Sequence record: PQ818761.1
DNA from: Escherichia phage EcoM2
Reading direction: 5' to 3' (one strand)
Length of the DNA stretch: 64,000 nucleotides
In this document: one piece after another, positions 1 through 64,000 of the stretch
Numbering within the stretch: position 1 is the first letter of the stretch
Layout of the letters: each line of letters begins with the position of its first letter
Program-made: the position numbers and the translations under genes
The notes under the pieces: generated by a model
Seen by the model: the letters and a program-made list of their open reading frames with translations, nothing else
Databases searched by the model: none
Told to the model about the DNA's origin: nothing

Positions 1-1571
1 ACGCCACCTTCTTTGAACGTGATAAAAAAGAAGCAATTGATGAAATCTTAGAAGTCATGAATGGTGTTCTGGGTAAAGATGCTATTGGTCGAGAGCATTG
101 GGAAGCACTTCATGATTTGGGTTATCTACCAGTTGAAGTATACGCTGTAGAAGAAGGCACAGTTGTACCTATGCGTGTGCCAATGATTGTCTTCCAGAAT
201 ACTGTTTCAGGTTTCCATTGGGTAGCGGGGTATCTGGAAGATGCTTTCTCTGCTGAGATTTGGAAGGCTTGTACCATTGCAACTATTGCATTGCACTACA
301 AACGTATCTGTAAGAAGTGGGCTGACCTTACTTGTGACAACGACTTGCATTTACCTTATCAGTGCCATGACTTTGCTATGCGTGGTATGTCCGGCTTTAC
401 TGATGACGCATTTAACGCTGTAGGCCACTTAACCAGCTTTAAAGGAACTGATAGCTTCCCTGCTGTATATACAGCTAAACGCATCTACGGTCAGTCCTAC
501 CCAATCTCTGATATTGGTAGCTCTGTACCCGCCACTGAACACTCTGTAATGTGTGCAAACATTGCTTGGGAAGGTGGTAATGAGTTGATTGAAGAAGAAA
601 GACGCTTCAAAGGTGAGTTACAAACCTTCCGTCGCTTCTTAACAGAAACTTACCCAACTGGTATTGCAAGTGTTGTTTCAGACACTTATAATTTCTGGAG
701 AACTGTATCAGTAATACTACCAGAACTCCGTAAAGAGATTATGGAACGTGATGGCAAACTGGTAATTCGTCCTGACTCTGGAGACCCTGTACATATTGTC
801 ACAGGTTATAAAGCAATTCACTTAGAGTGTGCTAAAAAGGCTTATTACGAACACCTAAGCAAGCTGGAAGCCAGCGACACAATGTTGAATACTGTTCTGA
901 ACATGAAGCTTGAAAACATCAACTATGGTATTGCTGGATGGCTACTGTCAGAAGGCTACGAAATGGTTGTTGACAGAGAAGACTTTGAAGTTGCTGATAC
1001 AGTGATGTTGAAAAATGCTTATATGGTTGGTTCTGCAAACGTTGTAACACGTCCTGTAGCAGAGATTGATGGGGCTATTAAGACACTGTATAACATCTTT
1101 GGAGGGACTATCAACTCTAAAGGTTTTAAGGTACTGGATGAGCACATTGGCCTTATCTATGGTGACTCTATCACGTTGGAACGTGCAAACGAAATCCTGA
1201 AGCGTTTGTATGAAATGGGTTTTGCAAGCTCTAACGTAGTGTTTGGTGTAGGTTCTTACACTTACCAGTACATGACTCGTGACACCTTTGCATTTGCTGT
1301 CAAAGCAACTCTTGCAAGCATTGGTGGTAAAGAGATTATGCTTGCAAAAGACCCTAAAACAGATAGTGGTGTTAAGAAGTCTGCTTTTGGTGGTGTAGCA
1401 CCTATGTGGGATGGCGATAAGCTGAAAGCTGTAGATGGCTATGGATTCCAGAGCTTTGCAGATGTGCTTGAACATCCAGCTTGTGCTTTACGTTTAGTCT
1501 TTAGTGACTCTGAGCAGTTCGGTTACACAACTCTTGGTGATATTCGAAATAATATTGACAAGCAGCTTTAA
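1..1571 (+). CDS. nadV: nicotinamide phosphoribosyltransferase (NAMPT/NadV-like), 5' partial
   Basis: Frame of ORF 57..1571 stays open back to nt 1, so the gene starts upstream of the window; recalled NAMPT-like motifs (AVEEGTVVP, SVPATEHS, ASVVSDTYNFW, LVIRPDSGDP). Confidence 0.7.
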   Translation, partial: ATFFERDKKEAIDEILEVMNGVLGKDAIGREHWEALHDLGYLPVEVYAVEEGTVVPMRVPMIVFQNTVSGFHWVAGYLEDAFSAEIWKACTIATIALHYKRICKKWADLTCDNDLHLPYQCHDFAMRGMSGFTDDAFNAVGHLTSFKGTDSFPAVYTAKRIYGQSYPISDIGSSVPATEHSVMCANIAWEGGNELIEEERRFKGELQTFRRFLTETYPTGIASVVSDTYNFWRTVSVILPELRKEIMERDGKLVIRPDSGDPVHIVTGYKAIHLECAKKAYYEHLSKLEASDTMLNTVLNMKLENINYGIAGWLLSEGYEMVVDREDFEVADTVMLKNAYMVGSANVVTRPVAEIDGAIKTLYNIFGGTINSKGFKVLDEHIGLIYGDSITLERANEILKRLYEMGFASSNVVFGVGSYTYQYMTRDTFAFAVKATLASIGGKEIMLAKDPKTDSGVKKSAFGGVAPMWDGDKLKAVDGYGFQSFADVLEHPACALRLVFSDSEQFGYTTLGDIRNNIDKQL

Positions 1572-1586
1572 AAGTATATGATAAGA

Positions 1587-1607
1587 GGCTCCTACGGGAG
1601 CCTTTTT
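1587..1607 (+). terminator. rho-independent terminator
   Basis: GGCTCC-tacg-GGAGCC hairpin followed by TTTTT. Confidence 0.6.
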
Positions 1608-1624
1608 AACTTCTGGAGAAGATT

Positions 1625-1960
1625 ATGAAAATCAAAGAAATGAACATCAATATTGTCTTAGAAGAACGCTGGGAGAACATCAAGAAGCCTGAAAATGGTC
1701 ATAAGTTCCTCAACAAAATCTTAGTAGCAGCTAAAGAAGAACTGACTGGCAAGGTTGCAGCAGCAATCACAATAAAGGTCTGTGTAAAAGGTCTTCCAGA
1801 CAATCACCAATTTGCACTTGACGAGTTTAAAGAAAGCTTCTACAATCCAAACAAACAGATGCTTGAAAGTAACTTTGCAGTATCTACAAGTATCGTCCAT
1901 GACAGAAGCTTTATCCTTTACAAGAATATGAGAGGTGAGTCATGCAAGCATATTGGATAG
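1625..1960 (+). CDS. hypothetical protein
   Basis: 111-aa ORF with GAGA-type RBS upstream of ATG, co-oriented with neighbours. Confidence 0.5.
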   Translation: MKIKEMNINIVLEERWENIKKPENGHKFLNKILVAAKEELTGKVAAAITIKVCVKGLPDNHQFALDEFKESFYNPNKQMLESNFAVSTSIVHDRSFILYKNMRGESCKHIG

Positions 1961-2118
1961 AAATTTTGCTGTCACTTGGTAGTGTAGCAGTGTTTGTTTA
2001 CCTTCTTTGCAAGTACTATGCAGAGCACAAAAAATGTGACTTCTGTAACGGAGAAGGTTATACAAGGGCAGGTTGTTGCCCTATGTGTGGTGGTTCTGGT
2101 AAAATGTTTAATAAGTAA
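1942..2118 (+). CDS. small membrane protein with CxxC...CxxC zinc-ribbon-like motif (58 aa, below ORF-track cutoff)
   Basis: ATG 1942 to TAA 2116-2118; hydrophobic N-terminus then CDFCNGEG...CCPMCGGSG; fills gap before next gene; overlaps previous ORF by 19 nt. Confidence 0.3.
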   Translation: MQAYWIEILLSLGSVAVFVYLLCKYYAEHKKCDFCNGEGYTRAGCCPMCGGSGKMFNK

Positions 2119-2146
2119 TTTAACAGTAAACTAAGAGGAAAGTATT

Positions 2147-4513
2147 ATGCGCATGGTAAACGACCACGCAGAAGTGATTAAGAGTTCAACTTCTTTAGAG
2201 ACGTCTCAAGCACAGATTACAATGACACCTGAAATGTTCAGCCTTTTGAGTTCTGGTGTATATACCTTTAAAGAAAGGGCAGTGATTCGTGAACTGTCAT
2301 GTAACGCAGTAGATGCTCAGAAAGAAGCTGGAAAAGAGAATATCCCGTTCCATGTGCATTTACCTACTCGTTTTGAGCCTTACTTTGAAGTTCGTGATTT
2401 TGGAACTGGATTGACTCATGATAAAGTTATGAGTTTGTATCTAAATTACGGGGCTTCTACGAAGAATGACTCTAATGACTACATTGGTGCAATGGGTATC
2501 GGCTCAAAATCCCCATTTGCAATTGCTCAGTCATTCACAGTGTCTAGCTATGTTGACGGTGTTGTTAATAAGTACTCTGTTTATCTTGAGAATGGTATCC
2601 CTCAAGTAACTAAGCTGACCACTAACCCAACAAAAGAACCTAATGGTTTAGCTGTACGTGTGGCAGTTGCTGACCACCGTATTTCAAAGTTCTTTGAAGA
2701 GGCTGGTAATGTATACTCATACTTTGCTGTAAAACCAGAGAGTAATGTGGAGTATAATGATATATTAGCAGATATGGATGTGATTGCTCGTGAAGAAGGT
2801 GTCTATGATGCCATGACTCATAAGCATAGCTGGCGTTCAAGCAGCAATAGAACAGAGTTTAACGTGGTTATGGGTAATATTGCCTACCCAGTTAATATGG
2901 AGGCATTACTTGGTGATGATTTCTTCAAAGTCTTGCCAGAATTTTTCCGTAGGAGCGTAGACCTTGTAAACATCTACATGCCTATTGGTTCAGTTGCTAT
3001 CGCAGCTTCTCGTGAAGCATTGCAGATGAATGACACGACAAAAAATGTTATCATTGAGGCTACTAAAAAGATAACTGAAGCAATTACAAAGGATGTTATC
3101 AAGAAAGTTAATAGCCAACCTACACTCATGGATGCTGCACAGGCTTATGCTGAGTTACGTTTGAACTCACGAGAGATGTTTAATGCTGTGTGTCCAAAGC
3201 TAGAGTGGGGTGGTGTTAAGCTTGATTCTCTGGAAGAAGAATTACTAAACATTCGTCGTGGAATTATCTACGCAGAAGACGGCTCAGTCATTTATGAACG
3301 TGACGGCAAAGGTAATATTAAGGTTGATAGGAACGGGAACAATATCCCTAAAGTAGATTATCTTTATGACCCAGTTGCTTATGTCAAGTTCAACTCTTTA
3401 GAGAGTAAGATTCGTGCAACATCGCTTTCCTACACTCAAGAGGCAAGTATGTTCAATATCTTTGGTGCAATGCGTAAAAGCCAAATTGAACAGTTTTTGT
3501 TTGTTATAAATGACCGTCGCAATAAAAACGGTACTGAGAAGACTGTAGGACGCAATCAAATCTTGCGTGGTGCATGTCGAGACTATGCCAGTGAGTCTAG
3601 TCTGTTTCACAGATACAATGGTATTGTCTTTGTATTCTCGACTGAAAAAGAGCTAGATGACTTAATCAATCTACACAAACTTGACAAAAGCTTGTTAAAG
3701 ATTGTGAAGATGTCTGATAAGGAACACCATTATCAGCGTAAAGAAGCTGTAAGAGGTGTTGTAAAACTCTGGAAAGCTGTTCCAGCAGAAGGTGTAGCTT
3801 CCTATAAAGAGGTTTCAGAGGACTTAGACACAATTGAAGAGCCTCAACTTTATATCAAGGCAGTCGGTGACACAGTTGATGGCGAATGTTTTTGCTCATC
3901 TCCAGAAGATGTAGCTAAGTCAGTTGCCAATGTCATTGGAAAGACAGTCTATGTTTTCCGAAAAGCAAATTGGAAAAAGATACCAGAAGACTGGATTGAA
4001 GTAGATGAGAAGCTCTTGAACGACAGCTTAACTGATGTTCACTGGATTAACCATAACAGGTATATGACACGTATCTATATGAATGGTGTTCTTGACCTTA
4101 CAAGCAGTTGGATTATTGCCAGAAACTTTACGTTCAATAACAGGAAGATTTCTCGTGGCTATTGCTATTCACGAGACACAAACAAAACTATCTTCTTAGA
4201 AGGCAATGAAGATGCTGTAGAGGCAATGTTCGGTAAAATCCAATACGTTGCTGCACCGTTTGCATACACTTACACTATTAGCAGATTGCAAACTTTGAAA
4301 GAATGCCTTGACAATGATACAAAGCTATACAAGAAAATTAAGAAAGCTGGTGACCGTATGGTTATTAAGGTGACAAACTATCTTTCAAAAAGAAAACAAG
4401 AAAACTTCTTGCTTTCTCATTTAGATTGGAATAAAGTGTCACCCATCGAAGTGAGTAAGTTCTTAGGCTTTGATGTGAAGTGTGTTCCAGAAGGGACTAC
4501 AATTTACGATTAA
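2147..4513 (+). CDS. rIIA: rIIA-like protein with N-terminal GHKL-type ATPase fold
   Basis: 788 aa; Bergerat-fold-like motifs (VRDFGTGLT, GAMGIGSKS); size and position before a second large gene match the rIIA-rIIB pair of T4-like and Felix-O1-like phages. Confidence 0.55.
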   Translation: MRMVNDHAEVIKSSTSLETSQAQITMTPEMFSLLSSGVYTFKERAVIRELSCNAVDAQKEAGKENIPFHVHLPTRFEPYFEVRDFGTGLTHDKVMSLYLNYGASTKNDSNDYIGAMGIGSKSPFAIAQSFTVSSYVDGVVNKYSVYLENGIPQVTKLTTNPTKEPNGLAVRVAVADHRISKFFEEAGNVYSYFAVKPESNVEYNDILADMDVIAREEGVYDAMTHKHSWRSSSNRTEFNVVMGNIAYPVNMEALLGDDFFKVLPEFFRRSVDLVNIYMPIGSVAIAASREALQMNDTTKNVIIEATKKITEAITKDVIKKVNSQPTLMDAAQAYAELRLNSREMFNAVCPKLEWGGVKLDSLEEELLNIRRGIIYAEDGSVIYERDGKGNIKVDRNGNNIPKVDYLYDPVAYVKFNSLESKIRATSLSYTQEASMFNIFGAMRKSQIEQFLFVINDRRNKNGTEKTVGRNQILRGACRDYASESSLFHRYNGIVFVFSTEKELDDLINLHKLDKSLLKIVKMSDKEHHYQRKEAVRGVVKLWKAVPAEGVASYKEVSEDLDTIEEPQLYIKAVGDTVDGECFCSSPEDVAKSVANVIGKTVYVFRKANWKKIPEDWIEVDEKLLNDSLTDVHWINHNRYMTRIYMNGVLDLTSSWIIARNFTFNNRKISRGYCYSRDTNKTIFLEGNEDAVEAMFGKIQYVAAPFAYTYTISRLQTLKECLDNDTKLYKKIKKAGDRMVIKVTNYLSKRKQENFLLSHLDWNKVSPIEVSKFLGFDVKCVPEGTTIYD

Positions 4514-4592
4514 AGTGTTTGACAAGGGGCTTCAAAGCCCCTTAGAATAGCCTCACAAAATGATTTATTAACTAACAAGAGAGAGTAATAAG

Positions 4593-5702
4593 ATGACTAC
4601 TAAAACTAAAGCACAGATTGACGCAGAAATTTATGAACTGGTTAAAGAAGGTAAGCTGACTAAAACAGCTATTGCACAGAAGTTCAATACTTCAACCCGT
4701 TCAGTTGGTCGTGCTGTAGAGCGTCATGAAGCAACCTTAAAAGGCAAGAAAAAGGCAACTTCTAAGCCAGCTACAAAGACTTTGAAGCAAGTTGCTAAGT
4801 CAGTTAAAAAGAAAGCTGGCAAACCAGTTGAAAAGGTTGTTAAAGACACTGTACAGAAAGCTCCAGTAAATAAACTGCACGAAGCTATGCAGAAAGATGA
4901 TAAGATTGAGTACATGATTACTGGTGACTCTGTAATTATGACTTACGGTTCAGAATCTGAAATTGTTGAGTCTACTCATCCGAACTATCAAGAGATTGTA
5001 GTTCATGTTGTGAAAGGTGAGTTCAAGAAAGCATTTGAACTGATGAACATTCGTAAGTCTATCGAAAACTTCACTCAGGGTGCTATCACAATCAAAGGTG
5101 ACAAGTTATTCTACGGTGCTGTTGAGATGCGTTCTACTCTGGTTGACCGTATTCTTCACATGATGAAGACTGGTGATAAAGGTTTTGAACGACTTGTAAT
5201 GTTCTTCGAAAAACTGATGGAAAACCCATCTAAAGACTCTGTAGAACAACTTTGGGGCTTCGTATCTCACCTTGATGTCGAAATTGATGAAGAAGGCTAC
5301 ATCATTGGTTGGAAGAAAGTATCCACTCGTGAAGGCAAGCTGGTTGACTCCCACACCTACAAAGTACCTAATGATTTGGGTAACGTTGTAGAAATGCCAC
5401 GTTGGATGGTTGATAATAACCGTAACGTAACTTGCTCTCAGGGTCTTCATGTTGGTGCTTGGGATTATGTTCGTTGCTTCTCAGGTGATACAATCCTGAA
5501 GGTTCGTGTCCATCCACGAGATGTTGTATCTGTTCCGACTGATTACAACGATATGAAGATGCGTTCATCCCGTTATGAAGTTGCAGCAATCGTTGATAAT
5601 CAACGTAAAGTGTTGAAAGCATGGGACGGTAAGACTGAAGCTTTGCATGTCATCGTTGGCACTGCTGGTGAACTCATCTCCCAACGTAAACGTGAAATCT
5701 AA
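4593..5702 (+). CDS. rIIB-like protein (putative)
   Basis: 369 aa immediately downstream of the rIIA-like gene; N-terminal HTH-like segment; assignment by synteny only. Confidence 0.4.
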   Translation: MTTKTKAQIDAEIYELVKEGKLTKTAIAQKFNTSTRSVGRAVERHEATLKGKKKATSKPATKTLKQVAKSVKKKAGKPVEKVVKDTVQKAPVNKLHEAMQKDDKIEYMITGDSVIMTYGSESEIVESTHPNYQEIVVHVVKGEFKKAFELMNIRKSIENFTQGAITIKGDKLFYGAVEMRSTLVDRILHMMKTGDKGFERLVMFFEKLMENPSKDSVEQLWGFVSHLDVEIDEEGYIIGWKKVSTREGKLVDSHTYKVPNDLGNVVEMPRWMVDNNRNVTCSQGLHVGAWDYVRCFSGDTILKVRVHPRDVVSVPTDYNDMKMRSSRYEVAAIVDNQRKVLKAWDGKTEALHVIVGTAGELISQRKREI

Positions 5703-5718
5703 TAAGTAATTTCTTAAA

Positions 5719-5741
5719 AGGCTGCTTCGGCGGCCTTTTTT
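5719..5741 (+). terminator. rho-independent terminator
   Basis: GGCTGC-ttcg-GCGGCC hairpin followed by TTTTTT. Confidence 0.6.
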
Positions 5742-5802
5742 ATTTGTATTTTGTGCAGAGTACTGTATAATTGTTGTCACGATAAACTAAACAGGAGAAC
5801 CA

Positions 5803-6351
5803 ATGAAGAAATTGATTCTAAGTTTGTGCTTAATGTTTACAGCACACTTATCTTATGCAGTTGACTGCCCAGAGCTATCAATTAGCCAAAAAGTAAACAT
5901 GTTAAAAGCTTACCAGTATGGTGAGAATAATATGGGTAAAGGTTGGGGTATTACTCTAGCTGCTATAGCCTTACAAGAGTCAGAGTTAGGTCTGAAGGTA
6001 GAGAATAAAAAGACACATGATTATGGTATTTTCCAGAATCACTTGAAGACTGTTGTAAAGCGTAACAAAATTAGTCCTAATGTGGCTAAAAAGAAACTCT
6101 TAAGAGACTTTGATTATGCTGCGAAGGAAACTCACAAAGAACTTGAGTTTTGGACAAAGGTGCATGGCCAGCCAAAGTCAAAGAAGACTTTACAAAAAGT
6201 TTTAGCATCATATAATGCTGGGTATTCGTACAAAATCCCTAAAGCTAAGAAATATTCTCAAGATGTCTATAACAACATGAAAGTTATTGCTCAATGTGAA
6301 TTTGCAACAAACATTTCTAAGGTAAATCATGAAAAAATTAAGAAAGTCTGA
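5803..6351 (+). CDS. secreted lytic transglycosylase-like (SLT domain) protein
   Basis: N-terminal signal peptide (MKKLILSLCLMFTAHLSYA); SLT-like motifs LQESELG, YGIFQ, SYNAGY. Confidence 0.45.
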   Translation: MKKLILSLCLMFTAHLSYAVDCPELSISQKVNMLKAYQYGENNMGKGWGITLAAIALQESELGLKVENKKTHDYGIFQNHLKTVVKRNKISPNVAKKKLLRDFDYAAKETHKELEFWTKVHGQPKSKKTLQKVLASYNAGYSYKIPKAKKYSQDVYNNMKVIAQCEFATNISKVNHEKIKKV

Positions 6352-7024
6352 TGAAGTACTGTGTCATGCTTATGACTTACATCCTCATGAGTTAGGTCTT
6401 GATTCCTGTGTATGGACTCCAGAACAGTGTAGGGATTTTGAAGACACCGCAAGAGAAGTTGTATGTTCACTCGAAGAGTTTCACACATCAGAGACAATTG
6501 TGAATGTTGTAGATAAAGAGACTGGACAAGCTATAGGTGTAAGGCGTGACAGCTTAGTCATAGTCAATAAAGACCTTGTAGAAAAAGGTAACCTTATCTT
6601 AGCAGACATTGATGGTGTTCTTACAAATTTTAATCACGAAGATTGCTCAACGGAATTGATTGATGGGTCATTTTCACAGTACACTAATTTGCTTGACTCT
6701 GTAAGAGCAAAACCAACGTATGTTTTCAATATTATTGATGCAATTGCTAATCATGCCGCCATTGGACTCTTGACAGCGAGAGGTGAATCTCAGAGAATAC
6801 CTACTGAGATGTTTTTAAGGCATTACATAGAGCATGATTACATACTTTTTATGCGTGGTTTTGGGACTAACTCTATAAGTGCAGAAAGTTTGAAAGTGAG
6901 GATGATTCAGTCTTGCATTCTGCCTTACTTTAATATAGTATGTTTTATAGAAGATACAGAGAAGAATGTGCAGAAGGTGAACAGAATCCTTCCACACATT
7001 AAAACCATGTTAGTTAAACATTGA
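6329..7024 (+). CDS. hypothetical protein with C-terminal HAD-like nucleotidase motifs
   Basis: 231 aa; LILADIDGVLTNF (HAD motif I-like), LLTARG, FIEDTEKN; functional call tentative. Confidence 0.35.
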   Translation: MKKLRKSDEVLCHAYDLHPHELGLDSCVWTPEQCRDFEDTAREVVCSLEEFHTSETIVNVVDKETGQAIGVRRDSLVIVNKDLVEKGNLILADIDGVLTNFNHEDCSTELIDGSFSQYTNLLDSVRAKPTYVFNIIDAIANHAAIGLLTARGESQRIPTEMFLRHYIEHDYILFMRGFGTNSISAESLKVRMIQSCILPYFNIVCFIEDTEKNVQKVNRILPHIKTMLVKH

Positions 7025-7034
7025 GAGAAAACTT

Positions 7035-7499
7035 ATGAATAATATCATTACGGTAGCACTGGACGATACGGCAAACAAATCTGAAGTAGTTCGTAAAATG
7101 ATTCAAGGTAACTTTGAAGGTAAAATTTTCCGTGCTGTTAATGTAAAAGCTGATGGTAGCATTCGTGAATATCGTGCATTGTTGAACGTTAAGAAGCACG
7201 TAAAAGGTGTTGGTTCAACGACTGCACACAAAGAAAACCTGATGACTATCTATGATATGGGCAAGGCTTCAGAGTTAGGTGCTGAAGGTATCGTTAAAGA
7301 AGGTGCTCCGTATCGCTCTTTCAATCTGGAAACTACTCTTATGCTTTCCTTTACAAGTGGTTCTAAAACAATCACTTACCTCTTTACTGATGCTGCAACG
7401 GTATCTGCTATTAAGGATAGCACTGTCAAAGCTGGCGTAGTTGCTGCTGCAAAAGCTTCTTCGATGGCTGCAAATATCCTTGCTAAAGTTCTCGGTTAA
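7035..7499 (+). CDS. hypothetical protein
   Basis: 154-aa ORF, followed by terminator. Confidence 0.5.
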   Translation: MNNIITVALDDTANKSEVVRKMIQGNFEGKIFRAVNVKADGSIREYRALLNVKKHVKGVGSTTAHKENLMTIYDMGKASELGAEGIVKEGAPYRSFNLETTLMLSFTSGSKTITYLFTDAATVSAIKDSTVKAGVVAAAKASSMAANILAKVLG

Positions 7500-7510
7500 G
7501 GTTAAGATAC

Positions 7511-7532
7511 AGGCTCCTTCGGGAGCCTTTTT
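7511..7532 (+). terminator. rho-independent terminator
   Basis: GGCTCC-ttcg-GGAGCC hairpin followed by TTTTT. Confidence 0.6.
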
Positions 7533-7551
7533 CATTTCAGGAGATTGTTAA

Positions 7552-7899
7552 ATGACATTTAAAGAGTTCTGTCAAGCTACTTTCATAATTGTTTTCTTAG
7601 TTGGGACAGGTGTCTGGGGAGGATACTCTTACAGAGGCTACCAAGTTGCTGAAGCTGAGTTAAGCAATGAGAAACTAATAAGTGTTGCTAAAGATGCTTA
7701 TCAGGAAGGTTTAGCCACACTCAGCACCAATTACAAAAATGATTTGAAAGATGTGCTTGCTAAGAATAAGCACACAAAAGAGGTACTAACATATGAAAAA
7801 ACTAAGCCAGAGTTTTATAATGTTTGTGTTACTGACAATTATGTCAGGGTGTTCAACGAACAAAGTGAACAGTACATTCAAAAACTCCCAAGTAAGTGA
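7552..7899 (+). CDS. i-spanin-like protein (N-terminal TM, helical periplasmic domain)
   Basis: 115 aa; TM segment FIIVFLVGTGVWGG; overlaps a lipoprotein ORF in another frame. Confidence 0.4.
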   Translation: MTFKEFCQATFIIVFLVGTGVWGGYSYRGYQVAEAELSNEKLISVAKDAYQEGLATLSTNYKNDLKDVLAKNKHTKEVLTYEKTKPEFYNVCVTDNYVRVFNEQSEQYIQKLPSK

Positions 7900-8062
7900 G
7901 AGTGACAAGTACACACAAGAAGAGTCAAGATTCACTGTCAAAGGTAATACTGGTAGTGATGTGGCAGCAGCCCTTGAGTTTTATCGTGATGGTTTTTACC
8001 AGTGCACAATTAAAGCTAATAACCTTATTGATATGATTTTATTAGGAAATAAACAGCAATGA
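7793..8062 (+). CDS. o-spanin-like outer-membrane lipoprotein
   Basis: 89 aa; lipoprotein signal with lipobox (LTIMSGC); starts inside the preceding gene in a different frame and extends beyond it. Confidence 0.4.
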   Translation: MKKLSQSFIMFVLLTIMSGCSTNKVNSTFKNSQVSESDKYTQEESRFTVKGNTGSDVAAALEFYRDGFYQCTIKANNLIDMILLGNKQQ

Positions 8063-8328
8063 CAGAGAATGAAGATACTTTTTACGTAGAAGGTTACTTA
8101 CTGTTACCACGACCAAAAGAAACTTATATGCGAATTGACTTCTTGCCAACCATTATGGATAATGTGATGTGTCATATCTTTATGCAAGGTGTCACAGCAC
8201 AGCTTAAGCACGTTGGTAAAGAGTGCAAAATAAAGGTTGACACTCATCCAGAAATCAAAGAGAATCACTACACATGGTTCTTACCAGATTCTAAAGAAAT
8301 CTTAGCAGTTCTTAAAACGAGGAAATGA
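8059..8328 (+). CDS. hypothetical protein
   Basis: 89-aa ORF, overlapping start/stop with neighbours. Confidence 0.45.
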   Translation: MTENEDTFYVEGYLLLPRPKETYMRIDFLPTIMDNVMCHIFMQGVTAQLKHVGKECKIKVDTHPEIKENHYTWFLPDSKEILAVLKTRK

Positions 8329-8639
8329 TTATGCAATTCCAGCCAACCAATCGTGGATTTTCTTATGCAGAATTTAAAGATGCTAAAGGGGAAATTTGTA
8401 CTTTACAAGAGAGTTCATCATATGAACCATGTATCTGGTTAGGTGCTAAAGAGGTCTCTGTTCAGTATCTAGATGGTGGCTGGAAAACACTTGATATCCC
8501 AGCATTAGTAGGCAAAGATTTTGTAGGTAACCAAAGAATGAAACTCAACCAAGAACAGGTGAAAGAGCTATTGCCATACCTTCAGTACTTTGCTGAAAAT
8601 GGTGAATTACCAACAGAGGAACTTACAAATGCAGATTAA
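8325..8639 (+). CDS. hypothetical protein
   Basis: 104-aa ORF in operon-like arrangement. Confidence 0.45.
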   Translation: MIMQFQPTNRGFSYAEFKDAKGEICTLQESSSYEPCIWLGAKEVSVQYLDGGWKTLDIPALVGKDFVGNQRMKLNQEQVKELLPYLQYFAENGELPTEELTNAD

Positions 8640-8955
8640 CGGAAGAGACTTTGTAGCCGTTTACTATGAGAAAGATAAAGAAGTTGGTGTAGCACAAGTA
8701 TCTTATGGTAATGGTAAGTGGTTGTATGGGACAATCGCAGTAGTCGGAACAAGAAGTGATACAAAAACTTTTAAAGACTGTGTTGACCTTCTTGAAGAAT
8801 CCATCCATAATCATTGGTGTCTGATATGGATGACTGACAACGAAGTGATAGAACGCTTCAAAAAGATTGGTATCAACATTGATAGCATTGAACATGTTGA
8901 TTTATATGAGCTAACTGAGAAGGTAAACTATGAAAGTAATACTAGCCAGAGATAA
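8590..8955 (+). CDS. hypothetical protein
   Basis: 121-aa ORF; start may be downstream of the track start. Confidence 0.4.
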   Translation: MLKMVNYQQRNLQMQINGRDFVAVYYEKDKEVGVAQVSYGNGKWLYGTIAVVGTRSDTKTFKDCVDLLEESIHNHWCLIWMTDNEVIERFKKIGINIDSIEHVDLYELTEKVNYESNTSQR

Positions 8956-9157
8956 AAAGACACGGAAACTTATCAGGTCAGCGGTGTTCATTGGACGAAA
9001 TGAGGTCATACCATTTACAGCAAATGATGTGATAGCTTACCGGAAGAACTTAGTATTCACTGACTGTTTACGTGGCTTCATCTCTGAACCATTAGAACAC
9101 TTTAAAAGCCGTTGTGGTAAAGGAATCATCATTCAAGAGGCAATTATTCATGGCTGA
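8930..9157 (+). CDS. hypothetical protein
   Basis: 75-aa ORF. Confidence 0.4.
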   Translation: MKVILARDKKTRKLIRSAVFIGRNEVIPFTANDVIAYRKNLVFTDCLRGFISEPLEHFKSRCGKGIIIQEAIIHG

Positions 9158-9350
9158 CTTCTGCAAAGACTGTTCTATAGAAATGTTTGGACGTGATACA
9201 GGTGACTTAAAAGGTCTTATCACTGAAGATGACTTTAAAGCTGGCTATGCAATGCCAGTAATCTGTGAAGGTTGCGGGTGTATCTGGGTAGACCACGAAG
9301 GACAACGTGTAAAACCTTCAGAAGATAAAGAGTCTTGGGAGAGATGTTAA
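9114..9350 (+). CDS. hypothetical Cys-rich protein
   Basis: 78 aa with CxxC and CEGCGC motifs. Confidence 0.4.
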   Translation: MVKESSFKRQLFMADFCKDCSIEMFGRDTGDLKGLITEDDFKAGYAMPVICEGCGCIWVDHEGQRVKPSEDKESWERC

Positions 9351-10130
9351 ATGGGTATTGTAAAAGTTGTGAAAGGTAACTTACTGGCTGCCTTCAAAAA
9401 CACAGATATCGAGTTAATTGCTCATGGTTGCAACTGTCGTAACCTCATGGGTGCTGGAATCGCTCAAAAAATTGCTAAGATTTTCCCAAAAGCTGAAGAA
9501 GCTGACAGGAAATTCCATAAGAAGTTTGGCTACAATGCTCACGATATAGGATACCAGATGATTGGTGAGGTGTCACATGCTCGAACAGAGTATGGTTACA
9601 TTTTTAACCTATATACACAGTTGGATGTTGGAAAGTGTGCATCATACCGATACTTAGTGGAGTCACTAGAAAAACTCCGTAAGTTTTGCTGGATGCACAA
9701 CATTCGTAAGATTGGTTTACCCATGATTGGGGCAGGTATCGGTGGGTTAGACGCACAAGCCGTGAAAAGCCTCATTAATAGCATTATGTACAACGTTGAT
9801 GTGTACCTATACGTCTATGATGAAGCAATGGCAACTGTAGTTACCCCTAAGTATGCCACCTCAGCACCACAATTCTATGATGGTGTTGTTCTCAGTGACG
9901 GTAAGTCTAACCATGTTACCCTCTATCAACTTGTTGAAGGTAAGGTAGAGGTTAGTTACCCTCTGGTTAGTGAGATGGGTATGTGTAACAGTGAAATGTT
10001 CTCAGTTGACCCGTTTGGTAGATACGAAGGGGTATTCTTTGATAACTACCCAGCAGCATACATCTACACAACAAATCAGGATGAAGTTCACTACTTGCTG
10101 TATTCTAAAAAGTTCAAATTCATAAGCTGA
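9351..10130 (+). CDS. macro-domain (ADP-ribose binding/processing) protein
   Basis: 259 aa; macro-domain-like motifs HGCNCRNLMGAGIA and LPMIGAGIGGL. Confidence 0.55.
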   Translation: MGIVKVVKGNLLAAFKNTDIELIAHGCNCRNLMGAGIAQKIAKIFPKAEEADRKFHKKFGYNAHDIGYQMIGEVSHARTEYGYIFNLYTQLDVGKCASYRYLVESLEKLRKFCWMHNIRKIGLPMIGAGIGGLDAQAVKSLINSIMYNVDVYLYVYDEAMATVVTPKYATSAPQFYDGVVLSDGKSNHVTLYQLVEGKVEVSYPLVSEMGMCNSEMFSVDPFGRYEGVFFDNYPAAYIYTTNQDEVHYLLYSKKFKFIS

Positions 10131-10163
10131 TTAGCACTTCACATTATCTACAAATCATCCAAG

Positions 10164-10210
10164 AAGGCTGCCTAACCAATTGAAAAATTTAAGGTAAGGC
10201 GGCCTTTTTC
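10164..10210 (+). terminator. putative terminator (long-loop hairpin plus T-run)
   Basis: AAGGCTGCC ... GGCGGCCTT followed by TTTTC. Confidence 0.4.
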
Positions 10211-10374
10211 ATTTCCAATTTGTGCAGGTATCTGTAGAGGTCTGCACAAATACCTCAAAAAATCTCACCTCCAGATAGAAAAATCATTTTCAAAACGTGC
10301 AGACCCCGCTCAGGTCGGGCAAGAAAAATCATTTTAGAATTGTGCAGGTAGGATTTTATAGAGAGCCAGACCAG

Positions 10375-10405
10375 CCCCTCTCCCCCTCTTACTCCCCCTC
10401 TCCCC
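10375..10405. other. C-rich tract (i-motif) / G-quadruplex motif on the complementary strand
   Basis: CCCC-tct-CCCCC-tcttact-CCCCC-tct-CCCC; four C-runs with 3/7/3-nt loops, unusual in this AT-rich genome. Confidence 0.5.
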
Positions 10406-10526
10406 AAAAGTCAAGAGAAAAATTTGTAGCGGATTGAAAAATAATTCTTGATTTGTGTTCTGTTTTGTGGTAGTCGTGTGCGCCCGTTTCATTACAGTTT
10501 TGCTAAAAATATTTTTAAAATTTTTC

Positions 10527-10618
10527 TTGACTCTTTGAACGTGGTTATCTAGTATTTGCATCAACAGGGAGGGAATGTCCTTCCCCACTAAATAAAGTCC
10601 TAAACTGGAGATTCAAAA
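10527..10618 (+). promoter_or_regulatory. early promoter module A (TTGACT-N17-TAGTAT) with 5'-leader hairpin and conserved RBS
   Basis: Sigma70-like hexamers; leader hairpin GGGAGGGAATGTCCTTCCCC; conserved ACTAAATAAAGTCCTAAACTGGAGATTCAAAAATG. Confidence 0.55.
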
Positions 10619-11002
10619 ATGAAATACCGTGCACCTAAATTCATCAACAAAGACAACTTTCGCAACGCACTGGAGAAGTCACTTGATGAAAGTTTTAAAG
10701 GTAACATTATCGTTGTTCACGCATTCAATTTTAAGTATGATGTAAACGGGAATAGAATCAACCATTACACGGCAACCATGTTAGATGGTACACTTTCAAG
10801 TGAAAAAGCCGTACTAAATGCACTGGCAGGACGTGGAAAGGTATTAGTAAGATGTGATAAGAGACGTTATCAGGGCGGCGCATATGGTTATGATGATGCT
10901 GTTTACCATCTTGAAAATATGGGCTATCAAGTAGAAAAAGCTGGAGCATCACAAATCATCGGCAGCGATGGTTATGTAACTATCTTCAAAATTAACAAAT
11001 AA
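10619..11002 (+). CDS. hypothetical early protein
   Basis: 127 aa; ATG preceded by conserved module-A leader with GGAG RBS. Confidence 0.6.
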   Translation: MKYRAPKFINKDNFRNALEKSLDESFKGNIIVVHAFNFKYDVNGNRINHYTATMLDGTLSSEKAVLNALAGRGKVLVRCDKRRYQGGAYGYDDAVYHLENMGYQVEKAGASQIIGSDGYVTIFKINK

Positions 11003-11007
11003 AGTGC

Positions 11008-11088
11008 TTTACAGGGGGCTTATAGTTCGATAAAGTAAGCCCCAGATAAAGAGCTTTACCACTAAATCCTAAATTGGAGAACTTAAAA
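11008..11088 (+). promoter_or_regulatory. early promoter module B (TTTACA-N17-TAAAGT) embedded in GGGGCTTA/TAAGCCCC hairpin, plus conserved leader
   Basis: Repeated 6 times with the same architecture; hairpin arms covary between copies. Confidence 0.5.
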
Positions 11089-11382
11089 ATGGCTATTATC
11101 AAAAACGTTGTAATTGCTGCAAAAACTCGTGATGACGCTCGCGTTATGGCTAAAAAGTTATGCGGGAAAGTGGTTGACAACGGAAAACAATCTGCTGTAA
11201 GGTGGGGCGTGAAGGTTGATAAACAGTTGAAGTTAAAAAATTCACCGATAAACCTTTTTACATGTGTAAACACTATCGGTAAGACAAATGTATACACGAA
11301 AAAGGCATACATTAGACGCGTAGCATTAACATCCCCCATTCGTACAATGAGAAGTTATGCAAAGCTGAAAATTAACAAATAA
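11089..11382 (+). CDS. hypothetical early protein
   Basis: 97 aa from ATG 11089 behind conserved RBS; track ORF start 11074 judged an upstream extension. Confidence 0.55.
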   Translation: MAIIKNVVIAAKTRDDARVMAKKLCGKVVDNGKQSAVRWGVKVDKQLKLKNSPINLFTCVNTIGKTNVYTKKAYIRRVALTSPIRTMRSYAKLKINK

Positions 11383-11387
11383 AGTAC

Positions 11388-11467
11388 TTTACAAGGGGCT
11401 TAAAAGCTGATACCTTAAGCCCCAGATAAAGAGCTTTACCACTAAATCCTAAACTGGAGATTCTAAA
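11388..11467 (+). promoter_or_regulatory. early promoter module B (TTTACA-N17-TACCTT)
   Basis: Copy of module B with hairpin GGGGCTTAA.../TTAAGCCCC. Confidence 0.5.
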
Positions 11468-11980
11468 ATGAAAACTGTAGACGCTACCTTTGAAGTTGTA
11501 AAAGAAAAATTTTCCATCATCTACGAAGCGGTAAATTGCTACGAAGCAAGCCATAATCTCGTTAATTGGGAGTTTACAAACGACCATCAAGGCGGTGTGA
11601 CTGTTAAAAATCCTAACTGTCAGCATAATGATTTTAAATATGCAAACCCTTTGCATTACAGCCTTAAACAGCTTTCAAGTGACTATGCAAAACAAGGCCG
11701 GGAAAATCCATCAAAAGAGGCTTACGCAAGCTTACAAAAAGAACTAGAAAGAGATTTAGAGGCTTCAGAGTACAACCTTGCCGCGAAAGTTGTGGATGCA
11801 AACGGTAACACGGTTTTAGAAAGTTTTTATCTTGGTTATGCTTTCGATTGGTGCTATCGTGACGGCGATGATTTAGAGGATAGACTAAAAGAAGAGGTGA
11901 ACAATTCAGACGCAGAAACTGAAGTATTAGAACGTTTGGAATCGTTGAAAGATTCAGTGATGAATATCTTTAAGAACTAA
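11468..11980 (+). CDS. hypothetical early protein
   Basis: 170 aa behind module-B leader. Confidence 0.6.
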   Translation: MKTVDATFEVVKEKFSIIYEAVNCYEASHNLVNWEFTNDHQGGVTVKNPNCQHNDFKYANPLHYSLKQLSSDYAKQGRENPSKEAYASLQKELERDLEASEYNLAAKVVDANGNTVLESFYLGYAFDWCYRDGDDLEDRLKEEVNNSDAETEVLERLESLKDSVMNIFKN

Positions 11981-11989
11981 ATAGACCTC

Positions 11990-12072
11990 TTTACACGGGG
12001 TTATCAAGTTGGTATGATAGCCCCAGATAAAGAGATTTATCAAATAAAGCCCTTAAACTAGGAGATTCTAAA
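11990..12072 (+). promoter_or_regulatory. early promoter module B variant (TTTACA-N17-TATGAT)
   Basis: Hairpin arms changed to GGGGTTATC/GATAGCCCC (compensatory). Confidence 0.5.
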
Positions 12073-12369
12073 ATGAAATTATCAAATCAAGTGCGTGAAA
12101 ATTTGAGCAAATTACTCAACAAAATTGATTTTATCGAGACATCAAGGAATAGGCATGATGTTATGGAATGGTTACACGGCAAAATAAAAGGTCGTCGTGT
12201 AGTGATTTGCTTATGGAACAGTTGCAGGGAGTATAAAAAACCTGTATTACAAGTTAATATATACGATAATACTTTTAAAAGTCCTGTAAAGTCTAAAAGC
12301 GATTTATTAGAATCCTATGAGATAACTGTAAATGGCAAAGTATCACGTAAAGAGGAAACACCATGTTAA
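12073..12369 (+). CDS. hypothetical early protein
   Basis: 98 aa behind module-B leader. Confidence 0.55.
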   Translation: MKLSNQVRENLSKLLNKIDFIETSRNRHDVMEWLHGKIKGRRVVICLWNSCREYKKPVLQVNIYDNTFKSPVKSKSDLLESYEITVNGKVSRKEETPC

Positions 12370-12695
12370 TGACTGGTATCACTGCAATCATTGCCATTTT
12401 CGCGCTATATAAGGCATATAAAGCCTATAATCTAGCAAGTAAGGCAATTACGCAGCAGGTTAGCAATAACCTTGTAGAAAGCTTTCTAGGGCGTCTCAGT
12501 GATGAGCAAATAAAGCGGCTAGAGATGAGCTTCAGATATAAAGCGAAAACCTATCAGATAAGTGACATCTTTAAAGATGATTTTCAGTTAGTTGATGATT
12601 ATAATTCTCTGATAAATGCTTTAAACATCAATGACTTGAAAGAATATCACGCTGTAATTGTTCAAGAATTGAGCAAACGAAAACAAATCTGTTGA
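12363..12695 (+). CDS. hypothetical early membrane protein
   Basis: 110 aa; N-terminal TM segment (ITAIIAIFALY); start overlaps preceding stop. Confidence 0.5.
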   Translation: MLMTGITAIIAIFALYKAYKAYNLASKAITQQVSNNLVESFLGRLSDEQIKRLEMSFRYKAKTYQISDIFKDDFQLVDDYNSLINALNINDLKEYHAVIVQELSKRKQIC

Positions 12696-12787
12696 CACTG
12701 GTTTTTAGATAGATTAAATTACACATCAACGGGGAGGGAATGACCTCCCCCCCCACTAAATAAAGTCCTAAACTGGAGATTCAAAAA
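12692..12787 (+). promoter_or_regulatory. early promoter module A (TTGACA-N17-TAAATT) with leader hairpin
   Basis: Same architecture as 13744..13837. Confidence 0.55.
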
Positions 12788-12946
12788 ATGTTTTGTGCAG
12801 GTGATAAAGTTGTCTGGAATGATATAGATGACGGTTTATGTACGAAAGTTGTTGTTATCTTAGAAATTGATTATATCACTGGTGTTGCAACTGTAGCAGA
12901 TAATGATATAATCTTTGATGTCTTAATTAGTGAACTGTCAAAATAA
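12788..12946 (+). CDS. small hypothetical protein (52 aa, below ORF-track cutoff)
   Basis: ATG 12788 directly behind module-A leader/RBS, TAA 12944-12946. Confidence 0.4.
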   Translation: MFCAGDKVVWNDIDDGLCTKVVVILEIDYITGVATVADNDIIFDVLISELSK

Positions 12947-12971
12947 AGTCCTTAAACTAGGAGATTCAAAA

Positions 12972-13244
12972 ATGTACACTACTAACAACGGTCGCACCTT
13001 AAACGTAACCCTACGCCACTATGTGAACGGTGTAATGCACTTCGAGGATTTACAAGCTGAACAGCACATTTTGGATTGGCAACTTGCAGGATTCCAAAAA
13101 ACTGCTACCGGATACGGGAAAAAGATTCCAACTAGCTGGAAAGTATACTACGAAGGCCGTTTGCGTAGAATTTATCAAGATGTATGCGGCAATAGCGCAT
13201 CAAGTTACATCATAGTAAAAGGCAAAAAGCTGCATTTAGCATAA
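12972..13244 (+). CDS. hypothetical early protein
   Basis: 90 aa from ATG 12972 behind conserved RBS; track ORF start 12930 judged an upstream extension. Confidence 0.55.
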   Translation: MYTTNNGRTLNVTLRHYVNGVMHFEDLQAEQHILDWQLAGFQKTATGYGKKIPTSWKVYYEGRLRRIYQDVCGNSASSYIIVKGKKLHLA

Positions 13245-13249
13245 AGTAC

Positions 13250-13329
13250 TTTACAAGGGGCTTATAAGTCTGTACAGTAAGCCCCAGATAAAGAGCTTTA
13301 CCACTAAATCCTAAATTGGAGATTCAAAA
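13250..13329 (+). promoter_or_regulatory. early promoter module B (TTTACA-N17-TACAGT)
   Basis: Copy of module B. Confidence 0.5.
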
Positions 13330-13734
13330 ATGGCTATTAATAATCGTGAGTTATCTATCTTAAAAGCACGTTTGACCGTTAACCGGATTAATGTTATCAC
13401 ATCAGCAGCACCGGATGAAACACTGCAAAACATTATTGGGAAGATTCAAAGTGTTATCTTAGACGTTGAAAGCGTAAAAAACTCATTGGCTGACGTTGCA
13501 GCCGGTATCACGCTAGACGGTGCACAACATGAGATGGCCGACATGTTAGGCAAATCAAAGGTAATGAATAAAGAATTAGACTTGAAAATGTTTCGATTTG
13601 CTGTTAAAGTGTGGCTATCCGTCGAGTATGACGCTAACTTTGCAATCGCTGACTTTTTCGCCACTTGGTTGCAGCGTAATTTGTCAAATCATGATTTTCG
13701 TAATATCTGTGATGCAATTTATGCAGAACTCTAA
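13330..13734 (+). CDS. hypothetical early protein
   Basis: 134 aa behind module-B leader. Confidence 0.6.
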   Translation: MAINNRELSILKARLTVNRINVITSAAPDETLQNIIGKIQSVILDVESVKNSLADVAAGITLDGAQHEMADMLGKSKVMNKELDLKMFRFAVKVWLSVEYDANFAIADFFATWLQRNLSNHDFRNICDAIYAEL

Positions 13735-13743
13735 AAAATTTTG

Positions 13744-13837
13744 TTGACACTGGTTTTTAGATAGATTAAATTACACATCAACGGGGAGGGGATGACCTTC
13801 CCCACTAAATAAAGTCCTTAAACTAGGAGATTCTAAA
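13744..13837 (+). promoter_or_regulatory. early promoter module A (TTGACA-N17-TAAATT) with leader hairpin
   Basis: Hairpin GGGGAGGGGATGACCTTCCCC then conserved leader. Confidence 0.55.
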
Positions 13838-14035
13838 ATGGCTATTATTAACGGCTTAACCATTGAAACAACACACATCAAAGATATCAAAGTTGGTGAT
13901 GTAGTCCTTTCCCACGGCGTAGAAAAAACTGTCACTGTAAAGGATATCAAAGAGGATTCTTTCATGGGTAGAACTCTCTTCGGTGATTCTTATTGCTTAG
14001 GTTATCTTGCAGTTTTAAAAGTTGTCAAAAATTAA
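13838..14035 (+). CDS. hypothetical early protein
   Basis: 65 aa behind module-A leader. Confidence 0.5.
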   Translation: MAIINGLTIETTHIKDIKVGDVVLSHGVEKTVTVKDIKEDSFMGRTLFGDSYCLGYLAVLKVVKN

Positions 14036-14047
14036 GTAATAAAGTAC

Positions 14048-14127
14048 TTTACAAGGGGCTTAAAAAGTTGGTATCTTAAGCCCCAGATAAAGAGCTTTAC
14101 ACAGTCCTTAAACTAGGAGATTAAAGA
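14048..14127 (+). promoter_or_regulatory. early promoter module B (TTTACA-N18-TATCTT)
   Basis: Copy of module B. Confidence 0.45.
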
Positions 14128-14376
14128 ATGATGAATTATTTAAACATTCCCGACACTTGCAGACTGTTAACGCAACCAGAAAATTTAGGTAAGGCTTACC
14201 TATACCATATGCCAAATAATACGGCAAAAACTTATAGTTACACTGTTAACCGATTCACGGCATACGCTGCAAAAAACGGTTACAAGGTTGTTACTCAAAA
14301 AGTAACACTGTTTACAACTGTTGAGGAACTCCCCACGGTTGCAGTTAAACTGATTTTTTCAAAGAAAACTAAATAG
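14128..14376 (+). CDS. hypothetical early protein
   Basis: 82 aa behind module-B leader. Confidence 0.5.
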   Translation: MMNYLNIPDTCRLLTQPENLGKAYLYHMPNNTAKTYSYTVNRFTAYAAKNGYKVVTQKVTLFTTVEELPTVAVKLIFSKKTK

Positions 14377-14381
14377 ATTTC

Positions 14382-14461
14382 TTTACACGGGGTTATCAAG
14401 CTGATAAGATAGCCCCAGATAAAGAAATTTATCAAATAAATCCTAAACTGGAGATTCAAAA
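14382..14461 (+). promoter_or_regulatory. early promoter module B variant (TTTACA-N17-TAAGAT)
   Basis: Hairpin GGGGTTATC/GATAGCCCC. Confidence 0.5.
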
Positions 14462-15004
14462 ATGAAATGTTTTCACGGTACTACTCAAGAAAACTTTATC
14501 AACCTGATTAATAACGGTGATAAACCATCAGGCGCATGGAATTGTTCTGATATGGATGGGAATTTTTACGTTTACCCAGAGAATAAAATCTATGGCGACG
14601 ATGAGGAAGAAATAATCTTTGAAGGTATCCAGCAAGCTCTGGGCAATGCCACTATCACCGCAGCTTTTCAGATGAAAACTCAAAACATTGTTATCTTGGA
14701 ACTTGAGATTCCAGAAGATGAGCTAAACGATGATTATTCTTGTGATAATATGTCGAGCGTGGCAAGTTTTACAGAATATTTCGATTTAAATTGGATTAAA
14801 AAGGTTTACATCACTGAATTTAATGCTATGTATTCGCCTTTTTGTCTTCCTTCACTGGATAACCCAAATATGAATTATCTTGATGAGACATTAGAACTAC
14901 TTGCTAAAAGTGTTCAACAATCGGACAGTATTCAGGTTTTTTGTGACATCATGGACACACTAACGGAAAACATCGCAGAAGAGGATTTAAAGAGCTTTTT
15001 CTAA
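14462..15004 (+). CDS. hypothetical early protein
   Basis: 180-aa acidic protein behind module-B leader. Confidence 0.6.
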   Translation: MKCFHGTTQENFINLINNGDKPSGAWNCSDMDGNFYVYPENKIYGDDEEEIIFEGIQQALGNATITAAFQMKTQNIVILELEIPEDELNDDYSCDNMSSVASFTEYFDLNWIKKVYITEFNAMYSPFCLPSLDNPNMNYLDETLELLAKSVQQSDSIQVFCDIMDTLTENIAEEDLKSFF

Positions 15005-15036
15005 AACCCTATGCAATCACATTATAAACACTATTC

Positions 15037-15057
15037 AGCCCCTTGTAGGGGCTTTTA
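15037..15057 (+). terminator. rho-independent terminator
   Basis: AGCCCC-ttgta-GGGGCT followed by TTTT. Confidence 0.55.
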
Positions 15058-15070
15058 AGAGGCTTAAATC

Positions 15071-15304
15071 ATGCTTACAACCGTTTATCTTATCCTTTCT
15101 ATATGTAATGGTCATTCATGCGATTTTAAAGGGCTTGAAGAGTTTACAGGAAGTAAAGAAAATGCTATTCAAGTTTGCCAGATAGCGAGACAAGACTATC
15201 CCGCAAGTGATGATATTCAGTGTTACTTTAAGACAGAAGATGAAGACGGTATCTATTTTGACAGTGTAGATGGTCAGTATGAAATTATCATTGAAAAAGA
15301 CTAG
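15071..15304 (+). CDS. hypothetical early protein
   Basis: 77-aa ORF. Confidence 0.45.
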   Translation: MLTTVYLILSICNGHSCDFKGLEEFTGSKENAIQVCQIARQDYPASDDIQCYFKTEDEDGIYFDSVDGQYEIIIEKD

Positions 15305-15395
15305 ACAAGCCTGATAAAAATCTGTAAATTGTCAATCAACGGGGAGGGAATGACCTTCCCCACTAAATAAAGTCCTTAAACTAGGAGATTCAAAA
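15302..15395 (+). promoter_or_regulatory. early promoter module A (TAGACA-N17-TAAATT) with leader hairpin
   Basis: Conserved TAAATT + 7 nt + ATCAACGGGGAGGGAATGACCTTCCCC. Confidence 0.5.
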
Positions 15396-15737
15396 ATGGC
15401 TTATGTAACCGTAATTACCGATAAAGCTGGCGCATCTTGGTCAACTCAAGTAAGCGATAAGATGTCACCTATGCAGTGCCTAAAATACTTTGAACAGTGG
15501 AATAAAGGCGAGGACACAAGCCCCTTTCAAGTGATGCAGATTATCCATGTAGACAACGAAGGGAATAAAACTGTTTTGAACAGTGAGTACTATGCAACCC
15601 GATTTGAAACGAGAAGTAAAACAATGAAACTTTTACGTGAATCCGGTTATTCCCATATCGCCGCGTTAATCTGGGATGACCTGCTAAAAAACCAACGTAT
15701 CAGCTATGTAAAACCTGAAAAAATATTCATCAGTTAA
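15396..15737 (+). CDS. hypothetical early protein
   Basis: 113 aa behind module-A leader. Confidence 0.6.
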   Translation: MAYVTVITDKAGASWSTQVSDKMSPMQCLKYFEQWNKGEDTSPFQVMQIIHVDNEGNKTVLNSEYYATRFETRSKTMKLLRESGYSHIAALIWDDLLKNQRISYVKPEKIFIS

Positions 15738-15866
15738 TCAATAACTTACAAAAAACTTTCAAAAAAGTATTGACAAAGCCCCTTGACATTGGTAGATTTG
15801 TTCGAGGGGGTTTATCTAAAAGGGATTAACTTAAAAGATTCTTTATAGATAAGCTCAAAAAATTAC

Positions 15867-15957
15867 TTGCAATCAACTATCAAAACAAGTAAATTACTAA
15901 TCAACGGGAAGGCAATAACCTCCCCACTAAATAAAGTCCTAAACTGGAGATTCTAAA
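15867..15957 (+). promoter_or_regulatory. early promoter module A (TTGCAA-N17-TAAATT) with leader hairpin variant
   Basis: Hairpin GGGAAGGCAATAACCTCCCC. Confidence 0.5.
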
Positions 15958-16488
15958 ATGAACAAATTTCAAGCTATCAACTTCATTCGTTCAAATGCTG
16001 TAATGTCAAAGCCTGTTAAAGACACCTATGAATTTCGTTGTAATGGTGTACATTTTGCAACAATCACCAAATCAGAAAACGGGGCTTATTACGTCCATCG
16101 TCGTAATGTTTCTACTGTTGTAGTTTCTCACTTTATGCAAGCTGTCGCGGAACTTCTCCCGATGTTTTTAGGTCTTTACTTAGATGAGTGTAAAAACGTT
16201 CACAATCACGTTAAAAACCTTTTAAACAGTTATAAAATGGCTTATGAACGTTCTATCAAGTCCTTAAACAAGTTTTACAACGCACCTGAAAATACTGTGT
16301 CAATGGCCTATGCTGTAAATGGTGATGCGGTGAGTCTCTTTGAAGTGGAAGAAATCAAGCTGCATGATTTACGCACTAGCGGTTACTCTAAGACTCTCGG
16401 TGAAGGTTTAACGTTCAATATCAAGAACTTAGAAAAAACTTTAAAAGATATTGAAAAAGATATTGACGAGACAATCAAAAGTCTGTAA
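15958..16488 (+). CDS. hypothetical early protein
   Basis: 176 aa behind module-A leader. Confidence 0.6.
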   Translation: MNKFQAINFIRSNAVMSKPVKDTYEFRCNGVHFATITKSENGAYYVHRRNVSTVVVSHFMQAVAELLPMFLGLYLDECKNVHNHVKNLLNSYKMAYERSIKSLNKFYNAPENTVSMAYAVNGDAVSLFEVEEIKLHDLRTSGYSKTLGEGLTFNIKNLEKTLKDIEKDIDETIKSL

Positions 16489-16554
16489 ATTGTCAATCAA
16501 CGGGGAGGGAATGACCTTCCCCACTAAGTAAAATCCTAAACTGGAGTTATCAAG
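16463..16554 (+). promoter_or_regulatory. early promoter module A (TTGACG-N17-TAAATT) with leader hairpin
   Basis: -35 lies within the 3' end of the upstream gene. Confidence 0.5.
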
Positions 16555-16818
16555 ATGGAAAACGTAGAATTAACCACACTTTTACAAATTGCAACCGACA
16601 AAGAAGACGTAGCATTATTTCACCGTATCGAAAGCGATTTATTCAATGGTGAAATCATCAAAGAATCTTATGAAGTTGTCGGATTCAAAGATGGTAAAGC
16701 ATTTGGCTTTTTTGACCTCGACAAAGGCAACGCGGTTACAAAATACGATGTTTTATCTTGTGAGATTCTGACAAAATACAACGAAAAAAGGCTTGCAACA
16801 TACGCCAACATGCAGTAA
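16555..16818 (+). CDS. hypothetical early protein
   Basis: 87 aa behind module-A leader. Confidence 0.55.
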   Translation: MENVELTTLLQIATDKEDVALFHRIESDLFNGEIIKESYEVVGFKDGKAFGFFDLDKGNAVTKYDVLSCEILTKYNEKRLATYANMQ

Positions 16819-16884
16819 ATTATCAATCAACGGGAGGCGATAACCTCCCCACTAAATAAAACCCTTAAACTAGGAGATTCAAAA
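16793..16884 (+). promoter_or_regulatory. early promoter module A (TTGCAA-N17-TAAATT) with leader hairpin variant
   Basis: Hairpin GGGAGGCGATAACCTCCCC. Confidence 0.5.
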
Positions 16885-17133
16885 ATGGCAACTATCCGCG
16901 CAACTGTCAATGCTTATGGCTGTTATACTCTGGACGTTAAATTTGATATTGGTGGAACTGATGAGTGTTTTTCATTAGTGAAGACAGTTATCAAGCAAGT
17001 TATCCCAGATTATAACCCTACTGATGACTTCTGGAAAGACGCTGTAAAAGAGGCATTAAACGACGAGCATCACTATCATTACTGGGGTGACTTGATTATC
17101 TCACTGTACTACAATAAACAAGGTTACAACTAA
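16885..17133 (+). CDS. hypothetical early protein
   Basis: 82 aa behind module-A leader; last gene of the array. Confidence 0.55.
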   Translation: MATIRATVNAYGCYTLDVKFDIGGTDECFSLVKTVIKQVIPDYNPTDDFWKDAVKEALNDEHHYHYWGDLIISLYYNKQGYN

Positions 17134-17171
17134 TCGACGCAACGGGGCTAAATAGCCCCAGATACCTTCAC

Positions 17172-17194
17172 AGCCCCATTTAAGGGGCTTTTTT
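17172..17194 (+). terminator. rho-independent terminator ending the early array
   Basis: AGCCCC-attta-AGGGGCT followed by TTTTTT; preceded by a second GGGGCT/AGCCCC hairpin. Confidence 0.65.
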
Positions 17195-17199
17195 ACGTC

Positions 17200-18750
17200 T
17201 ATGTAATAGCCCCTATACAATCCTTTCCCTTTCCTTTCCAGAATCTTACTAGACCTTAAAAGCAATAACTCTATAGCTTACTCTATAACCCCTTATCAAA
17301 TCAACTTAAATATAAGCCCATAACCCGAAAGGGAAGGGCAACCGTTTAAACGCTCTATAAAGCTCTATAACAGCCTTATCAACCTAACTTAAGGGATTGC
17401 ATTACCTCACCCTTAAAAGCCCTTTATAAAGCTTCTCAGAGCCTTAAAAGAATCTTATAAGGGTGTAAGCTTTATTATCTCGTTAGTTCCTTGTGAATAT
17501 CTAGAAAGGGCTATGAGATAGGAATCTATCGAATCCTATTGTTAGTGTCTTAAAAGTGTGTTATAGGGGCTATGAAGTTACTTCAAAGTTGCTTAAAAGT
17601 TACGTAAATGCTAGCCCCCTTAACATTTTCTTAACAATTTCTTAACAAACCCTACATAGTTATGCTTTTAAGGCACTTGTTAGCAACTTGTTAGCCCCTT
17701 GTTAAATCTCTGTTAAAACCACGTAAAAGCCTTGTAAGAGTCTTTGACATAGCCTTAAAAGCTCCTGTAAAGCTCTATAAAAAGGTGTCTGTACAGTTGG
17801 GGTGTAATTACTAGGAAGAGACTTAAAAGAGCTTACAAAGAGCTATAGAGAGCTTTTAAGAGGTATGTTTAAGGAATCACTAAGAAAGGAAAGGGAATGA
17901 TAAGAAAAGGGATAGTGACCATGTTAATAGCTTGTTAAAAAGATTAGACACTTGTTAGGAACTTGTTAATTATCTTAACAAAATAACTCTTAAAAATTAA
18001 CTTGTTAGCTCTTGTTAGTCACTGTTAAGACTCTGTAAAGACCATGTATCGACTGTTAAGAACTTGTTACAGCCTTGTTAGTTCTGTTAAGAGTCTGTTA
18101 AGACCTCTGAAGAGATGTTAAGAGCTTGAGAGAGTTGTTAAGAGATTGTTAAGGATATTTTAAAATTCTGCAAAGGGGATGTTACAGGGATGTTAAGGGC
18201 TACCAAGCAGATATACATCCTAGACAGATATTTTTCAGTTCCTTCAAAAACCCTAAAAAATGACTTGATAGCCCTATTTTATAAAAATTTTAAAAATCTG
18301 AATAATTACCTAGACAGTCTTTCAAAAATACAGGTAGAAACAGGCTTATAAGATACCTTGTTAGTACCGTGTTAGACCTTGTGAGATAAGGTCTGTAAAG
18401 ATATTCCTGTTAAGTTTGTTAAAACAGTCTATATAGAGGCTTAGTAATACCTAGTGAACACCTATAGAGGGTCATCTATGTGACATAGAGATTAAGAGGT
18501 GTATAGGAGCTTCTAAGAATGTGTAGAGAGATGGTTAAGGTGATTGTATAGGTTGTTAAGAATGCTTGTTAGAAGAGTGTTTAGAAGGGCTATACAGATG
18601 GGCTATTAAGACCACTAGATAGATACTAAGATACTATATAGTACTATATAACTGTATATAGAGAGTAAGCTTAAGAAGGGTGTTAAGAAGGATAGATATT
18701 TTATTCACATATGATGGTGACCCAGAGGTTGGGACAACCGATAAAATTTT
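17200..18750. repeat. 1.6-kb repeat-rich region with no ORF of 60 aa or more (dense GTTAAG/CTTGTTAG/CTTAAAAG/CTATAAAG words)
   Basis: No ORF of 60 aa or more in any frame on the track; tens of short related words, some in inverted orientation (CTTAAC x3 at 17618-17646); lies between convergent transcription units. Confidence 0.6.
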
Positions 18751-18756
18751 ATAAAA

Positions 18757-18783
18757 ATTAAAAAGCCCCCAATTAAGGAGGCT
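18757..18783 (-). terminator. rho-independent terminator (minus strand)
   Basis: Minus-strand read AGCCTCC-ttaatt-GGGGGCT followed by TTTTTAATTTTT. Confidence 0.5.
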
Positions 18784-18794
18784 CTTAAGATATT

Positions 18795-19388
18795 TTAAAT
18801 CAGTGTTTCCAGAACTGTCTTCAGTGATGACTTGGTTGTCTGATAAAAATGAGTAAATCCATTGTTGTTATCGAATACCTGCATCATGATATCATCTCCC
18901 TTGATTGGGTACACTCGAATATCATAGTGAAACCCATTAAAGACAGCAGAACCATTACAGAATGAACTGAAATCATCCACTGAGATATACTCTTCATGAC
19001 CTGTGATTTTTATACAAACACCTTTACTCGGTCTCTTAGGGTTGATATCTTCCATCACAGACATACTCTGTCCACCAAGAGATACCATAGTGACCACTTT
19101 ACGGTTCTTCTGTCTAAAGTACATCTTAACTTTCTGCAAAGTGTCTTCATAGAACGGATAAGACTTCTCTACAAAGATTCCTTCTAACGGCTCTTTACCA
19201 TTTTCAACTTCTCTGTTATGCCGTACTGCAAAGATAATTTGTTGGAACCAGTCAAAATTTTCTTCGGAGAGTCCTTCCCGAATATCATTCCAGTCAAGGA
19301 CTAGGTAGTTACCTTCAACTTCTTTTAAGTTATCTTTTTCCATATCTATCACACCATTATCGTAAAACTTGGTACTCTGGAACTGCAA
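18795..19388 (-). CDS. hypothetical protein
   Basis: 197-aa ORF, first of a minus-strand gene block. Confidence 0.55.
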   Translation of the reverse strand: MQFQSTKFYDNGVIDMEKDNLKEVEGNYLVLDWNDIREGLSEENFDWFQQIIFAVRHNREVENGKEPLEGIFVEKSYPFYEDTLQKVKMYFRQKNRKVVTMVSLGGQSMSVMEDINPKRPSKGVCIKITGHEEYISVDDFSSFCNGSAVFNGFHYDIRVYPIKGDDIMMQVFDNNNGFTHFYQTTKSSLKTVLETLI

Positions 19389-19824
19389 ACTTGTTGTTGT
19401 TGTTCTTCTTAATGAGGTCTTCTTCTGTTACTAAAAATGTAAGACCACACAAGTGTGTATATCTGCTATCATACTCAAATATTTTAAGTAAGTATTTACC
19501 ATCATGATAAACAGACTCTACTACACCTTTTGCAACAATCTTTCCAGTCTTGAAATCTTTAAGAGGGTATACATTACCAACTTTAGGGACTGTTTTCATC
19601 TCAGGTTCTTTTAGTTTCTCACCAACTTCTACATCACCTAGTAAGTTAGAACTTTCAAAAGCTACATATTGCATATAAGCCTCTGAGCATTCCCAGATAA
19701 AGCAACTTACAAGAACCTTAGCAGCATGTCTTGAACAATTCAGCTTATCACAAATCTCTATGTACATTTCATGTTTAGTTGAATTGTTAAGCATGGCTTT
19801 TTGAACGACTTCTTTAATTTTCAT
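19357..19824 (-). CDS. hypothetical protein
   Basis: 155-aa ORF. Confidence 0.5.
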   Translation of the reverse strand: MKIKEVVQKAMLNNSTKHEMYIEICDKLNCSRHAAKVLVSCFIWECSEAYMQYVAFESSNLLGDVEVGEKLKEPEMKTVPKVGNVYPLKDFKTGKIVAKGVVESVYHDGKYLLKIFEYDSRYTHLCGLTFLVTEEDLIKKNNNNKFAVPEYQVLR

Positions 19825-20236
19825 AAGCTCTCCGAATAACCCTATTAAGCATCTCTAAAGTCAGCTTTCCAGATTCTAAATGCGGCATAATAAGCTTTAA
19901 AGCTTCTTCAACATCATGCACAACATCTATTATACCTTCTTCATAGGCTTCTACAAGGATATCTTTTACACCGATATAGCCTTCATTGATGAGGATTTGC
20001 ATATCAAAATCTTTCGATTGCTTGTTTAACTTACCTCTCCAATACCCATCAGCATTAAAAGATATCACTTCGCACTCTTTAAAACCCATATCATCTGCAT
20101 TGAATGGAGTAATTATTGTGCATTGGATTGGATACTCTACACCAGTGTAGTCAACATCAAAGACCTTCACAGAAGTGAGTGGTTTCTTTGTTTTAGAGCA
20201 ATAAACTGTCAATCTTTTACCAATAAGCTCTTTCAT
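19814..20236 (-). CDS. hypothetical protein
   Basis: 140-aa ORF. Confidence 0.5.
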   Translation of the reverse strand: MKELIGKRLTVYCSKTKKPLTSVKVFDVDYTGVEYPIQCTIITPFNADDMGFKECEVISFNADGYWRGKLNKQSKDFDMQILINEGYIGVKDILVEAYEEGIIDVVHDVEEALKLIMPHLESGKLTLEMLNRVIRRAYEN

Positions 20237-20289
20237 TTCGCTACCTTCTAAGTTCCTACAAAGGGGCTATCAAGTAACCCCTCAAGTTA

Positions 20290-20514
20290 TTACTCAGACT
20301 TTTCAGCCTTCTTATCGGATTTCTTACTAGTCTTCTTCTCAGCTTTCTGCTCAGGTTCCTTCTCAGAAGTTGCCTTGATAACCATATCAAGAAGCTCTGA
20401 TAAGTCACTCTTCAGTAGTGTAACAGGCTGCTCGTTGTAGAAGTTTTTGTCAAGATAAACTTTGAACTCTTCTATAGAAGGAAATCCAAAAATTGGTACA
20501 GGTGTCTTAATCAT
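20290..20514 (-). CDS. hypothetical protein (lysine-rich C-terminus)
   Basis: 74-aa ORF. Confidence 0.4.
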   Translation of the reverse strand: MIKTPVPIFGFPSIEEFKVYLDKNFYNEQPVTLLKSDLSELLDMVIKATSEKEPEQKAEKKTSKKSDKKAEKSE

Positions 20515-20590
20515 TACTTAGTCTCTCCATAGGCATCTTTCAAGATTGCCTTGTTAATCATTTCAGCGATTGCAAAACGAACACATACAG

Positions 20591-21124
20591 CTATAATTGT
20601 AGGTTGCATTCTTTACTTACCTCTTCAAGTTTAACCTCAGAGTCCTTGAGTCGTTTCTTATGAACTCTGAATCTTAGTAGTGAGATGATGATACCAACTA
20701 AAGGAACAGCATACAAGTACCAAACATCATATACCTTTGCAGTAATCTGTGTAATGGTCAAGTCTTGAGCTATGGAACTGATTGCTGATACTGCAAGTAA
20801 TGTTGCTAGGAAAAATGCCAGTACCATGACAATACTTAAACAACCTCTGGCATGGTGTTCATGCTTAATGCACTTATTCTTTTCGTCAACAACCCTGTTG
20901 TAGTCGTTTGTAAAGTCTCTGTAGAAAGCTTTCAAGTATTCTTTATTGTAGCCTTCAAAGCAACCTGTACCGTACCAATAATCACCACCAAAATGTGCTA
21001 TGATACCAGTATCTCCATTTGGTTTTGTTACTCTTAGGGAAGTATGATGGCGAGTATCCTGATAATCTATCTTGTATCTTTCTTCGTAAATCATTTTCCA
21101 ACCCCTCTCAATCGTTTGTTCCAC
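20591..21124 (-). CDS. hypothetical membrane protein
   Basis: 177 aa; hydrophobic segments VMVLAFFLATLLAV and AVPLVGIIISLL. Confidence 0.5.
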   Translation of the reverse strand: MEQTIERGWKMIYEERYKIDYQDTRHHTSLRVTKPNGDTGIIAHFGGDYWYGTGCFEGYNKEYLKAFYRDFTNDYNRVVDEKNKCIKHEHHARGCLSIVMVLAFFLATLLAVSAISSIAQDLTITQITAKVYDVWYLYAVPLVGIIISLLRFRVHKKRLKDSEVKLEEVSKECNLQL

Positions 21125-21324
21125 TCAAGGTCAACAAGTCTTTGCAGGACTTTCCCTCTAGGTGTTACACCTTTTAAGTCTGCATCGTAGCAACGGTAAA
21201 AGTCACCTTCAGCGTGTTTACCATAGCATTTCCTGATATTCTGACTTCTACGGTATTGTTCTAATAGAGACAGCCTGTAGTAATCTTCAACTGTAGTTAG
21301 TTTTTTCATTCTTCCACCACGCAT
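21091..21324 (-). CDS. hypothetical protein
   Basis: 77-aa ORF. Confidence 0.4.
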   Translation of the reverse strand: MRGGRMKKLTTVEDYYRLSLLEQYRRSQNIRKCYGKHAEGDFYRCYDADLKGVTPRGKVLQRLVDLEWNKRLRGVGK

Positions 21325-21392
21325 CTTCTTAAGAAACTAAAAAGGGAACTACCTCTCGATAGCTCCCATCATAATCAGTGTTGTATACTCGG

Positions 21393-21974
21393 TCAAGAGT
21401 ATTTTTTAGGCAGTAATGCACTACGCTTGTTACTCTCTTCACTCAATAGTGCAATGAAATCATCACTTTTACCTTTCCACGGGCTGAATGAAGGGATATG
21501 TTCACGAATGGCTTCAATCACTGTCTTCAGTGCTGTATTCTTCATCCACCAATCAGAATCTGCTGATGCTACAACATAGTACCCGCCATCATCAGTAAGG
21601 ATTGGCTCTGAGATACATGGTGAAATCAGAGTGGTGATGATTGAACCATTATTCATGTAGTATGTGCGCTTCATAACCTTTTCAAGAAGCTTGTGAAGGT
21701 CACCAAACAATGTTACAAGCTCTTTGTGGTCAATATCTTTTTCGAGGCTTGCTCGATACTTCAATAGTGCAGCATCAACCTCTCTGTCATTGAACTTGAA
21801 ATATTGAACTTCATCAACAAGGCAAACACTGATGTTGTTAACATTCATGGTCAACTTACAGACTTTTGCAGGAGAGTTGATGCTTGGTTGAAAAAGTGCA
21901 ATACACCCTTCAATATTTCCAAAGTGTTGTACTAGTGTCACTTGTGGAGTGGTATTCTGTTGCTCTTCGGACAT
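21393..21974 (-). CDS. hypothetical protein
   Basis: 193-aa ORF. Confidence 0.55.
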   Translation of the reverse strand: MSEEQQNTTPQVTLVQHFGNIEGCIALFQPSINSPAKVCKLTMNVNNISVCLVDEVQYFKFNDREVDAALLKYRASLEKDIDHKELVTLFGDLHKLLEKVMKRTYYMNNGSIITTLISPCISEPILTDDGGYYVVASADSDWWMKNTALKTVIEAIREHIPSFSPWKGKSDDFIALLSEESNKRSALLPKKYS

Positions 21975-22318
21975 TACAGTTTCCTCATTAAATACTTTTT
22001 AAGTTGTGTGTTAGGTTTCTCAAAAACTTCTATAGAAGATATCTTGACAGATTCACCACGCATACCAGTATGTTTGAATATATAATACTCTAACATCCCT
22101 ATGTACTTTGCTGGTAAGTCATATTTTACATATACCGTTACAGAATCTTCAAACTCAACAACCTTTGTACCATCTTTGTAGTTAAACTCTTTAGGGTGGT
22201 TGTAGTTGTCTATGTCGTACATTAAAAAGAGTCTTTTACGTTGTAAGTCAAGCTTATTTGTTAAAGACTCTTTGATATCTGAGAAGTTTTTGTACACTGT
22301 GACATGGAGCTTACTCAT
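21974..22318 (-). CDS. hypothetical protein
   Basis: 114-aa ORF, stop/start overlap with neighbours. Confidence 0.5.
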   Translation of the reverse strand: MSKLHVTVYKNFSDIKESLTNKLDLQRKRLFLMYDIDNYNHPKEFNYKDGTKVVEFEDSVTVYVKYDLPAKYIGMLEYYIFKHTGMRGESVKISSIEVFEKPNTQLKKYLMRKL

Positions 22319-22604
22319 CGTTAAACTCTCTGACGAAGAAATAGTTGACTTTGTTATTACCTACCATAAGGTCAAAGCAGGTATTCTCAAAAGGTTTGTT
22401 GTAGGCATCATATGAAACATATGGGTCAGCTACTTGCTTAGTGCTTAACTTCTTACTTGATGGGTTTAAGAGGCCACCATATAGTTTCTTGATAGCCTCT
22501 TCTACAACAGACCAGATAATTTCGTCAGTAATTTCTTCGTACAGGTCAAGTTCACGCTCTAGTGAGAAGTCACAAATAGGGAAAACAACCTGTACTTTAC
22601 TCAT
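22311..22604 (-). CDS. hypothetical protein
   Basis: 97-aa ORF. Confidence 0.5.
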   Translation of the reverse strand: MSKVQVVFPICDFSLERELDLYEEITDEIIWSVVEEAIKKLYGGLLNPSSKKLSTKQVADPYVSYDAYNKPFENTCFDLMVGNNKVNYFFVREFNDE

Positions 22605-22999
22605 TAACGAATAACCTGTGAGACTTGAATTGCTTCAGTTACTGACAAATCACCCACTTTCTCTTCTTTGATAAAAGTGAAGGTGAGTTCAACAGGCTCT
22701 TGCTCTTCTTGCTCAACTGGAACACCATTAAGCTCATCAAAGATTGATTGAGTTGTCCAGTCTTCTCCACCATCTGGGTAGTGGATTGCGTAAAGAGGGA
22801 ACTCTAAATTATACCAAGCAAAAACAGGACAACCATCGGCATCATCTCGACATCTGTGGAGATATGTGTTTGTACCTTCAAAATGCAAATGCAGATTGCC
22901 ATTCTTCTCAAATAGGAGAGCATCTTGCAGGTCTAATTCTTCATTTTCACTGTAACGACTGACATCAACTTTAACGTGGATATGACTGCTATTATTCAT
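22604..22999 (-). CDS. hypothetical protein
   Basis: 131-aa acidic ORF. Confidence 0.5.
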   Translation of the reverse strand: MNNSSHIHVKVDVSRYSENEELDLQDALLFEKNGNLHLHFEGTNTYLHRCRDDADGCPVFAWYNLEFPLYAIHYPDGGEDWTTQSIFDELNGVPVEQEEQEPVELTFTFIKEEKVGDLSVTEAIQVSQVIR

Positions 23000-23390
23000 A
23001 AAAACCTCTCTCTGCTTGTTCGATTTTCGCTTTTAGGACTTCACACCGTTCAATGTGATATCTGGCTTCATTCTCATGTGTCGCCAAAGTTCTTTCAAGA
23101 ATGGTTTTATAGTAACCTGCAAGTTGCTCTCTTGTCAAGGGGTGTTCTGAAATAATATCAAGACCACTTTCCCCTAGAGTATTAAACTGCCCGTGTTCAT
23201 TTACATGGTAAGTCTCAAACTTGAATAGTCCATTGTTAGCAGATTCAATAGGCGATAGCTCAGCTAACTCAACAGTAAACCTTGTGTGTACCCTATCTCC
23301 AACTGTAACAACGTTACTCCCAATGATTCTCACCATTGAGCCATTACGAGTGTACTTAAAAGTCCCAAAGTCACTAGCCCAAAGTTTCAT
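22992..23390 (-). CDS. hypothetical protein
   Basis: 132-aa ORF. Confidence 0.5.
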   Translation of the reverse strand: MKLWASDFGTFKYTRNGSMVRIIGSNVVTVGDRVHTRFTVELAELSPIESANNGLFKFETYHVNEHGQFNTLGESGLDIISEHPLTREQLAGYYKTILERTLATHENEARYHIERCEVLKAKIEQAERGFYE

Positions 23391-23404
23391 AGTTTTCTCC
23401 TTAG

Positions 23405-23431
23405 AAAATAAAAAAGGCTCCCGAAGGAGCC
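23405..23431 (-). terminator. rho-independent terminator (minus strand) downstream of lysozyme
   Basis: GGCTCC-cgaa-GGAGCC hairpin followed by a T-run on the minus strand. Confidence 0.6.
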
Positions 23432-23441
23432 TATGAAGATA

Positions 23442-23906
23442 TTACTTTGGATATACACTGTCAAGATAAATGTCAGCTTCCATTCTACGTCTGTTTTTCA
23501 GTCCGTTTGAAGTGACCTTCTGACCTTTGACTGTAACCTTGTTCCACCACTGCATAGCTTCTGCACAACCTACCTTATTACCAGCATTGTGGCGCTTGAT
23601 AAATGTAGAATCCTGCATAGCTGTGATACCGATGTTGTATGTTTCACTTACAAGTGCATCGAACTCATTCTGAGAGGTTGGAACCTTGATAGCTTTATTC
23701 ACTGCTGCAACGAACTTCTCAACATCTGCAAGAAGATACTGTTCAGCTTGTTCAGCAGTAATTTTCATACCCATCTTAACAGGTTTTCCGTCAATACGGA
23801 TTGTACCATACCCAATTGTCGGGATTCCGGCAGAGTCTTCGTAAGCCTCTAACTTCAGACCTTCGAAGAACTTAATAGCTTCTAAACCTTTTCTTGAGAG
23901 TTGCAT
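23442..23906 (-). CDS. phage lysozyme (T4 e-type, GH24 endolysin)
   Basis: 154 aa; GH24-like motifs EGLKLEAYEDSAG-IPTIGYGT and NIG. Confidence 0.75.
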   Translation of the reverse strand: MQLSRKGLEAIKFFEGLKLEAYEDSAGIPTIGYGTIRIDGKPVKMGMKITAEQAEQYLLADVEKFVAAVNKAIKVPTSQNEFDALVSETYNIGITAMQDSTFIKRHNAGNKVGCAEAMQWWNKVTVKGQKVTSNGLKNRRRMEADIYLDSVYPK

Positions 23907-25039
23907 TATGCCTCCCCTGCTGGGTTAACTGTAACTGTTGCCGCATTAGATGTTACAGAACCACCTGCGCCAGTCACTACACAGGTGTAGCTTCCTGCAT
24001 CAGCAGCGGTTGCACCTTCTTTGGTGTAAGTTGCAGCAGTTGCATCTGGGATGACTTCCTCACCTTTCTTCCACTGATAACCTGTCGCACCTGTTGCCAC
24101 AACATTCAGTGTTAAGGTCTCACCTTCAGTGATTTCTTGATTGGTTGGTTGCTGAGTGATTACCGGAAGTGCATTCACAGTAACTGTTGCAGGGCTAGAA
24201 GTAACAGAACCACCTGCACCTGTTACAACGCAAGTGTATGAACCTGCATCTGCTGGCAGAGCACCAGACTTGCTATAGGTAGCGTTTGTCGCTGAAGGAA
24301 TGTCAGAGCCATCTTTCTTCCACTGGTAACCTGTCGCACCTGTTGCAGTAACTACTAAGTTGATGTTTCCACCTTCATTAATAGTCTGATTAGAAGGTTG
24401 CTTGGTAATCACAGGTAGTGCGTTCACAGTAACTGTTGCTGCATCTGAGGTAACACTTGTTCCACCCTCTCCAGATACAACACAAGTGTATGAACCAGCG
24501 TCAGAAGGTGCTACTGACTGTTTTGTGTAAGTTGCAGAATTGGCACTAGGGATATCCTCACCATCCTTCTTCCACTGATATCCAGTGGCGTTAGTTGCTA
24601 GAATGCTTAGAGTAAGTGTGCCACCCTCATTGACTGTTTGACCTGTTGGTTGCTGAGTAATTGCTGGTGGCTTAATAGCATCCTTCAACTTAGCATTCAA
24701 CATTGAGAACGGCTTAACTCTTGCCAACCATTCACAATACACTGTGTCAACGTCTTTACCATTGATGATTGCATACTGTAAATCCATGAAGAAATCAGCA
24801 GTCCTCATCTGTGCACCAACACTGTAAAGGAGTTCATCACTAAAAGGAACTTTGTAGTCTGGTTTGTAGTCAAACTTCGCAACCTCTGCAATATCAGCTT
24901 CAGGCCAATATGAGCTATAGGTTAGCGGTAAAATAGCTTCTTGATATGTTCTAAAATCATATCTCTTACCAGCCTTTACATTTGCAACGAAACCTTTTAC
25001 AAATTCTTTGAAGTCTGGGTAAGTCTTTGCTTTAATCAT
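23906..25039 (-). CDS. Ig-like repeat protein (N-terminal domain plus three tandem Ig-like domains; Hoc-like surface protein candidate)
   Basis: 377 aa; three ~80-aa repeats each with PVITxQP...GATGYQWKKDG...AGSYTCVV; N-terminal ~120 aa paralogous to adjacent 123-aa ORF. Confidence 0.55.
   Translation of the reverse strand: MIKAKTYPDFKEFVKGFVANVKAGKRYDFRTYQEAILPLTYSSYWPEADIAEVAKFDYKPDYKVPFSDELLYSVGAQMRTADFFMDLQYAIINGKDVDTVYCEWLARVKPFSMLNAKLKDAIKPPAITQQPTGQTVNEGGTLTLSILATNATGYQWKKDGEDIPSANSATYTKQSVAPSDAGSYTCVVSGEGGTSVTSDAATVTVNALPVITKQPSNQTINEGGNINLVVTATGATGYQWKKDGSDIPSATNATYSKSGALPADAGSYTCVVTGAGGSVTSSPATVTVNALPVITQQPTNQEITEGETLTLNVVATGATGYQWKKGEEVIPDATAATYTKEGATAADAGSYTCVVTGAGGSVTSNAATVTVNPAGEA
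23909..24652 (-). repeat. three tandem ~240-bp repeats encoding Ig-like domains
   Basis: Near-identical protein repeats visible in translation. Confidence 0.6.
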
Positions 25040-25407
25040 TTCTTTTTAGCCTCTAAACGTGCGTTTAATCTAAAATAGCCTTTATGTTGTGGAGACACAT
25101 CACTAACAACAATACCTTCAACTTTATAGCCCTTACCAATTACATACTGGATATCCATAAGAAACGTACCAAGCCCAACAATGTGGAACATTGGGTATAG
25201 TAACTTATCTGAATCTGGGAGTTTAATTTCTGGTTTATAGGTAGGTTGTTCGGCAGTTGGTGTAATATCTTCTTCAGGCCATTTGCTAAGTCTCCATGTT
25301 AAAGGTGATGCAATAACATCGTTAAGATTATATCTCTCACCTTTCTCCACGGAATTAATATAGGATTGTAGGAAGCAATAAAAGTCTTTTGCACTCTTAG
25401 CCTTCAT
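25036..25407 (-). CDS. hypothetical protein, paralog of the N-terminal domain of the Ig-repeat protein
   Basis: 123 aa; shared motifs (YKPxxKxPxSDxLLY, FxMDxQYxI) with residues 1-120 of the downstream gene. Confidence 0.5.
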   Translation of the reverse strand: MKAKSAKDFYCFLQSYINSVEKGERYNLNDVIASPLTWRLSKWPEEDITPTAEQPTYKPEIKLPDSDKLLYPMFHIVGLGTFLMDIQYVIGKGYKVEGIVVSDVSPQHKGYFRLNARLEAKKK

Positions 25408-25454
25408 TAAATATCCTTATAAATAGATAAAGGGGCATTAGCCCCTGTTTATAC

Positions 25455-26045
25455 TTAAGCTTTGGTCTTAAGTAGGTTCTTAAGTTTTTTGAGATTCATG
25501 CTCTCGTCAAACTTAAAACCAAATCCATTGACATAATCAATGAACTCGGATTTCTTACTAAGTGATAGTGCGTAACTCATATCAAAGTTATTACTTGTTT
25601 CTGCGTCTGGACTAGAGTTCACATCAAATGAAATCTCTGTAGGCTCTTGCTTGCTACTTCTCATATTATCAATCAATAGACAGGTATAGTTCGCTGGATA
25701 GAAGTTAACACTCCCATCAACATACCCATACTTATTATTATGAATAAGGTTTGAAAACACCTTAAGAAATGTTTCTGAGTCGTGGCATACAAGTTTGAAT
25801 TGACTGCATTCTCCAAGAGCCACTAAAGAGTAAGGACTCTCACTATCAATGTCATAGTTTGGATTTGATGTTGTAACCGTCACACGCATCAAGTTATTAG
25901 CAATAGTCTTCTGCTTGAAAGAATTTGGGACATAGTGAAGACCTCTATCACACTGATTAACTAGCTCTTTCAATAGGTCATTTGCATATGGTGAATTAAT
26001 TGATACAGAGCCATCACTATTATAATTAAAACTTACTGTTAACAT
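25455..26045 (-). CDS. hypothetical protein
   Basis: 196-aa ORF. Confidence 0.55.
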   Translation of the reverse strand: MLTVSFNYNSDGSVSINSPYANDLLKELVNQCDRGLHYVPNSFKQKTIANNLMRVTVTTSNPNYDIDSESPYSLVALGECSQFKLVCHDSETFLKVFSNLIHNNKYGYVDGSVNFYPANYTCLLIDNMRSSKQEPTEISFDVNSSPDAETSNNFDMSYALSLSKKSEFIDYVNGFGFKFDESMNLKKLKNLLKTKA

Positions 26046-26272
26046 TTTTCAGTTCTCCTGCGATTTATGATTTTGCTGCAATAGAGAAACGAAGTAAACT
26101 CACTGGAAGAAACCATTAAGTGTTGTTCACTAGATTGAGCCATTGCCCTGAAATACATTCCAGTCAAAGCATCGTAGTGACTATTCTTTCCAATTGAGGT
26201 TATATAGCCATGACTCTTTGCAGTTTTATATAAATCTATAATATCTGCGATTTCTAATTGGGAACTACACAT
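26039..26272 (-). CDS. hypothetical protein
   Basis: 77-aa ORF. Confidence 0.4.
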   Translation of the reverse strand: MCSSQLEIADIIDLYKTAKSHGYITSIGKNSHYDALTGMYFRAMAQSSEQHLMVSSSEFTSFLYCSKIINRRRTEKC

Positions 26273-26664
26273 AGATAATCCTCTTGTCTTCTGTAATTTT
26301 GAAAGAACAGGTACAGACCAATTTCAGAGGATGAATAGTAGAGTAACTCTACCCTTTTTGATTCCTTACAGTGATTGGTATTTTTACCTTTCTTCGGGTT
26401 GTTTGATTTTCTCATTAAGTCTCCTTTGTAGAACAAGGCAGACCTACAGCTTTAAGTAAGATGGTACAGTAATCCATACAACAAGTCAAGAACTATTGCA
26501 AGTTAAAAAAGTTGTTGACAAAGCACTTGACAAGGTGTAGGCTTATAAATACTTAGAAGATAACTTAAAAGGTTCCTCTAAAAAGGCTATTTAAACAGAT
26601 ATCTTTCTGGATATCTATCTTTTATCTTAAAAGCCTTTTAAGAGGTCTTATAAGAGGCATACCA

Positions 26665-33155: not shown

Positions 33156-33230
33156 TAGTCCAAGTAGCTTATATGGTTAAAGCGCGTGTCTGAAAAACAT
33201 GAGAAGAGGGTTCAAATCCCACTGGACTAC
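33156..33230 (+). tRNA. tRNA-Phe (anticodon GAA)
   Basis: Acceptor TAGTCCA/TGGACTA; anticodon stem CGTGT/ACATG loop CTGAAAA; T-loop TTCAAAT; 3' CAA (CCA not encoded). Confidence 0.55.
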
Positions 33231-33248
33231 CAATTTCAAAGGTGCTTA

Positions 33249-33983
33249 ATGAAAGAGATGACAGAACAAGGTAAGGAGATTTTTAATCTCTTAAAAACCG
33301 GTAGAGGGTTTTCTAATCCCCTTATTACTGGTGCAGCAGTTCTAGGTGGAACCGTAGCTGCCTCTACATCACTTGTAAGCTCTATTAGCTCTGTAACAGA
33401 CCCTACAATAAAGGATAAGCTTGTTGCCGCTGGACTGACAACAGTTCTGCTTAACAGCTTTACAACGAGTCTGACAAGCACTACATCAACTACTAAGACA
33501 TTGACAGATTATGGTCAAAAGTCTATTGATGAGTTTTCCTCACGTATGCAGGTAGCAAAAGGCTACTCCAATGTTATGGGTGCAGCAGGAGAGCAAGTTG
33601 GTTGTACACCATTTAGTGGTATTATGGGTGTTGCTACAGAGTATGGTCAAAAAGCTATTGACACAATTAACAGTGCACTAGACGGTGTTAATGATGTATT
33701 AAGTGACTTACAAGATGCTATTGATAAAGGTCTTGATACTGTTTCTGATTTAGCTAACCAAGCTGTTAGTAAGATTAATGAAGGTATCTCGAAGATTACA
33801 GCTTATGCAGATGAAGTTGTGCAGATGATTGAAGAAGAAGCTGCCCTTATTGCAGAGTACCTTAAAACGAATATCAATGGGTTCTTAGCAGGTATCTTAC
33901 CAGACTGGTTTGATGATGCTTGTAAAACTGGTGTAATTGACACTATTGCAACACCAGAAATGAAGAACGCATTACAGAAATAA
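33249..33983 (+). CDS. hypothetical protein (Ser/Thr-rich N-terminal region, acidic helical C-terminus)
   Basis: ATG 33249 with AAAGG RBS; track ORF start 33186 rejected because it overlaps tRNA-Phe. Confidence 0.5.
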   Translation: MKEMTEQGKEIFNLLKTGRGFSNPLITGAAVLGGTVAASTSLVSSISSVTDPTIKDKLVAAGLTTVLLNSFTTSLTSTTSTTKTLTDYGQKSIDEFSSRMQVAKGYSNVMGAAGEQVGCTPFSGIMGVATEYGQKAIDTINSALDGVNDVLSDLQDAIDKGLDTVSDLANQAVSKINEGISKITAYADEVVQMIEEEAALIAEYLKTNINGFLAGILPDWFDDACKTGVIDTIATPEMKNALQK

Positions 33984-33984
33984 T

Positions 33985-34077
33985 GGAAGATTAACCCTAA
34001 AAGGTAAGGGAGCAGTTTGCTAAACTGCCAGTAGCTGAGAAATCGGTGTACCAGTTCAAGTCTGGTATCTTCCTCCA
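33985..34077 (+). tRNA. tRNA-Ser (anticodon GCT), class II
   Basis: Acceptor GGAAGAT/ATCTTCC; D-arm CCC-TAAAAGGTAA-GGG; anticodon stem GCAGT/ACTGC loop TTGCTAA; ~21-nt variable arm; T-arm ACCAG-TTCAAGT-CTGGT; CCA encoded. Confidence 0.6.
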
Positions 34078-34081
34078 ATTT

Positions 34082-34157
34082 GAATCCGTGACAGAAATGG
34101 CTATGTGCCTGTCTGCAAAACAGGTTTATAAGGGTTCGAGTCCCTTCGGATTCTCCA
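34082..34157 (+). tRNA. tRNA-Cys (anticodon GCA)
   Basis: Acceptor GAATCCG/CGGATTC; anticodon stem CCTGT/ACAGG loop CTGCAAA; T-arm AAGGG-TTCGAGT-CCCTT; CCA encoded. Confidence 0.6.
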
Positions 34158-34194
34158 AGTTATTTTACTCTCTCTCAATTAAAATAATAATAAT

Positions 34195-34254
34195 GCCCTG
34201 CTATAAGTATTCTTCCTTTCGCTACCGAAGAGTATTTTTAGACAGGGCTTTTTT
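34195..34254 (+). terminator. compound rho-independent terminator (nested hairpins plus T-runs)
   Basis: Outer stem GCCCTG ... CAGGGC followed by TTTTTT; inner hairpin with TTTTT. Confidence 0.55.
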
Positions 34255-34319
34255 ACAGAGTTATACTTTATAAGAAGCCTTATACAGTATGTCTCTGACG
34301 TACATTGTGGTTTCTCCTT

Positions 34320-34343
34320 GACGGTCTCTGTACCGTCTTTTTT
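34320..34343 (+). terminator. rho-independent terminator
   Basis: GACGGT-ctctgt-ACCGTC followed by TTTTTT. Confidence 0.55.
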
Positions 34344-34379
34344 AAGGAGAAACATGGTTAATTATTTGGAGAAAACATA

Positions 34380-34580
34380 ATGAGCGAGACCGTTTATAAA
34401 GAACTTTATGAAGCTAACAAAAAGCTGGAATTTATGCAGAACACTATCATGGCAATTGCAGACAGATTATCTGTAGCAACAGGTATTGATATTAAAGAGG
34501 CATCTATGGATGCACTTCTTGATGCTGTTGATGCTAAATTCGAAGTTAAGAAAGAAGAGACTGCTACAGACTCTGAATAA
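34380..34580 (+). CDS. hypothetical small acidic protein upstream of terminase
   Basis: 66 aa with GGAG RBS; position suggests packaging-associated role but size atypical for a small terminase subunit. Confidence 0.45.
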   Translation: MSETVYKELYEANKKLEFMQNTIMAIADRLSVATGIDIKEASMDALLDAVDAKFEVKKEETATDSE

Positions 34581-34601
34581 TTCTATTTGCGGAGGTGCTT
34601 A

Positions 34602-36203
34602 ATGGATTTAAATGCTGTTAAGCAGAAGCGAGTGGAAGATGTTAGGAAAGTCCTAGCTGGAGAGTTGGGGCTTTCTGATGAAGTAAAAGAAATTATCAAA
34701 TCATTCGGTAAAGACCCCTCTAAATTCCTTCCAACTCAAATTCTGACTTTATTAAGATACACACCAGACCAAGTTAGACTTATCTTCAAATTGATGACTG
34801 ATAAGAATTATGTAGCCCCTCAACCGGGTTCTCAAGAGGTGTTTTTAAATACTAATGCTGACTTGGTTTTATATGGTGGTGCTGCTGGTGCTGGTAAAAC
34901 TGCTGCATTGTTAATGGACTCTTTAAGGTTTATTGAAGACCCTAACTATAACGCTGTATATTTCCGTCGAAATACAACACAGTTACAAGGTGGTTTATGG
35001 CCTGCTGCAAAGAAACTATTTGGTAAGTTTGGTGGGGTTCCTCACGAGCAGAAGATGACTATCACATTCCCTTCTGGGGCAACTATCAAGTTTACCTACC
35101 TAGAACTTGAAAAGCACGCTGAAGGTCATCAGGGTATTGAATACTCAGCTATCTACTTTGACGAAGGTACACACTTCTCTGCTTCACAGATTTCATACCT
35201 ACAGACTCGTCTACGTTCTGGTGCTGAAGGCGATTCATACATGAAGATTTCCATGAACCCAGATAGAGACCATTTTATTTATGATTGGGTAGAACCATTC
35301 TTAGATAAAGAAGGTTATCCAGACCCTGAAAAGTGTGGTCGTATTCGTTGGTATGTAATGAATGATGGTGTTATGGTTTCTGATTGGGAAAGAGACAAGA
35401 TTCTTGAAATGTTCCCTCTTGAGATTCCTCAAACATACACCTTCATCTCTGGTACGATTGATGATAACCCAATTCTTGACTTCTTAGAACCTAAATATCG
35501 TGGTAAGTTGGAAAACAACACACCTGTAAACGTTGCAAGACTTCGTTTCGGTAACTGGAAGGCTCGTGCAGAAGGTTCAAACTATTGGCAAAGACAATGG
35601 TGTGAGATTGTTGATTCACTCCCAGAAGATGTGTTTGATGTCAGAGCATGGGACTTAGCAGCAACTTTACCATCTGAGATTAACCCTAACCCAGACTGGA
35701 CAGCGGGTGTTAAGATGGGTAAATCTAAAAAAGACGGTTGCTATTATATCATTGATGTAGTAAGATTTAGAGATAGACCCTCTGGAGTCGAAACACAAAT
35801 TAATTTGACTGCTGAAAGTGACGGTAAGCGAACTGGTATTTTTATCCCTCAAGACCCAGGCGCTGCTGGTAAATCCTATGCAACATCCCTCATCAGGAAA
35901 CTTGCCGAGAAAGGTTATCGCGCAAGAGCTAAACCAACAAATAAAGATAAAGTTACCCGCTTTGCGGGATTTTCTGCTGCTTCTGAAGCTGGACTTGTAA
36001 AAGTTTTGAGAGGCAGTTGGAACGAAGCTTACTTTCAAGAACTTGAAGGTTTTTGTGGTGATGGTAAAACTAAAGATGACCAAGTGGATGCTACCAGTGA
36101 TGCTTTCAACAGTCTTAACGAAGTTAAATTATTCAAGCCACCATCAATGGGTGCTCACACAGACTTAGTGAGAGGAAACCCATATGAGGGGCTTAGACGT
36201 TGA
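34602..36203 (+). CDS. terminase large subunit
   Basis: Walker A (GGAAGAGKT) in N-terminal ATPase region; start set at ATG 34602 behind GGAGG RBS (track start 34587 is TTG). Confidence 0.75.
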   Translation: MDLNAVKQKRVEDVRKVLAGELGLSDEVKEIIKSFGKDPSKFLPTQILTLLRYTPDQVRLIFKLMTDKNYVAPQPGSQEVFLNTNADLVLYGGAAGAGKTAALLMDSLRFIEDPNYNAVYFRRNTTQLQGGLWPAAKKLFGKFGGVPHEQKMTITFPSGATIKFTYLELEKHAEGHQGIEYSAIYFDEGTHFSASQISYLQTRLRSGAEGDSYMKISMNPDRDHFIYDWVEPFLDKEGYPDPEKCGRIRWYVMNDGVMVSDWERDKILEMFPLEIPQTYTFISGTIDDNPILDFLEPKYRGKLENNTPVNVARLRFGNWKARAEGSNYWQRQWCEIVDSLPEDVFDVRAWDLAATLPSEINPNPDWTAGVKMGKSKKDGCYYIIDVVRFRDRPSGVETQINLTAESDGKRTGIFIPQDPGAAGKSYATSLIRKLAEKGYRARAKPTNKDKVTRFAGFSAASEAGLVKVLRGSWNEAYFQELEGFCGDGKTKDDQVDATSDAFNSLNEVKLFKPPSMGAHTDLVRGNPYEGLRR

Positions 36204-36219
36204 TAGCTAGGTGAGAAGA

Positions 36220-37686
36220 ATGGCAGAAATTACAGAAACACAAGAAAGCTTACCACCATTTAGAATGGGTGAAGTAGGTTCTTTGGGTCTGAAGGTTAAG
36301 AATGGTAGAATCTATGAAGAACCTCGTCAGGCACTAAGGTTCCCTGAAAGTATTAAAACTTTCCAATTAATGATGCGTGACCCTGCTGTAGCAGCATCTG
36401 TGAATATTATTAAGATGTTTGTCAGAAAAGTCAACTGGAGATTTGTACCTCCAAAGGGAAAAGAGCAAGACCCTAAAATGCTTGAAAGAGCAGACTTCTT
36501 TAATTCTTTAATGGATGACATGGAGCATGATTGGGCAGATTTTATTAACTCTGTAATGTCATTCTGCACTTATGGGTTCTGTGTTAACGAAAAAGTTTAT
36601 AAGAAGCGACAGGGTAAAAAAGGAAAGTACCAGTCTAAGTTTGATGATGGTCTAATTGGGTGGGCTAAATTACCAATCAGAAACCAATCAACACTTGATA
36701 AGTGGTATTTTGACGAAGACTTTAGAAAAGTTACTGGTGTTAGACAGAATCTGAGAAATGTTTCACATATTGCTGGAGCAATTAATCTTGGGGAAAGACC
36801 TCTAACAAGAAAACTCCCACGAGCTAAATTCATGCTGTTTAAGTATGACGATGAATATGGAAATCCAGAAGGTCGTTCACCATTACTTAATGCTTATGTA
36901 CCGTGGAAATATAAAGTACAGATTGAAGAGTACGAAGCTGTTGGTGTTTCAAGAGACTTGGTAGGTATGCCAAAGATTGGTTTACCACCAGATTATCTGG
37001 ATGAAAATGCAGAACCTGAAAAGAAAGCTTTCGTACAATACTGCAAAACTGTTGTTAACGATATGATTGCTAATGACAGAGCAGGTTTAATCTGGCCTAG
37101 ATATATCGACCCAGATACTAAAGAGGATATTTTTGAGTTCTCATTAGTTTCTAGACAGGGTGCTAAAGCGTATGATACAGGTTCTATTATTGACAGATAT
37201 TCCAAGCAGATTATGATGGCATTTATGTCAGATGTTCTTGCTATGGGTCAGTCAAAATACGGTTCATTCTCTCTTGCAGATTCTAAGACAAGCTTATTAG
37301 CAATGTCAGTAGATATTCTGCTGAAGCAAATTAAGAACGTAATTAACCGTGACTTAGTTGCACAGACTTATGCTCTTAATATGTGGGATGATGAAGAACA
37401 TGTGCAAATCACATATGATGATATCGAAACTCCAGACCTTGAAGCAATTGGTTCTTATATTCAGAAGACTGTTGCAGTAGGTGCTTTGGAAGTTGACAAA
37501 GAGCTATCTAACAAACTTAGAGAGCATATTGGTCTTCCTCCTGCTGATGAGTCTCAGCCAGTATCTGAAAAACTTTCTCCGAATAGCCAAAGCCGTTCAG
37601 GAGATGGTTATAAGACCGCTGGAGAAGGTACTGCAAAGACACCTTCAGCAAAAGACCCAAGCACAGCAAATAAGGCAAATAAATAA
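36220..37686 (+). CDS. portal protein (putative)
   Basis: ~490 aa immediately downstream of large terminase; start set at ATG 36220. Confidence 0.55.
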   Translation: MAEITETQESLPPFRMGEVGSLGLKVKNGRIYEEPRQALRFPESIKTFQLMMRDPAVAASVNIIKMFVRKVNWRFVPPKGKEQDPKMLERADFFNSLMDDMEHDWADFINSVMSFCTYGFCVNEKVYKKRQGKKGKYQSKFDDGLIGWAKLPIRNQSTLDKWYFDEDFRKVTGVRQNLRNVSHIAGAINLGERPLTRKLPRAKFMLFKYDDEYGNPEGRSPLLNAYVPWKYKVQIEEYEAVGVSRDLVGMPKIGLPPDYLDENAEPEKKAFVQYCKTVVNDMIANDRAGLIWPRYIDPDTKEDIFEFSLVSRQGAKAYDTGSIIDRYSKQIMMAFMSDVLAMGQSKYGSFSLADSKTSLLAMSVDILLKQIKNVINRDLVAQTYALNMWDDEEHVQITYDDIETPDLEAIGSYIQKTVAVGALEVDKELSNKLREHIGLPPADESQPVSEKLSPNSQSRSGDGYKTAGEGTAKTPSAKDPSTANKANK

Positions 37687-38186
37687 TGGCTGAAGTTATC
37701 TCTATTTCAAATGCTACACGAGTGCATTCGTATAGGGGTGTCCTTATCATTACTGATAAGTTATCTGTAGAGGCTGGCTCAAGGGTCAGCCTTTCAGGTT
37801 ATGTTAGTGATGGTGGAGTCTCTGACGTTTTCACTATTTGCAGGTTACTTGATGCACCAATGAGTGGAAAACCGTTTATTTCAGGAAATTGTAGTGAAAT
37901 TGTTAAAATTCCATTTGACAGTTCATGCCTTTTGGGTGTAAAGTTATATAACTGCGAGAATAAACGTATCAATGTTAAAAGCATTGAAGCCGCTTTCATT
38001 ACCCTCGACACTGCATTTCAATCTCCAATGACAGTTAATAAAGAAACAAACAGACTTGAATACATTTTTTCACAAAATGATTACAAAGTACTTGTCAAAG
38101 GTAAAGTATATGATATGATTGTAAATGTGGTAGATGAATCTGGTAACCATTCAACAGTCCTTAAACAAAAAGTAAGGTTTAATTAA
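37686..38186 (+). CDS. hypothetical protein
   Basis: 166-aa ORF between portal and protease genes. Confidence 0.5.
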   Translation: MAEVISISNATRVHSYRGVLIITDKLSVEAGSRVSLSGYVSDGGVSDVFTICRLLDAPMSGKPFISGNCSEIVKIPFDSSCLLGVKLYNCENKRINVKSIEAAFITLDTAFQSPMTVNKETNRLEYIFSQNDYKVLVKGKVYDMIVNVVDESGNHSTVLKQKVRFN

Positions 38187-38518
38187 TGGGAACATTAACT
38201 ATTGATGGTAAGAATAAAATCCTCGCCACGCTAACCCCAACGACTATTATTTTACACAATGTAGACCCAACGGCAGACCCTACAGCAAATAAGGTTACTC
38301 AGCCAGTGGCTATTTATTTTTCTGAACCGGATAATGGCTTAATTGCCTCAGAAGACACAGTTAATATTACTGTTCCAGCTTCTGCAACGGTCTCACACTA
38401 TAGCTTGTGGGATGCTAACGATAAATGCGTGGCAACTGGTGCTCTTAGCAAACCTCAATTCTTTGCTGAAGAAGGTATATATGTTATCTCTTCAGTCTCT
38501 GTAGATTTAAACAAATAG
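38186..38518 (+). CDS. hypothetical protein
   Basis: 110-aa ORF. Confidence 0.5.
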   Translation: MGTLTIDGKNKILATLTPTTIILHNVDPTADPTANKVTQPVAIYFSEPDNGLIASEDTVNITVPASATVSHYSLWDANDKCVATGALSKPQFFAEEGIYVISSVSVDLNK

Positions 38519-38529
38519 GGTGAGTAAAA

Positions 38530-39876
38530 ATGAGTTCGAATATCTTCAGACTTGCTGATAGATTATTCAACCAACCTTTACTAGCCACTGAATCATTAGC
38601 TCACTCAGCAGCAACTTATGTGAATAACAGATTGCTGGGTGATGTCCAAGCAGCAGTAAACTTTGATAAACCCAAAGGTGAAGCAAGAAGTCTTTTAAAA
38701 GTAAAAGATGACATTGCTATTATCCCTATTATGGGTGGTTTAACCCATCGTATGACATTCATTGATGCAATGTGTACAGGTGGATTAAGTTCTTATGAAG
38801 GTTTGCGTAGAGGCTTTGACGAAGCTTTAGCAGATGAGTCAATCAAGACTATTGTTCTGCACATCGATTCCGGTGGTGGTGAAGCTTCAGGTTGCTTTGA
38901 ATTAGCACGTCACATTATGGCTTCAAGAGGCCAAAAGAAAATTATTGCTTATGTAGATGAGTTCGCTTGTTCCGCTGCATACGCTCTTGCATCTTCTGCT
39001 GAAGAAATTATTGCATCACCAGATGCAGATGTTGGTTCTATCGGTGTAATCATGGTTCATCAGGAATTAACTAAGGCATTTGAAAAGAATGGCGTAACAA
39101 TTAACGTCATCAAAGCTGGTGAGTTTAAAGGTATGGGTTCACCATTCCAAGCACTCTCAGAAGAAAGCAAAGAAAGACTTCAAAAGAGAATTAATGATAC
39201 CTACGCAACCTTTACAGGTTTTGTAGCCGAATCTCGTAATCTCTCTGAAGAAGCTGTAAAGAATACTGAGGCGAATGTTTATTCTGCTCAGGAAGCTCTT
39301 GAACTTGGTTTAATTAACTCAATCATGTCTCAAGATGATTTCTTAAATTACTTACAAGGTTCTGAAGAGGCTCCTGTAAGTTTAAACGTTAACAATTCAG
39401 GTGAAGAAATGACTGAACAAGAAAAGCAAGAACTAGAAGCTTTGCGTCTTCAGGTTGCTCAAATGAAAGCTAAAGAACAGGAAGCTGCTTTGTCAGATTT
39501 GACTAATAAGATTTCTGCTTCTGCTGAAGCTTTTGGATTTGATGCAAAAGAAGCTGCAACGACTATTTTAGGTGCTGGTCTTGATAACCCTCTGAGTGTT
39601 CTGTTTATGAATGCTATGGAAGGTGCTAACCAGAAACTTAATGAAACTATCGCATCCCACGCTTCTGCAATGGAAGAAAAAGAATCAGAAATTACCAAGC
39701 TGAAAGAAACTGCTGGTGCTGTTCTTGAACATTCCAACGCTATGGAAGAAATGGGTAATGACGGCGAAGCTGATTTGGTTGAAGAAGAAAACGAACCAGC
39801 TAAGAATGCTTCCGAAGACACCGCTGAACAACGCAAACTGGCTCTCCAGAATGCTCTAAAATCTCTTATTAAATAA
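38530..39876 (+). CDS. prohead protease (S49/ClpP-like) fused to scaffold-like coiled-coil C-terminal region
   Basis: 448 aa; S49/ClpP-like segment (IVLHIDSGGGEASG, FACSAAYALA); acidic Ala/Glu-rich helical C-terminus. Confidence 0.6.
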   Translation: MSSNIFRLADRLFNQPLLATESLAHSAATYVNNRLLGDVQAAVNFDKPKGEARSLLKVKDDIAIIPIMGGLTHRMTFIDAMCTGGLSSYEGLRRGFDEALADESIKTIVLHIDSGGGEASGCFELARHIMASRGQKKIIAYVDEFACSAAYALASSAEEIIASPDADVGSIGVIMVHQELTKAFEKNGVTINVIKAGEFKGMGSPFQALSEESKERLQKRINDTYATFTGFVAESRNLSEEAVKNTEANVYSAQEALELGLINSIMSQDDFLNYLQGSEEAPVSLNVNNSGEEMTEQEKQELEALRLQVAQMKAKEQEAALSDLTNKISASAEAFGFDAKEAATTILGAGLDNPLSVLFMNAMEGANQKLNETIASHASAMEEKESEITKLKETAGAVLEHSNAMEEMGNDGEADLVEEENEPAKNASEDTAEQRKLALQNALKSLIK

Positions 39877-39887
39877 GGAACACAATA

Positions 39888-40265
39888 ATGGCATATGAAG
39901 GTTTTACTAAGCTAGGTAAAAGAGAACCTCTGAATGATATCATTCTTTGGGAACAGATTACCCCAACAGGCCACTCTCGTAAAGAGTACACTCCAGTTGC
40001 TTCAACAGAATACCGTGTAGGTGAAGTTCTGAAAGCAGATGGTACTAAAGTTGCAGCAGGGGAAGAAACTCAGGCTGATTCTGTATGTATCGTTAACTTT
40101 TATTCAGACCTGCAACTGTCTTACCACGGTCAGTTGAAAGTTGTTGGTATTTACCGCGACGCAGAACTGAAAGACATGCTTACTCTTGAGTCTGGTGTTA
40201 ATGCTGAGAACGTCAAGAAAGCTCTGGCTGCTAAAGGTATTGATTTCGTACCAACTGGCCTGTAA
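39888..40265 (+). CDS. head decoration protein (putative)
   Basis: 125 aa between protease/scaffold and major capsid genes. Confidence 0.35.
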   Translation: MAYEGFTKLGKREPLNDIILWEQITPTGHSRKEYTPVASTEYRVGEVLKADGTKVAAGEETQADSVCIVNFYSDLQLSYHGQLKVVGIYRDAELKDMLTLESGVNAENVKKALAAKGIDFVPTGL

Positions 40266-40298
40266 TAACAATAATAAGACATTCTGGAGAATTTTACA

Positions 40299-41402
40299 AT
40301 GTTGACTAATTCTGAAAAAAGCAGATTTTTCCTTGCTGACCTGACTGGTGAAGTCCAGTCTATCCCAAATACTTATGGGTATATTTCCAACTTAGGTCTG
40401 TTCCGTTCAGCACCAATCACCCAAACTACTTTCCTTATGGACTTGACTGATTGGGATGTTAGCTTGCTTGATGCGGTAGACCGTGATAGCCGTAAAGCAG
40501 AGACTAGCGCACCTGAGCGTGTTCGTCAAATCAGCTTCCCAATGATGTACTTCAAAGAAGTTGAAAGCATCACTCCTGATGAAATTCAGGGTGTACGTCA
40601 GCCAGGCACTGCAAACGAGCTTACTACTGAAGCTGTAGTACGTGCTAAGAAGCTGATGAAGATTCGTACCAAGTTCGATATTACTCGTGAGTTCCTGTTT
40701 ATGCAAGCTCTGAAGGGTAAAGTTGTTGATGCTCGTGGTACTCTGTATGCTGACCTGTACAAGCAGTTCGATGTTGAGAAGAAGACTGTTTACTTCGACC
40801 TTGACAACCCTAATGCGGATATCGACGCTTCTATTGAAGAACTGCGTATGCACATGGAAGATGAAGCTAAGACTGGCACTGTAATCAACGGTGAAGAAAT
40901 TCACGTAGTTGTTGACCGTGTGTTCTTCAGCAAGCTGACTAAACATCCTAAGATTCGTGATGCTTATCTTGCACAGCAGACTCCGCTGGCTTGGCAACAG
41001 ATTACTGGTTCTCTGAGAACTGGTGGTACTGACGGCGTTCAGGCTCATATGAACACCTTCTACTACGGTGGTGTTAAGTTTGTCCAGTACAACGGTAAGT
41101 TCAAAGACAAGCGCGGTAAGGTTCACACTCTGGTGAGCATTGATGGTGCAGCAGCAACTGTTGGTGTTGGTCATGCCTTCCCTAACGTTTCTATGCTGGG
41201 TGAAGCAAACAACATCTTCGAAGTGGCTTATGGTCCATGTCCTAAGATGGGTTACGCAAATACACTTGGTCAGGAACTGTACGTATTCGAATACGAAAAA
41301 GACCGTGACGAAGGTATTGACTTCGAAGCTCACTCTTACATGCTGCCATACTGTACTCGTCCTCAGTTGCTGGTAGATGTTCGTGCTGACGCCAAAGACT
41401 AA
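40299..41402 (+). CDS. major capsid protein (putative, HK97-like)
   Basis: 367 aa directly after protease/decoration genes; typical size and position. Confidence 0.6.
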   Translation: MLTNSEKSRFFLADLTGEVQSIPNTYGYISNLGLFRSAPITQTTFLMDLTDWDVSLLDAVDRDSRKAETSAPERVRQISFPMMYFKEVESITPDEIQGVRQPGTANELTTEAVVRAKKLMKIRTKFDITREFLFMQALKGKVVDARGTLYADLYKQFDVEKKTVYFDLDNPNADIDASIEELRMHMEDEAKTGTVINGEEIHVVVDRVFFSKLTKHPKIRDAYLAQQTPLAWQQITGSLRTGGTDGVQAHMNTFYYGGVKFVQYNGKFKDKRGKVHTLVSIDGAAATVGVGHAFPNVSMLGEANNIFEVAYGPCPKMGYANTLGQELYVFEYEKDRDEGIDFEAHSYMLPYCTRPQLLVDVRADAKD

Positions 41403-41423
41403 TATTCTTAAGGAGGGTTATGA

Positions 41424-41873
41424 ATGTGTTATACAGGCGACCCAGCCAATAACCCTCTTGATAGAGTAAGAATCCTCTGCACAGACACCAATAATGATGA
41501 AATTCTTATTGAACAGTCTGTGCTAGAGTGGTTCTATCTAGAATCTGGAAAGGATGAAAAGAAAGCAGCCATCAAAGCTCTTAAATATTTACTCTTTCAA
41601 GTAGCCAAGATGGGAGATGAGAAGGTTGGTGGTGTTTATTTACGTAACTCTTCCAGATTCAAGTCTCTGAAAGCTGTTTATGACGACCTTGTTAAAAGCT
41701 CTGTTTCAGGACTACCCTATGCAGGTGGTATTAATCAGTGTGATATTGACATGCGTCGTCAAAATCCTTGCTCTGTCAAGAAATACACAGAATATGGTGA
41801 TGCTGCCAGATACGAAGGCAGAGATTACTGCAACCGTGTTAATGGCGTATTTATTATCGAGCGAGATGAATAA
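41424..41873 (+). CDS. head completion / head-tail connector protein (putative)
   Basis: 149-aa ORF in head-to-tail joining position. Confidence 0.35.
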   Translation: MCYTGDPANNPLDRVRILCTDTNNDEILIEQSVLEWFYLESGKDEKKAAIKALKYLLFQVAKMGDEKVGGVYLRNSSRFKSLKAVYDDLVKSSVSGLPYAGGINQCDIDMRRQNPCSVKKYTEYGDAARYEGRDYCNRVNGVFIIERDE

Positions 41874-42355
41874 TGGTTAAAAGGGTTATTCACCCCGCTA
41901 GAGCAAAATTAGTCGGGGCTATGAAGAACTTGCATACGGCTAATGCTCAAGTTGGGTATTTTCAAGAACAAGGTCAACATAGCTCTGGTTTTTCTTATCC
42001 TGCTTTAATGTATTTACAAGAAGTTATTGGGGTTCCTTCAGCTTCTGGTAAAGTATATCGTAGGTTGTTTGAAATCACTATGATGCTAAACAAACAGACC
42101 TTGTTAGAGCAGACTAAGAAGAATCTATATAAGCAACTTAGCAGTCTCAACACAGACCCTTCAAATACCTTAGAAGCATTTGCAAAGAATGCTCAAAAGG
42201 CAATTAAAAGGGGTTTTGGTAATTCTGCTATCCTCCCTCCTAACGCACCTTCCACAGTCAAGAAAAAAGGCTTTAATGCACCTCTTGTTGAGACAGGTGA
42301 CTTAAGAGATAACCTTGCTTATAAAATTTCTACTAAGAAGGGTATTAAGAAATGA
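41873..42355 (+). CDS. head-tail adaptor protein (putative)
   Basis: 160-aa ORF. Confidence 0.35.
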   Translation: MVKRVIHPARAKLVGAMKNLHTANAQVGYFQEQGQHSSGFSYPALMYLQEVIGVPSASGKVYRRLFEITMMLNKQTLLEQTKKNLYKQLSSLNTDPSNTLEAFAKNAQKAIKRGFGNSAILPPNAPSTVKKKGFNAPLVETGDLRDNLAYKISTKKGIKK

Positions 42356-42753
42356 GACTCTTAAACAGACACAGCTTTGTAGTAAAGCGTAAAGTCTCTG
42401 AAGACGGTTATTATAATGATGATGGTGATTGGGTAGCTTCACAAGATATTGTAGAGGTTAACTGTAAAGGTAATATCCAGCCATATATCAAAGGTTCTGT
42501 AAAGAACGGTACACAGATTGCTTTACCGGAAGGTATTAGACTTACCGATACAAGAATCCTGTACACTACATATAAACTTAGAACTTCAGATGATGTAGAG
42601 TGGAATGAGTCTGATATTGTTATGATTGACGGTCATGAGTATGAAGTATTTATGACTATGGATTGGTCACAACAATTAGCCCATACATCCCATTATGAAT
42701 ATATCATTATTAGAAGGGATAAAATGAATGCAGTTAGAAACAGCAGAACTTGA
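42352..42753 (+). CDS. head closure / tail completion protein (putative)
   Basis: 133-aa ORF. Confidence 0.3.
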   Translation: MRLLNRHSFVVKRKVSEDGYYNDDGDWVASQDIVEVNCKGNIQPYIKGSVKNGTQIALPEGIRLTDTRILYTTYKLRTSDDVEWNESDIVMIDGHEYEVFMTMDWSQQLAHTSHYEYIIIRRDKMNAVRNSRT

Positions 42754-43327
42754 AAAAGGTCTAGTTAGAACCTTAGTGGATGTTATTGGTCACAGATTAG
42801 CTCGTGATAAAAATAATAGACCAAACGTAATTAGAGCTTACCCTTCTGATAACTCAAATGACAAAGGTTTAAAACCTGACCAGCCATTTATTACCGTATA
42901 TTGTCAAGATGCTGCAACACCTTATGGTTGGGTTCTTGATAAATTTGTTGAAGATGATGTAGTTTGCTACAGAATTGCTTTTCAGATTCCTGTATTGATT
43001 ACGGTAAATGGTAAGGGTGCTCACAGTATCATGCTTGAGCTTAAACAACGATTAGAGATGAGTTCAGTCAGAGATTTAATCCTTGAAGAAACGGGGGCCA
43101 CAGTACTAGATACTGGAGCAATCCCGAATGACTATACTTATCTCAATACAGATTTCGAAAATTCTGCACCTCTTGTTGTAACTCTTGTAAAAAATTCAGT
43201 CCTGAAAGATGAACGTGGAAGTATTATTGAGCGTGTCATTGCTGATGGTGAGTTAGTTTACGAAGAAGGACAAGAGCCACCAGAATATACTATCCATCTA
43301 GATGTAGACTCCAAAGGGGTAAAATAA
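42728..43327 (+). CDS. tail completion/terminator protein (putative)
   Basis: 199-aa ORF preceding sheath-like gene. Confidence 0.3.
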   Translation: MQLETAELEKGLVRTLVDVIGHRLARDKNNRPNVIRAYPSDNSNDKGLKPDQPFITVYCQDAATPYGWVLDKFVEDDVVCYRIAFQIPVLITVNGKGAHSIMLELKQRLEMSSVRDLILEETGATVLDTGAIPNDYTYLNTDFENSAPLVVTLVKNSVLKDERGSIIERVIADGELVYEEGQEPPEYTIHLDVDSKGVK

Positions 43328-44680
43328 ATGTGGAATCCAATTGTTAATGTAGATATTACATTGAACACCGCAGGAACTACAAGAGAAGGTTTTGGCTTGC
43401 CACTATTCTTAGCTTCAACAGACAACTTTGAAGAAAGAGTGCGTGGCTACACTTCCTTAACTGAAGTTGCTGAAGATTTCGATGAAAACTCTGCTGCATA
43501 TAAAGCTGCTAAACAACTTTGGAGTCAGACTCCTAAAGTAACTCAGCTTTATATTGGTAGACGTGCTATGCAGTACACTGTATCAATTCCTGATGCCGTT
43601 GCCGAAAGTACAGACTACTCAATTACTGTAGCTGCTGGCGGTGGAATTTCTCAACCATATCAGTATACAGCAGTGGAATCAGATACTGCTGAGAAAGTTT
43701 TGCAACAGTTTAAAACACAGATTGAAGCTGACCCAACAATCAAAGACAAGGTTTCTGTGAACGTAACTGGTAGTGGTGGTTCTGCCACAATGGTTATCAC
43801 CAAAGCTGGTGACAATGACTTTGTAAAAGTAACAACCACAGCACAGACTGTATATATTGCAAGTACAACTGCCGATACAGCATCAACCGCTCTAGCAGCT
43901 ATTGAAGCTTATTCAACTGACTGGTATTTCATTGCAGCAGAAGATAGAACTCAACAGTTTGTCTTAGCAATGGCTTCTGAGATTCAAGCTCGTAAGAAAA
44001 TCTTCTTTACAGCTAACTCAGATGTAACAGCACTACAGGGCACAGAATTGGCTAGTGCAAATGATGTTCCAGCACAGCTTGCTAAGAGCATGTACACTCG
44101 TACAGTTTGTTTGTGGCATCACACAGCAGCAGAAGACTATCCAGAAATGGCATACATTGCTTATGGTGCTCCATATGATGCAGGGTCAATTGCTTGGGGT
44201 AATGCACAGCTCACTGGTGTAGCTGCTTCTCTACAACCAACTAATAAGAGACCACTAACAAGTATTCAGAAATCTGCTTTAGATGCACGTCACTGTAACT
44301 TTATTGACCTTGATGGTGGTGTTCCAGTGGTTCGTAGAGGGATTACTTCTGGTGGGGAATGGATTGATATCATCCGTGGTGTTGACTGGTTAGAATCAGA
44401 CCTGAAAACTGCTCTGAGAGACTTGCTAATTAACCAGAAGGGTGGTAAGATTACTTATGATGATACTGGTATTACTCGTATTCGTCAAGTCATTGAAACC
44501 TCTCTGCAAAGAGCAGTCAACAGAAACTTCCTGTCATCTTACACAGTTAATGTTCCTAAAGCCTCTCAAGTTGCTTTGGCAGACAAGAAAGCTCGTATCC
44601 TGAAAGATATTACCTTCGCAGGTATCTTAGCAGGGGCTATCTTGGATGTTGACTTGAAAGGTACAGTGGCTTACGAATAA
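43328..44680 (+). CDS. tail sheath protein (putative)
   Basis: 450 aa followed by 148-aa tube-like gene, two small chaperone ORFs and tape measure (P2 FI-FII-E-E'-T order). Confidence 0.5.
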   Translation: MWNPIVNVDITLNTAGTTREGFGLPLFLASTDNFEERVRGYTSLTEVAEDFDENSAAYKAAKQLWSQTPKVTQLYIGRRAMQYTVSIPDAVAESTDYSITVAAGGGISQPYQYTAVESDTAEKVLQQFKTQIEADPTIKDKVSVNVTGSGGSATMVITKAGDNDFVKVTTTAQTVYIASTTADTASTALAAIEAYSTDWYFIAAEDRTQQFVLAMASEIQARKKIFFTANSDVTALQGTELASANDVPAQLAKSMYTRTVCLWHHTAAEDYPEMAYIAYGAPYDAGSIAWGNAQLTGVAASLQPTNKRPLTSIQKSALDARHCNFIDLDGGVPVVRRGITSGGEWIDIIRGVDWLESDLKTALRDLLINQKGGKITYDDTGITRIRQVIETSLQRAVNRNFLSSYTVNVPKASQVALADKKARILKDITFAGILAGAILDVDLKGTVAYE

Positions 44681-44695
44681 TAGAGGTAAATTGGA

Positions 44696-45142
44696 ATGGC
44701 TATGTATCAGCAATATTCCCCTAAAGACGTTGTATGTAGCTGGAATGGTATTGCCATTGAAGGCTTTGCCCCAGACTCTTTCTTACGTCTACAGAGAACA
44801 TCACCACTCGTGACACCAGTCGTTGGTGCGGGTGGTCAAGTTGCTCTGACAAGAAATGCAGACAAGACAGGTACTATTGAGATTGAGCTAATGCAGACTT
44901 CTCTCTCTAACCAGATGCTTTCTGCAATTCAAGCTAAACAAGACAATATGGAACTTGAAGAAGATATCTCTTCTAACTTCGTAATCTACGACCCATCAGG
45001 CTCTGTTCTGGCAACTGGTATTAATGCTTGGTTGCAGGAATTACCACAGATTGAACTTGGTCGTGACCAGAACTCTAAAACTTGGATTTTTGGTTGTGAG
45101 AAGTTAGACTACACTTCTACAATTCCAGCGTCAAGTGTTTAA
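44696..45142 (+). CDS. tail tube protein (putative)
   Basis: 148 aa directly after sheath-like gene. Confidence 0.5.
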   Translation: MAMYQQYSPKDVVCSWNGIAIEGFAPDSFLRLQRTSPLVTPVVGAGGQVALTRNADKTGTIEIELMQTSLSNQMLSAIQAKQDNMELEEDISSNFVIYDPSGSVLATGINAWLQELPQIELGRDQNSKTWIFGCEKLDYTSTIPASSV

Positions 45143-45154
45143 TAAATCCTATAA

Positions 45155-45187
45155 GGGGGAGACTTTAAAAGGTCTTCCCCTTTTTTT
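45155..45187 (+). terminator. rho-independent terminator / attenuator
   Basis: GGGGAGAC ... GGTCTTCCCC hairpin followed by TTTTTTTGTTT. Confidence 0.5.
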
Positions 45188-45216
45188 GTTTCTTTTAAAA
45201 GTATTAAGGAATCACA

Positions 45217-45615
45217 ATGAAAACAGAATCTAGAGTAATTAATGGTAAGAAAGTAAATATCGTTCTGCTTGGGGCAAGAGATGGTATTAAGATGTCTATG
45301 AAGTTGGGTAAAATTGTTGTCCCCACTTTTGCACAGATGCTGTCAAGTCTGACTGACAAGGGTAAGAAAGAAGCTCCAATGGTTCCATTTAAAGAACTTG
45401 TTGAAGCTTGTTTTGACAGAATTGAAGAAATTAACCTTGAAGAAATGGCTACCCTGTTATTTCAAGGGGCAACTGTTGATGACTTCCCACTTAATATTGA
45501 TACATACTTCCAAGCAAACTATGGTGAATTTATTGATTACTTAGCATTTGCGCTGGAGGCAAACTTCGGAAGTTTTTTCGAAGCAAGCATTTTCAAAAGC
45601 CTAACTTCTCAGTAA
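45217..45615 (+). CDS. tail assembly chaperone (gpE/G-like)
   Basis: 132 aa; immediately upstream of tape measure; slippery heptamer T_TTT_TTC near 3' end. Confidence 0.5.
   Translation: MKTESRVINGKKVNIVLLGARDGIKMSMKLGKIVVPTFAQMLSSLTDKGKKEAPMVPFKELVEACFDRIEEINLEEMATLLFQGATVDDFPLNIDTYFQANYGEFIDYLAFALEANFGSFFEASIFKSLTSQ
45573..45579 (+). promoter_or_regulatory. candidate -1 programmed ribosomal frameshift slippery site (T TTT TTC)
   Basis: X_XXY_YYZ heptamer in frame of 45217..45615; -1 frame is open from 45537 through 45857. Confidence 0.4.
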
Positions 45616-45617
45616 AC

Positions 45618-45856
45618 ATGGGTAACACTCTACAGACACCACTGACTGATGCTGCTGTAGAGGCAACCTATGAAGAAGCAGACGAGATGAAATTTGTGCT
45701 TGCTATTTATGGTATGGAAGGGTGTAAAGAAACACTTGACCAACTCTTTGCTATGACATTCTCTGATTTATTATCATTGAGACAATTTCTTGAGATTCAG
45801 AGGTCGTATAAAGAGGAAATTGCTTACAACGAACTTAGAAGAGCAGGAAAAATGTA

Positions 45857-45857
<1 letters not shown>
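45618..45857 (+). CDS. tail assembly chaperone C-terminal extension (gpE'/T-like)
   Basis: 79-aa ORF in the -1 frame relative to the preceding chaperone. Confidence 0.45.
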
Positions 45858-53873
<8,016 letters not shown>

Positions 53874-53875
53874 TA

Positions 53876-55048
53876 ATGGCAGTAGGTGAAATTCAAATTA
53901 GTGCCTTGCCTCAAGCAGCCTTACCAATTGACCTTAGTGATATCTTCCATCTTAAGCAGGGTATTGAGGATAAAAGGTGTACTCTTGAGCAATTACTTGC
54001 TCCACACTCAAGCCTAAGAAATAACCCTCATGGTGTTACTAAAACACAAATTGGTTTAGATAATGTTATTAATGCTCTTCAGTTAGTCGCTGCAAATAAC
54101 TTATCAGATATTGTTAATGTAGCTGAGGCAAGAGCAAATCTACAGATTATGTCTTCAGAAGAGGTTAATAACCTTGTCCAACAACACATCAAGGACAAGA
54201 GTAACCCACACAATACAACTAAGGCACAGGTTGGCTTAAGTAATGTTCAGAACTGGACAACATCTGACCTTTATAATGAAGATGCAAATAAGTATGCTAC
54301 AGCAAGAGCAGTAAATAACTTGTACAAGGCTGTTCAGGCTTCTTATCCAGTAGGTACTATTCATCTTTCTATGAACTCTGCAAACCCTTCTACATATTTA
54401 ATTTGTGGGGGTACTTGGGAGCTAGTTTCAAAGGGTAGAGCATTGGTTGGCTATGACTCTGACACAAGACCAGCAGGTTCTGTATTTGGTGCTTCAACTG
54501 TTACTTTGTCAGTTAATAATATGCCTCAGCACTCCCACTCTGTGTCTCTTAGTGGTGGTGGTCACACTCATAGTGCCACTGTGTCAATTTCAGCTTTTGA
54601 CTATGGAACTAAGACTACCAATTCTTTTGACTATGGAACAAAGACTACTAATACAACTGGTAATCATACACACAGTGTGTCAGGTAACACAAGTACAAAC
54701 GGTACTCATGACCATGATGTGTACCCTAGAGAAAATGATGGTACTGGTAATGCTGTAGCTGACTCTGATGGTGGTGGTGCAAGAAGGACATCAAGGACAT
54801 CTAGTGACGGTGCACACTCACACAGTTTTAGCGTTACATCTGGTGCATCTGGTAACCACAGCCACACAGTCGGTATTGGTGCTCACAGCCACACAGTCGG
54901 CATCGGCTCACATACACACAGTGGTTCTGTAACAGTTTCTTCTTCTGAGCATACACACAGTGGGAACACAAATAGTGTTGGTAGTGGACAAGCTTTCAAT
55001 ATTGAACAGCCATCCTTCGTACTATATGTATGGCAGAGAACAGCTTAA
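53876..55048 (+). CDS. tail fiber protein with C-terminal HxH-repeat tip domain
   Basis: 390 aa; C-terminal HxH repeats (SHSHS, GHTHS, NHTHS, AHSHS, NHSHT, AHSHT, SHTHS, EHTHS); tandem SFDYGTKTTN duplication. Confidence 0.6.
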   Translation: MAVGEIQISALPQAALPIDLSDIFHLKQGIEDKRCTLEQLLAPHSSLRNNPHGVTKTQIGLDNVINALQLVAANNLSDIVNVAEARANLQIMSSEEVNNLVQQHIKDKSNPHNTTKAQVGLSNVQNWTTSDLYNEDANKYATARAVNNLYKAVQASYPVGTIHLSMNSANPSTYLICGGTWELVSKGRALVGYDSDTRPAGSVFGASTVTLSVNNMPQHSHSVSLSGGGHTHSATVSISAFDYGTKTTNSFDYGTKTTNTTGNHTHSVSGNTSTNGTHDHDVYPRENDGTGNAVADSDGGGARRTSRTSSDGAHSHSFSVTSGASGNHSHTVGIGAHSHTVGIGSHTHSGSVTVSSSEHTHSGNTNSVGSGQAFNIEQPSFVLYVWQRTA

Positions 55049-55094
55049 TTTCTTTACAGGGACTTTGTAGTCCCTTTTTAGAGGAAAATTTATA

Positions 55095-57446
55095 ATGGCA
55101 GATTACAAGTTGAGTGAATTAAACTCAATCGATACAATCCGTTCAGATGACCTTCTCCATGTCAGGGTTAAAAAGAGACCTGAAATGCTTGGTGATGAAG
55201 ACCGTCGAATGACCTATCAAGACTTCTTAGCATCTTTTAAACTTGAAAGATTTGTTCAGATTGCTGGTAGCACTATGACGGGTGACTTAGGGATTGTTAA
55301 GTTACTTTATGGTGGTAAGGTAGTATTTAACCCAACAGGCTCTTCTGAGATTAATATTGGGGATGTTTTAAAGACTTTTAAAATCAATGCAAATGGCCTT
55401 AAACTAACTATTGCAGATGCTTCAAGGTCGGCAACCGTTTATCATACTCTGAATAAGCCAAGTCCTAATGAGCTTGGTATGAGAACTAATGAAGAGAATG
55501 ATGCAAGATATGCAAGACTTGCTGTAAATAACACCTTTAGAGGCACTCAAGCTATCCTCTCTGACAATGAAGCACTCATTATCAAAAATATCACTCAAGG
55601 TGCTCCACTCTATCTTCGTGGTCAAGATGCAGATGGTACTAACAGATGGTATCTAGGTAATGATAATAGGGGTACACATAATCTTGTATTAAAGAATGTA
55701 AAGTCCGACGTTTCAATTGCTATTTTAGAGAATTTGGTGACAGTCAACAGGACTCTTCAAATTGCTGGTCAAGTTCAACCTTCAAGTTTTGCTAACTTAG
55801 ATGCTAGATATTTTACCCAGACAGTAGCTAATCAGAGGTTTGCACAGTTAGCTGGTAATAACACATTTAGTGGCTCTAATATTTTCACTAATTTTGTTGT
55901 TAAGAAGAACGCTAATGCTATTACTCTGCAAAATGTAGATACAACTGCTGCTTTGTATATCCAAGCAAGAAAATCAGATGGAACTAATAAGTGGTACATT
56001 GGTAATGACGGTGATGAGAACATTGTAAACATCTATAACTATTTAGCAAAAACACAAATCTCATTAGGCAACACCATTACCATGAGTAGAACAGTCCAAA
56101 TTGGTGGTCAAGTGCAACCTTCTGATTGGACTAACATCGACTCTAGATATATTCCAGCAGCCACTTTGAGTAATCTCCCTAAACTTAATGTCTCTAATAC
56201 TTTCACAAATGTGCAGACTATTGTATCTAACAATGAGGGTTTGGTATTAAGGAACTTGACACAGGGGCAGCCACTATATATCCGTGGTGTTGATACCGAG
56301 AATGTCTCTAGATGGTGGTTAGGTGTAGGTGGCCCAAACTCTAATGTGGTAACACTGAATAACAACTACTCTGACACTAAAATCTCACTTGGTGGTACAT
56401 CAGTAATGGCTAATAAGAGTTTAGCTATCACTGGACAGGTACAACCTTCTGATTGGTCTAACTTAGATGCTAGGTACTATACCCAATCCGCCGCAAACGC
56501 AAGGTATATGCTAGCAAGTATCACTGATACAGCTTCTGAAAAGGATGGTGATGGTGTTGCATGGAATGCAAAAACAGGTCTCTATAAGGTTACTAACTCA
56601 ACGGGCCAGTCTTCTGCACTTGTGTATCACCTGTTTTTGGGCACTAGTTCTACGCCCTCTGCACAATTAAAGTTTAGCTTTAAAAATGGTGGGATGTGGT
56701 ATAGGTCATCAAGAGATAATTATGGTTTTGAGGCTAGCTGGTCCAAAGTTTACACGGAAGCACAAAAGCCAACTCCTTCAGAGATTGGTGCATATACTAA
56801 AGCAGAGACTGACCAGAAGATTGCAACAGCAATTAGTGACTCTACAGACCTGAATAAAATCTACCCAGTGGGTATTGTAACGTGGTTTAATAGTAATGTT
56901 GACCCTAATACAGCACTTCCTGGGTTAACTTGGACGTACCTGAACAATGGTGTTGGTAGGACTATCAGAATCGCAGCAGCAAACGGTTCGGATGTTGCTA
57001 CAACAGGCGGCTCAGATTCTGTGACGTTAGCTGTTGGTAACTTACCATCACATACCCATAGTTTCTCTGCTACCACTTCATCTTTTGATTATGGTACAAA
57101 GAACACTAATAGTACTGGTGCACACACTCACTCAGTTAGTGGTACTGCTGCATCTGCTGGACAACACGCGCACAAGATTTCACAGGGTGATAACGCTAAC
57201 GTTTCATCAGGTAGAGTCGCGTCTTCAAACTCTAGACAGACCCATGTTGGTTGGACTGAAAATGATGGTGCACACACTCACTCAGTCAGTGGTACTGCTG
57301 CATCTGCTGGGGGGCACGCTCACTCTGTAGGTATTGGTGCTCACAGTCACACAGTAAGTGGTAACACTGGTGGTACAGGTTCTGGTTCAGCATTTAGTGT
57401 TACTAACCAGTTCTACAAGTTAATGGCTTGGGTAAGAACTGCTTAA
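55095..57446 (+). CDS. tail fiber protein (long) with three ~95-aa tandem repeats and C-terminal HxH tip module
   Basis: 783 aa; repeats each ending ...GQVQPS(D/S)(W/F)xN(L/I)D(A/S)RY; C-terminal SFDYGTKNTN and AHTHSVSGTAASAG x2 shared with upstream fiber. Confidence 0.65.
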   Translation: MADYKLSELNSIDTIRSDDLLHVRVKKRPEMLGDEDRRMTYQDFLASFKLERFVQIAGSTMTGDLGIVKLLYGGKVVFNPTGSSEINIGDVLKTFKINANGLKLTIADASRSATVYHTLNKPSPNELGMRTNEENDARYARLAVNNTFRGTQAILSDNEALIIKNITQGAPLYLRGQDADGTNRWYLGNDNRGTHNLVLKNVKSDVSIAILENLVTVNRTLQIAGQVQPSSFANLDARYFTQTVANQRFAQLAGNNTFSGSNIFTNFVVKKNANAITLQNVDTTAALYIQARKSDGTNKWYIGNDGDENIVNIYNYLAKTQISLGNTITMSRTVQIGGQVQPSDWTNIDSRYIPAATLSNLPKLNVSNTFTNVQTIVSNNEGLVLRNLTQGQPLYIRGVDTENVSRWWLGVGGPNSNVVTLNNNYSDTKISLGGTSVMANKSLAITGQVQPSDWSNLDARYYTQSAANARYMLASITDTASEKDGDGVAWNAKTGLYKVTNSTGQSSALVYHLFLGTSSTPSAQLKFSFKNGGMWYRSSRDNYGFEASWSKVYTEAQKPTPSEIGAYTKAETDQKIATAISDSTDLNKIYPVGIVTWFNSNVDPNTALPGLTWTYLNNGVGRTIRIAAANGSDVATTGGSDSVTLAVGNLPSHTHSFSATTSSFDYGTKNTNSTGAHTHSVSGTAASAGQHAHKISQGDNANVSSGRVASSNSRQTHVGWTENDGAHTHSVSGTAASAGGHAHSVGIGAHSHTVSGNTGGTGSGSAFSVTNQFYKLMAWVRTA
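55540..56470 (+). repeat. three tandem ~285-bp repeats encoding ~95-aa fiber shaft modules
   Basis: Conserved LQIAGQVQPSSFANLDARY / VQIGGQVQPSDWTNIDSRY / LAITGQVQPSDWSNLDARY blocks in translation. Confidence 0.55.
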
Positions 57447-57453
57447 TCCCTTG

Positions 57454-57482
57454 TTGACTGATTGTTAAGATGGTGTTAATAT
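57454..57482 (+). promoter_or_regulatory. sigma70-like promoter (TTGACT-N17-TAATAT) with embedded inverted repeat
   Basis: AGATGGTG ... CACCATCT inverted repeat flanking the -10. Confidence 0.5.
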
Positions 57483-57525
57483 TCTTTATGGGTATTCTCA
57501 CCATCTTGGCTGATGAGGTGATTAA

Positions 57526-57723
57526 ATGCCTACAATCCTAGCAATTCTTCTAAAAAATCTAGGTAGCTTCTTCTGGAAACTCATTTTATCCCTTCTAAGT
57601 GAATACATGATTGAGAAAGTGTTCTTTAGGCTTGCAAGATACCTTGCGAGTAAAACAGACACACCTATTGATGATGAGTTCGTAGATAATTTAGAAAAAG
57701 CTTTTAAGGGGGAGAATAAATGA
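57526..57723 (+). CDS. small membrane protein (holin-like candidate)
   Basis: 65 aa; N-terminal hydrophobic/amphipathic segment, charged C-terminus; own promoter. Confidence 0.35.
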   Translation: MPTILAILLKNLGSFFWKLILSLLSEYMIEKVFFRLARYLASKTDTPIDDEFVDNLEKAFKGENK

Positions 57724-58091
57724 AGTGGCTAGAGGAAGCTTTTAAAAATAATATTGGTGCAATTGTAGTTGGTATTTTTAGTGTTATTGGGATGTATACC
57801 ACGATGCAAGTTTCAAGTGGTAAACAAGAAGTGTCTGTCACAACAAAGTTACAGCAGCTAGATAATTATTCCAAAAGTAACTATTCAGCTATTCGTGATT
57901 TACAGTCTGACATGAGACTGATTCAGCTAGGGATGGAGAACCAGAAAGTTCAGTTAGAGAATGTTAAGGGTGAAAACGCAAAACTTACCAAAACTCTTGA
58001 TAAATTCTCTGACAGTGTGAATAATCTGGCTCAATCAGTATCAGCCCTCCAAGCTATTACTGAAAAGAACACAAAGAGTACTGAAAAGTAA
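57720..58091 (+). CDS. membrane-anchored coiled-coil protein (lysis-associated candidate)
   Basis: 123 aa; N-terminal TM (IGAIVVGIFSVIGMY) then coiled-coil-like region. Confidence 0.35.
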   Translation: MKWLEEAFKNNIGAIVVGIFSVIGMYTTMQVSSGKQEVSVTTKLQQLDNYSKSNYSAIRDLQSDMRLIQLGMENQKVQLENVKGENAKLTKTLDKFSDSVNNLAQSVSALQAITEKNTKSTEK

Positions 58092-58097
58092 AGTTTA

Positions 58098-58125
58098 AGG
58101 CTCCTTTTTTACGGGAGCCTTTTTT
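58098..58125 (+). terminator. rho-independent terminator (possibly bidirectional)
   Basis: AGGCTCC-ttttttac-GGGAGCCT followed by TTTTTTG; between convergent units. Confidence 0.6.
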
Positions 58126-58128
58126 GTT

Positions 58129-59028
58129 TTATTTACCTACTGACAAAGGTGCTTCAATCTTTCCTGCATGTTGGTAGTTGTTAATGCCACCAATAAAATC
58201 ACTTGCAGTAAGATGTTTAAGGTCACTTAGAGTGTTAAGTTGTACACCAATCTCAAAAGTAGGTGCATGGAACTCTTCATTGTTCATCAGTTCATAAACC
58301 TGCTTCATATGGTTCTGGTAAATCTGAGTATCCCCAAAGACACCTATCAAGTATCGTGGAGTGTATCCAGTCATCTTACAAAGAACTTCCAGAATAAAAC
58401 CATAAGACGCAATATTAAATGGAAGTCCTAAAAAGGTGTCTACAGAGCGTTGATACCATTGTAAGTCAACTTCACCTTCGTTGGTGATATAAATCTGAAA
58501 CAGAACATGACAAGGTGCTAAAGCCATCGAGTTTGCTGCAATATCTGCTGCATTCCAAGCATTAACAATCATGTAACGGTCTGTGATATCACCTTTCATC
58601 TTCGTTACTAAGGTTTCTAACTGGTCTACAACACAACCATTATGACCTTCAAAGTTTCTCCACTGAACCCCGTAGATTCTCCCACCTGCATCTTCTAACC
58701 AGTCTTGCTCAGAAGAATAGTTAGAGCTTAACCAGCGTTTAAAATCATCTGACCAGATAGTCCAACGTTCTCCATCATTTTCACCCCAAGTGCGATAACG
58801 GAGTTCACCAAGTTTATTCTCACCATTCAGGAACCATAAAGCTTCCCCAATGACTTGCCGTGTAAACACCTGTTTAGATGTTAAGAGCGGGAAACCAGTT
58901 CGCATATCAAAACGAAATTGTGGTGGAGCAAATGCAGAGATAACATCTCCAGTTCGTGTAGTACGCAGTTCGCCAACAGATAAAACATGGTTCAGGATAT
59001 TTTTGTAACTCAAATCAGCTTGTGACAT
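58129..59028 (-). CDS. thyA: thymidylate synthase
   Basis: 299 aa; ThyA-like active-site region LAPCH and FLGLPFNIASYG. Confidence 0.8.
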   Translation of the reverse strand: MSQADLSYKNILNHVLSVGELRTTRTGDVISAFAPPQFRFDMRTGFPLLTSKQVFTRQVIGEALWFLNGENKLGELRYRTWGENDGERWTIWSDDFKRWLSSNYSSEQDWLEDAGGRIYGVQWRNFEGHNGCVVDQLETLVTKMKGDITDRYMIVNAWNAADIAANSMALAPCHVLFQIYITNEGEVDLQWYQRSVDTFLGLPFNIASYGFILEVLCKMTGYTPRYLIGVFGDTQIYQNHMKQVYELMNNEEFHAPTFEIGVQLNTLSDLKHLTASDFIGGINNYQHAGKIEAPLSVGK

Positions 59029-59029
59029 A

Positions 59030-59575
59030 TCAAAAGTGTCCTTTTACTTGTGGAACATAAATTTCAAAGGTTGCTTTACCATCATCTGAGGGTCTTGACT
59101 GCACCTTTGCAAATACACGGCTATCATACAGCTTCTCAAAGAAGTTTTCAAAAGGTAAATGTACAGTGACCTCTTCAGTAACTTTATGGAAAACTGTATG
59201 GAAAACTACACCAGCATACGGCAAAGCATCGACAAGAACACCTGCACCACCAATTACAAAGACATCTTCATCAATAGAGCTGTCAAGATACTTCAAAAAT
59301 GCTCCAAATGACTCTTTACTGGCTTTAGCATACATTACATCATCTTTGCCAAAGTCTATGCCTAAGTATGGTACAGAATTTGTTAAGATGAGGTTTGCAC
59401 GTTCTGGTAAAGGTTTACTACCCAGAGTCTTAAAAGTCTCATTACCCATAACTACTAAGTTATTTTTAGTGAGCCTCTTAAACTCTTGCATGTCCTGTTT
59501 ATGTCGAGGCCACGGCATACCAGTTGGAGTACCAAATTCACCGTTTTCACCACTTGCAAATATTAGCTTAATCAT
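59030..59575 (-). CDS. dihydrofolate reductase
   Basis: 181 aa; DHFR-like N-terminus (IFASGENGEFG...GMPW), VVMGNETFK; adjacent to thyA. Confidence 0.7.
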   Translation of the reverse strand: MIKLIFASGENGEFGTPTGMPWPRHKQDMQEFKRLTKNNLVVMGNETFKTLGSKPLPERANLILTNSVPYLGIDFGKDDVMYAKASKESFGAFLKYLDSSIDEDVFVIGGAGVLVDALPYAGVVFHTVFHKVTEEVTVHLPFENFFEKLYDSRVFAKVQSRPSDDGKATFEIYVPQVKGHF

Positions 59576-59832
59576 TTTGTAAACCCTTTCTTAATGAACC
59601 AGTTGATGACACTCTTCACAACTTTACTACGATGGTAGATAAAATGTGGAGAGGGTTGGTATGAACCATAAGCCCAGAAAGCGATAATTTCATTACACCC
59701 TGTGCATCGGGTACTTTCTTCAGCAATATGACCGTTGACTATTTCACTTACCTCACCTTGTAAGTCTGTACATCCACAATGTGGACAACGGATAGGTGCT
59801 CCGTCAGACTCATAGCAGTGTTCAATTTTCAT
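59572..59832 (-). CDS. hypothetical zinc-ribbon protein
   Basis: 86 aa; CPHCGC ... CTGC motifs. Confidence 0.45.
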   Translation of the reverse strand: MKIEHCYESDGAPIRCPHCGCTDLQGEVSEIVNGHIAEESTRCTGCNEIIAFWAYGSYQPSPHFIYHRSKVVKSVINWFIKKGFTK

Positions 59833-60348
59833 TTATTTAACCTCAAAAACTGGCTCAAGAGCCAATATAAAGTCTACACAGTCATCTTCTTCATCCAGAA
59901 TACCATCAAAGTTCTTAGGAACGAAGTCGAAGAGGCTCATAACAAAACAGTCAGAAGTGACCTTGATAGTCCCTCCCATGTTCTCTACAGTTAACACTGT
60001 ACGACTTTCTTTTACCTCCCTCAGAAGATTACCCACAAAGTCATCTAAGAAGTACTTCATCAATGACTTGAAGCCTTTAGGGTAATCTGTACCAGAGTAT
60101 GTTTCAATCTGAGGCACAAGCTTAACATTTATACTAGTCTTTGTTAAGAACGTGTTAGAAAACATACTATCAGGTAACTTACAAACAGTCTTTCCAGTAC
60201 CTTCATGTTCAATCTCAACAAAACCAGCTTCGTCACCACATGTAACTATTTTAAAAGATGCTTCATTCTCATACTGTGAAGCCATAAACTTTTTAAGCAT
60301 TTCTTTAAGGAAGTCTGCATGAGCATCTTGTAAGTAGATATCAATCAT
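59833..60348 (-). CDS. hypothetical protein
   Basis: Start set at internal ATG (plus 60346-60348) behind AGGTGG RBS, removing overlap with upstream gene; track ORF extends to 60450. Confidence 0.45.
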   Translation of the reverse strand: MIDIYLQDAHADFLKEMLKKFMASQYENEASFKIVTCGDEAGFVEIEHEGTGKTVCKLPDSMFSNTFLTKTSINVKLVPQIETYSGTDYPKGFKSLMKYFLDDFVGNLLREVKESRTVLTVENMGGTIKVTSDCFVMSLFDFVPKNFDGILDEEDDCVDFILALEPVFEVK

Positions 60349-60361
60349 AGTTAACCACCTA

Positions 60362-60721
60362 TTAAGGGAACAAACACTTAATGTCATCGTTTTTGAAAAC
60401 GAAACTTGTGTAGTTGTGACCGTCAACATCCAGCCAAACAGCCTGAACATCTACACCATCAAGATTGTGGTAAAGCTCTTTGATGAAGTGGTCTTTCACA
60501 ATCTGGCTGCTGGTTGTTTCCAGCTTAATGTTTGAGATTGCTGAACCTACAGCCATATAGCCCATGACACGTTTCTTCTCAGTATGCTTAATCTTACCAT
60601 CTTTGTAAGCCATAATGAGATTGGAGAGAATCTTCACACCATAATACTTTTCAAGGTGAGTAGGTACACCATAAAATCCTAATGCAAAGTTTTCAGAGTG
60701 GATAATGTTTTCACGTTTCAT
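60362..60721 (-). CDS. hypothetical protein
   Basis: 119-aa ORF. Confidence 0.45.
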   Translation of the reverse strand: MKRENIIHSENFALGFYGVPTHLEKYYGVKILSNLIMAYKDGKIKHTEKKRVMGYMAVGSAISNIKLETTSSQIVKDHFIKELYHNLDGVDVQAVWLDVDGHNYTSFVFKNDDIKCLFP

Positions 60722-60722
60722 A

Positions 60723-61022
60723 TTAGTCTGCCAACCTTAAATTGAAATTAACACCAAATTTTTCGCATACTTCCAACATAAACTCAAGAGAGACATTACC
60801 AGTGAGATTGATTATGTTGGATACGCGAGCCTGAGAGATACCACAAATTTTAGCAACTTGCTCTTGAGAAAGACCTCTGGATTTAATCTCTCTCTTAAAA
60901 CGATGTGCAACGAAATCTCTCATTTCGTCTACATCCATTGGACAAATATAACTCTCCATTTCAGCTTCTCTGTCAGCCTCCCAATCATCTTGTGGAGCAT
61001 AAGGGTCAAAAACCTCATTCAT
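60723..61022 (-). CDS. HTH (XRE-like) DNA-binding protein
   Basis: HTH segment LSQEQVAKICGISQARVSNI; start set at ATG (plus 61020-61022); track start 61052 is TTG. Confidence 0.5.
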   Translation of the reverse strand: MNEVFDPYAPQDDWEADREAEMESYICPMDVDEMRDFVAHRFKREIKSRGLSQEQVAKICGISQARVSNIINLTGNVSLEFMLEVCEKFGVNFNLRLAD

Positions 61023-61227
61023 CTTTTTTCTTCCGTTTGCGTGAAGTGTCAATCAATGAATCTATGTTTGTAGCCCTAACCTTTTCACGTTCATCGTTAA
61101 GATAATCATCAAGAGCCTTTTCAATCTGTGAATCATCTTGGCAGATAACTGTAAAGACTGTAAAGCCATCTGTATCGTCAATTATCTTACCATAGCCGCT
61201 TCTGGGATGTAACTTTTTAAGAGCCAT
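61015..61227 (-). CDS. hypothetical protein
   Basis: 70-aa ORF. Confidence 0.4.
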   Translation of the reverse strand: MALKKLHPRSGYGKIIDDTDGFTVFTVICQDDSQIEKALDDYLNDEREKVRATNIDSLIDTSRKRKKKDE

Positions 61228-61228
61228 A

Positions 61229-61612
61229 TCAAATACCTGTGCAGCTTCTGTTTTCTAAGAAATACTCAACACCATACATAGCTTTTTGCATCAAGTCTTC
61301 TTTAAACTGAATACGATGATTGAGCATAGCCTGTACATCAATATCTTCATGGTGCTTCTCTTTAATGTTTGCAGATTGCAGGAAATACTCTGCAAGAACA
61401 CGGTACTGATAGTCAGTTACCTTATCAGTCATCTCTGTTAAAGACTCTTCAGAGATTGGTTTAAGTAACTCACCATTAGTCAAAGCAACACCTTTTACAA
61501 TCTGGCAAGTGTCTTCTGGAACACCTGATAAGTCCACATTTGGGAGTTCTGTTGCATTGACTGGTAAATTCATTGCCATAACCATTGCAGCAGCTAATAA
61601 AATCTTTTTCAT
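61229..61612 (-). CDS. secreted hypothetical protein
   Basis: 127 aa; N-terminal signal peptide (MKKILLAAAMVMAMNLPVNA). Confidence 0.5.
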   Translation of the reverse strand: MKKILLAAAMVMAMNLPVNATELPNVDLSGVPEDTCQIVKGVALTNGELLKPISEESLTEMTDKVTDYQYRVLAEYFLQSANIKEKHHEDIDVQAMLNHRIQFKEDLMQKAMYGVEYFLENRSCTGI

Positions 61613-61679
61613 AATGACCTCAAAGTTATATTAAATTTTGTATTACGTTGAGTATAAAAATAAGCTATAACACCTGACT

Positions 61680-62020
61680 TGTCAACAGATTTTATAGCTT
61701 ATTTGGCAGATTTTTTATAAGGCTACTGCCATCCTTCCATACCAAACCGTTCCCAACCCAACCCTACAGCACCGAGCCAAACCCTACCGAACCGTGCCTA
61801 ACCTGACCTAGCCGTACCTTACCAAACATCGCTTAAAAACCCTCTTAGAAGACGCTTAAGTGATGTAATCGAATTTTAATGTAGCTCCGATTAACTACCC
61901 ATACCTGACCTAACCTGACCTAACCGAACCGAACCAAACCCTACCCCGCCTCACTGTACCTCATTAAAAGACCCTGTTTAAAGACCTTTTAAAAAGGAGC
62001 CTCCGAAGAGGCTACCTAGT
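61680..62020. repeat. ACC-rich dispersed repeat region, copy 1 (promoter-region element)
   Basis: Runs of TACCNNACC/CCTAACC words plus blocks shared with 63120-63430 (CTTAAAAACCCTCTTAGAAGAC.CTTAAGTGATG; TAAAAGACCCT.TTTAAAGACCTTTTAAAAAGG; ATTTTAATGTAGCT..GA.TAACTACCCATACCT). Confidence 0.6.
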
Positions 62021-62024
62021 CAAC

Positions 62025-62465
62025 TTAGAAAGGTTTTCTACGTTGCTTGTTAATGTTAGCTTTCATAGCAGCTAAATGGTTTTGCTGTTCAATTAGTCGT
62101 GAACGTTCTTGGTGGCTAAGTGCCATAGTGTTCACATTCTCAATTGCTTGAGTGGCTTGCTTTAAAGCACGACCAATCTTACCAGACATTTTACGTTTTG
62201 CAATAGTTGCTTGATGCTTAGGTTCAACCACACGATAACCAACACCCATTGAAGCAACCAGATAAATCTTCTCTTCTTTAAGAAGCTTCTCAATAAACTT
62301 CTCAAGTCGGTTTAGACGTGTAAGTGCATAAGCCTTCATTTCATCTTCGTACTTAACAATGTCACCTTGATAAGTTGGCTTCACAATACCTAAGAAGGTG
62401 TCCATCTCAGAATGTGATACAGTGTCACCGTAACTGAACTTTGCTGCTAATGCTTTTGTATTCAT
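62025..62465 (-). CDS. hypothetical protein
   Basis: 146-aa ORF. Confidence 0.5.
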   Translation of the reverse strand: MNTKALAAKFSYGDTVSHSEMDTFLGIVKPTYQGDIVKYEDEMKAYALTRLNRLEKFIEKLLKEEKIYLVASMGVGYRVVEPKHQATIAKRKMSGKIGRALKQATQAIENVNTMALSHQERSRLIEQQNHLAAMKANINKQRRKPF

Positions 62466-62467
62466 AA

Positions 62468-63073
<606 letters not shown>

Positions 63074-63119
63074 TTAGTTGATTGTTAAGTTGTTTGTAAA
63101 GAACCCTCAACAGAAGACT

Positions 63120-63430
63120 CTTTAGAAACTTGGTAGATTTTTAACGTGGCTACTACCATCCACCCATACCAGACCCTACCTTACCACACCTAACCATACC
63201 TAACCAAACTACACCAGACAATACCTTGTTAAAAGACCCTCTTTAAAGACCTTTTAAAAAGGTGAGTCTCATTTTAATGTAGCTGAGACTAACTACCCAT
63301 ACCTCACATCACCATACCTGACCGAACCGGACCCTACCGGACCAGACCTTACCGCGCCTTGCCACACCTTACAACACCAAACATTACTTAAAAACCCTCT
63401 TAGAAGACTCTTAAGTGATGCTGGTGAGTA
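63120..63430. repeat. ACC-rich dispersed repeat region, copy 2
   Basis: Same motif blocks and ACC-rich tract as 61680-62020, same orientation; upstream of the minus-strand operon 62025..63070. Confidence 0.6.
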
Positions 63431-63474
63431 CCCGTTGGTTTATGCTGCTCAGTATACTCACCATATTTTCTATG

Positions 63475-63663
63475 TCAACAACTTTCTAATAAAGTTTTAT
63501 GAAGATTTTGCTTAACGACCCGCCTCACATGCCTGTGCTCTTTCTTAATAAAGAGTGACCTCTTCTTGATAGAGCGCCTATTCTTGTAAGTATTACTAGG
63601 ATACTTATCATGAACCGGACAACAGCTACCCGGATTGGTAAACTTGATAATCTCTCTTTTCAC
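63475..63663 (-). CDS. hypothetical basic protein
   Basis: 62-aa ORF. Confidence 0.35.
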   Translation of the reverse strand: MKREIIKFTNPGSCCPVHDKYPSNTYKNRRSIKKRSLFIKKEHRHVRRVVKQNLHKTLLESC

Positions 63664-63986
63664 TATTCATAATCCCTAATAACTAGCCCGACAGGGAACT
63701 GTAAAGAGCCCTTACGAGTCATCTTCTGGAACTGAACCGTTAAAGGTTTCCCGATAAACTCTTCAGGATGCTCAGCAAGATACTGTTTCTTCTCATGAGT
63801 AGTCTTCCATGAGACATCTACAAAGACGTTAGGAAGAGTCTCTACAACGAACTTGCCATGTCCACGTTTATCAGTCTTGACACCAGTCACTTTAAACTCT
63901 TCAGTGTGCATCTTCTTGTGCTTAATCAAGAAGTATGAACGGTGACAACACTCATAGAAGGAGTCTTCAGAGATTGAACGGTACAT
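63663..63986 (-). CDS. hypothetical protein
   Basis: 107-aa ORF near window end. Confidence 0.45.
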   Translation of the reverse strand: MYRSISEDSFYECCHRSYFLIKHKKMHTEEFKVTGVKTDKRGHGKFVVETLPNVFVDVSWKTTHEKKQYLAEHPEEFIGKPLTVQFQKMTRKGSLQFPVGLVIRDYE

Positions 63987-64000
63987 TGCACCTTCAAACT

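Follow-up and report, generated by a model that had tools for sequence, protein, structure and literature searches.

The analysed stretch of DNA (64,000 nt, called the window here) belongs to a Felix O1-like myophage of the genus Felixounavirus and carries on its minus strand a block of three genes (Table 1): a 123-aa ORF, the gene of a 377-aa protein (Hex-Dec) composed of an N-terminal anchor domain (CapBD) and three Ig-like domains, and an endolysin gene, in this order. The stop codon of the 123-aa ORF and the start codon of Hex-Dec overlap by ATGA, and the Hex-Dec stop and the endolysin start share one nucleotide (TAATG), the endolysin gene being the next one downstream, as the initial annotation had recognised in placing these proteins beside a lysozyme. 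The sequence TTAGAGG at the Hex-Dec junction is kept in the window, AYO145A, FO1a, SUSP2, Sf14 and the remnant of the small ORF in REP7; the metagenomic contig L008 carries CTAGAGG. The Hex-Dec gene is separate from the structural module and immediately precedes the endolysin gene, an order repeated in Sf14, SUSP2, FO1a and AYO145A; the major capsid protein gene is located approximately 15 kb away.

Table 1 Features of the Hex-Dec locus and of its putative binding partner in the window.
Feature	Position	Strand	Evidence
Terminator-like hairpin after the endolysin, ending the three-gene block; corresponds to Felix O1 terminator t35	23415..23432	-	AYO145A annotation; Felix O1 Table 2 (PMC3185647)
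Endolysin, 154 aa, phage lysozyme (PF00959)	23442..23906	-	Pfam, E 9e-41
Hex-Dec gene, very probable hexamer-centre head decoration protein, 377 aa, 39.6 kDa (computed)	23906..25039	-	ORF; PDB matches; phrog_3995
Ig-like domain 3, aa 292-372, orthologue of the terminal Bas63 Ig4	23924..24166	-	Pfam; solved-chain alignment; unit boundaries; unit-by-unit comparison
Ig-like domain 2, aa 209-291, orthologue of Bas63 Ig2	24167..24415	-	Pfam; unit boundaries; unit-by-unit comparison
Ig-like domain 1, aa 125-208, orthologue of Bas63 Ig1	24416..24667	-	Pfam; unit boundaries; unit-by-unit comparison
CapBD, aa 1-122 of Hex-Dec, Arg79 and Arg107 kept	24674..25039	-	Alignment to solved chains; translation
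Stand-alone CapBD paralogue, 123 aa, 14.2 kDa, phrog_4463	25036..25407	-	BLASTP to CapBD; phrog_4463; AF2 model
GAGG Shine-Dalgarno of Hex-Dec, inside the 3' end of the paralogue ORF	25050..25053	-	Junction sequences
Terminator-like hairpin immediately preceding the paralogue; counterpart of t38 in Felix O1	25431..25446	-	Hairpin search; AYO145A annotation; Felix O1 Table 2 (PMC3185647)
Major capsid protein, Hex-Dec binding partner (by homology), Asp221 conserved	40299..41402	+	Matches to 9NCF_A and 9C2D_A

Hex-Dec, a very probable head decoration protein

The 377-aa protein is the equivalent of Felix O1 gp36, Sf14 gp20 and Bas63 Hex-Dec. In phmmer searches it matched the solved chains of Bas63 Hex-Dec (PDB 9NCF chain S, E 6.6e-286, alignment over residues 1-372) and Sf14 gp20 (PDB 9C2D chain S, E 1.8e-168); it also matched phrog_3995 (E 3e-207), and its homologues are present in more than 240 phage records. 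Cryo-EM located both solved homologues at the centres of head hexamers (PMC12609058, PMC11821841): in the T=9 head, the CapBD (the N-terminal ~120 aa) fills the centres of the pentamer-proximal hexamers, and the Ig domains point outward. Felix O1 gp36 (coverage 44%; PMC3185647) and Sf14 gp20 (PMC11821841) were detected in virions by mass spectrometry. The suggestion that the protein is a Hoc-like capsid decoration is therefore borne out, and the family is both conserved and present in virions. We consider it very likely that the 377-aa protein is Hex-Dec, that it is located on the head (the location being taken from close homologues) and that the 123-aa ORF is an old truncated copy of part of it. 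The decoration identity as such is already known, having been published in 2025.

Bas63 (Escherichia phage JohannRWettstein; Sci Adv 2025, PMC12609058) shares this gene with the window; the two phages belong to one genus, and the genomic position of the gene is unchanged between them. Gp20 of Shigella phage Sf14 (9C2D/9C3A chain S; Commun Biol 2025, PMC11821841) is a Mooglevirus orthologue with three Ig domains and with R79 and R107 kept; its gene is likewise flanked by that of the small paralogue (gp21) upstream and that of the endolysin (gp19) downstream. The window protein is ~96% identical to that of Bas63 over the first 123 aa (~5/123 differences, counted by hand on the printed alignment), and its CapBD is 88% identical to that of Sf14 gp20. 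Arg79 and Arg107 of Sf14 gp20 form salt bridges with Asp221 of the major capsid protein (PMC11821841). This contact set is complete in the window: R79 and R107 in Hex-Dec, and D221 in the major capsid protein, which is near-identical to 9NCF_A (E 2.4e-247) and also matches 9C2D_A (E 5.4e-233). The CapBD family is tiny (13 representatives in 1.84 billion proteins by exhaustive profile search); unlike this search, word-indexed protein searches recovered, among the matches listed, close relatives only. When the two halves of the CapBD were aligned to each other in search of an internal repeat behind its pseudo-C2 lobes, no alignment was found.

A tail protein is what the label of phrog_3995, repeated in many or most GenBank records, makes of the 377-aa protein; the original Felix O1 paper names its equivalent 'major tail protein', and its Ig region also matches PHROGs of Ig-bearing major tail proteins. 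These tail matches are, however, confined to the Ig region, and in two independent cryo-EM reconstructions the N-terminal domain of the homologue lies at the centres of capsid hexamers, which refutes a tail location for Bas63 and Sf14; in the Bas63 paper the tail annotation is expressly described as erroneous (PMC12609058). A tail role for the window protein is hardly credible. By homology, each pentamer-proximal (facet-edge) hexamer of the T=9 head would hold a CapBD monomer at its centre, with one Hex-Dec per asymmetric unit, i.e. ~60 per head, and the three acidic Ig-like domains would form a flexible fibre reaching outward.

Hex-Dec resembles T4 Hoc in being a hexamer-centre monomer with a string of Ig-like domains, acidic, probably non-essential, and variable in domain number among relatives (PMC12609058, PMC11821841). 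The two proteins differ in other respects: T4 Hoc occupies all hexamers and Hex-Dec just the pentamer-proximal ones; in the Hoc family the Ig-like domains are N-terminal and the Hoc capsid-binding domain is C-terminal, whereas the window protein has the reverse order, the anchor preceding the Ig domains, and falls outside that family; and the Hoc anchor is topologically distinct from that of Hex-Dec (PMC12609058), with no sequence similarity detected between them. Matches of the window protein to 'Hoc-like' PHROGs lie in the Ig region only (aa 120-306). The Ig domain of the T5 decoration protein pb10 (PDB 5LXK, 8ZVI) matches aa 132-207 with an E of ~3e-12; pb10 has a single Ig domain, and similarity to Hex-Dec beyond it was not detected. 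By analogy with Hoc, the fibre could provide weak adhesion to surfaces or mucus, or control particle aggregation, a role to which we give even chances; T4 Hoc, with its opposite domain order and unrelated anchor, is the sole analogue behind it.

Turnover of the Ig-like units and age of the gene pair

Residues 125-372 of Hex-Dec comprise three tandem units of 84, 83 and 81 aa, and the Pfam models Ig_3 (E 1.4e-32), Ig_2 and I-set each match three stretches. The initial annotation had described three near-identical repeats of ~80 aa: the three Ig units were found, but they are far from near-identical (69-73% mutual identity as protein, 67-69% as DNA). This divergence excludes an assembly artefact. 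It also explains why Tandem Repeats Finder, run on 23800..25500, reported just a trivial 9-nt repeat and not the Ig array; a separate repeat search recovers the 249/252-nt register of the units. The Ig region has a net charge of -10 and a pI of 4.3.

The comparison of copy number among related phages gave values from one to four: one Ig unit in FO1a, three in the window and Sf14, and four in Bas63. Bas63 Hex-Dec (460 aa, compared with 377 aa in the window) equals the window protein plus one extra unit; Ig1, Ig2 and the terminal unit are orthologous, and Bas63 Ig3 is absent from the window. The units of Sf14 are just 53-77% identical to those of the window. In REP7 and Tf, Ig1 is chimeric: its N-terminal half corresponds to window Ig1 (identity 0.92 and 0.86, respectively) and its C-terminal half to window Ig2 (0.97 and 1.00), indicating in-register recombination as the route of change. 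Ig number shifts by such recombination between ~68%-identical units, at the conserved GYQWKK motif.

Over its full length, the 123-aa protein can be aligned with Hex-Dec residues 2-119 (BLASTP, 36% identity, E 2e-18), and it matches the two solved homologue chains (phmmer, E 7e-14 and 2e-11), so the paralogy first noticed between it and the first ~120 aa of its neighbour holds. The proposed recent duplication does not: the paralogue and the CapBD are only 36-38% identical as protein (~57% as DNA), and the pair is common to Felixounavirus, Mooglevirus, Suspvirus and a deeper metagenomic lineage 46-57% identical to the window, being present in Sf14, SUSP2, FO1a and the contig L008. Judged from this divergence and from the conservation of the pair across genera, the duplication is ancient.

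Its direction also appears to be the opposite of the domain accretion initially envisaged, in which a duplicated N-terminal domain had been fused to Ig repeats. Erwinia phage phiEa21-4 and Yersinia phage P778 carry a single fused gene (gp38 and ORF016, respectively) at the unchanged position, between a 196-aa gene and the endolysin, and the small ORF is absent. These proteins and the metagenomic P0101-P0105 are CapBD-Big_2 or CapBD-Ig fusions with a homologous CapBD (profile E 3e-8 to 3e-4); all are devoid of an upstream stand-alone paralogue, and their C-terminal module differs from that of the window (one Big_2-type or other beta domain, or a Lys/Ser-rich tail). In a neighbour-joining tree the paralogues are a single clade (100% bootstrap) that branches from within the fused proteins; the node fixing the position of the duplication has 34% bootstrap. 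The outgroups with the fused gene only point to a fused CapBD-Ig architecture as the probable ancestral state. The 123-aa ORF would then probably have arisen later, as an incomplete tandem copy limited to the anchor-coding portion, and the joining of a duplicated domain to Ig repeats is an improbable origin for the Ig protein.

The stand-alone anchor paralogue

The 123-aa paralogue is the equivalent of Felix O1 gp37, Sf14 gp21 and VpaE1 ORF40c, and it is a real late gene. Transcription of Felix O1 ORFs 36 and 37 is maximal at 60 min for both (Table 3 in PMC3185647). The protein matched phrog_4463 (E 8e-78 over 1-123 of 123); Pfam and NCBIfam searches gave no match. Its homologues are 74-100% identical in Felixounavirus, Mooglevirus and Suspvirus (among the matches listed), and its own Shine-Dalgarno and start codon are conserved. 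An AF2 model (pLDDT 66, moderate) matches only 9ncf_S and 9c2d_S (Foldseek probability 1.00, TM 0.63). The hydrophobic stretch MFHIVGLGTFLMDIQYVIG forms core helix 79-91 of this model; a transmembrane or holin-like segment is unlikely there, the stretch containing Asp and Gln and having a Kyte-Doolittle mean of ~1.3 (calculated by hand).

Several polar residues are common to the paralogue and the CapBD (K2, K4, D8, R25, E45, D47, D85 and N115), and the protein may still bind the capsid, as far as such residues can tell. The position of R79 is Gly in 10/10 aligned paralogues, and at that of R107 different alignments give Gln or His. That neither contact arginine is retained speaks against binding to the mature site in the manner of the CapBD. 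The 2010 proteome of Felix O1 virions included gp36 and not gp37, despite the detection of proteins of 9.7-13.7 kDa (PMC3185647). As virion proteins of VpaE1 beyond the Felix O1 list, the main text of the 2015 study gives only gp54, gp58 and gp68, which implies that ORF40c was not detected. The paralogue is not mentioned in the Bas63 and Sf14 cryo-EM papers (PMC12609058, PMC11821841). Among other publications, the UAB_Phi87 paper includes no proteomics, that on wV8 contains nothing on the Hex-Dec or paralogue genes, and that on a Citrobacter rodentium Felixounavirus nothing on decoration proteins. With two negative proteomes and silent structure papers, the paralogue is most likely not a stable virion component.

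Our confidence in any specific role of the paralogue is low. As a best guess, its site of action would be the infected cell, and its target either capsid hexamers or the loading of Hex-Dec. In this tentative proposal, which we regard as possible rather than likely, the paralogue would be a functional late non-virion protein acting on capsid hexamers while heads are assembled; it might, for instance, sit at the hexamer centres of the procapsid as a temporary plug or placeholder, or it might limit Hex-Dec to 60 of the 80 hexamers. The paralogue has been lost in a viable clade (REP7, Tf, SP116 and fKMPT1) in which the Hex-Dec ORF is intact, and the CapBD of REP7 is nearly identical to that of the window, so a role in Hex-Dec loading cannot be obligatory.

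Other explanations use the same observations differently. The CapBD fold with its shared polar residues, the late expression together with Hex-Dec from overlapping stop and start codons, and the fact that Hex-Dec leaves the 3-fold hexamers empty (PMC12609058, PMC11821841) would suit a second, Ig-less decoration protein in the 20 true 3-fold hexamers, or a competitor of Hex-Dec setting fibre density. Both structure papers, however, report an absence of density on the other hexamers (PMC12609058, PMC11821841), both capsid-contact arginines are missing, and the protein went undetected in Felix O1 and VpaE1 virions, in which smaller and rarer proteins were detected; we hold this to be improbable. 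A functionless leftover, kept for the Hex-Dec ribosome-binding site in its 3' end and for help in translation, seems equally improbable. The clade that lost most of the ORF did keep its 3' ~70 nt with the GAGG, the stop codon overlaps the Hex-Dec start, and the protein was not found in virions, but purifying selection extends along the whole ORF (dN/dS 0.08-0.16), the length of 122-124 aa is conserved across lineages down to 46% identity, and the block LLYPMFHIVGLGTFLMDIQ is kept in 10/10 aligned paralogues; a leader cistron alone would not keep its protein sequence in this way.

Finally, the AAAAAG located two codons ahead of the paralogue stop could serve for a programmed -1 frameshift, which would yield a two-anchor fusion of the paralogue and Hex-Dec. 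The window, AYO145A and FO1a have GCT AAA AAG AAA TGA just before the stop, and in these three Hex-Dec is in the -1 frame, open from AAAAAG onward. The shifty sequence is nevertheless missing in Sf14 (GCTAAGAAATGA) and in L008, and Hex-Dec of SUSP2 is in the other frame; moreover, the mass listed for Felix O1 gp36, 31.6 kDa, is that of gp36 alone (PMC3185647), and the solved chains begin at Met1 of Hex-Dec. With neither the slippery site nor the frame relation conserved, this fusion was rejected as extremely improbable.

Implications

The locus is ordinary and already explained, save for one small question concerning the paralogue. The Hex-Dec result of 2025 corrects a widespread 'tail protein' misannotation, and to this main object the window adds nothing new. 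The probable fused ancestor reverses the 'domain accretion' story, and the change of Ig number at GYQWKK is useful for engineering display on these therapeutic and diagnostic phages. The upstream hypothetical gene, as an old and selected anchor-only copy of a decoration protein, offers a handle on how Hex-Dec is loaded onto a subset of hexamers. If the tentative proposal of a non-virion protein acting in head assembly is true, the anchor of a decoration protein would have been recruited as a regulator of assembly or occupancy.

Head decoration by the 377-aa protein

The 377-aa protein matched chain S of 9NCF (Bas63, 460 aa; E 6.6e-286) and chain S of 9C2D/9C3A (Sf14 gp20, 372 aa; E 1.8e-168). 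These homologues are monomeric decoration proteins, seated at the centres of the pentamer-proximal hexamers of the head in one copy per asymmetric unit, whose Ig-like domains are flexible and not resolved in the maps; the name Hex-Dec comes from the Bas63 paper (PMC12609058, PMC11821841). In Sf14, Arg79 and Arg107 of the N-terminal anchor (the capsid-binding domain, ~120 aa) are salt-bridged to Asp221 of the capsid protein (PMC11821841); both arginines are kept in the window Hex-Dec, and Asp221 is retained in the window capsid protein. Homologues were detected in purified virions of Felix O1 (gp36, 44% coverage; PMC3185647) and Sf14 (gp20; PMC11821841). The initial annotation's guess of a Hoc-like head decoration protein, whose homologues are neither missing from virions nor poorly conserved, is borne out by these matches, and the function is already known from the two structure papers of 2025. 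The 'tail protein' label common in GenBank and PHROG is contradicted by the published structures, and the Bas63 authors consider it a misannotation (PMC12609058).

The likeness to T4 Hoc is one of function and architecture, not of family membership: the anchor is N-terminal in Hex-Dec and C-terminal in Hoc, the two anchors are topologically distinct according to the Bas63 authors (PMC12609058), and the 'Hoc-like' PHROG matches are confined to the Ig region (aa 120-306). This region is acidic (net charge -10, pI 4.3), as also reported for Bas63 (PMC12609058). By analogy with T4 Hoc, we infer that the fibre may serve in adhesion or aggregation control.

Features of the decoration protein locus and its surroundings
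Feature	Coordinates	Strand	Remarks
Lysozyme-side terminator-like hairpin	23415..23432	-	Felix O1 t35 (PMC3185647)
Lysozyme, 154 aa	23442..23906	-	Pfam PF00959
Hex-Dec, 377 aa	23906..25039	-	ORF call
Paralogue, 123 aa	25036..25407	-	ORF call; equivalent to Felix O1 gp37, Sf14 gp21, VpaE1 ORF40c
Paralogue-side terminator-like hairpin	25431..25446		scores as terminator on both strands; Felix O1 t38 (PMC3185647)
471-aa ORF	27118..28533		Pfam DUF2828 + DUF7788
25 tRNA genes, clustered	28699..34157	+	typical of Felix O1-like phages
Major capsid protein	40299..41402	+	near-identical to Bas63 capsid protein, E 2.4e-247

The three minus-strand genes are packed end to end: the paralogue stop and the Hex-Dec start overlap as ATGA, the Hex-Dec stop and the lysozyme start as TAATG. 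Both bracketing hairpins also match terminators annotated in AYO145A. The paralogue-side hairpin (GGGGC-N4-GCCCC), between a 196-aa gene and the paralogue, lies only ~20 nt from the paralogue Shine-Dalgarno site, and a scan found no sigma-70-like promoter between them; the general question of late-block transcription was also raised in the Felix O1 paper (PMC3185647). The region is 92-96% identical in DNA to many Felixounavirus genomes. Further along the window, the tRNA cluster is preceded by the 471-aa ORF, labelled 'RNA-binding protein' in relatives.

Variation in the number of Ig units

Three Ig-like units (84, 83 and 81 aa) lie in tandem across residues 125-372 of Hex-Dec; Pfam Ig_3, Ig_2 and I-set each matched in three stretches. 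The annotated features were real; the repeats, described initially as near-identical, share only 69-73% identity in protein (67-69% in DNA), and Tandem Repeats Finder did not report the array. An assembly artefact is ruled out because the units are so diverged. Outside phages, the Ig region (23924..24667) had its best PDB match in GhpA, the grappling-hook protein of Aureispira (9FLP; E 1.4e-75, 14 stretches), far above the eukaryotic Ig proteins listed.

The number of units varied among relatives: one in FO1a (211 aa), SP116 (210 aa) and many 210-aa metagenomic proteins; two in REP7 and Tf (293 aa), SUSP2 (294 aa) and fKMPT1; three in the window, AYO145A and Sf14; and four in Bas63, in agreement with the published range of 1-4 (PMC12609058). 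FO1a belongs to the species Felix O1 and carries a one-unit gene (2869..3504), whereas the 31.6 kDa listed for Felix O1 gp36 corresponds to a protein with two units (PMC3185647); copy number therefore varies within one species. Compared unit by unit, the window units Ig1, Ig2 and Ig3 are the counterparts of Bas63 Ig1, Ig2 and Ig4, and Bas63 Ig3 has none in the window. In REP7 and Tf (both genes at 2498..3379), the first unit is a chimera of window Ig1 followed by Ig2: the N-terminal half has an identity of 0.92 (REP7) and 0.86 (Tf) to Ig1, the C-terminal half 0.97 and 1.00, respectively, to Ig2. The switch point is the conserved ATGYQWKKDG motif, one of two DNA stretches that a repeat search recovered in all three units (family D2). 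This chimera provides direct evidence of in-register unequal recombination, by which one 249-nt unit was lost.

Age of the duplication and order of events

The 123-aa protein is 36% identical to Hex-Dec residues 2-119 (E 2e-18). The initial annotation had proposed a recent duplication followed by domain accretion. The pair is common to Felixounavirus, Mooglevirus and Suspvirus, and is also found on an 87-kb metagenomic contig (L008) whose two proteins share only 46% and 57% identity with those of the window; the duplication is therefore old. Accretion is opposed by the outgroups: in Erwinia phage phiEa21-4 (Kolesnikvirus) and Yersinia phage P778, a single fused gene (anchor plus beta-sandwich domain) occupies the equivalent position, flanked by the 196-aa gene and the endolysin, with no small ORF at that locus in either phage. 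A profile search run exhaustively over 1.84 billion representative proteins returned only 13 family members; most of the distant members, read by eye, carry an Ig or Big_2-like module at the C-terminus. The paralogues group as a single clade in a neighbour-joining tree (100% bootstrap), nested among fused proteins and with internal branching that mirrors the Hex-Dec clade; its position relative to Kolesnikvirus has 34% bootstrap. Most parsimoniously, the fused protein would have come first, and the 123-aa gene would have arisen by partial tandem duplication, copying the 5' part of the fused gene. No internal sequence repeat was detectable in the anchor.

The anchor-only paralogue

The paralogue (PHROG 4463, function not annotated) is mentioned in neither cryo-EM paper (PMC12609058, PMC11821841). 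Its dN/dS against relatives (0.08-0.16), constant length (122-124 aa) and conserved Shine-Dalgarno site (TAAGGA in the window, AYO145A, FO1a, SUSP2 and Sf14; AAAGGAG in L008) identify it as a real gene, whose protein evolves ~2-4x faster than the Hex-Dec anchor. Its AlphaFold2 model was of moderate confidence (pLDDT 66, pTM 0.69), and Foldseek against the PDB returned the two Hex-Dec chains only (probability 1.00, TM 0.63). The record 'Staphylococcus phage SA1', in which the gene is 99% identical and the remainder of the Felix O1-like region is also present, probably has a misattributed host or is a contaminant.

The paralogue ends in GCT AAA AAG AAA TGA in Felixounavirus (window 25040..25053, minus strand), and the -1 frame from AAAAAG runs straight into Hex-Dec. 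A frameshift fusing the two proteins was rejected on the grounds that the site is not conserved in Sf14, SUSP2 and L008; the shifty sequence is probably coincidental.

An intact paralogue is missing in ~20 of 252 phage records. All four checked (REP7, Tf, SP116, fKMPT1) have an identical 192-bp gap in its place, occupied in REP7 (2306..2497) by a decayed remnant with ~238 bp deleted and the start codon gone, its 3' end still carrying the Hex-Dec Shine-Dalgarno site. The shared gap points to a single inherited loss in a viable clade that retained Hex-Dec. Transcription of gp37 and gp36 peaks late in Felix O1 (60 min; PMC3185647), and we conclude that the paralogue is a late protein that is under selection yet dispensable.

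Most likely it is not a stable virion component: gp37 was missing from the virion proteins of Felix O1, though proteins of 9.7-13.7 kDa were detected (PMC3185647), as was ORF40c from those of VpaE1, judging from the main text of that paper, and no density was reported in the hexamers left empty by Hex-Dec in Bas63 and Sf14 (PMC12609058, PMC11821841). The capsid-contact arginines are replaced (R79 by an invariant Gly, R107 by Gln or His), but many polar residues are still shared with the anchor. Our preferred guess is that the paralogue would act transiently at the hexamer centres or in the loading of Hex-Dec.

What the first reader, a model, noticed from the sequence alone, without database searches (positions are those of the whole stretch)
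45217..45857. Candidate -1 programmed frameshift in the tail assembly chaperone pair upstream of the tape measure gene
The heptamer T_TTT_TTC (45573-45579) lies in frame near the 3' end of 45217..45615, and the -1 frame is open from 45537 through the downstream ORF to 45857. This would generate a longer fusion chaperone, the conserved G/GT-type arrangement in tailed phages, here with the second ORF also having its own ATG.
Basis: partly seen in the sequence, partly recalled or inferred. Interest (0 to 1): 0.5.

Follow-up and report, generated by a model that had tools for sequence, protein, structure and literature searches.

The report
Tail chaperone frameshift in Felix O1-like phage
This is the ordinary, widely conserved ribosomal "slip" that lets a tailed phage make a short and a long version of its tail-assembly chaperone from two overlapping genes. 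It is real here by comparative evidence, it is already annotated in a sister genus, and it is usually missed in Felix O1-type genome records.

Summary
T_TTT_TTC (45573-45579) is in phase with ORF 45217..45615. The -1 frame is open from 45537 to the stop at 45857, giving a 213-aa fusion.

The window is a Felixounavirus (Felix O1-like myophage). The gene order is sheath, tube, chaperone ORF1 (Pfam PF21822), ORF2, tape measure.

Evidence that the site is functional:
- The heptamer alone is not rare: there are 80 in-phase heptamers in the window. Only this one opens a long -1 extension (94 codons).
- It is kept in phase in every relative examined: 13 GenBank phages from about 8 genera, and 80/80 IMG/VR loci down to 23% protein identity, including 60-65% GC contigs.
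- Synonymous codon choice alone would predict about 3.7 of 22 lineages; 22 of 22 have it.
- Nucleotide conservation across Ounavirinae peaks on the site (0.88 against a mean of 0.52). It is lowest around ORF2's ATG.
- That ATG has no Shine-Dalgarno sequence, is absent in most lineages, and is ATA in one Felixounavirus contig.

No downstream stimulatory structure was found. A conserved GGAGG 13 nt upstream may act as a stimulator, as in dnaX.

Mooglevirus records and a 2015 paper already annotate this frameshift. No protein-level proof exists.

The parts
43328..44680 (+). Tail sheath gene (450 aa). Context only.
   Evidence: phrog_205 tail sheath, E=1.4e-124; PF11863.
44696..45142 (+). Tail tube gene (148 aa). 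By analogy with lambda gpV, this is the inferred binding partner of the T part of the fusion.
   Evidence: phrog_280 and PF11681 KPP10_Orf10. Corresponds to the 16.3-kDa virion protein of Felix O1 (PMC3185647).
45153..45192 (+). Intrinsic-terminator-like hairpin (13 pairs) followed by a T run, between the tube and chaperone genes. It probably lowers transcription into the chaperone and tape measure genes.
   Evidence: Consensus scan. Annotated as 'terminator' at the same place in Mordin, Mijalis and KhF3.
45217..45615 (+). Chaperone ORF1 ('G', 132 aa, 14.8 kDa), read in the zero frame. An AAGGA Shine-Dalgarno sequence lies at 45206-45210.
   Evidence: PF21822 Phage_TAC_15, E=1.7e-19; phrog_1613, E=2.9e-48. 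Protein identical to Felix O1 AAQ14792.1.
45555..45559 (+). GGAGG, an internal Shine-Dalgarno-like sequence 13 nt upstream of the heptamer. Candidate upstream stimulator of the slip. This is inferred, not shown.
   Evidence: Read from the sequence. The Glu codon here is GAG in 18 of 22 lineages against 9.8 expected from local codon usage, P=1.7e-4. Sharma et al. searched for stimulatory SD-like sequences 6-17 nt upstream of frameshift motifs, and 13 nt falls in that range (PMC4066793).
45573..45579 (+). Slippery heptamer T_TTT_TTC, the site of the -1 tandem slip of two tRNA-Phe.
   Evidence: In phase. Conserved in every sequenced relative examined. Belongs to the H_HH.U_UU.Y class, among the most efficient motifs in E. 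coli (PMC4066793).
45579..45857 (+). -1 frame extension ('T' part, 92 codons plus stop). It is reached only by the frameshift. The first 12 codons (45579-45614) overlap the tail of ORF1. The fusion is join(45217..45579,45579..45857), 213 aa, 24.2 kDa.
   Evidence: The peptide straight after the slip (R-x-x-x-F-x-K-P) is conserved from Felixounavirus to Vequintavirinae, although it lies upstream of any start codon. Nucleotide conservation peaks at 45565-45594.
45618..45620 (+). ATG of the annotated 'ORF2' (79 aa), 2 nt after ORF1's stop. Probably incidental.
   Evidence: No SD-like sequence in the 16 nt upstream. Lies in the least conserved stretch of the locus, 0.30 identity. Absent in Kolesnikvirus, P778, Arno162 and Vequintavirinae. 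Reads ATA in Felixounavirus contig L017.
45857..48085 (+). Tape measure protein gene (742 aa). Its ATG overlaps the stop of the T frame (TAATG).
   Evidence: phrog_4036, 1532 bits; PF20155 TMP_3. Sequence.

Best explanation
This is a lambda G/GT-type programmed -1 ribosomal frameshift in the tail assembly chaperone gene of a Felix O1-like myophage.

Most ribosomes translate 45217..45615 and release the 132-aa chaperone. With tRNA-Phe on UUU (P site) and on UUC (A site) at 45574-45579, a minority slip back one base onto UUU_UUU. They then read C45579-GA onward in the -1 frame to 45857, making a 213-aa fusion.

By analogy with lambda gpG/gpGT and P2 gpE/E+E', the common N-terminal part coats the tape measure protein (gene 45857..48085). 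The frameshift-only C-terminal part recruits the tube protein (44696..45142), so that the tube polymerises around the tape measure. Neither product stays in the virion.

Shown here: the signal, its phase, the open frame, the gene context and very deep conservation at the codon level. Inferred: that slipping happens, its rate, the protein partners, and a stimulatory role for the GGAGG 13 nt upstream. No downstream RNA structure appears to be involved in this lineage.
For: Anatomy.

Identity of the genes.

Conservation in an unbiased sample. tblastn and blastn hits were not selected on the motif. T_TTT_TTC is in phase with a 92-124-codon -1 extension in Felixounavirus, Suspvirus, Mooglevirus, Kolesnikvirus, P778, Arno162, Av-05 and CR3, at 26-82% chaperone identity.

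IMG/VR sample:
- 80/80 loci have T_TTT_TTY, with -1 extensions of 76-125 codons.
- In 22 clusters at 50% identity or less, the slippery synonymous choice (NNT TTT) is present in 22 of 22. About 3.7 are expected from local codon usage.
- The joint probability is about 3e-21, or 2e-5 if only 9 independent lineages are allowed.
- The site is kept even in 60-65% GC contigs, where TTT and NNT codons are rare.

Translation of the -1 frame upstream of any start codon:
- In Kolesnikvirus the T part has no ATG for 57 codons. Annotators left a gap or called a 37-aa stub.
- In most lineages the first ATG lies 35-76 codons in, cutting into the conserved domain.

Nucleotide conservation:
- It peaks on 45565-45594 and is lowest at ORF2's ATG.
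- Blastn of Erwinia phages matches only window 45562-45602, at 92.7%.

Other support:
- One Felixounavirus contig has ATA in place of ORF2's ATG, with an otherwise identical T frame.
- The motif is efficient in E. coli, above 0.1% without any stimulator (PMC4066793).
- The homologous site is annotated as a joined CDS in Mordin and Mijalis and described for Moogle.
- Felix O1 virion proteomics detected sheath, tube and tape measure but not the two proteins between them, as expected for chaperones (PMC3185647).
Against: There is no protein-level evidence for the fusion in any Felix O1-like phage in the literature I could search.

No significant downstream hairpin or pseudoknot was found in the window; z-scores run from +0.95 to -1.7. 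No consensus structure was found across Ounavirinae either. Efficiency may therefore be low.

In this genus ORF2 has its own ATG 2 nt after ORF1's stop. A free 79-aa product made by termination-reinitiation cannot be excluded.

The IMG/VR loci were retrieved with a peptide pattern that requires Phe-Phe. That sample therefore tests codon choice, not presence of the motif.

The clusters are not fully independent phylogenetically.
Confidence: 0.85

Rival explanations
1. ORF2 is an independent gene. The 79-aa protein is made from its own ATG (45618), for example by termination-reinitiation after ORF1's TAA. The heptamer is merely the way Phe-Phe happens to be encoded.
For: An ATG lies 2 nt after the stop in 28 of 29 Felixounavirus/Suspvirus-type loci. 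Nearly all Felixounavirus GenBank and RefSeq records annotate two separate CDSs.
Against: No SD-like sequence precedes the ATG. The ATG region is the least conserved part of the locus. The start is missing or displaced in Kolesnikvirus, P778, Arno162 and Vequintavirinae, while the heptamer and the open -1 frame are invariant. The ATG is ATA in L017. The slippery codon choice is far beyond codon-usage expectation. The -1 peptide upstream of the ATG is conserved across subfamilies. This reading could still hold as a minor additional product in this genus.
Confidence: 0.07
2. The fusion is made by transcriptional slippage. RNA polymerase adds an extra U in the U6 run, so a fraction of mRNAs encode the fusion in one frame.
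For: A homopolymeric T6 is present. A weak hairpin followed by the T run was flagged as terminator-like at 45553-45579. GenBank record CL1 has T7 and hence a single fused 213-aa CDS, which shows that a one-base insertion gives the same product.
Against: From general knowledge, productive slippage in bacteria typically needs runs of about 8-9 or more, and this run is only 6. The seventh base is C in 76 of 80 loci, although T would be synonymous and would lengthen the run. The run always sits in the exact X_XXY_YYZ phase. The phase argument is partly confounded by the conserved Phe-Phe.
Confidence: 0.05
3. The heptamer and the open frame are a chance juxtaposition with no recoding.
For: In-phase slippery heptamers are common in this AT-rich genome: 80 in the window.
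Against: The -1 extension is a unique outlier. The site is conserved in 22 of 22 divergent lineages against codon usage.
Confidence: 0.01

Closest known systems
Tape measure chaperone frameshift of Mooglevirus phages Moogle, Mordin and Mijalis (Ounavirinae)
   Same: It is the homologous site. The TTTTTTC heptamer is identical and sits in the same conserved ..ANFGSFF.. motif. The fusion is 213 aa. The region is about 80% identical in nucleotides and 70% in protein to the window. [quoted passage not shown]
   Different: A different genus and host. There, the first ATG of the T part is 5 codons further downstream. The Mooglevirus records annotate the join, whereas every Felixounavirus record I inspected does not. 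One record, CL1, shows a fused CDS because it has T7.
Phage lambda gpG/gpGT and the conserved tail-chaperone frameshift of long-tailed phages (Xu, Hendrix and Duda 2004, cited from general knowledge; reviewed in PMC5009743)
   Same: Two overlapping ORFs lie between the major tail or tube gene and the tape measure gene. [quoted passage not shown] The products are not in the virion (for the review text; for this phage).
   Different: There is no detectable sequence similarity to lambda G; the Pfam family is different (PF21822). The heptamer is T_TTT_TTC rather than lambda's G_GGA_AAG (from memory). The tail here is contractile.
Phage P2 gpE/E+E' (myovirus tail chaperone frameshift)
   Same: A contractile-tailed phage with a U-rich heptamer (T_TTT_TTG in P2, from memory). 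The review notes that P2-type frameshifting is part of the same conserved system.
   Different: A different protein family and a different gene order relative to sheath and tube. No homology was tested here.
E. coli dnaX -1 frameshift signal
   Same: An internal Shine-Dalgarno-like sequence lies upstream of the heptamer: GGAGG at 13 nt here, AGGGAG at about 10 nt in dnaX (from memory). The 6-17 nt range that Sharma et al. searched for stimulatory SD-like sequences is cited.
   Different: dnaX also has a strong downstream hairpin and uses A_AAA_AAG. No downstream structure was found here. The stimulatory role of the GGAGG is untested.

Membership tests
G/GT-type tail assembly chaperone -1 programmed frameshift | Two overlapping ORFs located between the major tail or tube gene and the tape measure gene | tested here: met
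   Tube 44696-45142, ORF1 45217-45615, ORF2 frame to 45857, tape measure 45857-48085.
G/GT-type tail assembly chaperone -1 programmed frameshift | The upstream ORF is a recognised tail assembly chaperone | tested here: met
   PF21822 Phage_TAC_15, 71 bits against a cut-off of 22; phrog_1613, E=2.9e-48.
G/GT-type tail assembly chaperone -1 programmed frameshift | [quoted passage not shown] | tested here: met
   T_TTT_TTC at 45573-45579, 11 codons before the stop codon. The -1 frame is open from 45537 to 45857.
G/GT-type tail assembly chaperone -1 programmed frameshift | The slippery site and frame arrangement are conserved in divergent relatives beyond what the protein sequence requires | tested here: met
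   All sequenced relatives examined. 22 of 22 lineages against 3.7 expected.
G/GT-type tail assembly chaperone -1 programmed frameshift | The downstream ORF has no translation start of its own | tested here: inconclusive
   The window has an ATG at 45618 without an SD-like sequence. The start is absent or misplaced in most other lineages and is ATA in L017.
G/GT-type tail assembly chaperone -1 programmed frameshift | A fusion protein is made at a low fixed ratio and is required for tail assembly | not testable with these tools
   No proteomic or genetic data were found. The exact fusion sequence is not in the 15-billion-protein collection.
G/GT-type tail assembly chaperone -1 programmed frameshift | The products are absent from mature virions | tested here: met
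   From the literature only. The Felix O1 virion proteome lists gp63, gp64 and gp67 (sheath, tube, tape measure by mass) but not the two proteins between them (PMC3185647). ORF1 and ORF2 here are identical to the Felix O1 proteins.
dnaX-like, SD-stimulated -1 frameshift | A Shine-Dalgarno-like sequence in the range upstream of the heptamer where stimulation has been described | tested here: met
   GGAGG at 45555-45559 with a 13-nt spacer. The GAG codon choice is enriched, 18 of 22, P=1.7e-4. The function is untested.
dnaX-like, SD-stimulated -1 frameshift | A downstream stimulatory hairpin 5-9 nt after the heptamer | tested here: not met
   Fold z-scores from +0.95 to -1.7. RNAalifold gives 0 consensus pairs across 7 Ounavirinae. 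No Rfam family matches.
Transcriptional slippage site | A homopolymer run long enough for RNA polymerase slippage (about 8-9 or more, from general knowledge) | tested here: not met
   The run is T6. The seventh base is C in 76 of 80 loci.

The most novel reading that the evidence does not exclude
The PF21822 chaperone family carries one fixed recoding cassette, GAGG-N13-U_UUU_UUC. It is preserved from Felix O1-like and rV5-like enterobacterial myophages to 60-65% GC uncultured phages. In this reading an upstream Shine-Dalgarno-like element, not a downstream structure, is the ancestral stimulator. The family's invariant protein motif E-x-N-[FY]-x-x-F-F would then be partly an imprint of the RNA signal. 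The phage's own tRNA-Phe(GAA) (33157-33232) might tune the slip rate.
Probability: 0.3. Interest if true: 0.35.

Novelty: already known. Interest (0 to 1): 0.18.

Why it matters
The main value is for annotation. Felix O1-type phages are used for Salmonella typing, biocontrol and therapy. Every Felixounavirus record I inspected lists the frameshift-only domain as a separate small gene ('hypothetical protein', 'tape measure chaperone'). Kolesnikvirus and Vequintavirinae records truncate it to stubs or omit it.

Writing the feature as join(45217..45579,45579..45857) would correct the proteome. It would also flag a site where synonymous recoding or engineering would probably abolish tail assembly.

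Biologically it adds one more, very deeply conserved, example to a well-known class. It also offers a clean natural test set of U_UUU_UUC with an upstream SD-like sequence and no downstream structure.

Tried and rejected
Downstream stimulator. I folded 46-121 nt after the heptamer and found no significant structure. RNAalifold on 7 Ounavirinae gave no pairs. Rfam gave only sub-threshold noise. A 9-bp hairpin 7 nt downstream exists only in a GC-rich uncultured clade, with G-U changes but no compensatory pairs. It is not relevant to the window.

Hairpin across the slippery site. The MFE fold pairs CUUCGGAA with UUCGAAG across the slippery site. I dismissed it as a stimulator because the ribosome must already have melted it.

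Second candidate. The next in-phase heptamer with a long -1 extension is TTTTTTA at 34249. I rejected it because the 'ORF' lies over tRNA-Ser and tRNA-Cys genes.

Solved structures. The fusion has no relative among solved structures by sequence.

Literature. I searched for a Felix O1, Felixounavirus or Bas63 frameshift. The Felix O1 genome paper, the Bas63 cryo-EM paper and the PhageMaP paper say nothing about it. Only the Moogle announcement mentions it.

Not attempted. I did not run structure prediction or the large protein-database searches. The Pfam and PHROG assignments already settle family membership, and the fold would not bear on whether the slip occurs.

Full report
**1. What is in the sequence**

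Window 45573-45579 reads TTTTTTC. ORF 45217..45615 (132 aa) has codons AGT 45571-73, TTT 45574-76 and TTC 45577-79. The heptamer is therefore in phase as T_TTT_TTC, 11 codons before the TAA stop at 45613-15.

The -1 frame is closed just before 45537 and then open to the TAA at 45855-57. It contains the listed ORF 45618..45857 (79 aa). A -1 slip after decoding TTC gives join(45217..45579,45579..45857). The product is 213 aa and 24.2 kDa, against 14.8 kDa for ORF1 alone. The +1 frame closes after 9 codons. Every coordinate in the finding is correct.

**2. Where we are**

The window is a Felixounavirus, a Felix O1-like virulent myophage of E. coli and Salmonella. It is about 98% identical over 1.8 kb to LF82P2, LMP34 and skuden, among 296 matching phage records. 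ORF1 and ORF2 are identical in protein sequence to Felix O1 AAQ14792.1 and AAQ14793.1.

The local gene order is as follows:
- Major capsid, 40299-41402.
- Tail terminator, 42728-43327.
- Sheath, 43328-44680.
- Tube, 44696-45142.
- ORF1, a tail assembly chaperone (PF21822 Phage_TAC_15, 71 bits against a cut-off of 22; phrog_1613).
- ORF2 (phrog_4963 'tail assembly chaperone'; no Pfam hit).
- Tape measure protein, 45857-48085 (phrog_4036; PF20155).
- A Dit-like baseplate protein.

A terminator-like hairpin at 45153-45192 separates the tube gene from the chaperone. Relatives annotate a terminator at the same place.

**3. Is it more than chance?**

The heptamer alone is not. The window holds 80 in-phase X_XXY_YYZ heptamers in 18,418 codons. 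The combination is unique, though. This site has a 94-codon -1 extension running past its own stop. The runner-up has 43 codons and lies in a spurious ORF over tRNA-Ser and tRNA-Cys genes.

**4. Comparative test**

*Relatives found by similarity alone, not selected on the motif.* All of the following have TTTTTTC in phase at the same place in the chaperone, with the -1 frame open for 92-124 codons up to the tape measure gene:

| Relative | Identity to ORF1 (aa) |
|---|---|
| Suspvirus mistaenkt | 82% |
| Mooglevirus Mordin | 76% |
| Yersinia phage P778 | 49% |
| Pectobacterium phage Arno162 | 42% |
| Kolesnikvirus phiEa21-4, SE5, phiEa104 | 41% |
| Vequintavirinae Av-05 | 28% |
| Vequintavirinae CR3 | 27% |

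*IMG/VR scan.* It returned 80 loci down to 23% identity. All 80 have T_TTT_TTY (76 TTTTTTC, 4 TTTTTTT), with -1 extensions of 76-125 codons. That scan required Phe-Phe at the protein level, so I tested codon choice instead.

*Codon-choice test.* In 22 clusters at 50% identity or less, the slippery choice (previous codon ending in T, first Phe = TTT) is present in 22 of 22. About 3.7 are expected from each locus's own codon usage. The joint probability is about 3e-21, or 2e-5 if only nine independent lineages are allowed. The choice is kept in 60-65% GC contigs, where TTT is 14-38% of Phe codons.

**5. Evidence that the -1 frame is translated from the slip site, not from ORF2's ATG**

- The peptide right after the slip (R-x-x-x-F-x-K-P) is conserved from Felixounavirus to Vequintavirinae, although no start codon precedes it in that frame.
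- In Kolesnikvirus the first ATG in the T part is at codon 57 of 94. Annotators left the region empty or called a 37-aa stub. In most lineages the first ATG is 35-76 codons in.
- In the window the ATG has no SD-like sequence upstream.
- Across seven Ounavirinae, pairwise nucleotide identity peaks at 0.88 on 45565-45594, against a mean of 0.52. It falls to its minimum, 0.30, on 45610-45636, the stretch that holds the ATG.
- In the distant blastn, the Erwinia phages match only window 45562-45602, at 92.7%.
- One 87-kb Felixounavirus contig (L017) has ATA in place of this ATG, with an otherwise identical T frame.

**6. How it probably works**

U_UUU_UUC belongs to the H_HH.U_UU.Y class. Sharma et al. 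found this class among the most efficient -1 motifs in E. coli, above 0.1% even without a stimulator, and it is used by IS elements (PMC4066793).

I found no downstream stimulator. Fold z-scores run from +0.95 to -1.7. There is no consensus structure in Ounavirinae and no Rfam match.

A GGAGG sits at 45555-45559, 13 nt upstream. That falls inside the 6-17 nt range that Sharma et al. searched for stimulatory SD-like sequences upstream of frameshift motifs. The Glu codon that forms it is GAG in 18 of 22 lineages against 9.8 expected (P=1.7e-4). An upstream stimulator of the dnaX kind is therefore plausible but untested. One GC-rich uncultured clade also has a 9-bp hairpin 7 nt downstream.

The protein function is inferred from the lambda G/GT model (review PMC5009743). 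The shared part binds the tape measure. The frameshift-only part recruits the tube protein. Both leave the finished tail. Consistent with this, Felix O1 virion proteomics found sheath, tube and tape measure but not these two proteins (PMC3185647).

**7. Rivals**

- *Independent translation of ORF2.* This is possible as a minor extra in this genus, but it is not the conserved mode (section 5).
- *Transcriptional slippage.* It would give the same product. Record CL1 has T7 and a single fused CDS. However, the run is only six bases, and its seventh base is C in 76 of 80 loci although T would be synonymous.
- *Pure chance.* Excluded by section 4.

**8. Known or new?**

The homologous site is annotated as a joined CDS in Citrobacter phages Mordin and Mijalis. 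[quoted passage not shown]

The Felixounavirus records I inspected list two separate CDSs: skuden, ESCO45, VpaE1_ev78, EC6 RefSeq and BPS17S6. The Felix O1 genome paper does not mention a frameshift. The exact fusion sequence is absent from the 15-billion-protein collection.

So the feature is already known as a kind and at the homologous site in a sister genus. What is missing is annotation in this genus and any experimental proof.

**9. Verdict**

The feature is ordinary and of low interest, apart from its annotation value and a possible conserved upstream SD stimulator.

Noticed in passing
window 28699-34157: An array of 25 tRNA genes. It includes tRNA-Phe(GAA) at 33157-33232, which reads both codons of the slippery site, and tRNA-Ser(GCT) at 33985-34077, which reads the AGT codon just before it. 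Whether the phage's own tRNA-Phe affects the slip rate is unknown.
   Followed up: no
L009 (OK040806.1, Escherichia phage CL1), locus 957-963: This Felixounavirus record has T7 instead of T6 at the slippery site. It therefore annotates a single fused 213-aa 'tape measure chaperone' and no short form. This is either a homopolymer sequencing error or a viable fusion-only variant.
   Followed up: partly
L017 (IMGVR_UViG_3300045988_004167), homologous to window 45618-45620: An 87-kb Felixounavirus contig has ATA in place of ORF2's ATG, with an otherwise identical -1 frame. It is a natural knockout of the independent start.
   Followed up: partly
L012 (Av-05), L013 (CR3), L010 (phiEa104), L004 (phiEa21-4): The same TTTTTTC cassette is present in Vequintavirinae and Kolesnikvirus. 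In those records the frameshift-only domain is either not annotated or is truncated to an internal-ATG stub of 37-71 aa labelled 'hypothetical'. The annotation gap looks systematic.
   Followed up: partly
L068, L071, L074, L079, L082, L084, L085, L092 (IMG/VR, 57-65% GC), 7 nt after the heptamer: A GC-rich uncultured clade with the same chaperone family has a conserved 9-bp hairpin (CCGCGAGCG/CGCTCGCGG) at the classic stimulator distance. The z-score is -3.2 in L071. Only G-U one-sided changes occur, with no compensatory pairs.
   Followed up: partly
window 45153-45192: A strong terminator-like hairpin (13 pairs) followed by a T run lies between the tube gene and the chaperone gene. Relatives annotate it as a terminator. 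It probably sets a lower expression level for the chaperone and tape measure genes than for sheath and tube.
   Followed up: partly
window 45855-45859: The stop of the -1 (T) frame and the start of the tape measure gene overlap as TAATG. Ribosomes that have frameshifted therefore terminate on the tape measure start codon, which is a possible case of translational coupling.
   Followed up: no
L003 (LR597663.1, VpaE1_ev78): Product names in this record look wrongly assigned. The sheath is called 'Ad1 adapter', the tube 'Ne1 neck', the chaperone 'Hc1 head closure', ORF2 'Tc1 tail completion' and the tape measure 'Tail sheath protein'.
   Followed up: no
cluster of window ORF1: A member of ORF1's 90%-identity protein cluster is deposited as WP_252560994.1 from a Staphylococcus hyicus assembly. 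This is most likely phage contamination of that assembly.
   Followed up: no
window 34046-34273: This mechanical ORF has an in-phase TTTTTTA and a 43-codon -1 extension. It overlaps tRNA-Ser and tRNA-Cys genes, so it is not a gene and not a second frameshift candidate.
   Followed up: yes

Follow-up and report, generated by a model that had tools for sequence, protein, structure and literature searches.

Two neighbouring tail-fibre genes of Escherichia phage EcoM2 encode proteins that both end in a run of HxH motifs. This raises the question of whether the two tips are true relatives of the metal-coordinating tips of T4 long tail fibres, to which an earlier note on this DNA had likened them, and whether, as it had proposed, the two genes have exchanged modules with each other. 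We analysed the genes within a 64,000-nucleotide stretch of the genome (PQ818761.1), referred to here as the window. Both fibre ORFs were found where the note had placed them (Table 1), and the region comprises both baseplate fibre genes, the short (STF) and the long (LTF), of a Felixounavirus (Felix O1-like myophage). The locus was 93% identical in nucleotide sequence, over 100% of the query, to the tail-fibre loci of VpaE1-like Felixounavirus phages, and 239 phage records matched it. The gene order (wedge, 100-aa platform, STF, LTF, two small ORFs and thymidylate synthase on the opposite strand) was conserved: the order 285-aa protein, 100-aa protein, STF and LTF was the same in VSe102 and VpaE1, and the tail-fibre gene order was identical in VSe102, VpaE1 and ev108. 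In Bas63, the LTF platform (gp25) is the attachment point of the long fibre (PMC12609058). Taken as a whole, the locus very probably encodes a Felixounavirus STF and LTF, each with a T4 gp37-type HxH tip and an exchangeable head.

Table 1. Features of the tail-fibre locus (positions in the window)
Feature	Position	Strand	Remarks
100-aa protein	53571..53873	+	Bas63 gp25 'LTF platform' ortholog by size and synteny; PHROG 4141, function unknown
Short tail fibre gene (390 aa)	53876..55048	+	PHROG 2097, E=1e-135; VpaE1 gp74 / Bas63 gp26 ortholog
STF collar domain, aa ~154-218	54335..54529	+	Gp10_C / tail-collar fold; Pfam PF21939, E=3.6e-17
STF ascending needle strand	54530..54715	+	4 HxH (aa 219, 230, 264, 278) and two FDYGTKTTN units
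STF head cassette, aa 281-313, DVYPRENDGTGNAVADSDGGGARRTSRTSSDGA	54716..54814	+	Predicted receptor-binding tip
STF descending needle strand	54815..55045	+	5 HxH (aa 314, 328, 337, 346, 359), then predicted C-terminal return to collar (…FVLYVWQRTA)
Long tail fibre gene (783 aa)	55095..57446	+	PHROG 4277 full-length match; VpaE1 gp75 / Bas63 gp27 ortholog
Three tandem LTF shaft repeats, aa 141-250, 251-364, 365-478	55515..56528	+	One PF20744 domain each
LTF 'knob' cassette, about aa 484-584	56544..56846	+	PF12604, Pfam E=2e-20; homologous to part of Mu S
LTF collar (aa 587-652) and ascending needle strand	56853..57173	+	3 HxH (aa 653, 677, 691), one SFDYGTKNTN unit
LTF head cassette, aa 694-726, KISQGDNANVSSGRVASSNSRQTHVGWTENDGA	57174..57272	+	Predicted receptor-binding tip
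LTF descending needle strand	57273..57443	+	3 HxH (aa 727, 741, 750), then predicted C-terminal return to collar (…YKLMAWVRTA)
Direct-repeat pair, 57 nt, flanking LTF head	57117-57173 and 57267-57323	+	51/57 nt, 18/19 aa, GAHTHSVSGTAASAGxHAH

When the fibres were compared by phmmer with the T4 gp37 tip (PDB 2XGF), the STF matched over aa 145-362 (E=8.9e-29) and the LTF over aa 646-762 (E=2.5e-14), with blastp identities of 39% and 43%, respectively. The similarity spanned both collar and needle. In a three-way alignment all seven T4 HxH motifs were matched by HxH in the STF, which has two extra at the collar end, and six of the seven in the LTF. The spacing of the motifs agreed as well (T4, 32, 14 / 37 / 14, 9, 9; STF, 11, 34, 14 / 36 / 14, 9, 9, 13; LTF, 24, 14 / 36 / 14, 9), with a gap of 36 residues between the HxH groups of the window fibres. 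FDYGTK, VGIGAHxHTV and a C-terminal R(T/L)A are common to T4 and both fibres, the C-terminal xxWxRTA of the fibres aligning with xxIVRLA of gp37. Together with the gap, this match implies that the chain may turn back at a small distal head and run to the collar again, a fold described for the Bas63 orthologues (PMC12609058). These results indicated that the likeness to the T4 tips reflects true homology, which supports the idea of a metal-binding HxH needle in both tips. The count of about six motifs in the LTF had been correct, and that of about eight in the STF should be nine, a number also found in 36 of 74 Felixounavirus STF clusters.

The region has a biased composition and short repeats, and its HxH runs could in principle be a Gly/Ser/Thr/His low-complexity coincidence with no structural role; the earlier note had named such coincidence as a possible refutation for the blocks shared by the two fibres. 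We rejected this explanation, which has practically no chance of being correct. None of 20,000 residue shuffles reached the observed HxH count in the STF (mean 1.41), even when only its His-rich tip was shuffled, or in the LTF (mean 0.35). Furthermore, the motifs aligned column for column with 2XGF, the H-x-H positions were more than 90% conserved in an alignment of 67 sequences, and 611 cluster representatives matched at E≤1e-10.

The fold of the STF tip was then modelled as a monomer with AlphaFold2 from the 67-sequence alignment, giving a mediocre model (pLDDT 71, pTM 0.35; head pLDDT <50). In a Foldseek comparison of this model with the PDB, the collar alone found a counterpart, the C-terminal domain of T4 gp10 (2fkk, 31% identity), and the 2XGF needle was absent from the matches, so that the histidine geometry proposed here is drawn from the alignment. 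We infer that each fibre is a homotrimer. The tip would start with the collar domain, followed by an ascending β-strand bearing HxH motifs; a head of ~33 residues at the distal end would contact the receptor, and a descending HxH strand would return the C-terminus to the collar. One HxH from each of the three chains would place six imidazoles around one metal ion (Fe2+ in T4), predicting nine stacked metal sites in the STF and six in the LTF. As T4 gp37 has seven such layers, the needle should be shorter in the LTF and longer in the STF than in T4.

The metal itself has to be considered. It could be argued that the needles are gp37-like and hold another metal, such as Zn2+, or are only partly occupied, the two extra STF layers perhaps being empty. 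The short fibre of T4, gp12, has been reported to hold Zn2+. Sequence alone cannot give metal identity; the number of HxH motifs in the family spans 1 to 13, suggesting that the rules of occupancy are not fixed, and their placement on the two strands is very different in phage ST32. We nevertheless consider another metal or partial occupancy unlikely, since the T4 gp37 tip, the closest solved homologue, has been described as coordinating Fe ions through seven di-His motifs (PMC12609058), and no gp12 chain was among the PDB matches of either fibre at E≤1 (phmmer). 'Short tail fibre' is best read as a name for length, not as a sign of gp12 homology.

T4 gp37 is the distal part of a jointed fibre of four proteins, whereas each of the window fibres is made of a single short protein that binds the baseplate directly. 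Beside the fibre genes, nothing resembling the chaperones gp38 or gp57A was recognised, suggesting that fibre folding may differ from that of T4; the two ORFs downstream (57526-57723 and 57720-58091) belong to PHROGs of unknown function, the second being annotated as a holin in VSe102. Neither head of the window fibres is related to the T4 head, although one with 80% identity to it occurs on other fibres of Felixounavirus.

The LTF adds a β-helix shaft to this plan. The earlier note had described three tandem shaft repeats of ~95 aa; three repeats were indeed found, with a period of 109-113 aa (nucleotide spacing 339 and 327), 95 aa being the length of the Pfam domain in each unit. Scanned separately against PF20744, the units gave E=1.8e-21, 6.4e-14 and 2.7e-29, with bit scores of 76.4, 52.2 and 101.4, all above the gathering threshold of 21.7 bits. 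They shared 36-47% pairwise identity, and each ended in Q(I/T)xGQVQPS(D/S)(W/F)xN(L/I)DxRY. Distal to the shaft, aa 484-580 matched residues 336-430 of S, the tail fibre protein of phage Mu (PDB 8ju3, E=3.8e-22). The corresponding part of Mu S is located near the distal end, whereas the LTF domain is internal and followed by the gp37-type tip. Despite their names, neither PF20744 nor PF12604 matches T4 gp37.

We then asked whether the two tips had exchanged modules within this genome. The proposal of a recent swap, together with a recent duplication of SFDYGTKTTN in the STF, drew on identical short peptides in the two proteins. SFDYGTKxTN was found in both, as two units in the STF (AFDYGTKTTN and SFDYGTKTTN, aa 240-259) and one in the LTF (aa 663-672). 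HTHSVSGTAASAG, which had been taken as common to both fibres, occurs twice in the LTF (aa 677 and 727), and the STF has only HTHSVSG followed by other residues. At the nucleotide level, VGIGAHSHTV matched at 27 of 30 positions between the genes, and in VSe102, another Felixounavirus, the same head is present on both fibres. T4 gp37, however, also carries SFDYGTKGTN, HTHSGSG and VGIGAHTHTV, indicating that SFDYGTKxTN, HTHSxSG and VGIGAHSHTV are needle scaffold motifs and not traces of exchange between STF and LTF. Moreover, an alignment of 239 aa gave 36% identity between the two tips, which are no more similar to each other than either is to T4 gp37. The best nucleotide matches between the genes covered 39-98 nt at 72-85% (the longest, 98 nt, at 72%), with no long stretch above 90% identity; the HTHSVSG codons matched at only 12 of 21 nucleotides, and the STF and LTF heads were unrelated. 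A recent swap between these two genes is thus very improbable.

The same holds for the age of the duplication. An internal tandem in the STF was confirmed as a 30-nt × 2.0 array (54593-54652, 93% matches) whose units agreed at 27 of 30 nucleotides, as might be expected of a recent event. However, FDYGTK occurs in one to four copies among homologues, almost every orthologue has both units, and T4 has a comparable pair (DLGTKTTS and SFDYGTKGTN), indicating that the duplication is old. A second small tandem in the STF, absent from the earlier note, was also found (27 nt × 2.5, HSHTVGIGx, 54857-54922).

The general idea of exchange proved right when other phages were compared, even though the evidence first cited for it does not show exchange. 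The cassettes (both heads and the LTF knob) had nucleotide identities of 34-60% between flanks of about 90-100%. Among 48 STF orthologues, hypervariability (identity 0.2-0.4) was confined to the head, which was 50-60% identical to that of LF82P9 at the nucleotide level between flanks of more than 87%; it was present in 25 GenBank coliphages, including VpaE1, whose gp74 head is 96% identical to it. The LTF head was 44-60% identical in nucleotides to those of VpaE1, LF82P9 and VSe102, and the knob 34-49% identical to those of LF82P9 and VpaE1. In place of the knob, other Felixounavirus LTFs carry unrelated cassettes of 103 or 164 aa. Within the LTF family we counted at least 8 types of head and 9 knob clusters, which were paired in 26 combinations. 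The same head types occur on STF and LTF and in other phage families, and T4-like heads are found on both scaffolds. Gp76 of the Chaseviridae phage ST32 shares the collar, needle and head plan, and its head is 74% identical in amino acids to the window LTF head (71% in nucleotides over 152 nt); it differs in its N-terminus and phage family, and in that its ascending strand bears five HxH at short intervals and no FDYGTK unit is present. Collectively, these data showed that cassettes are exchanged within the genus and outside it, and that in other phages they have also passed between STF and LTF scaffolds. Heads and knob probably move between phages by recombination inside the conserved needle and shaft flanks.

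A further-reaching reading is that the HxH arms form a universal socket that accepts heads between STF and LTF and across at least three families (Ounavirinae, Chaseviridae and Straboviridae). The LTF arms would have been homogenised into the 57-nt direct repeats, about 90% identical, and these repeats may delete the head to give natural head-less fibres such as the database variant P0135, from which precisely the head and one 57-nt repeat, together 50 aa, are missing. If so, the two different heads of the window would represent two independently swappable receptor specificities. Taken jointly, these proposals are tentative, and we regard them as somewhat doubtful.

As for the receptors, specificity is predicted to reside in the head, and the Mu S-like knob of the LTF probably adds to it. 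As the two heads differ, each fibre probably recognises a surface structure of its own. The specificity of VpaE1 is for the truncated LPS core of E. coli B (PMC4690856). The receptors of the window fibres are most likely LPS core features, an assignment extrapolated from VpaE1, which has the window's STF head but not its LTF head. The VpaE1 wild type also differs in its LTF knob.

The architecture described here is real but ordinary, since the VpaE1 (2015) and Bas63 (2025) papers had described it before for this genus. VpaE1 gp74 aa 146-362 and gp75 aa 584-780 were reported to be homologous to the T4 gp37 adhesin (Viruses 2015, PMC4690856), and cryo-EM of Bas63 revealed a collar, HxH needle and head in both STF and LTF, with 7 and 6 di-His motifs (Sci Adv 2025, PMC12609058). 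The window shares genus, gene order and domain plan with VpaE1 gp74/gp75 and Bas63 gp26/gp27, including an N-terminal baseplate binder in the STF and six HxH in the LTF; the STF differs from that of Bas63 in having nine HxH instead of seven. A variable tip and a variable mid-region had also been reported for fibres of this type (PMC4690856, PMC12609058), and this locus adds nothing new to the biology beyond these two papers. A paper on APEC phages (ASO1A/B) states only that tail fibres vary, and a bioRxiv 2026 receptor-prediction paper holds no fibre-level data for Felixounavirus. The locus sets host range in phages used for Salmonella and E. coli diagnostics, biocontrol and therapy, and the limits of the heads (STF aa 281-313, LTF aa 694-726) and of the knob (here taken as LTF aa ~462-565), with their conserved flanks, are practical cut points for engineering it.

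Two alternative-frame ORFs within the fibre genes (54447-54758 and 57034-57330) were rejected as genes, being by-products of repeated His, Thr and Ser codons. Scans for promoters and terminators over 53000-58500 remained at background level except for one strong terminator-like hairpin at 58097-58121, which closes the operon.

The window was identified as DNA of a Felix O1-like myophage of the genus Felixounavirus. Nucleotide comparison of 53876-57446 retrieved 239 phage records, headed by Escherichia phage VpaE1_ev108 (93% identity, 100% query coverage); nearly all were Felixounavirus of Escherichia, Salmonella, Citrobacter and Shigella, annotated with two consecutive tail-fibre genes. The genes run in the order 489-aa wedge protein, 285-aa wedge protein, 100-aa protein, short tail fibre (STF, ORF A), long tail fibre (LTF, ORF B), two small ORFs and a terminator-like hairpin, after which thymidylate synthase lies on the opposite strand; the tail-fibre gene order is identical in VSe102 and VpaE1. 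In the cryo-EM description of Bas63 the corresponding proteins were named wedge 2, wedge 1, LTF platform, STF (gp26) and LTF (gp27) (PMC12609058). Both small ORFs belong to PHROGs of unknown function, the second being a holin by VSe102 annotation, and no tail-fibre chaperone gene was recognised in either.

Features of the window, with related loci in other phages (last two rows, coordinates of their own records)
Feature	Position	Remarks
ORF A (STF)	53876-55048	390 aa
STF NPHxxTKxQ(I/V)GLxNVxN copies	54011-54079; 54191-54259	aa 46-68 and 106-128, spaced 60 aa; N-terminal half
STF tandem array, SFDYGTKxTN	54594-54652	30 nt x 2, 93% matches
STF tandem array, HSHTVGIGx	54857-54922	27 nt x 2.5
ORF B (LTF)	55095-57446	783 aa
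LTF direct repeats flanking head	57117-57173; 57267-57323	57 nt, starts 150 nt apart, 51/57 nt identical; encode GAHTHSVSGTAASAGxHAH
Two small ORFs	57526-58091	65 and 123 aa, hydrophobic N-termini; downstream of LTF
Terminator-like hairpin	58097-58121	strong; end of operon, facing thymidylate synthase gene
Central spike protein	50200-50823	207 aa; C-terminus …NEHTHHYYW
tRNA gene cluster	28699-34157	25 genes, + strand
VSe102 STF and LTF (L003, Salmonella virus)	1501-2667; 2718-5063	shared head cassette TVGGRYGGDSIGGKQRVQVSGT…
ST32 gp76 tail fibre (L004, Escherichia phage, Chaseviridae)	3317-4363	window LTF head type ISQGDNANVxxGRVASSNSxQTHVG

This system has been described before. In VpaE1, the C-termini of both fibres were found in 2015 to be homologous to the T4 gp37 adhesin, with conserved N-termini and a highly variable gp75 mid-region (PMC4690856). 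The 2025 study of Bas63 recognised a collar, HxH needle and head in both fibres, with 7 and 6 di-His motifs whose number is related to needle length, and located the variability in the tips and LTF repeat domains (PMC12609058). The finding was thus already known, and the locus represents an ordinary case of the described system. Three small additions are made here: Felixounavirus STFs most often have 9 HxH motifs (36 of 74 clusters); the knob, an internal cassette that is a PF12604 domain in ORF B, and the head, a ~33-residue distal cassette predicted to bind the receptor, assort independently in LTFs; and head types are common to STF and LTF, also across phage families.

The earlier note had counted about 8 and about 6 HxH motifs. 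We found 9 in ORF A and 6 in ORF B, far above the means of 1.41 and 0.35 expected from residue shuffling (observed counts reached in 0 of 20000 shuffles), and the excess in A persisted when shuffling was restricted to its His-rich 151 residues. Both counts lie within the normal range: among 1.84 billion cluster representatives the STF tip matched 7283 at E<=1e-3 and 611 at E<=1e-10, the best matches carrying 1 to 13 HxH motifs (mode 7). The proposed analogy with the metal-coordinating tips of T4 is supported and is one of homology rather than resemblance: both C-termini match the crystallised receptor-binding tip of T4 gp37 (2XGF) in sequence, A over aa 145-362 (E=8.9e-29) and B over aa 646-762 (E=2.5e-14). 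In a three-way alignment the 7 T4 motifs fell on HxH at 7/7 positions in A and 6/7 in B. The spacings are nearly identical (T4 32,14 | 37 | 14,9,9; A 11,34,14 | 36 | 14,9,9,13; B 24,14 | 36 | 14,9). Compared with T4, A thus carries an additional HxH on each of its two strands, at the collar end, and B has one HxH and one FDYGTK unit fewer. Needle length hence increases from LTF to T4 to STF. PF21939 recognises the collar, and an AlphaFold2 monomer model of the STF tip likewise matched the C-terminal domain of T4 gp10. For the needle, the model was uninformative (pLDDT 71, pTM 0.35); unlike the model, the needle is expected to be an intertwined trimer. In T4 gp37 the chain turns back at the head to form a six-stranded barrel needle, in which di-His motifs coordinate Fe ions (PMC12609058). 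Elsewhere in the STF, the two NPHxxTKxQ(I/V)GLxNVxN copies are probably the counterparts of what was described as 'triple alpha-helix and turn' in the Bas63 STF.

The observations of the earlier note are real, with minor corrections; its interpretation is only partly supported. SFDYGTKxTN is indeed common to both proteins and doubled in tandem in A, but the second proposed shared block, HTHSVSGTAASAG, is a repeat internal to B of which A has only HTHSVSG. These blocks do not support the suggested module exchange between the two genes: SFDYGTK(G)TN, HTHS(G)SG and VGIGAH(T)HTV all occur in T4 gp37 too, and the tips of A and B share 36% identity over 239 aa, against 39% for A and 43% for B with T4. 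The best nucleotide matches between the genes span 39-98 nt at 72-85%, the HTHSVSG codons agree at 12/21 nt, and the two heads are unrelated. Nor did the duplication of SFDYGTKTTN prove recent. FDYGTK units number 1 to 4 among homologues, the first T4 copy is degenerate (DLGTKTTS), and both copies of A are conserved across the STF orthologue alignment, indicating an old duplication of variable copy number.

Three tandem shaft repeats were confirmed in B, not with the ~95-aa period first proposed: they start 339 and 327 nt (113 and 109 aa) apart, 95 aa being the length of the PF20744 domain found once in each (E=1.8e-21, 6.4e-14 and 2.7e-29, scanned separately). Pairwise identity between them is 36-47%. 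The knob (aa 484-584), a PF12604 domain, shares homology with a portion of fibre protein S from phage Mu (8ju3, E=3.8e-22). T4 gp37 and gp34 gave no match to PF20744 or PF12604, whose Pfam names, 'gp37_trimer' and 'gp37_C', are therefore misleading for LTF aa 141-584; the solved relative of this region is Mu S, not T4 gp37. In the LTF a T4 gp37-like tip is thus combined with a shaft and knob of Mu S type. P0135, a 734-aa database variant from a single Logan contig, lacks exactly 50 aa of the LTF, namely one flanking repeat plus the head; the loss would be due either to a natural deletion giving a head-less fibre or to a collapse during assembly of the contig.

Exchange does take place between phages, at the level of cassettes. 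In 48 STF orthologues the sole hypervariable stretch was the head (~aa 270-325), with identity to A of 0.2-0.4 versus 0.8-0.95 elsewhere. The 120 LTF homologues showed two variable stretches, a domain at aa ~462-565 and the head (aa ~685-735); between these stretches and after them, collar and needle base were ~100% conserved. Clustering resolved the heads into at least 8 types and the knobs into 9 clusters, the latter with unrelated 103-aa and 164-aa cassettes among them; heads and knobs occurred in 26 combinations. Against VpaE1, LF82P9 and VSe102, nucleotide identity was 34-60% in cassettes and 90-100% in flanks. Head types were found on both scaffolds: the STF and LTF of VSe102 bear one head (76% nucleotide identity over 267 nt), showing that STF-LTF head exchange does occur within the genus, although not recently in this case, and a head 80% identical to that of T4 gp37 is present on some STFs and some LTFs. 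The window's LTF head also occurs in ST32 gp76 (74% aa, 71% nucleotide), whose needle differs in lacking the FDYGTK unit and in carrying five HxH close together on its ascending strand, and in a more distant form in Tequatrovirus SP18 gp37. The STF head is 96% identical to that of VpaE1 gp74; VpaE1 is specific for the truncated LPS core of E. coli B (PMC4690856).

A third protein of the same tail module, the central spike, also carries an HxH motif, at the position of H188/H190 in the Bas63 puncture apparatus, where it was proposed to hold iron. Outside this module, the window contains a tRNA gene cluster, as is typical for Felix O1-like phages; VpaE1 was reported with 22 such genes.
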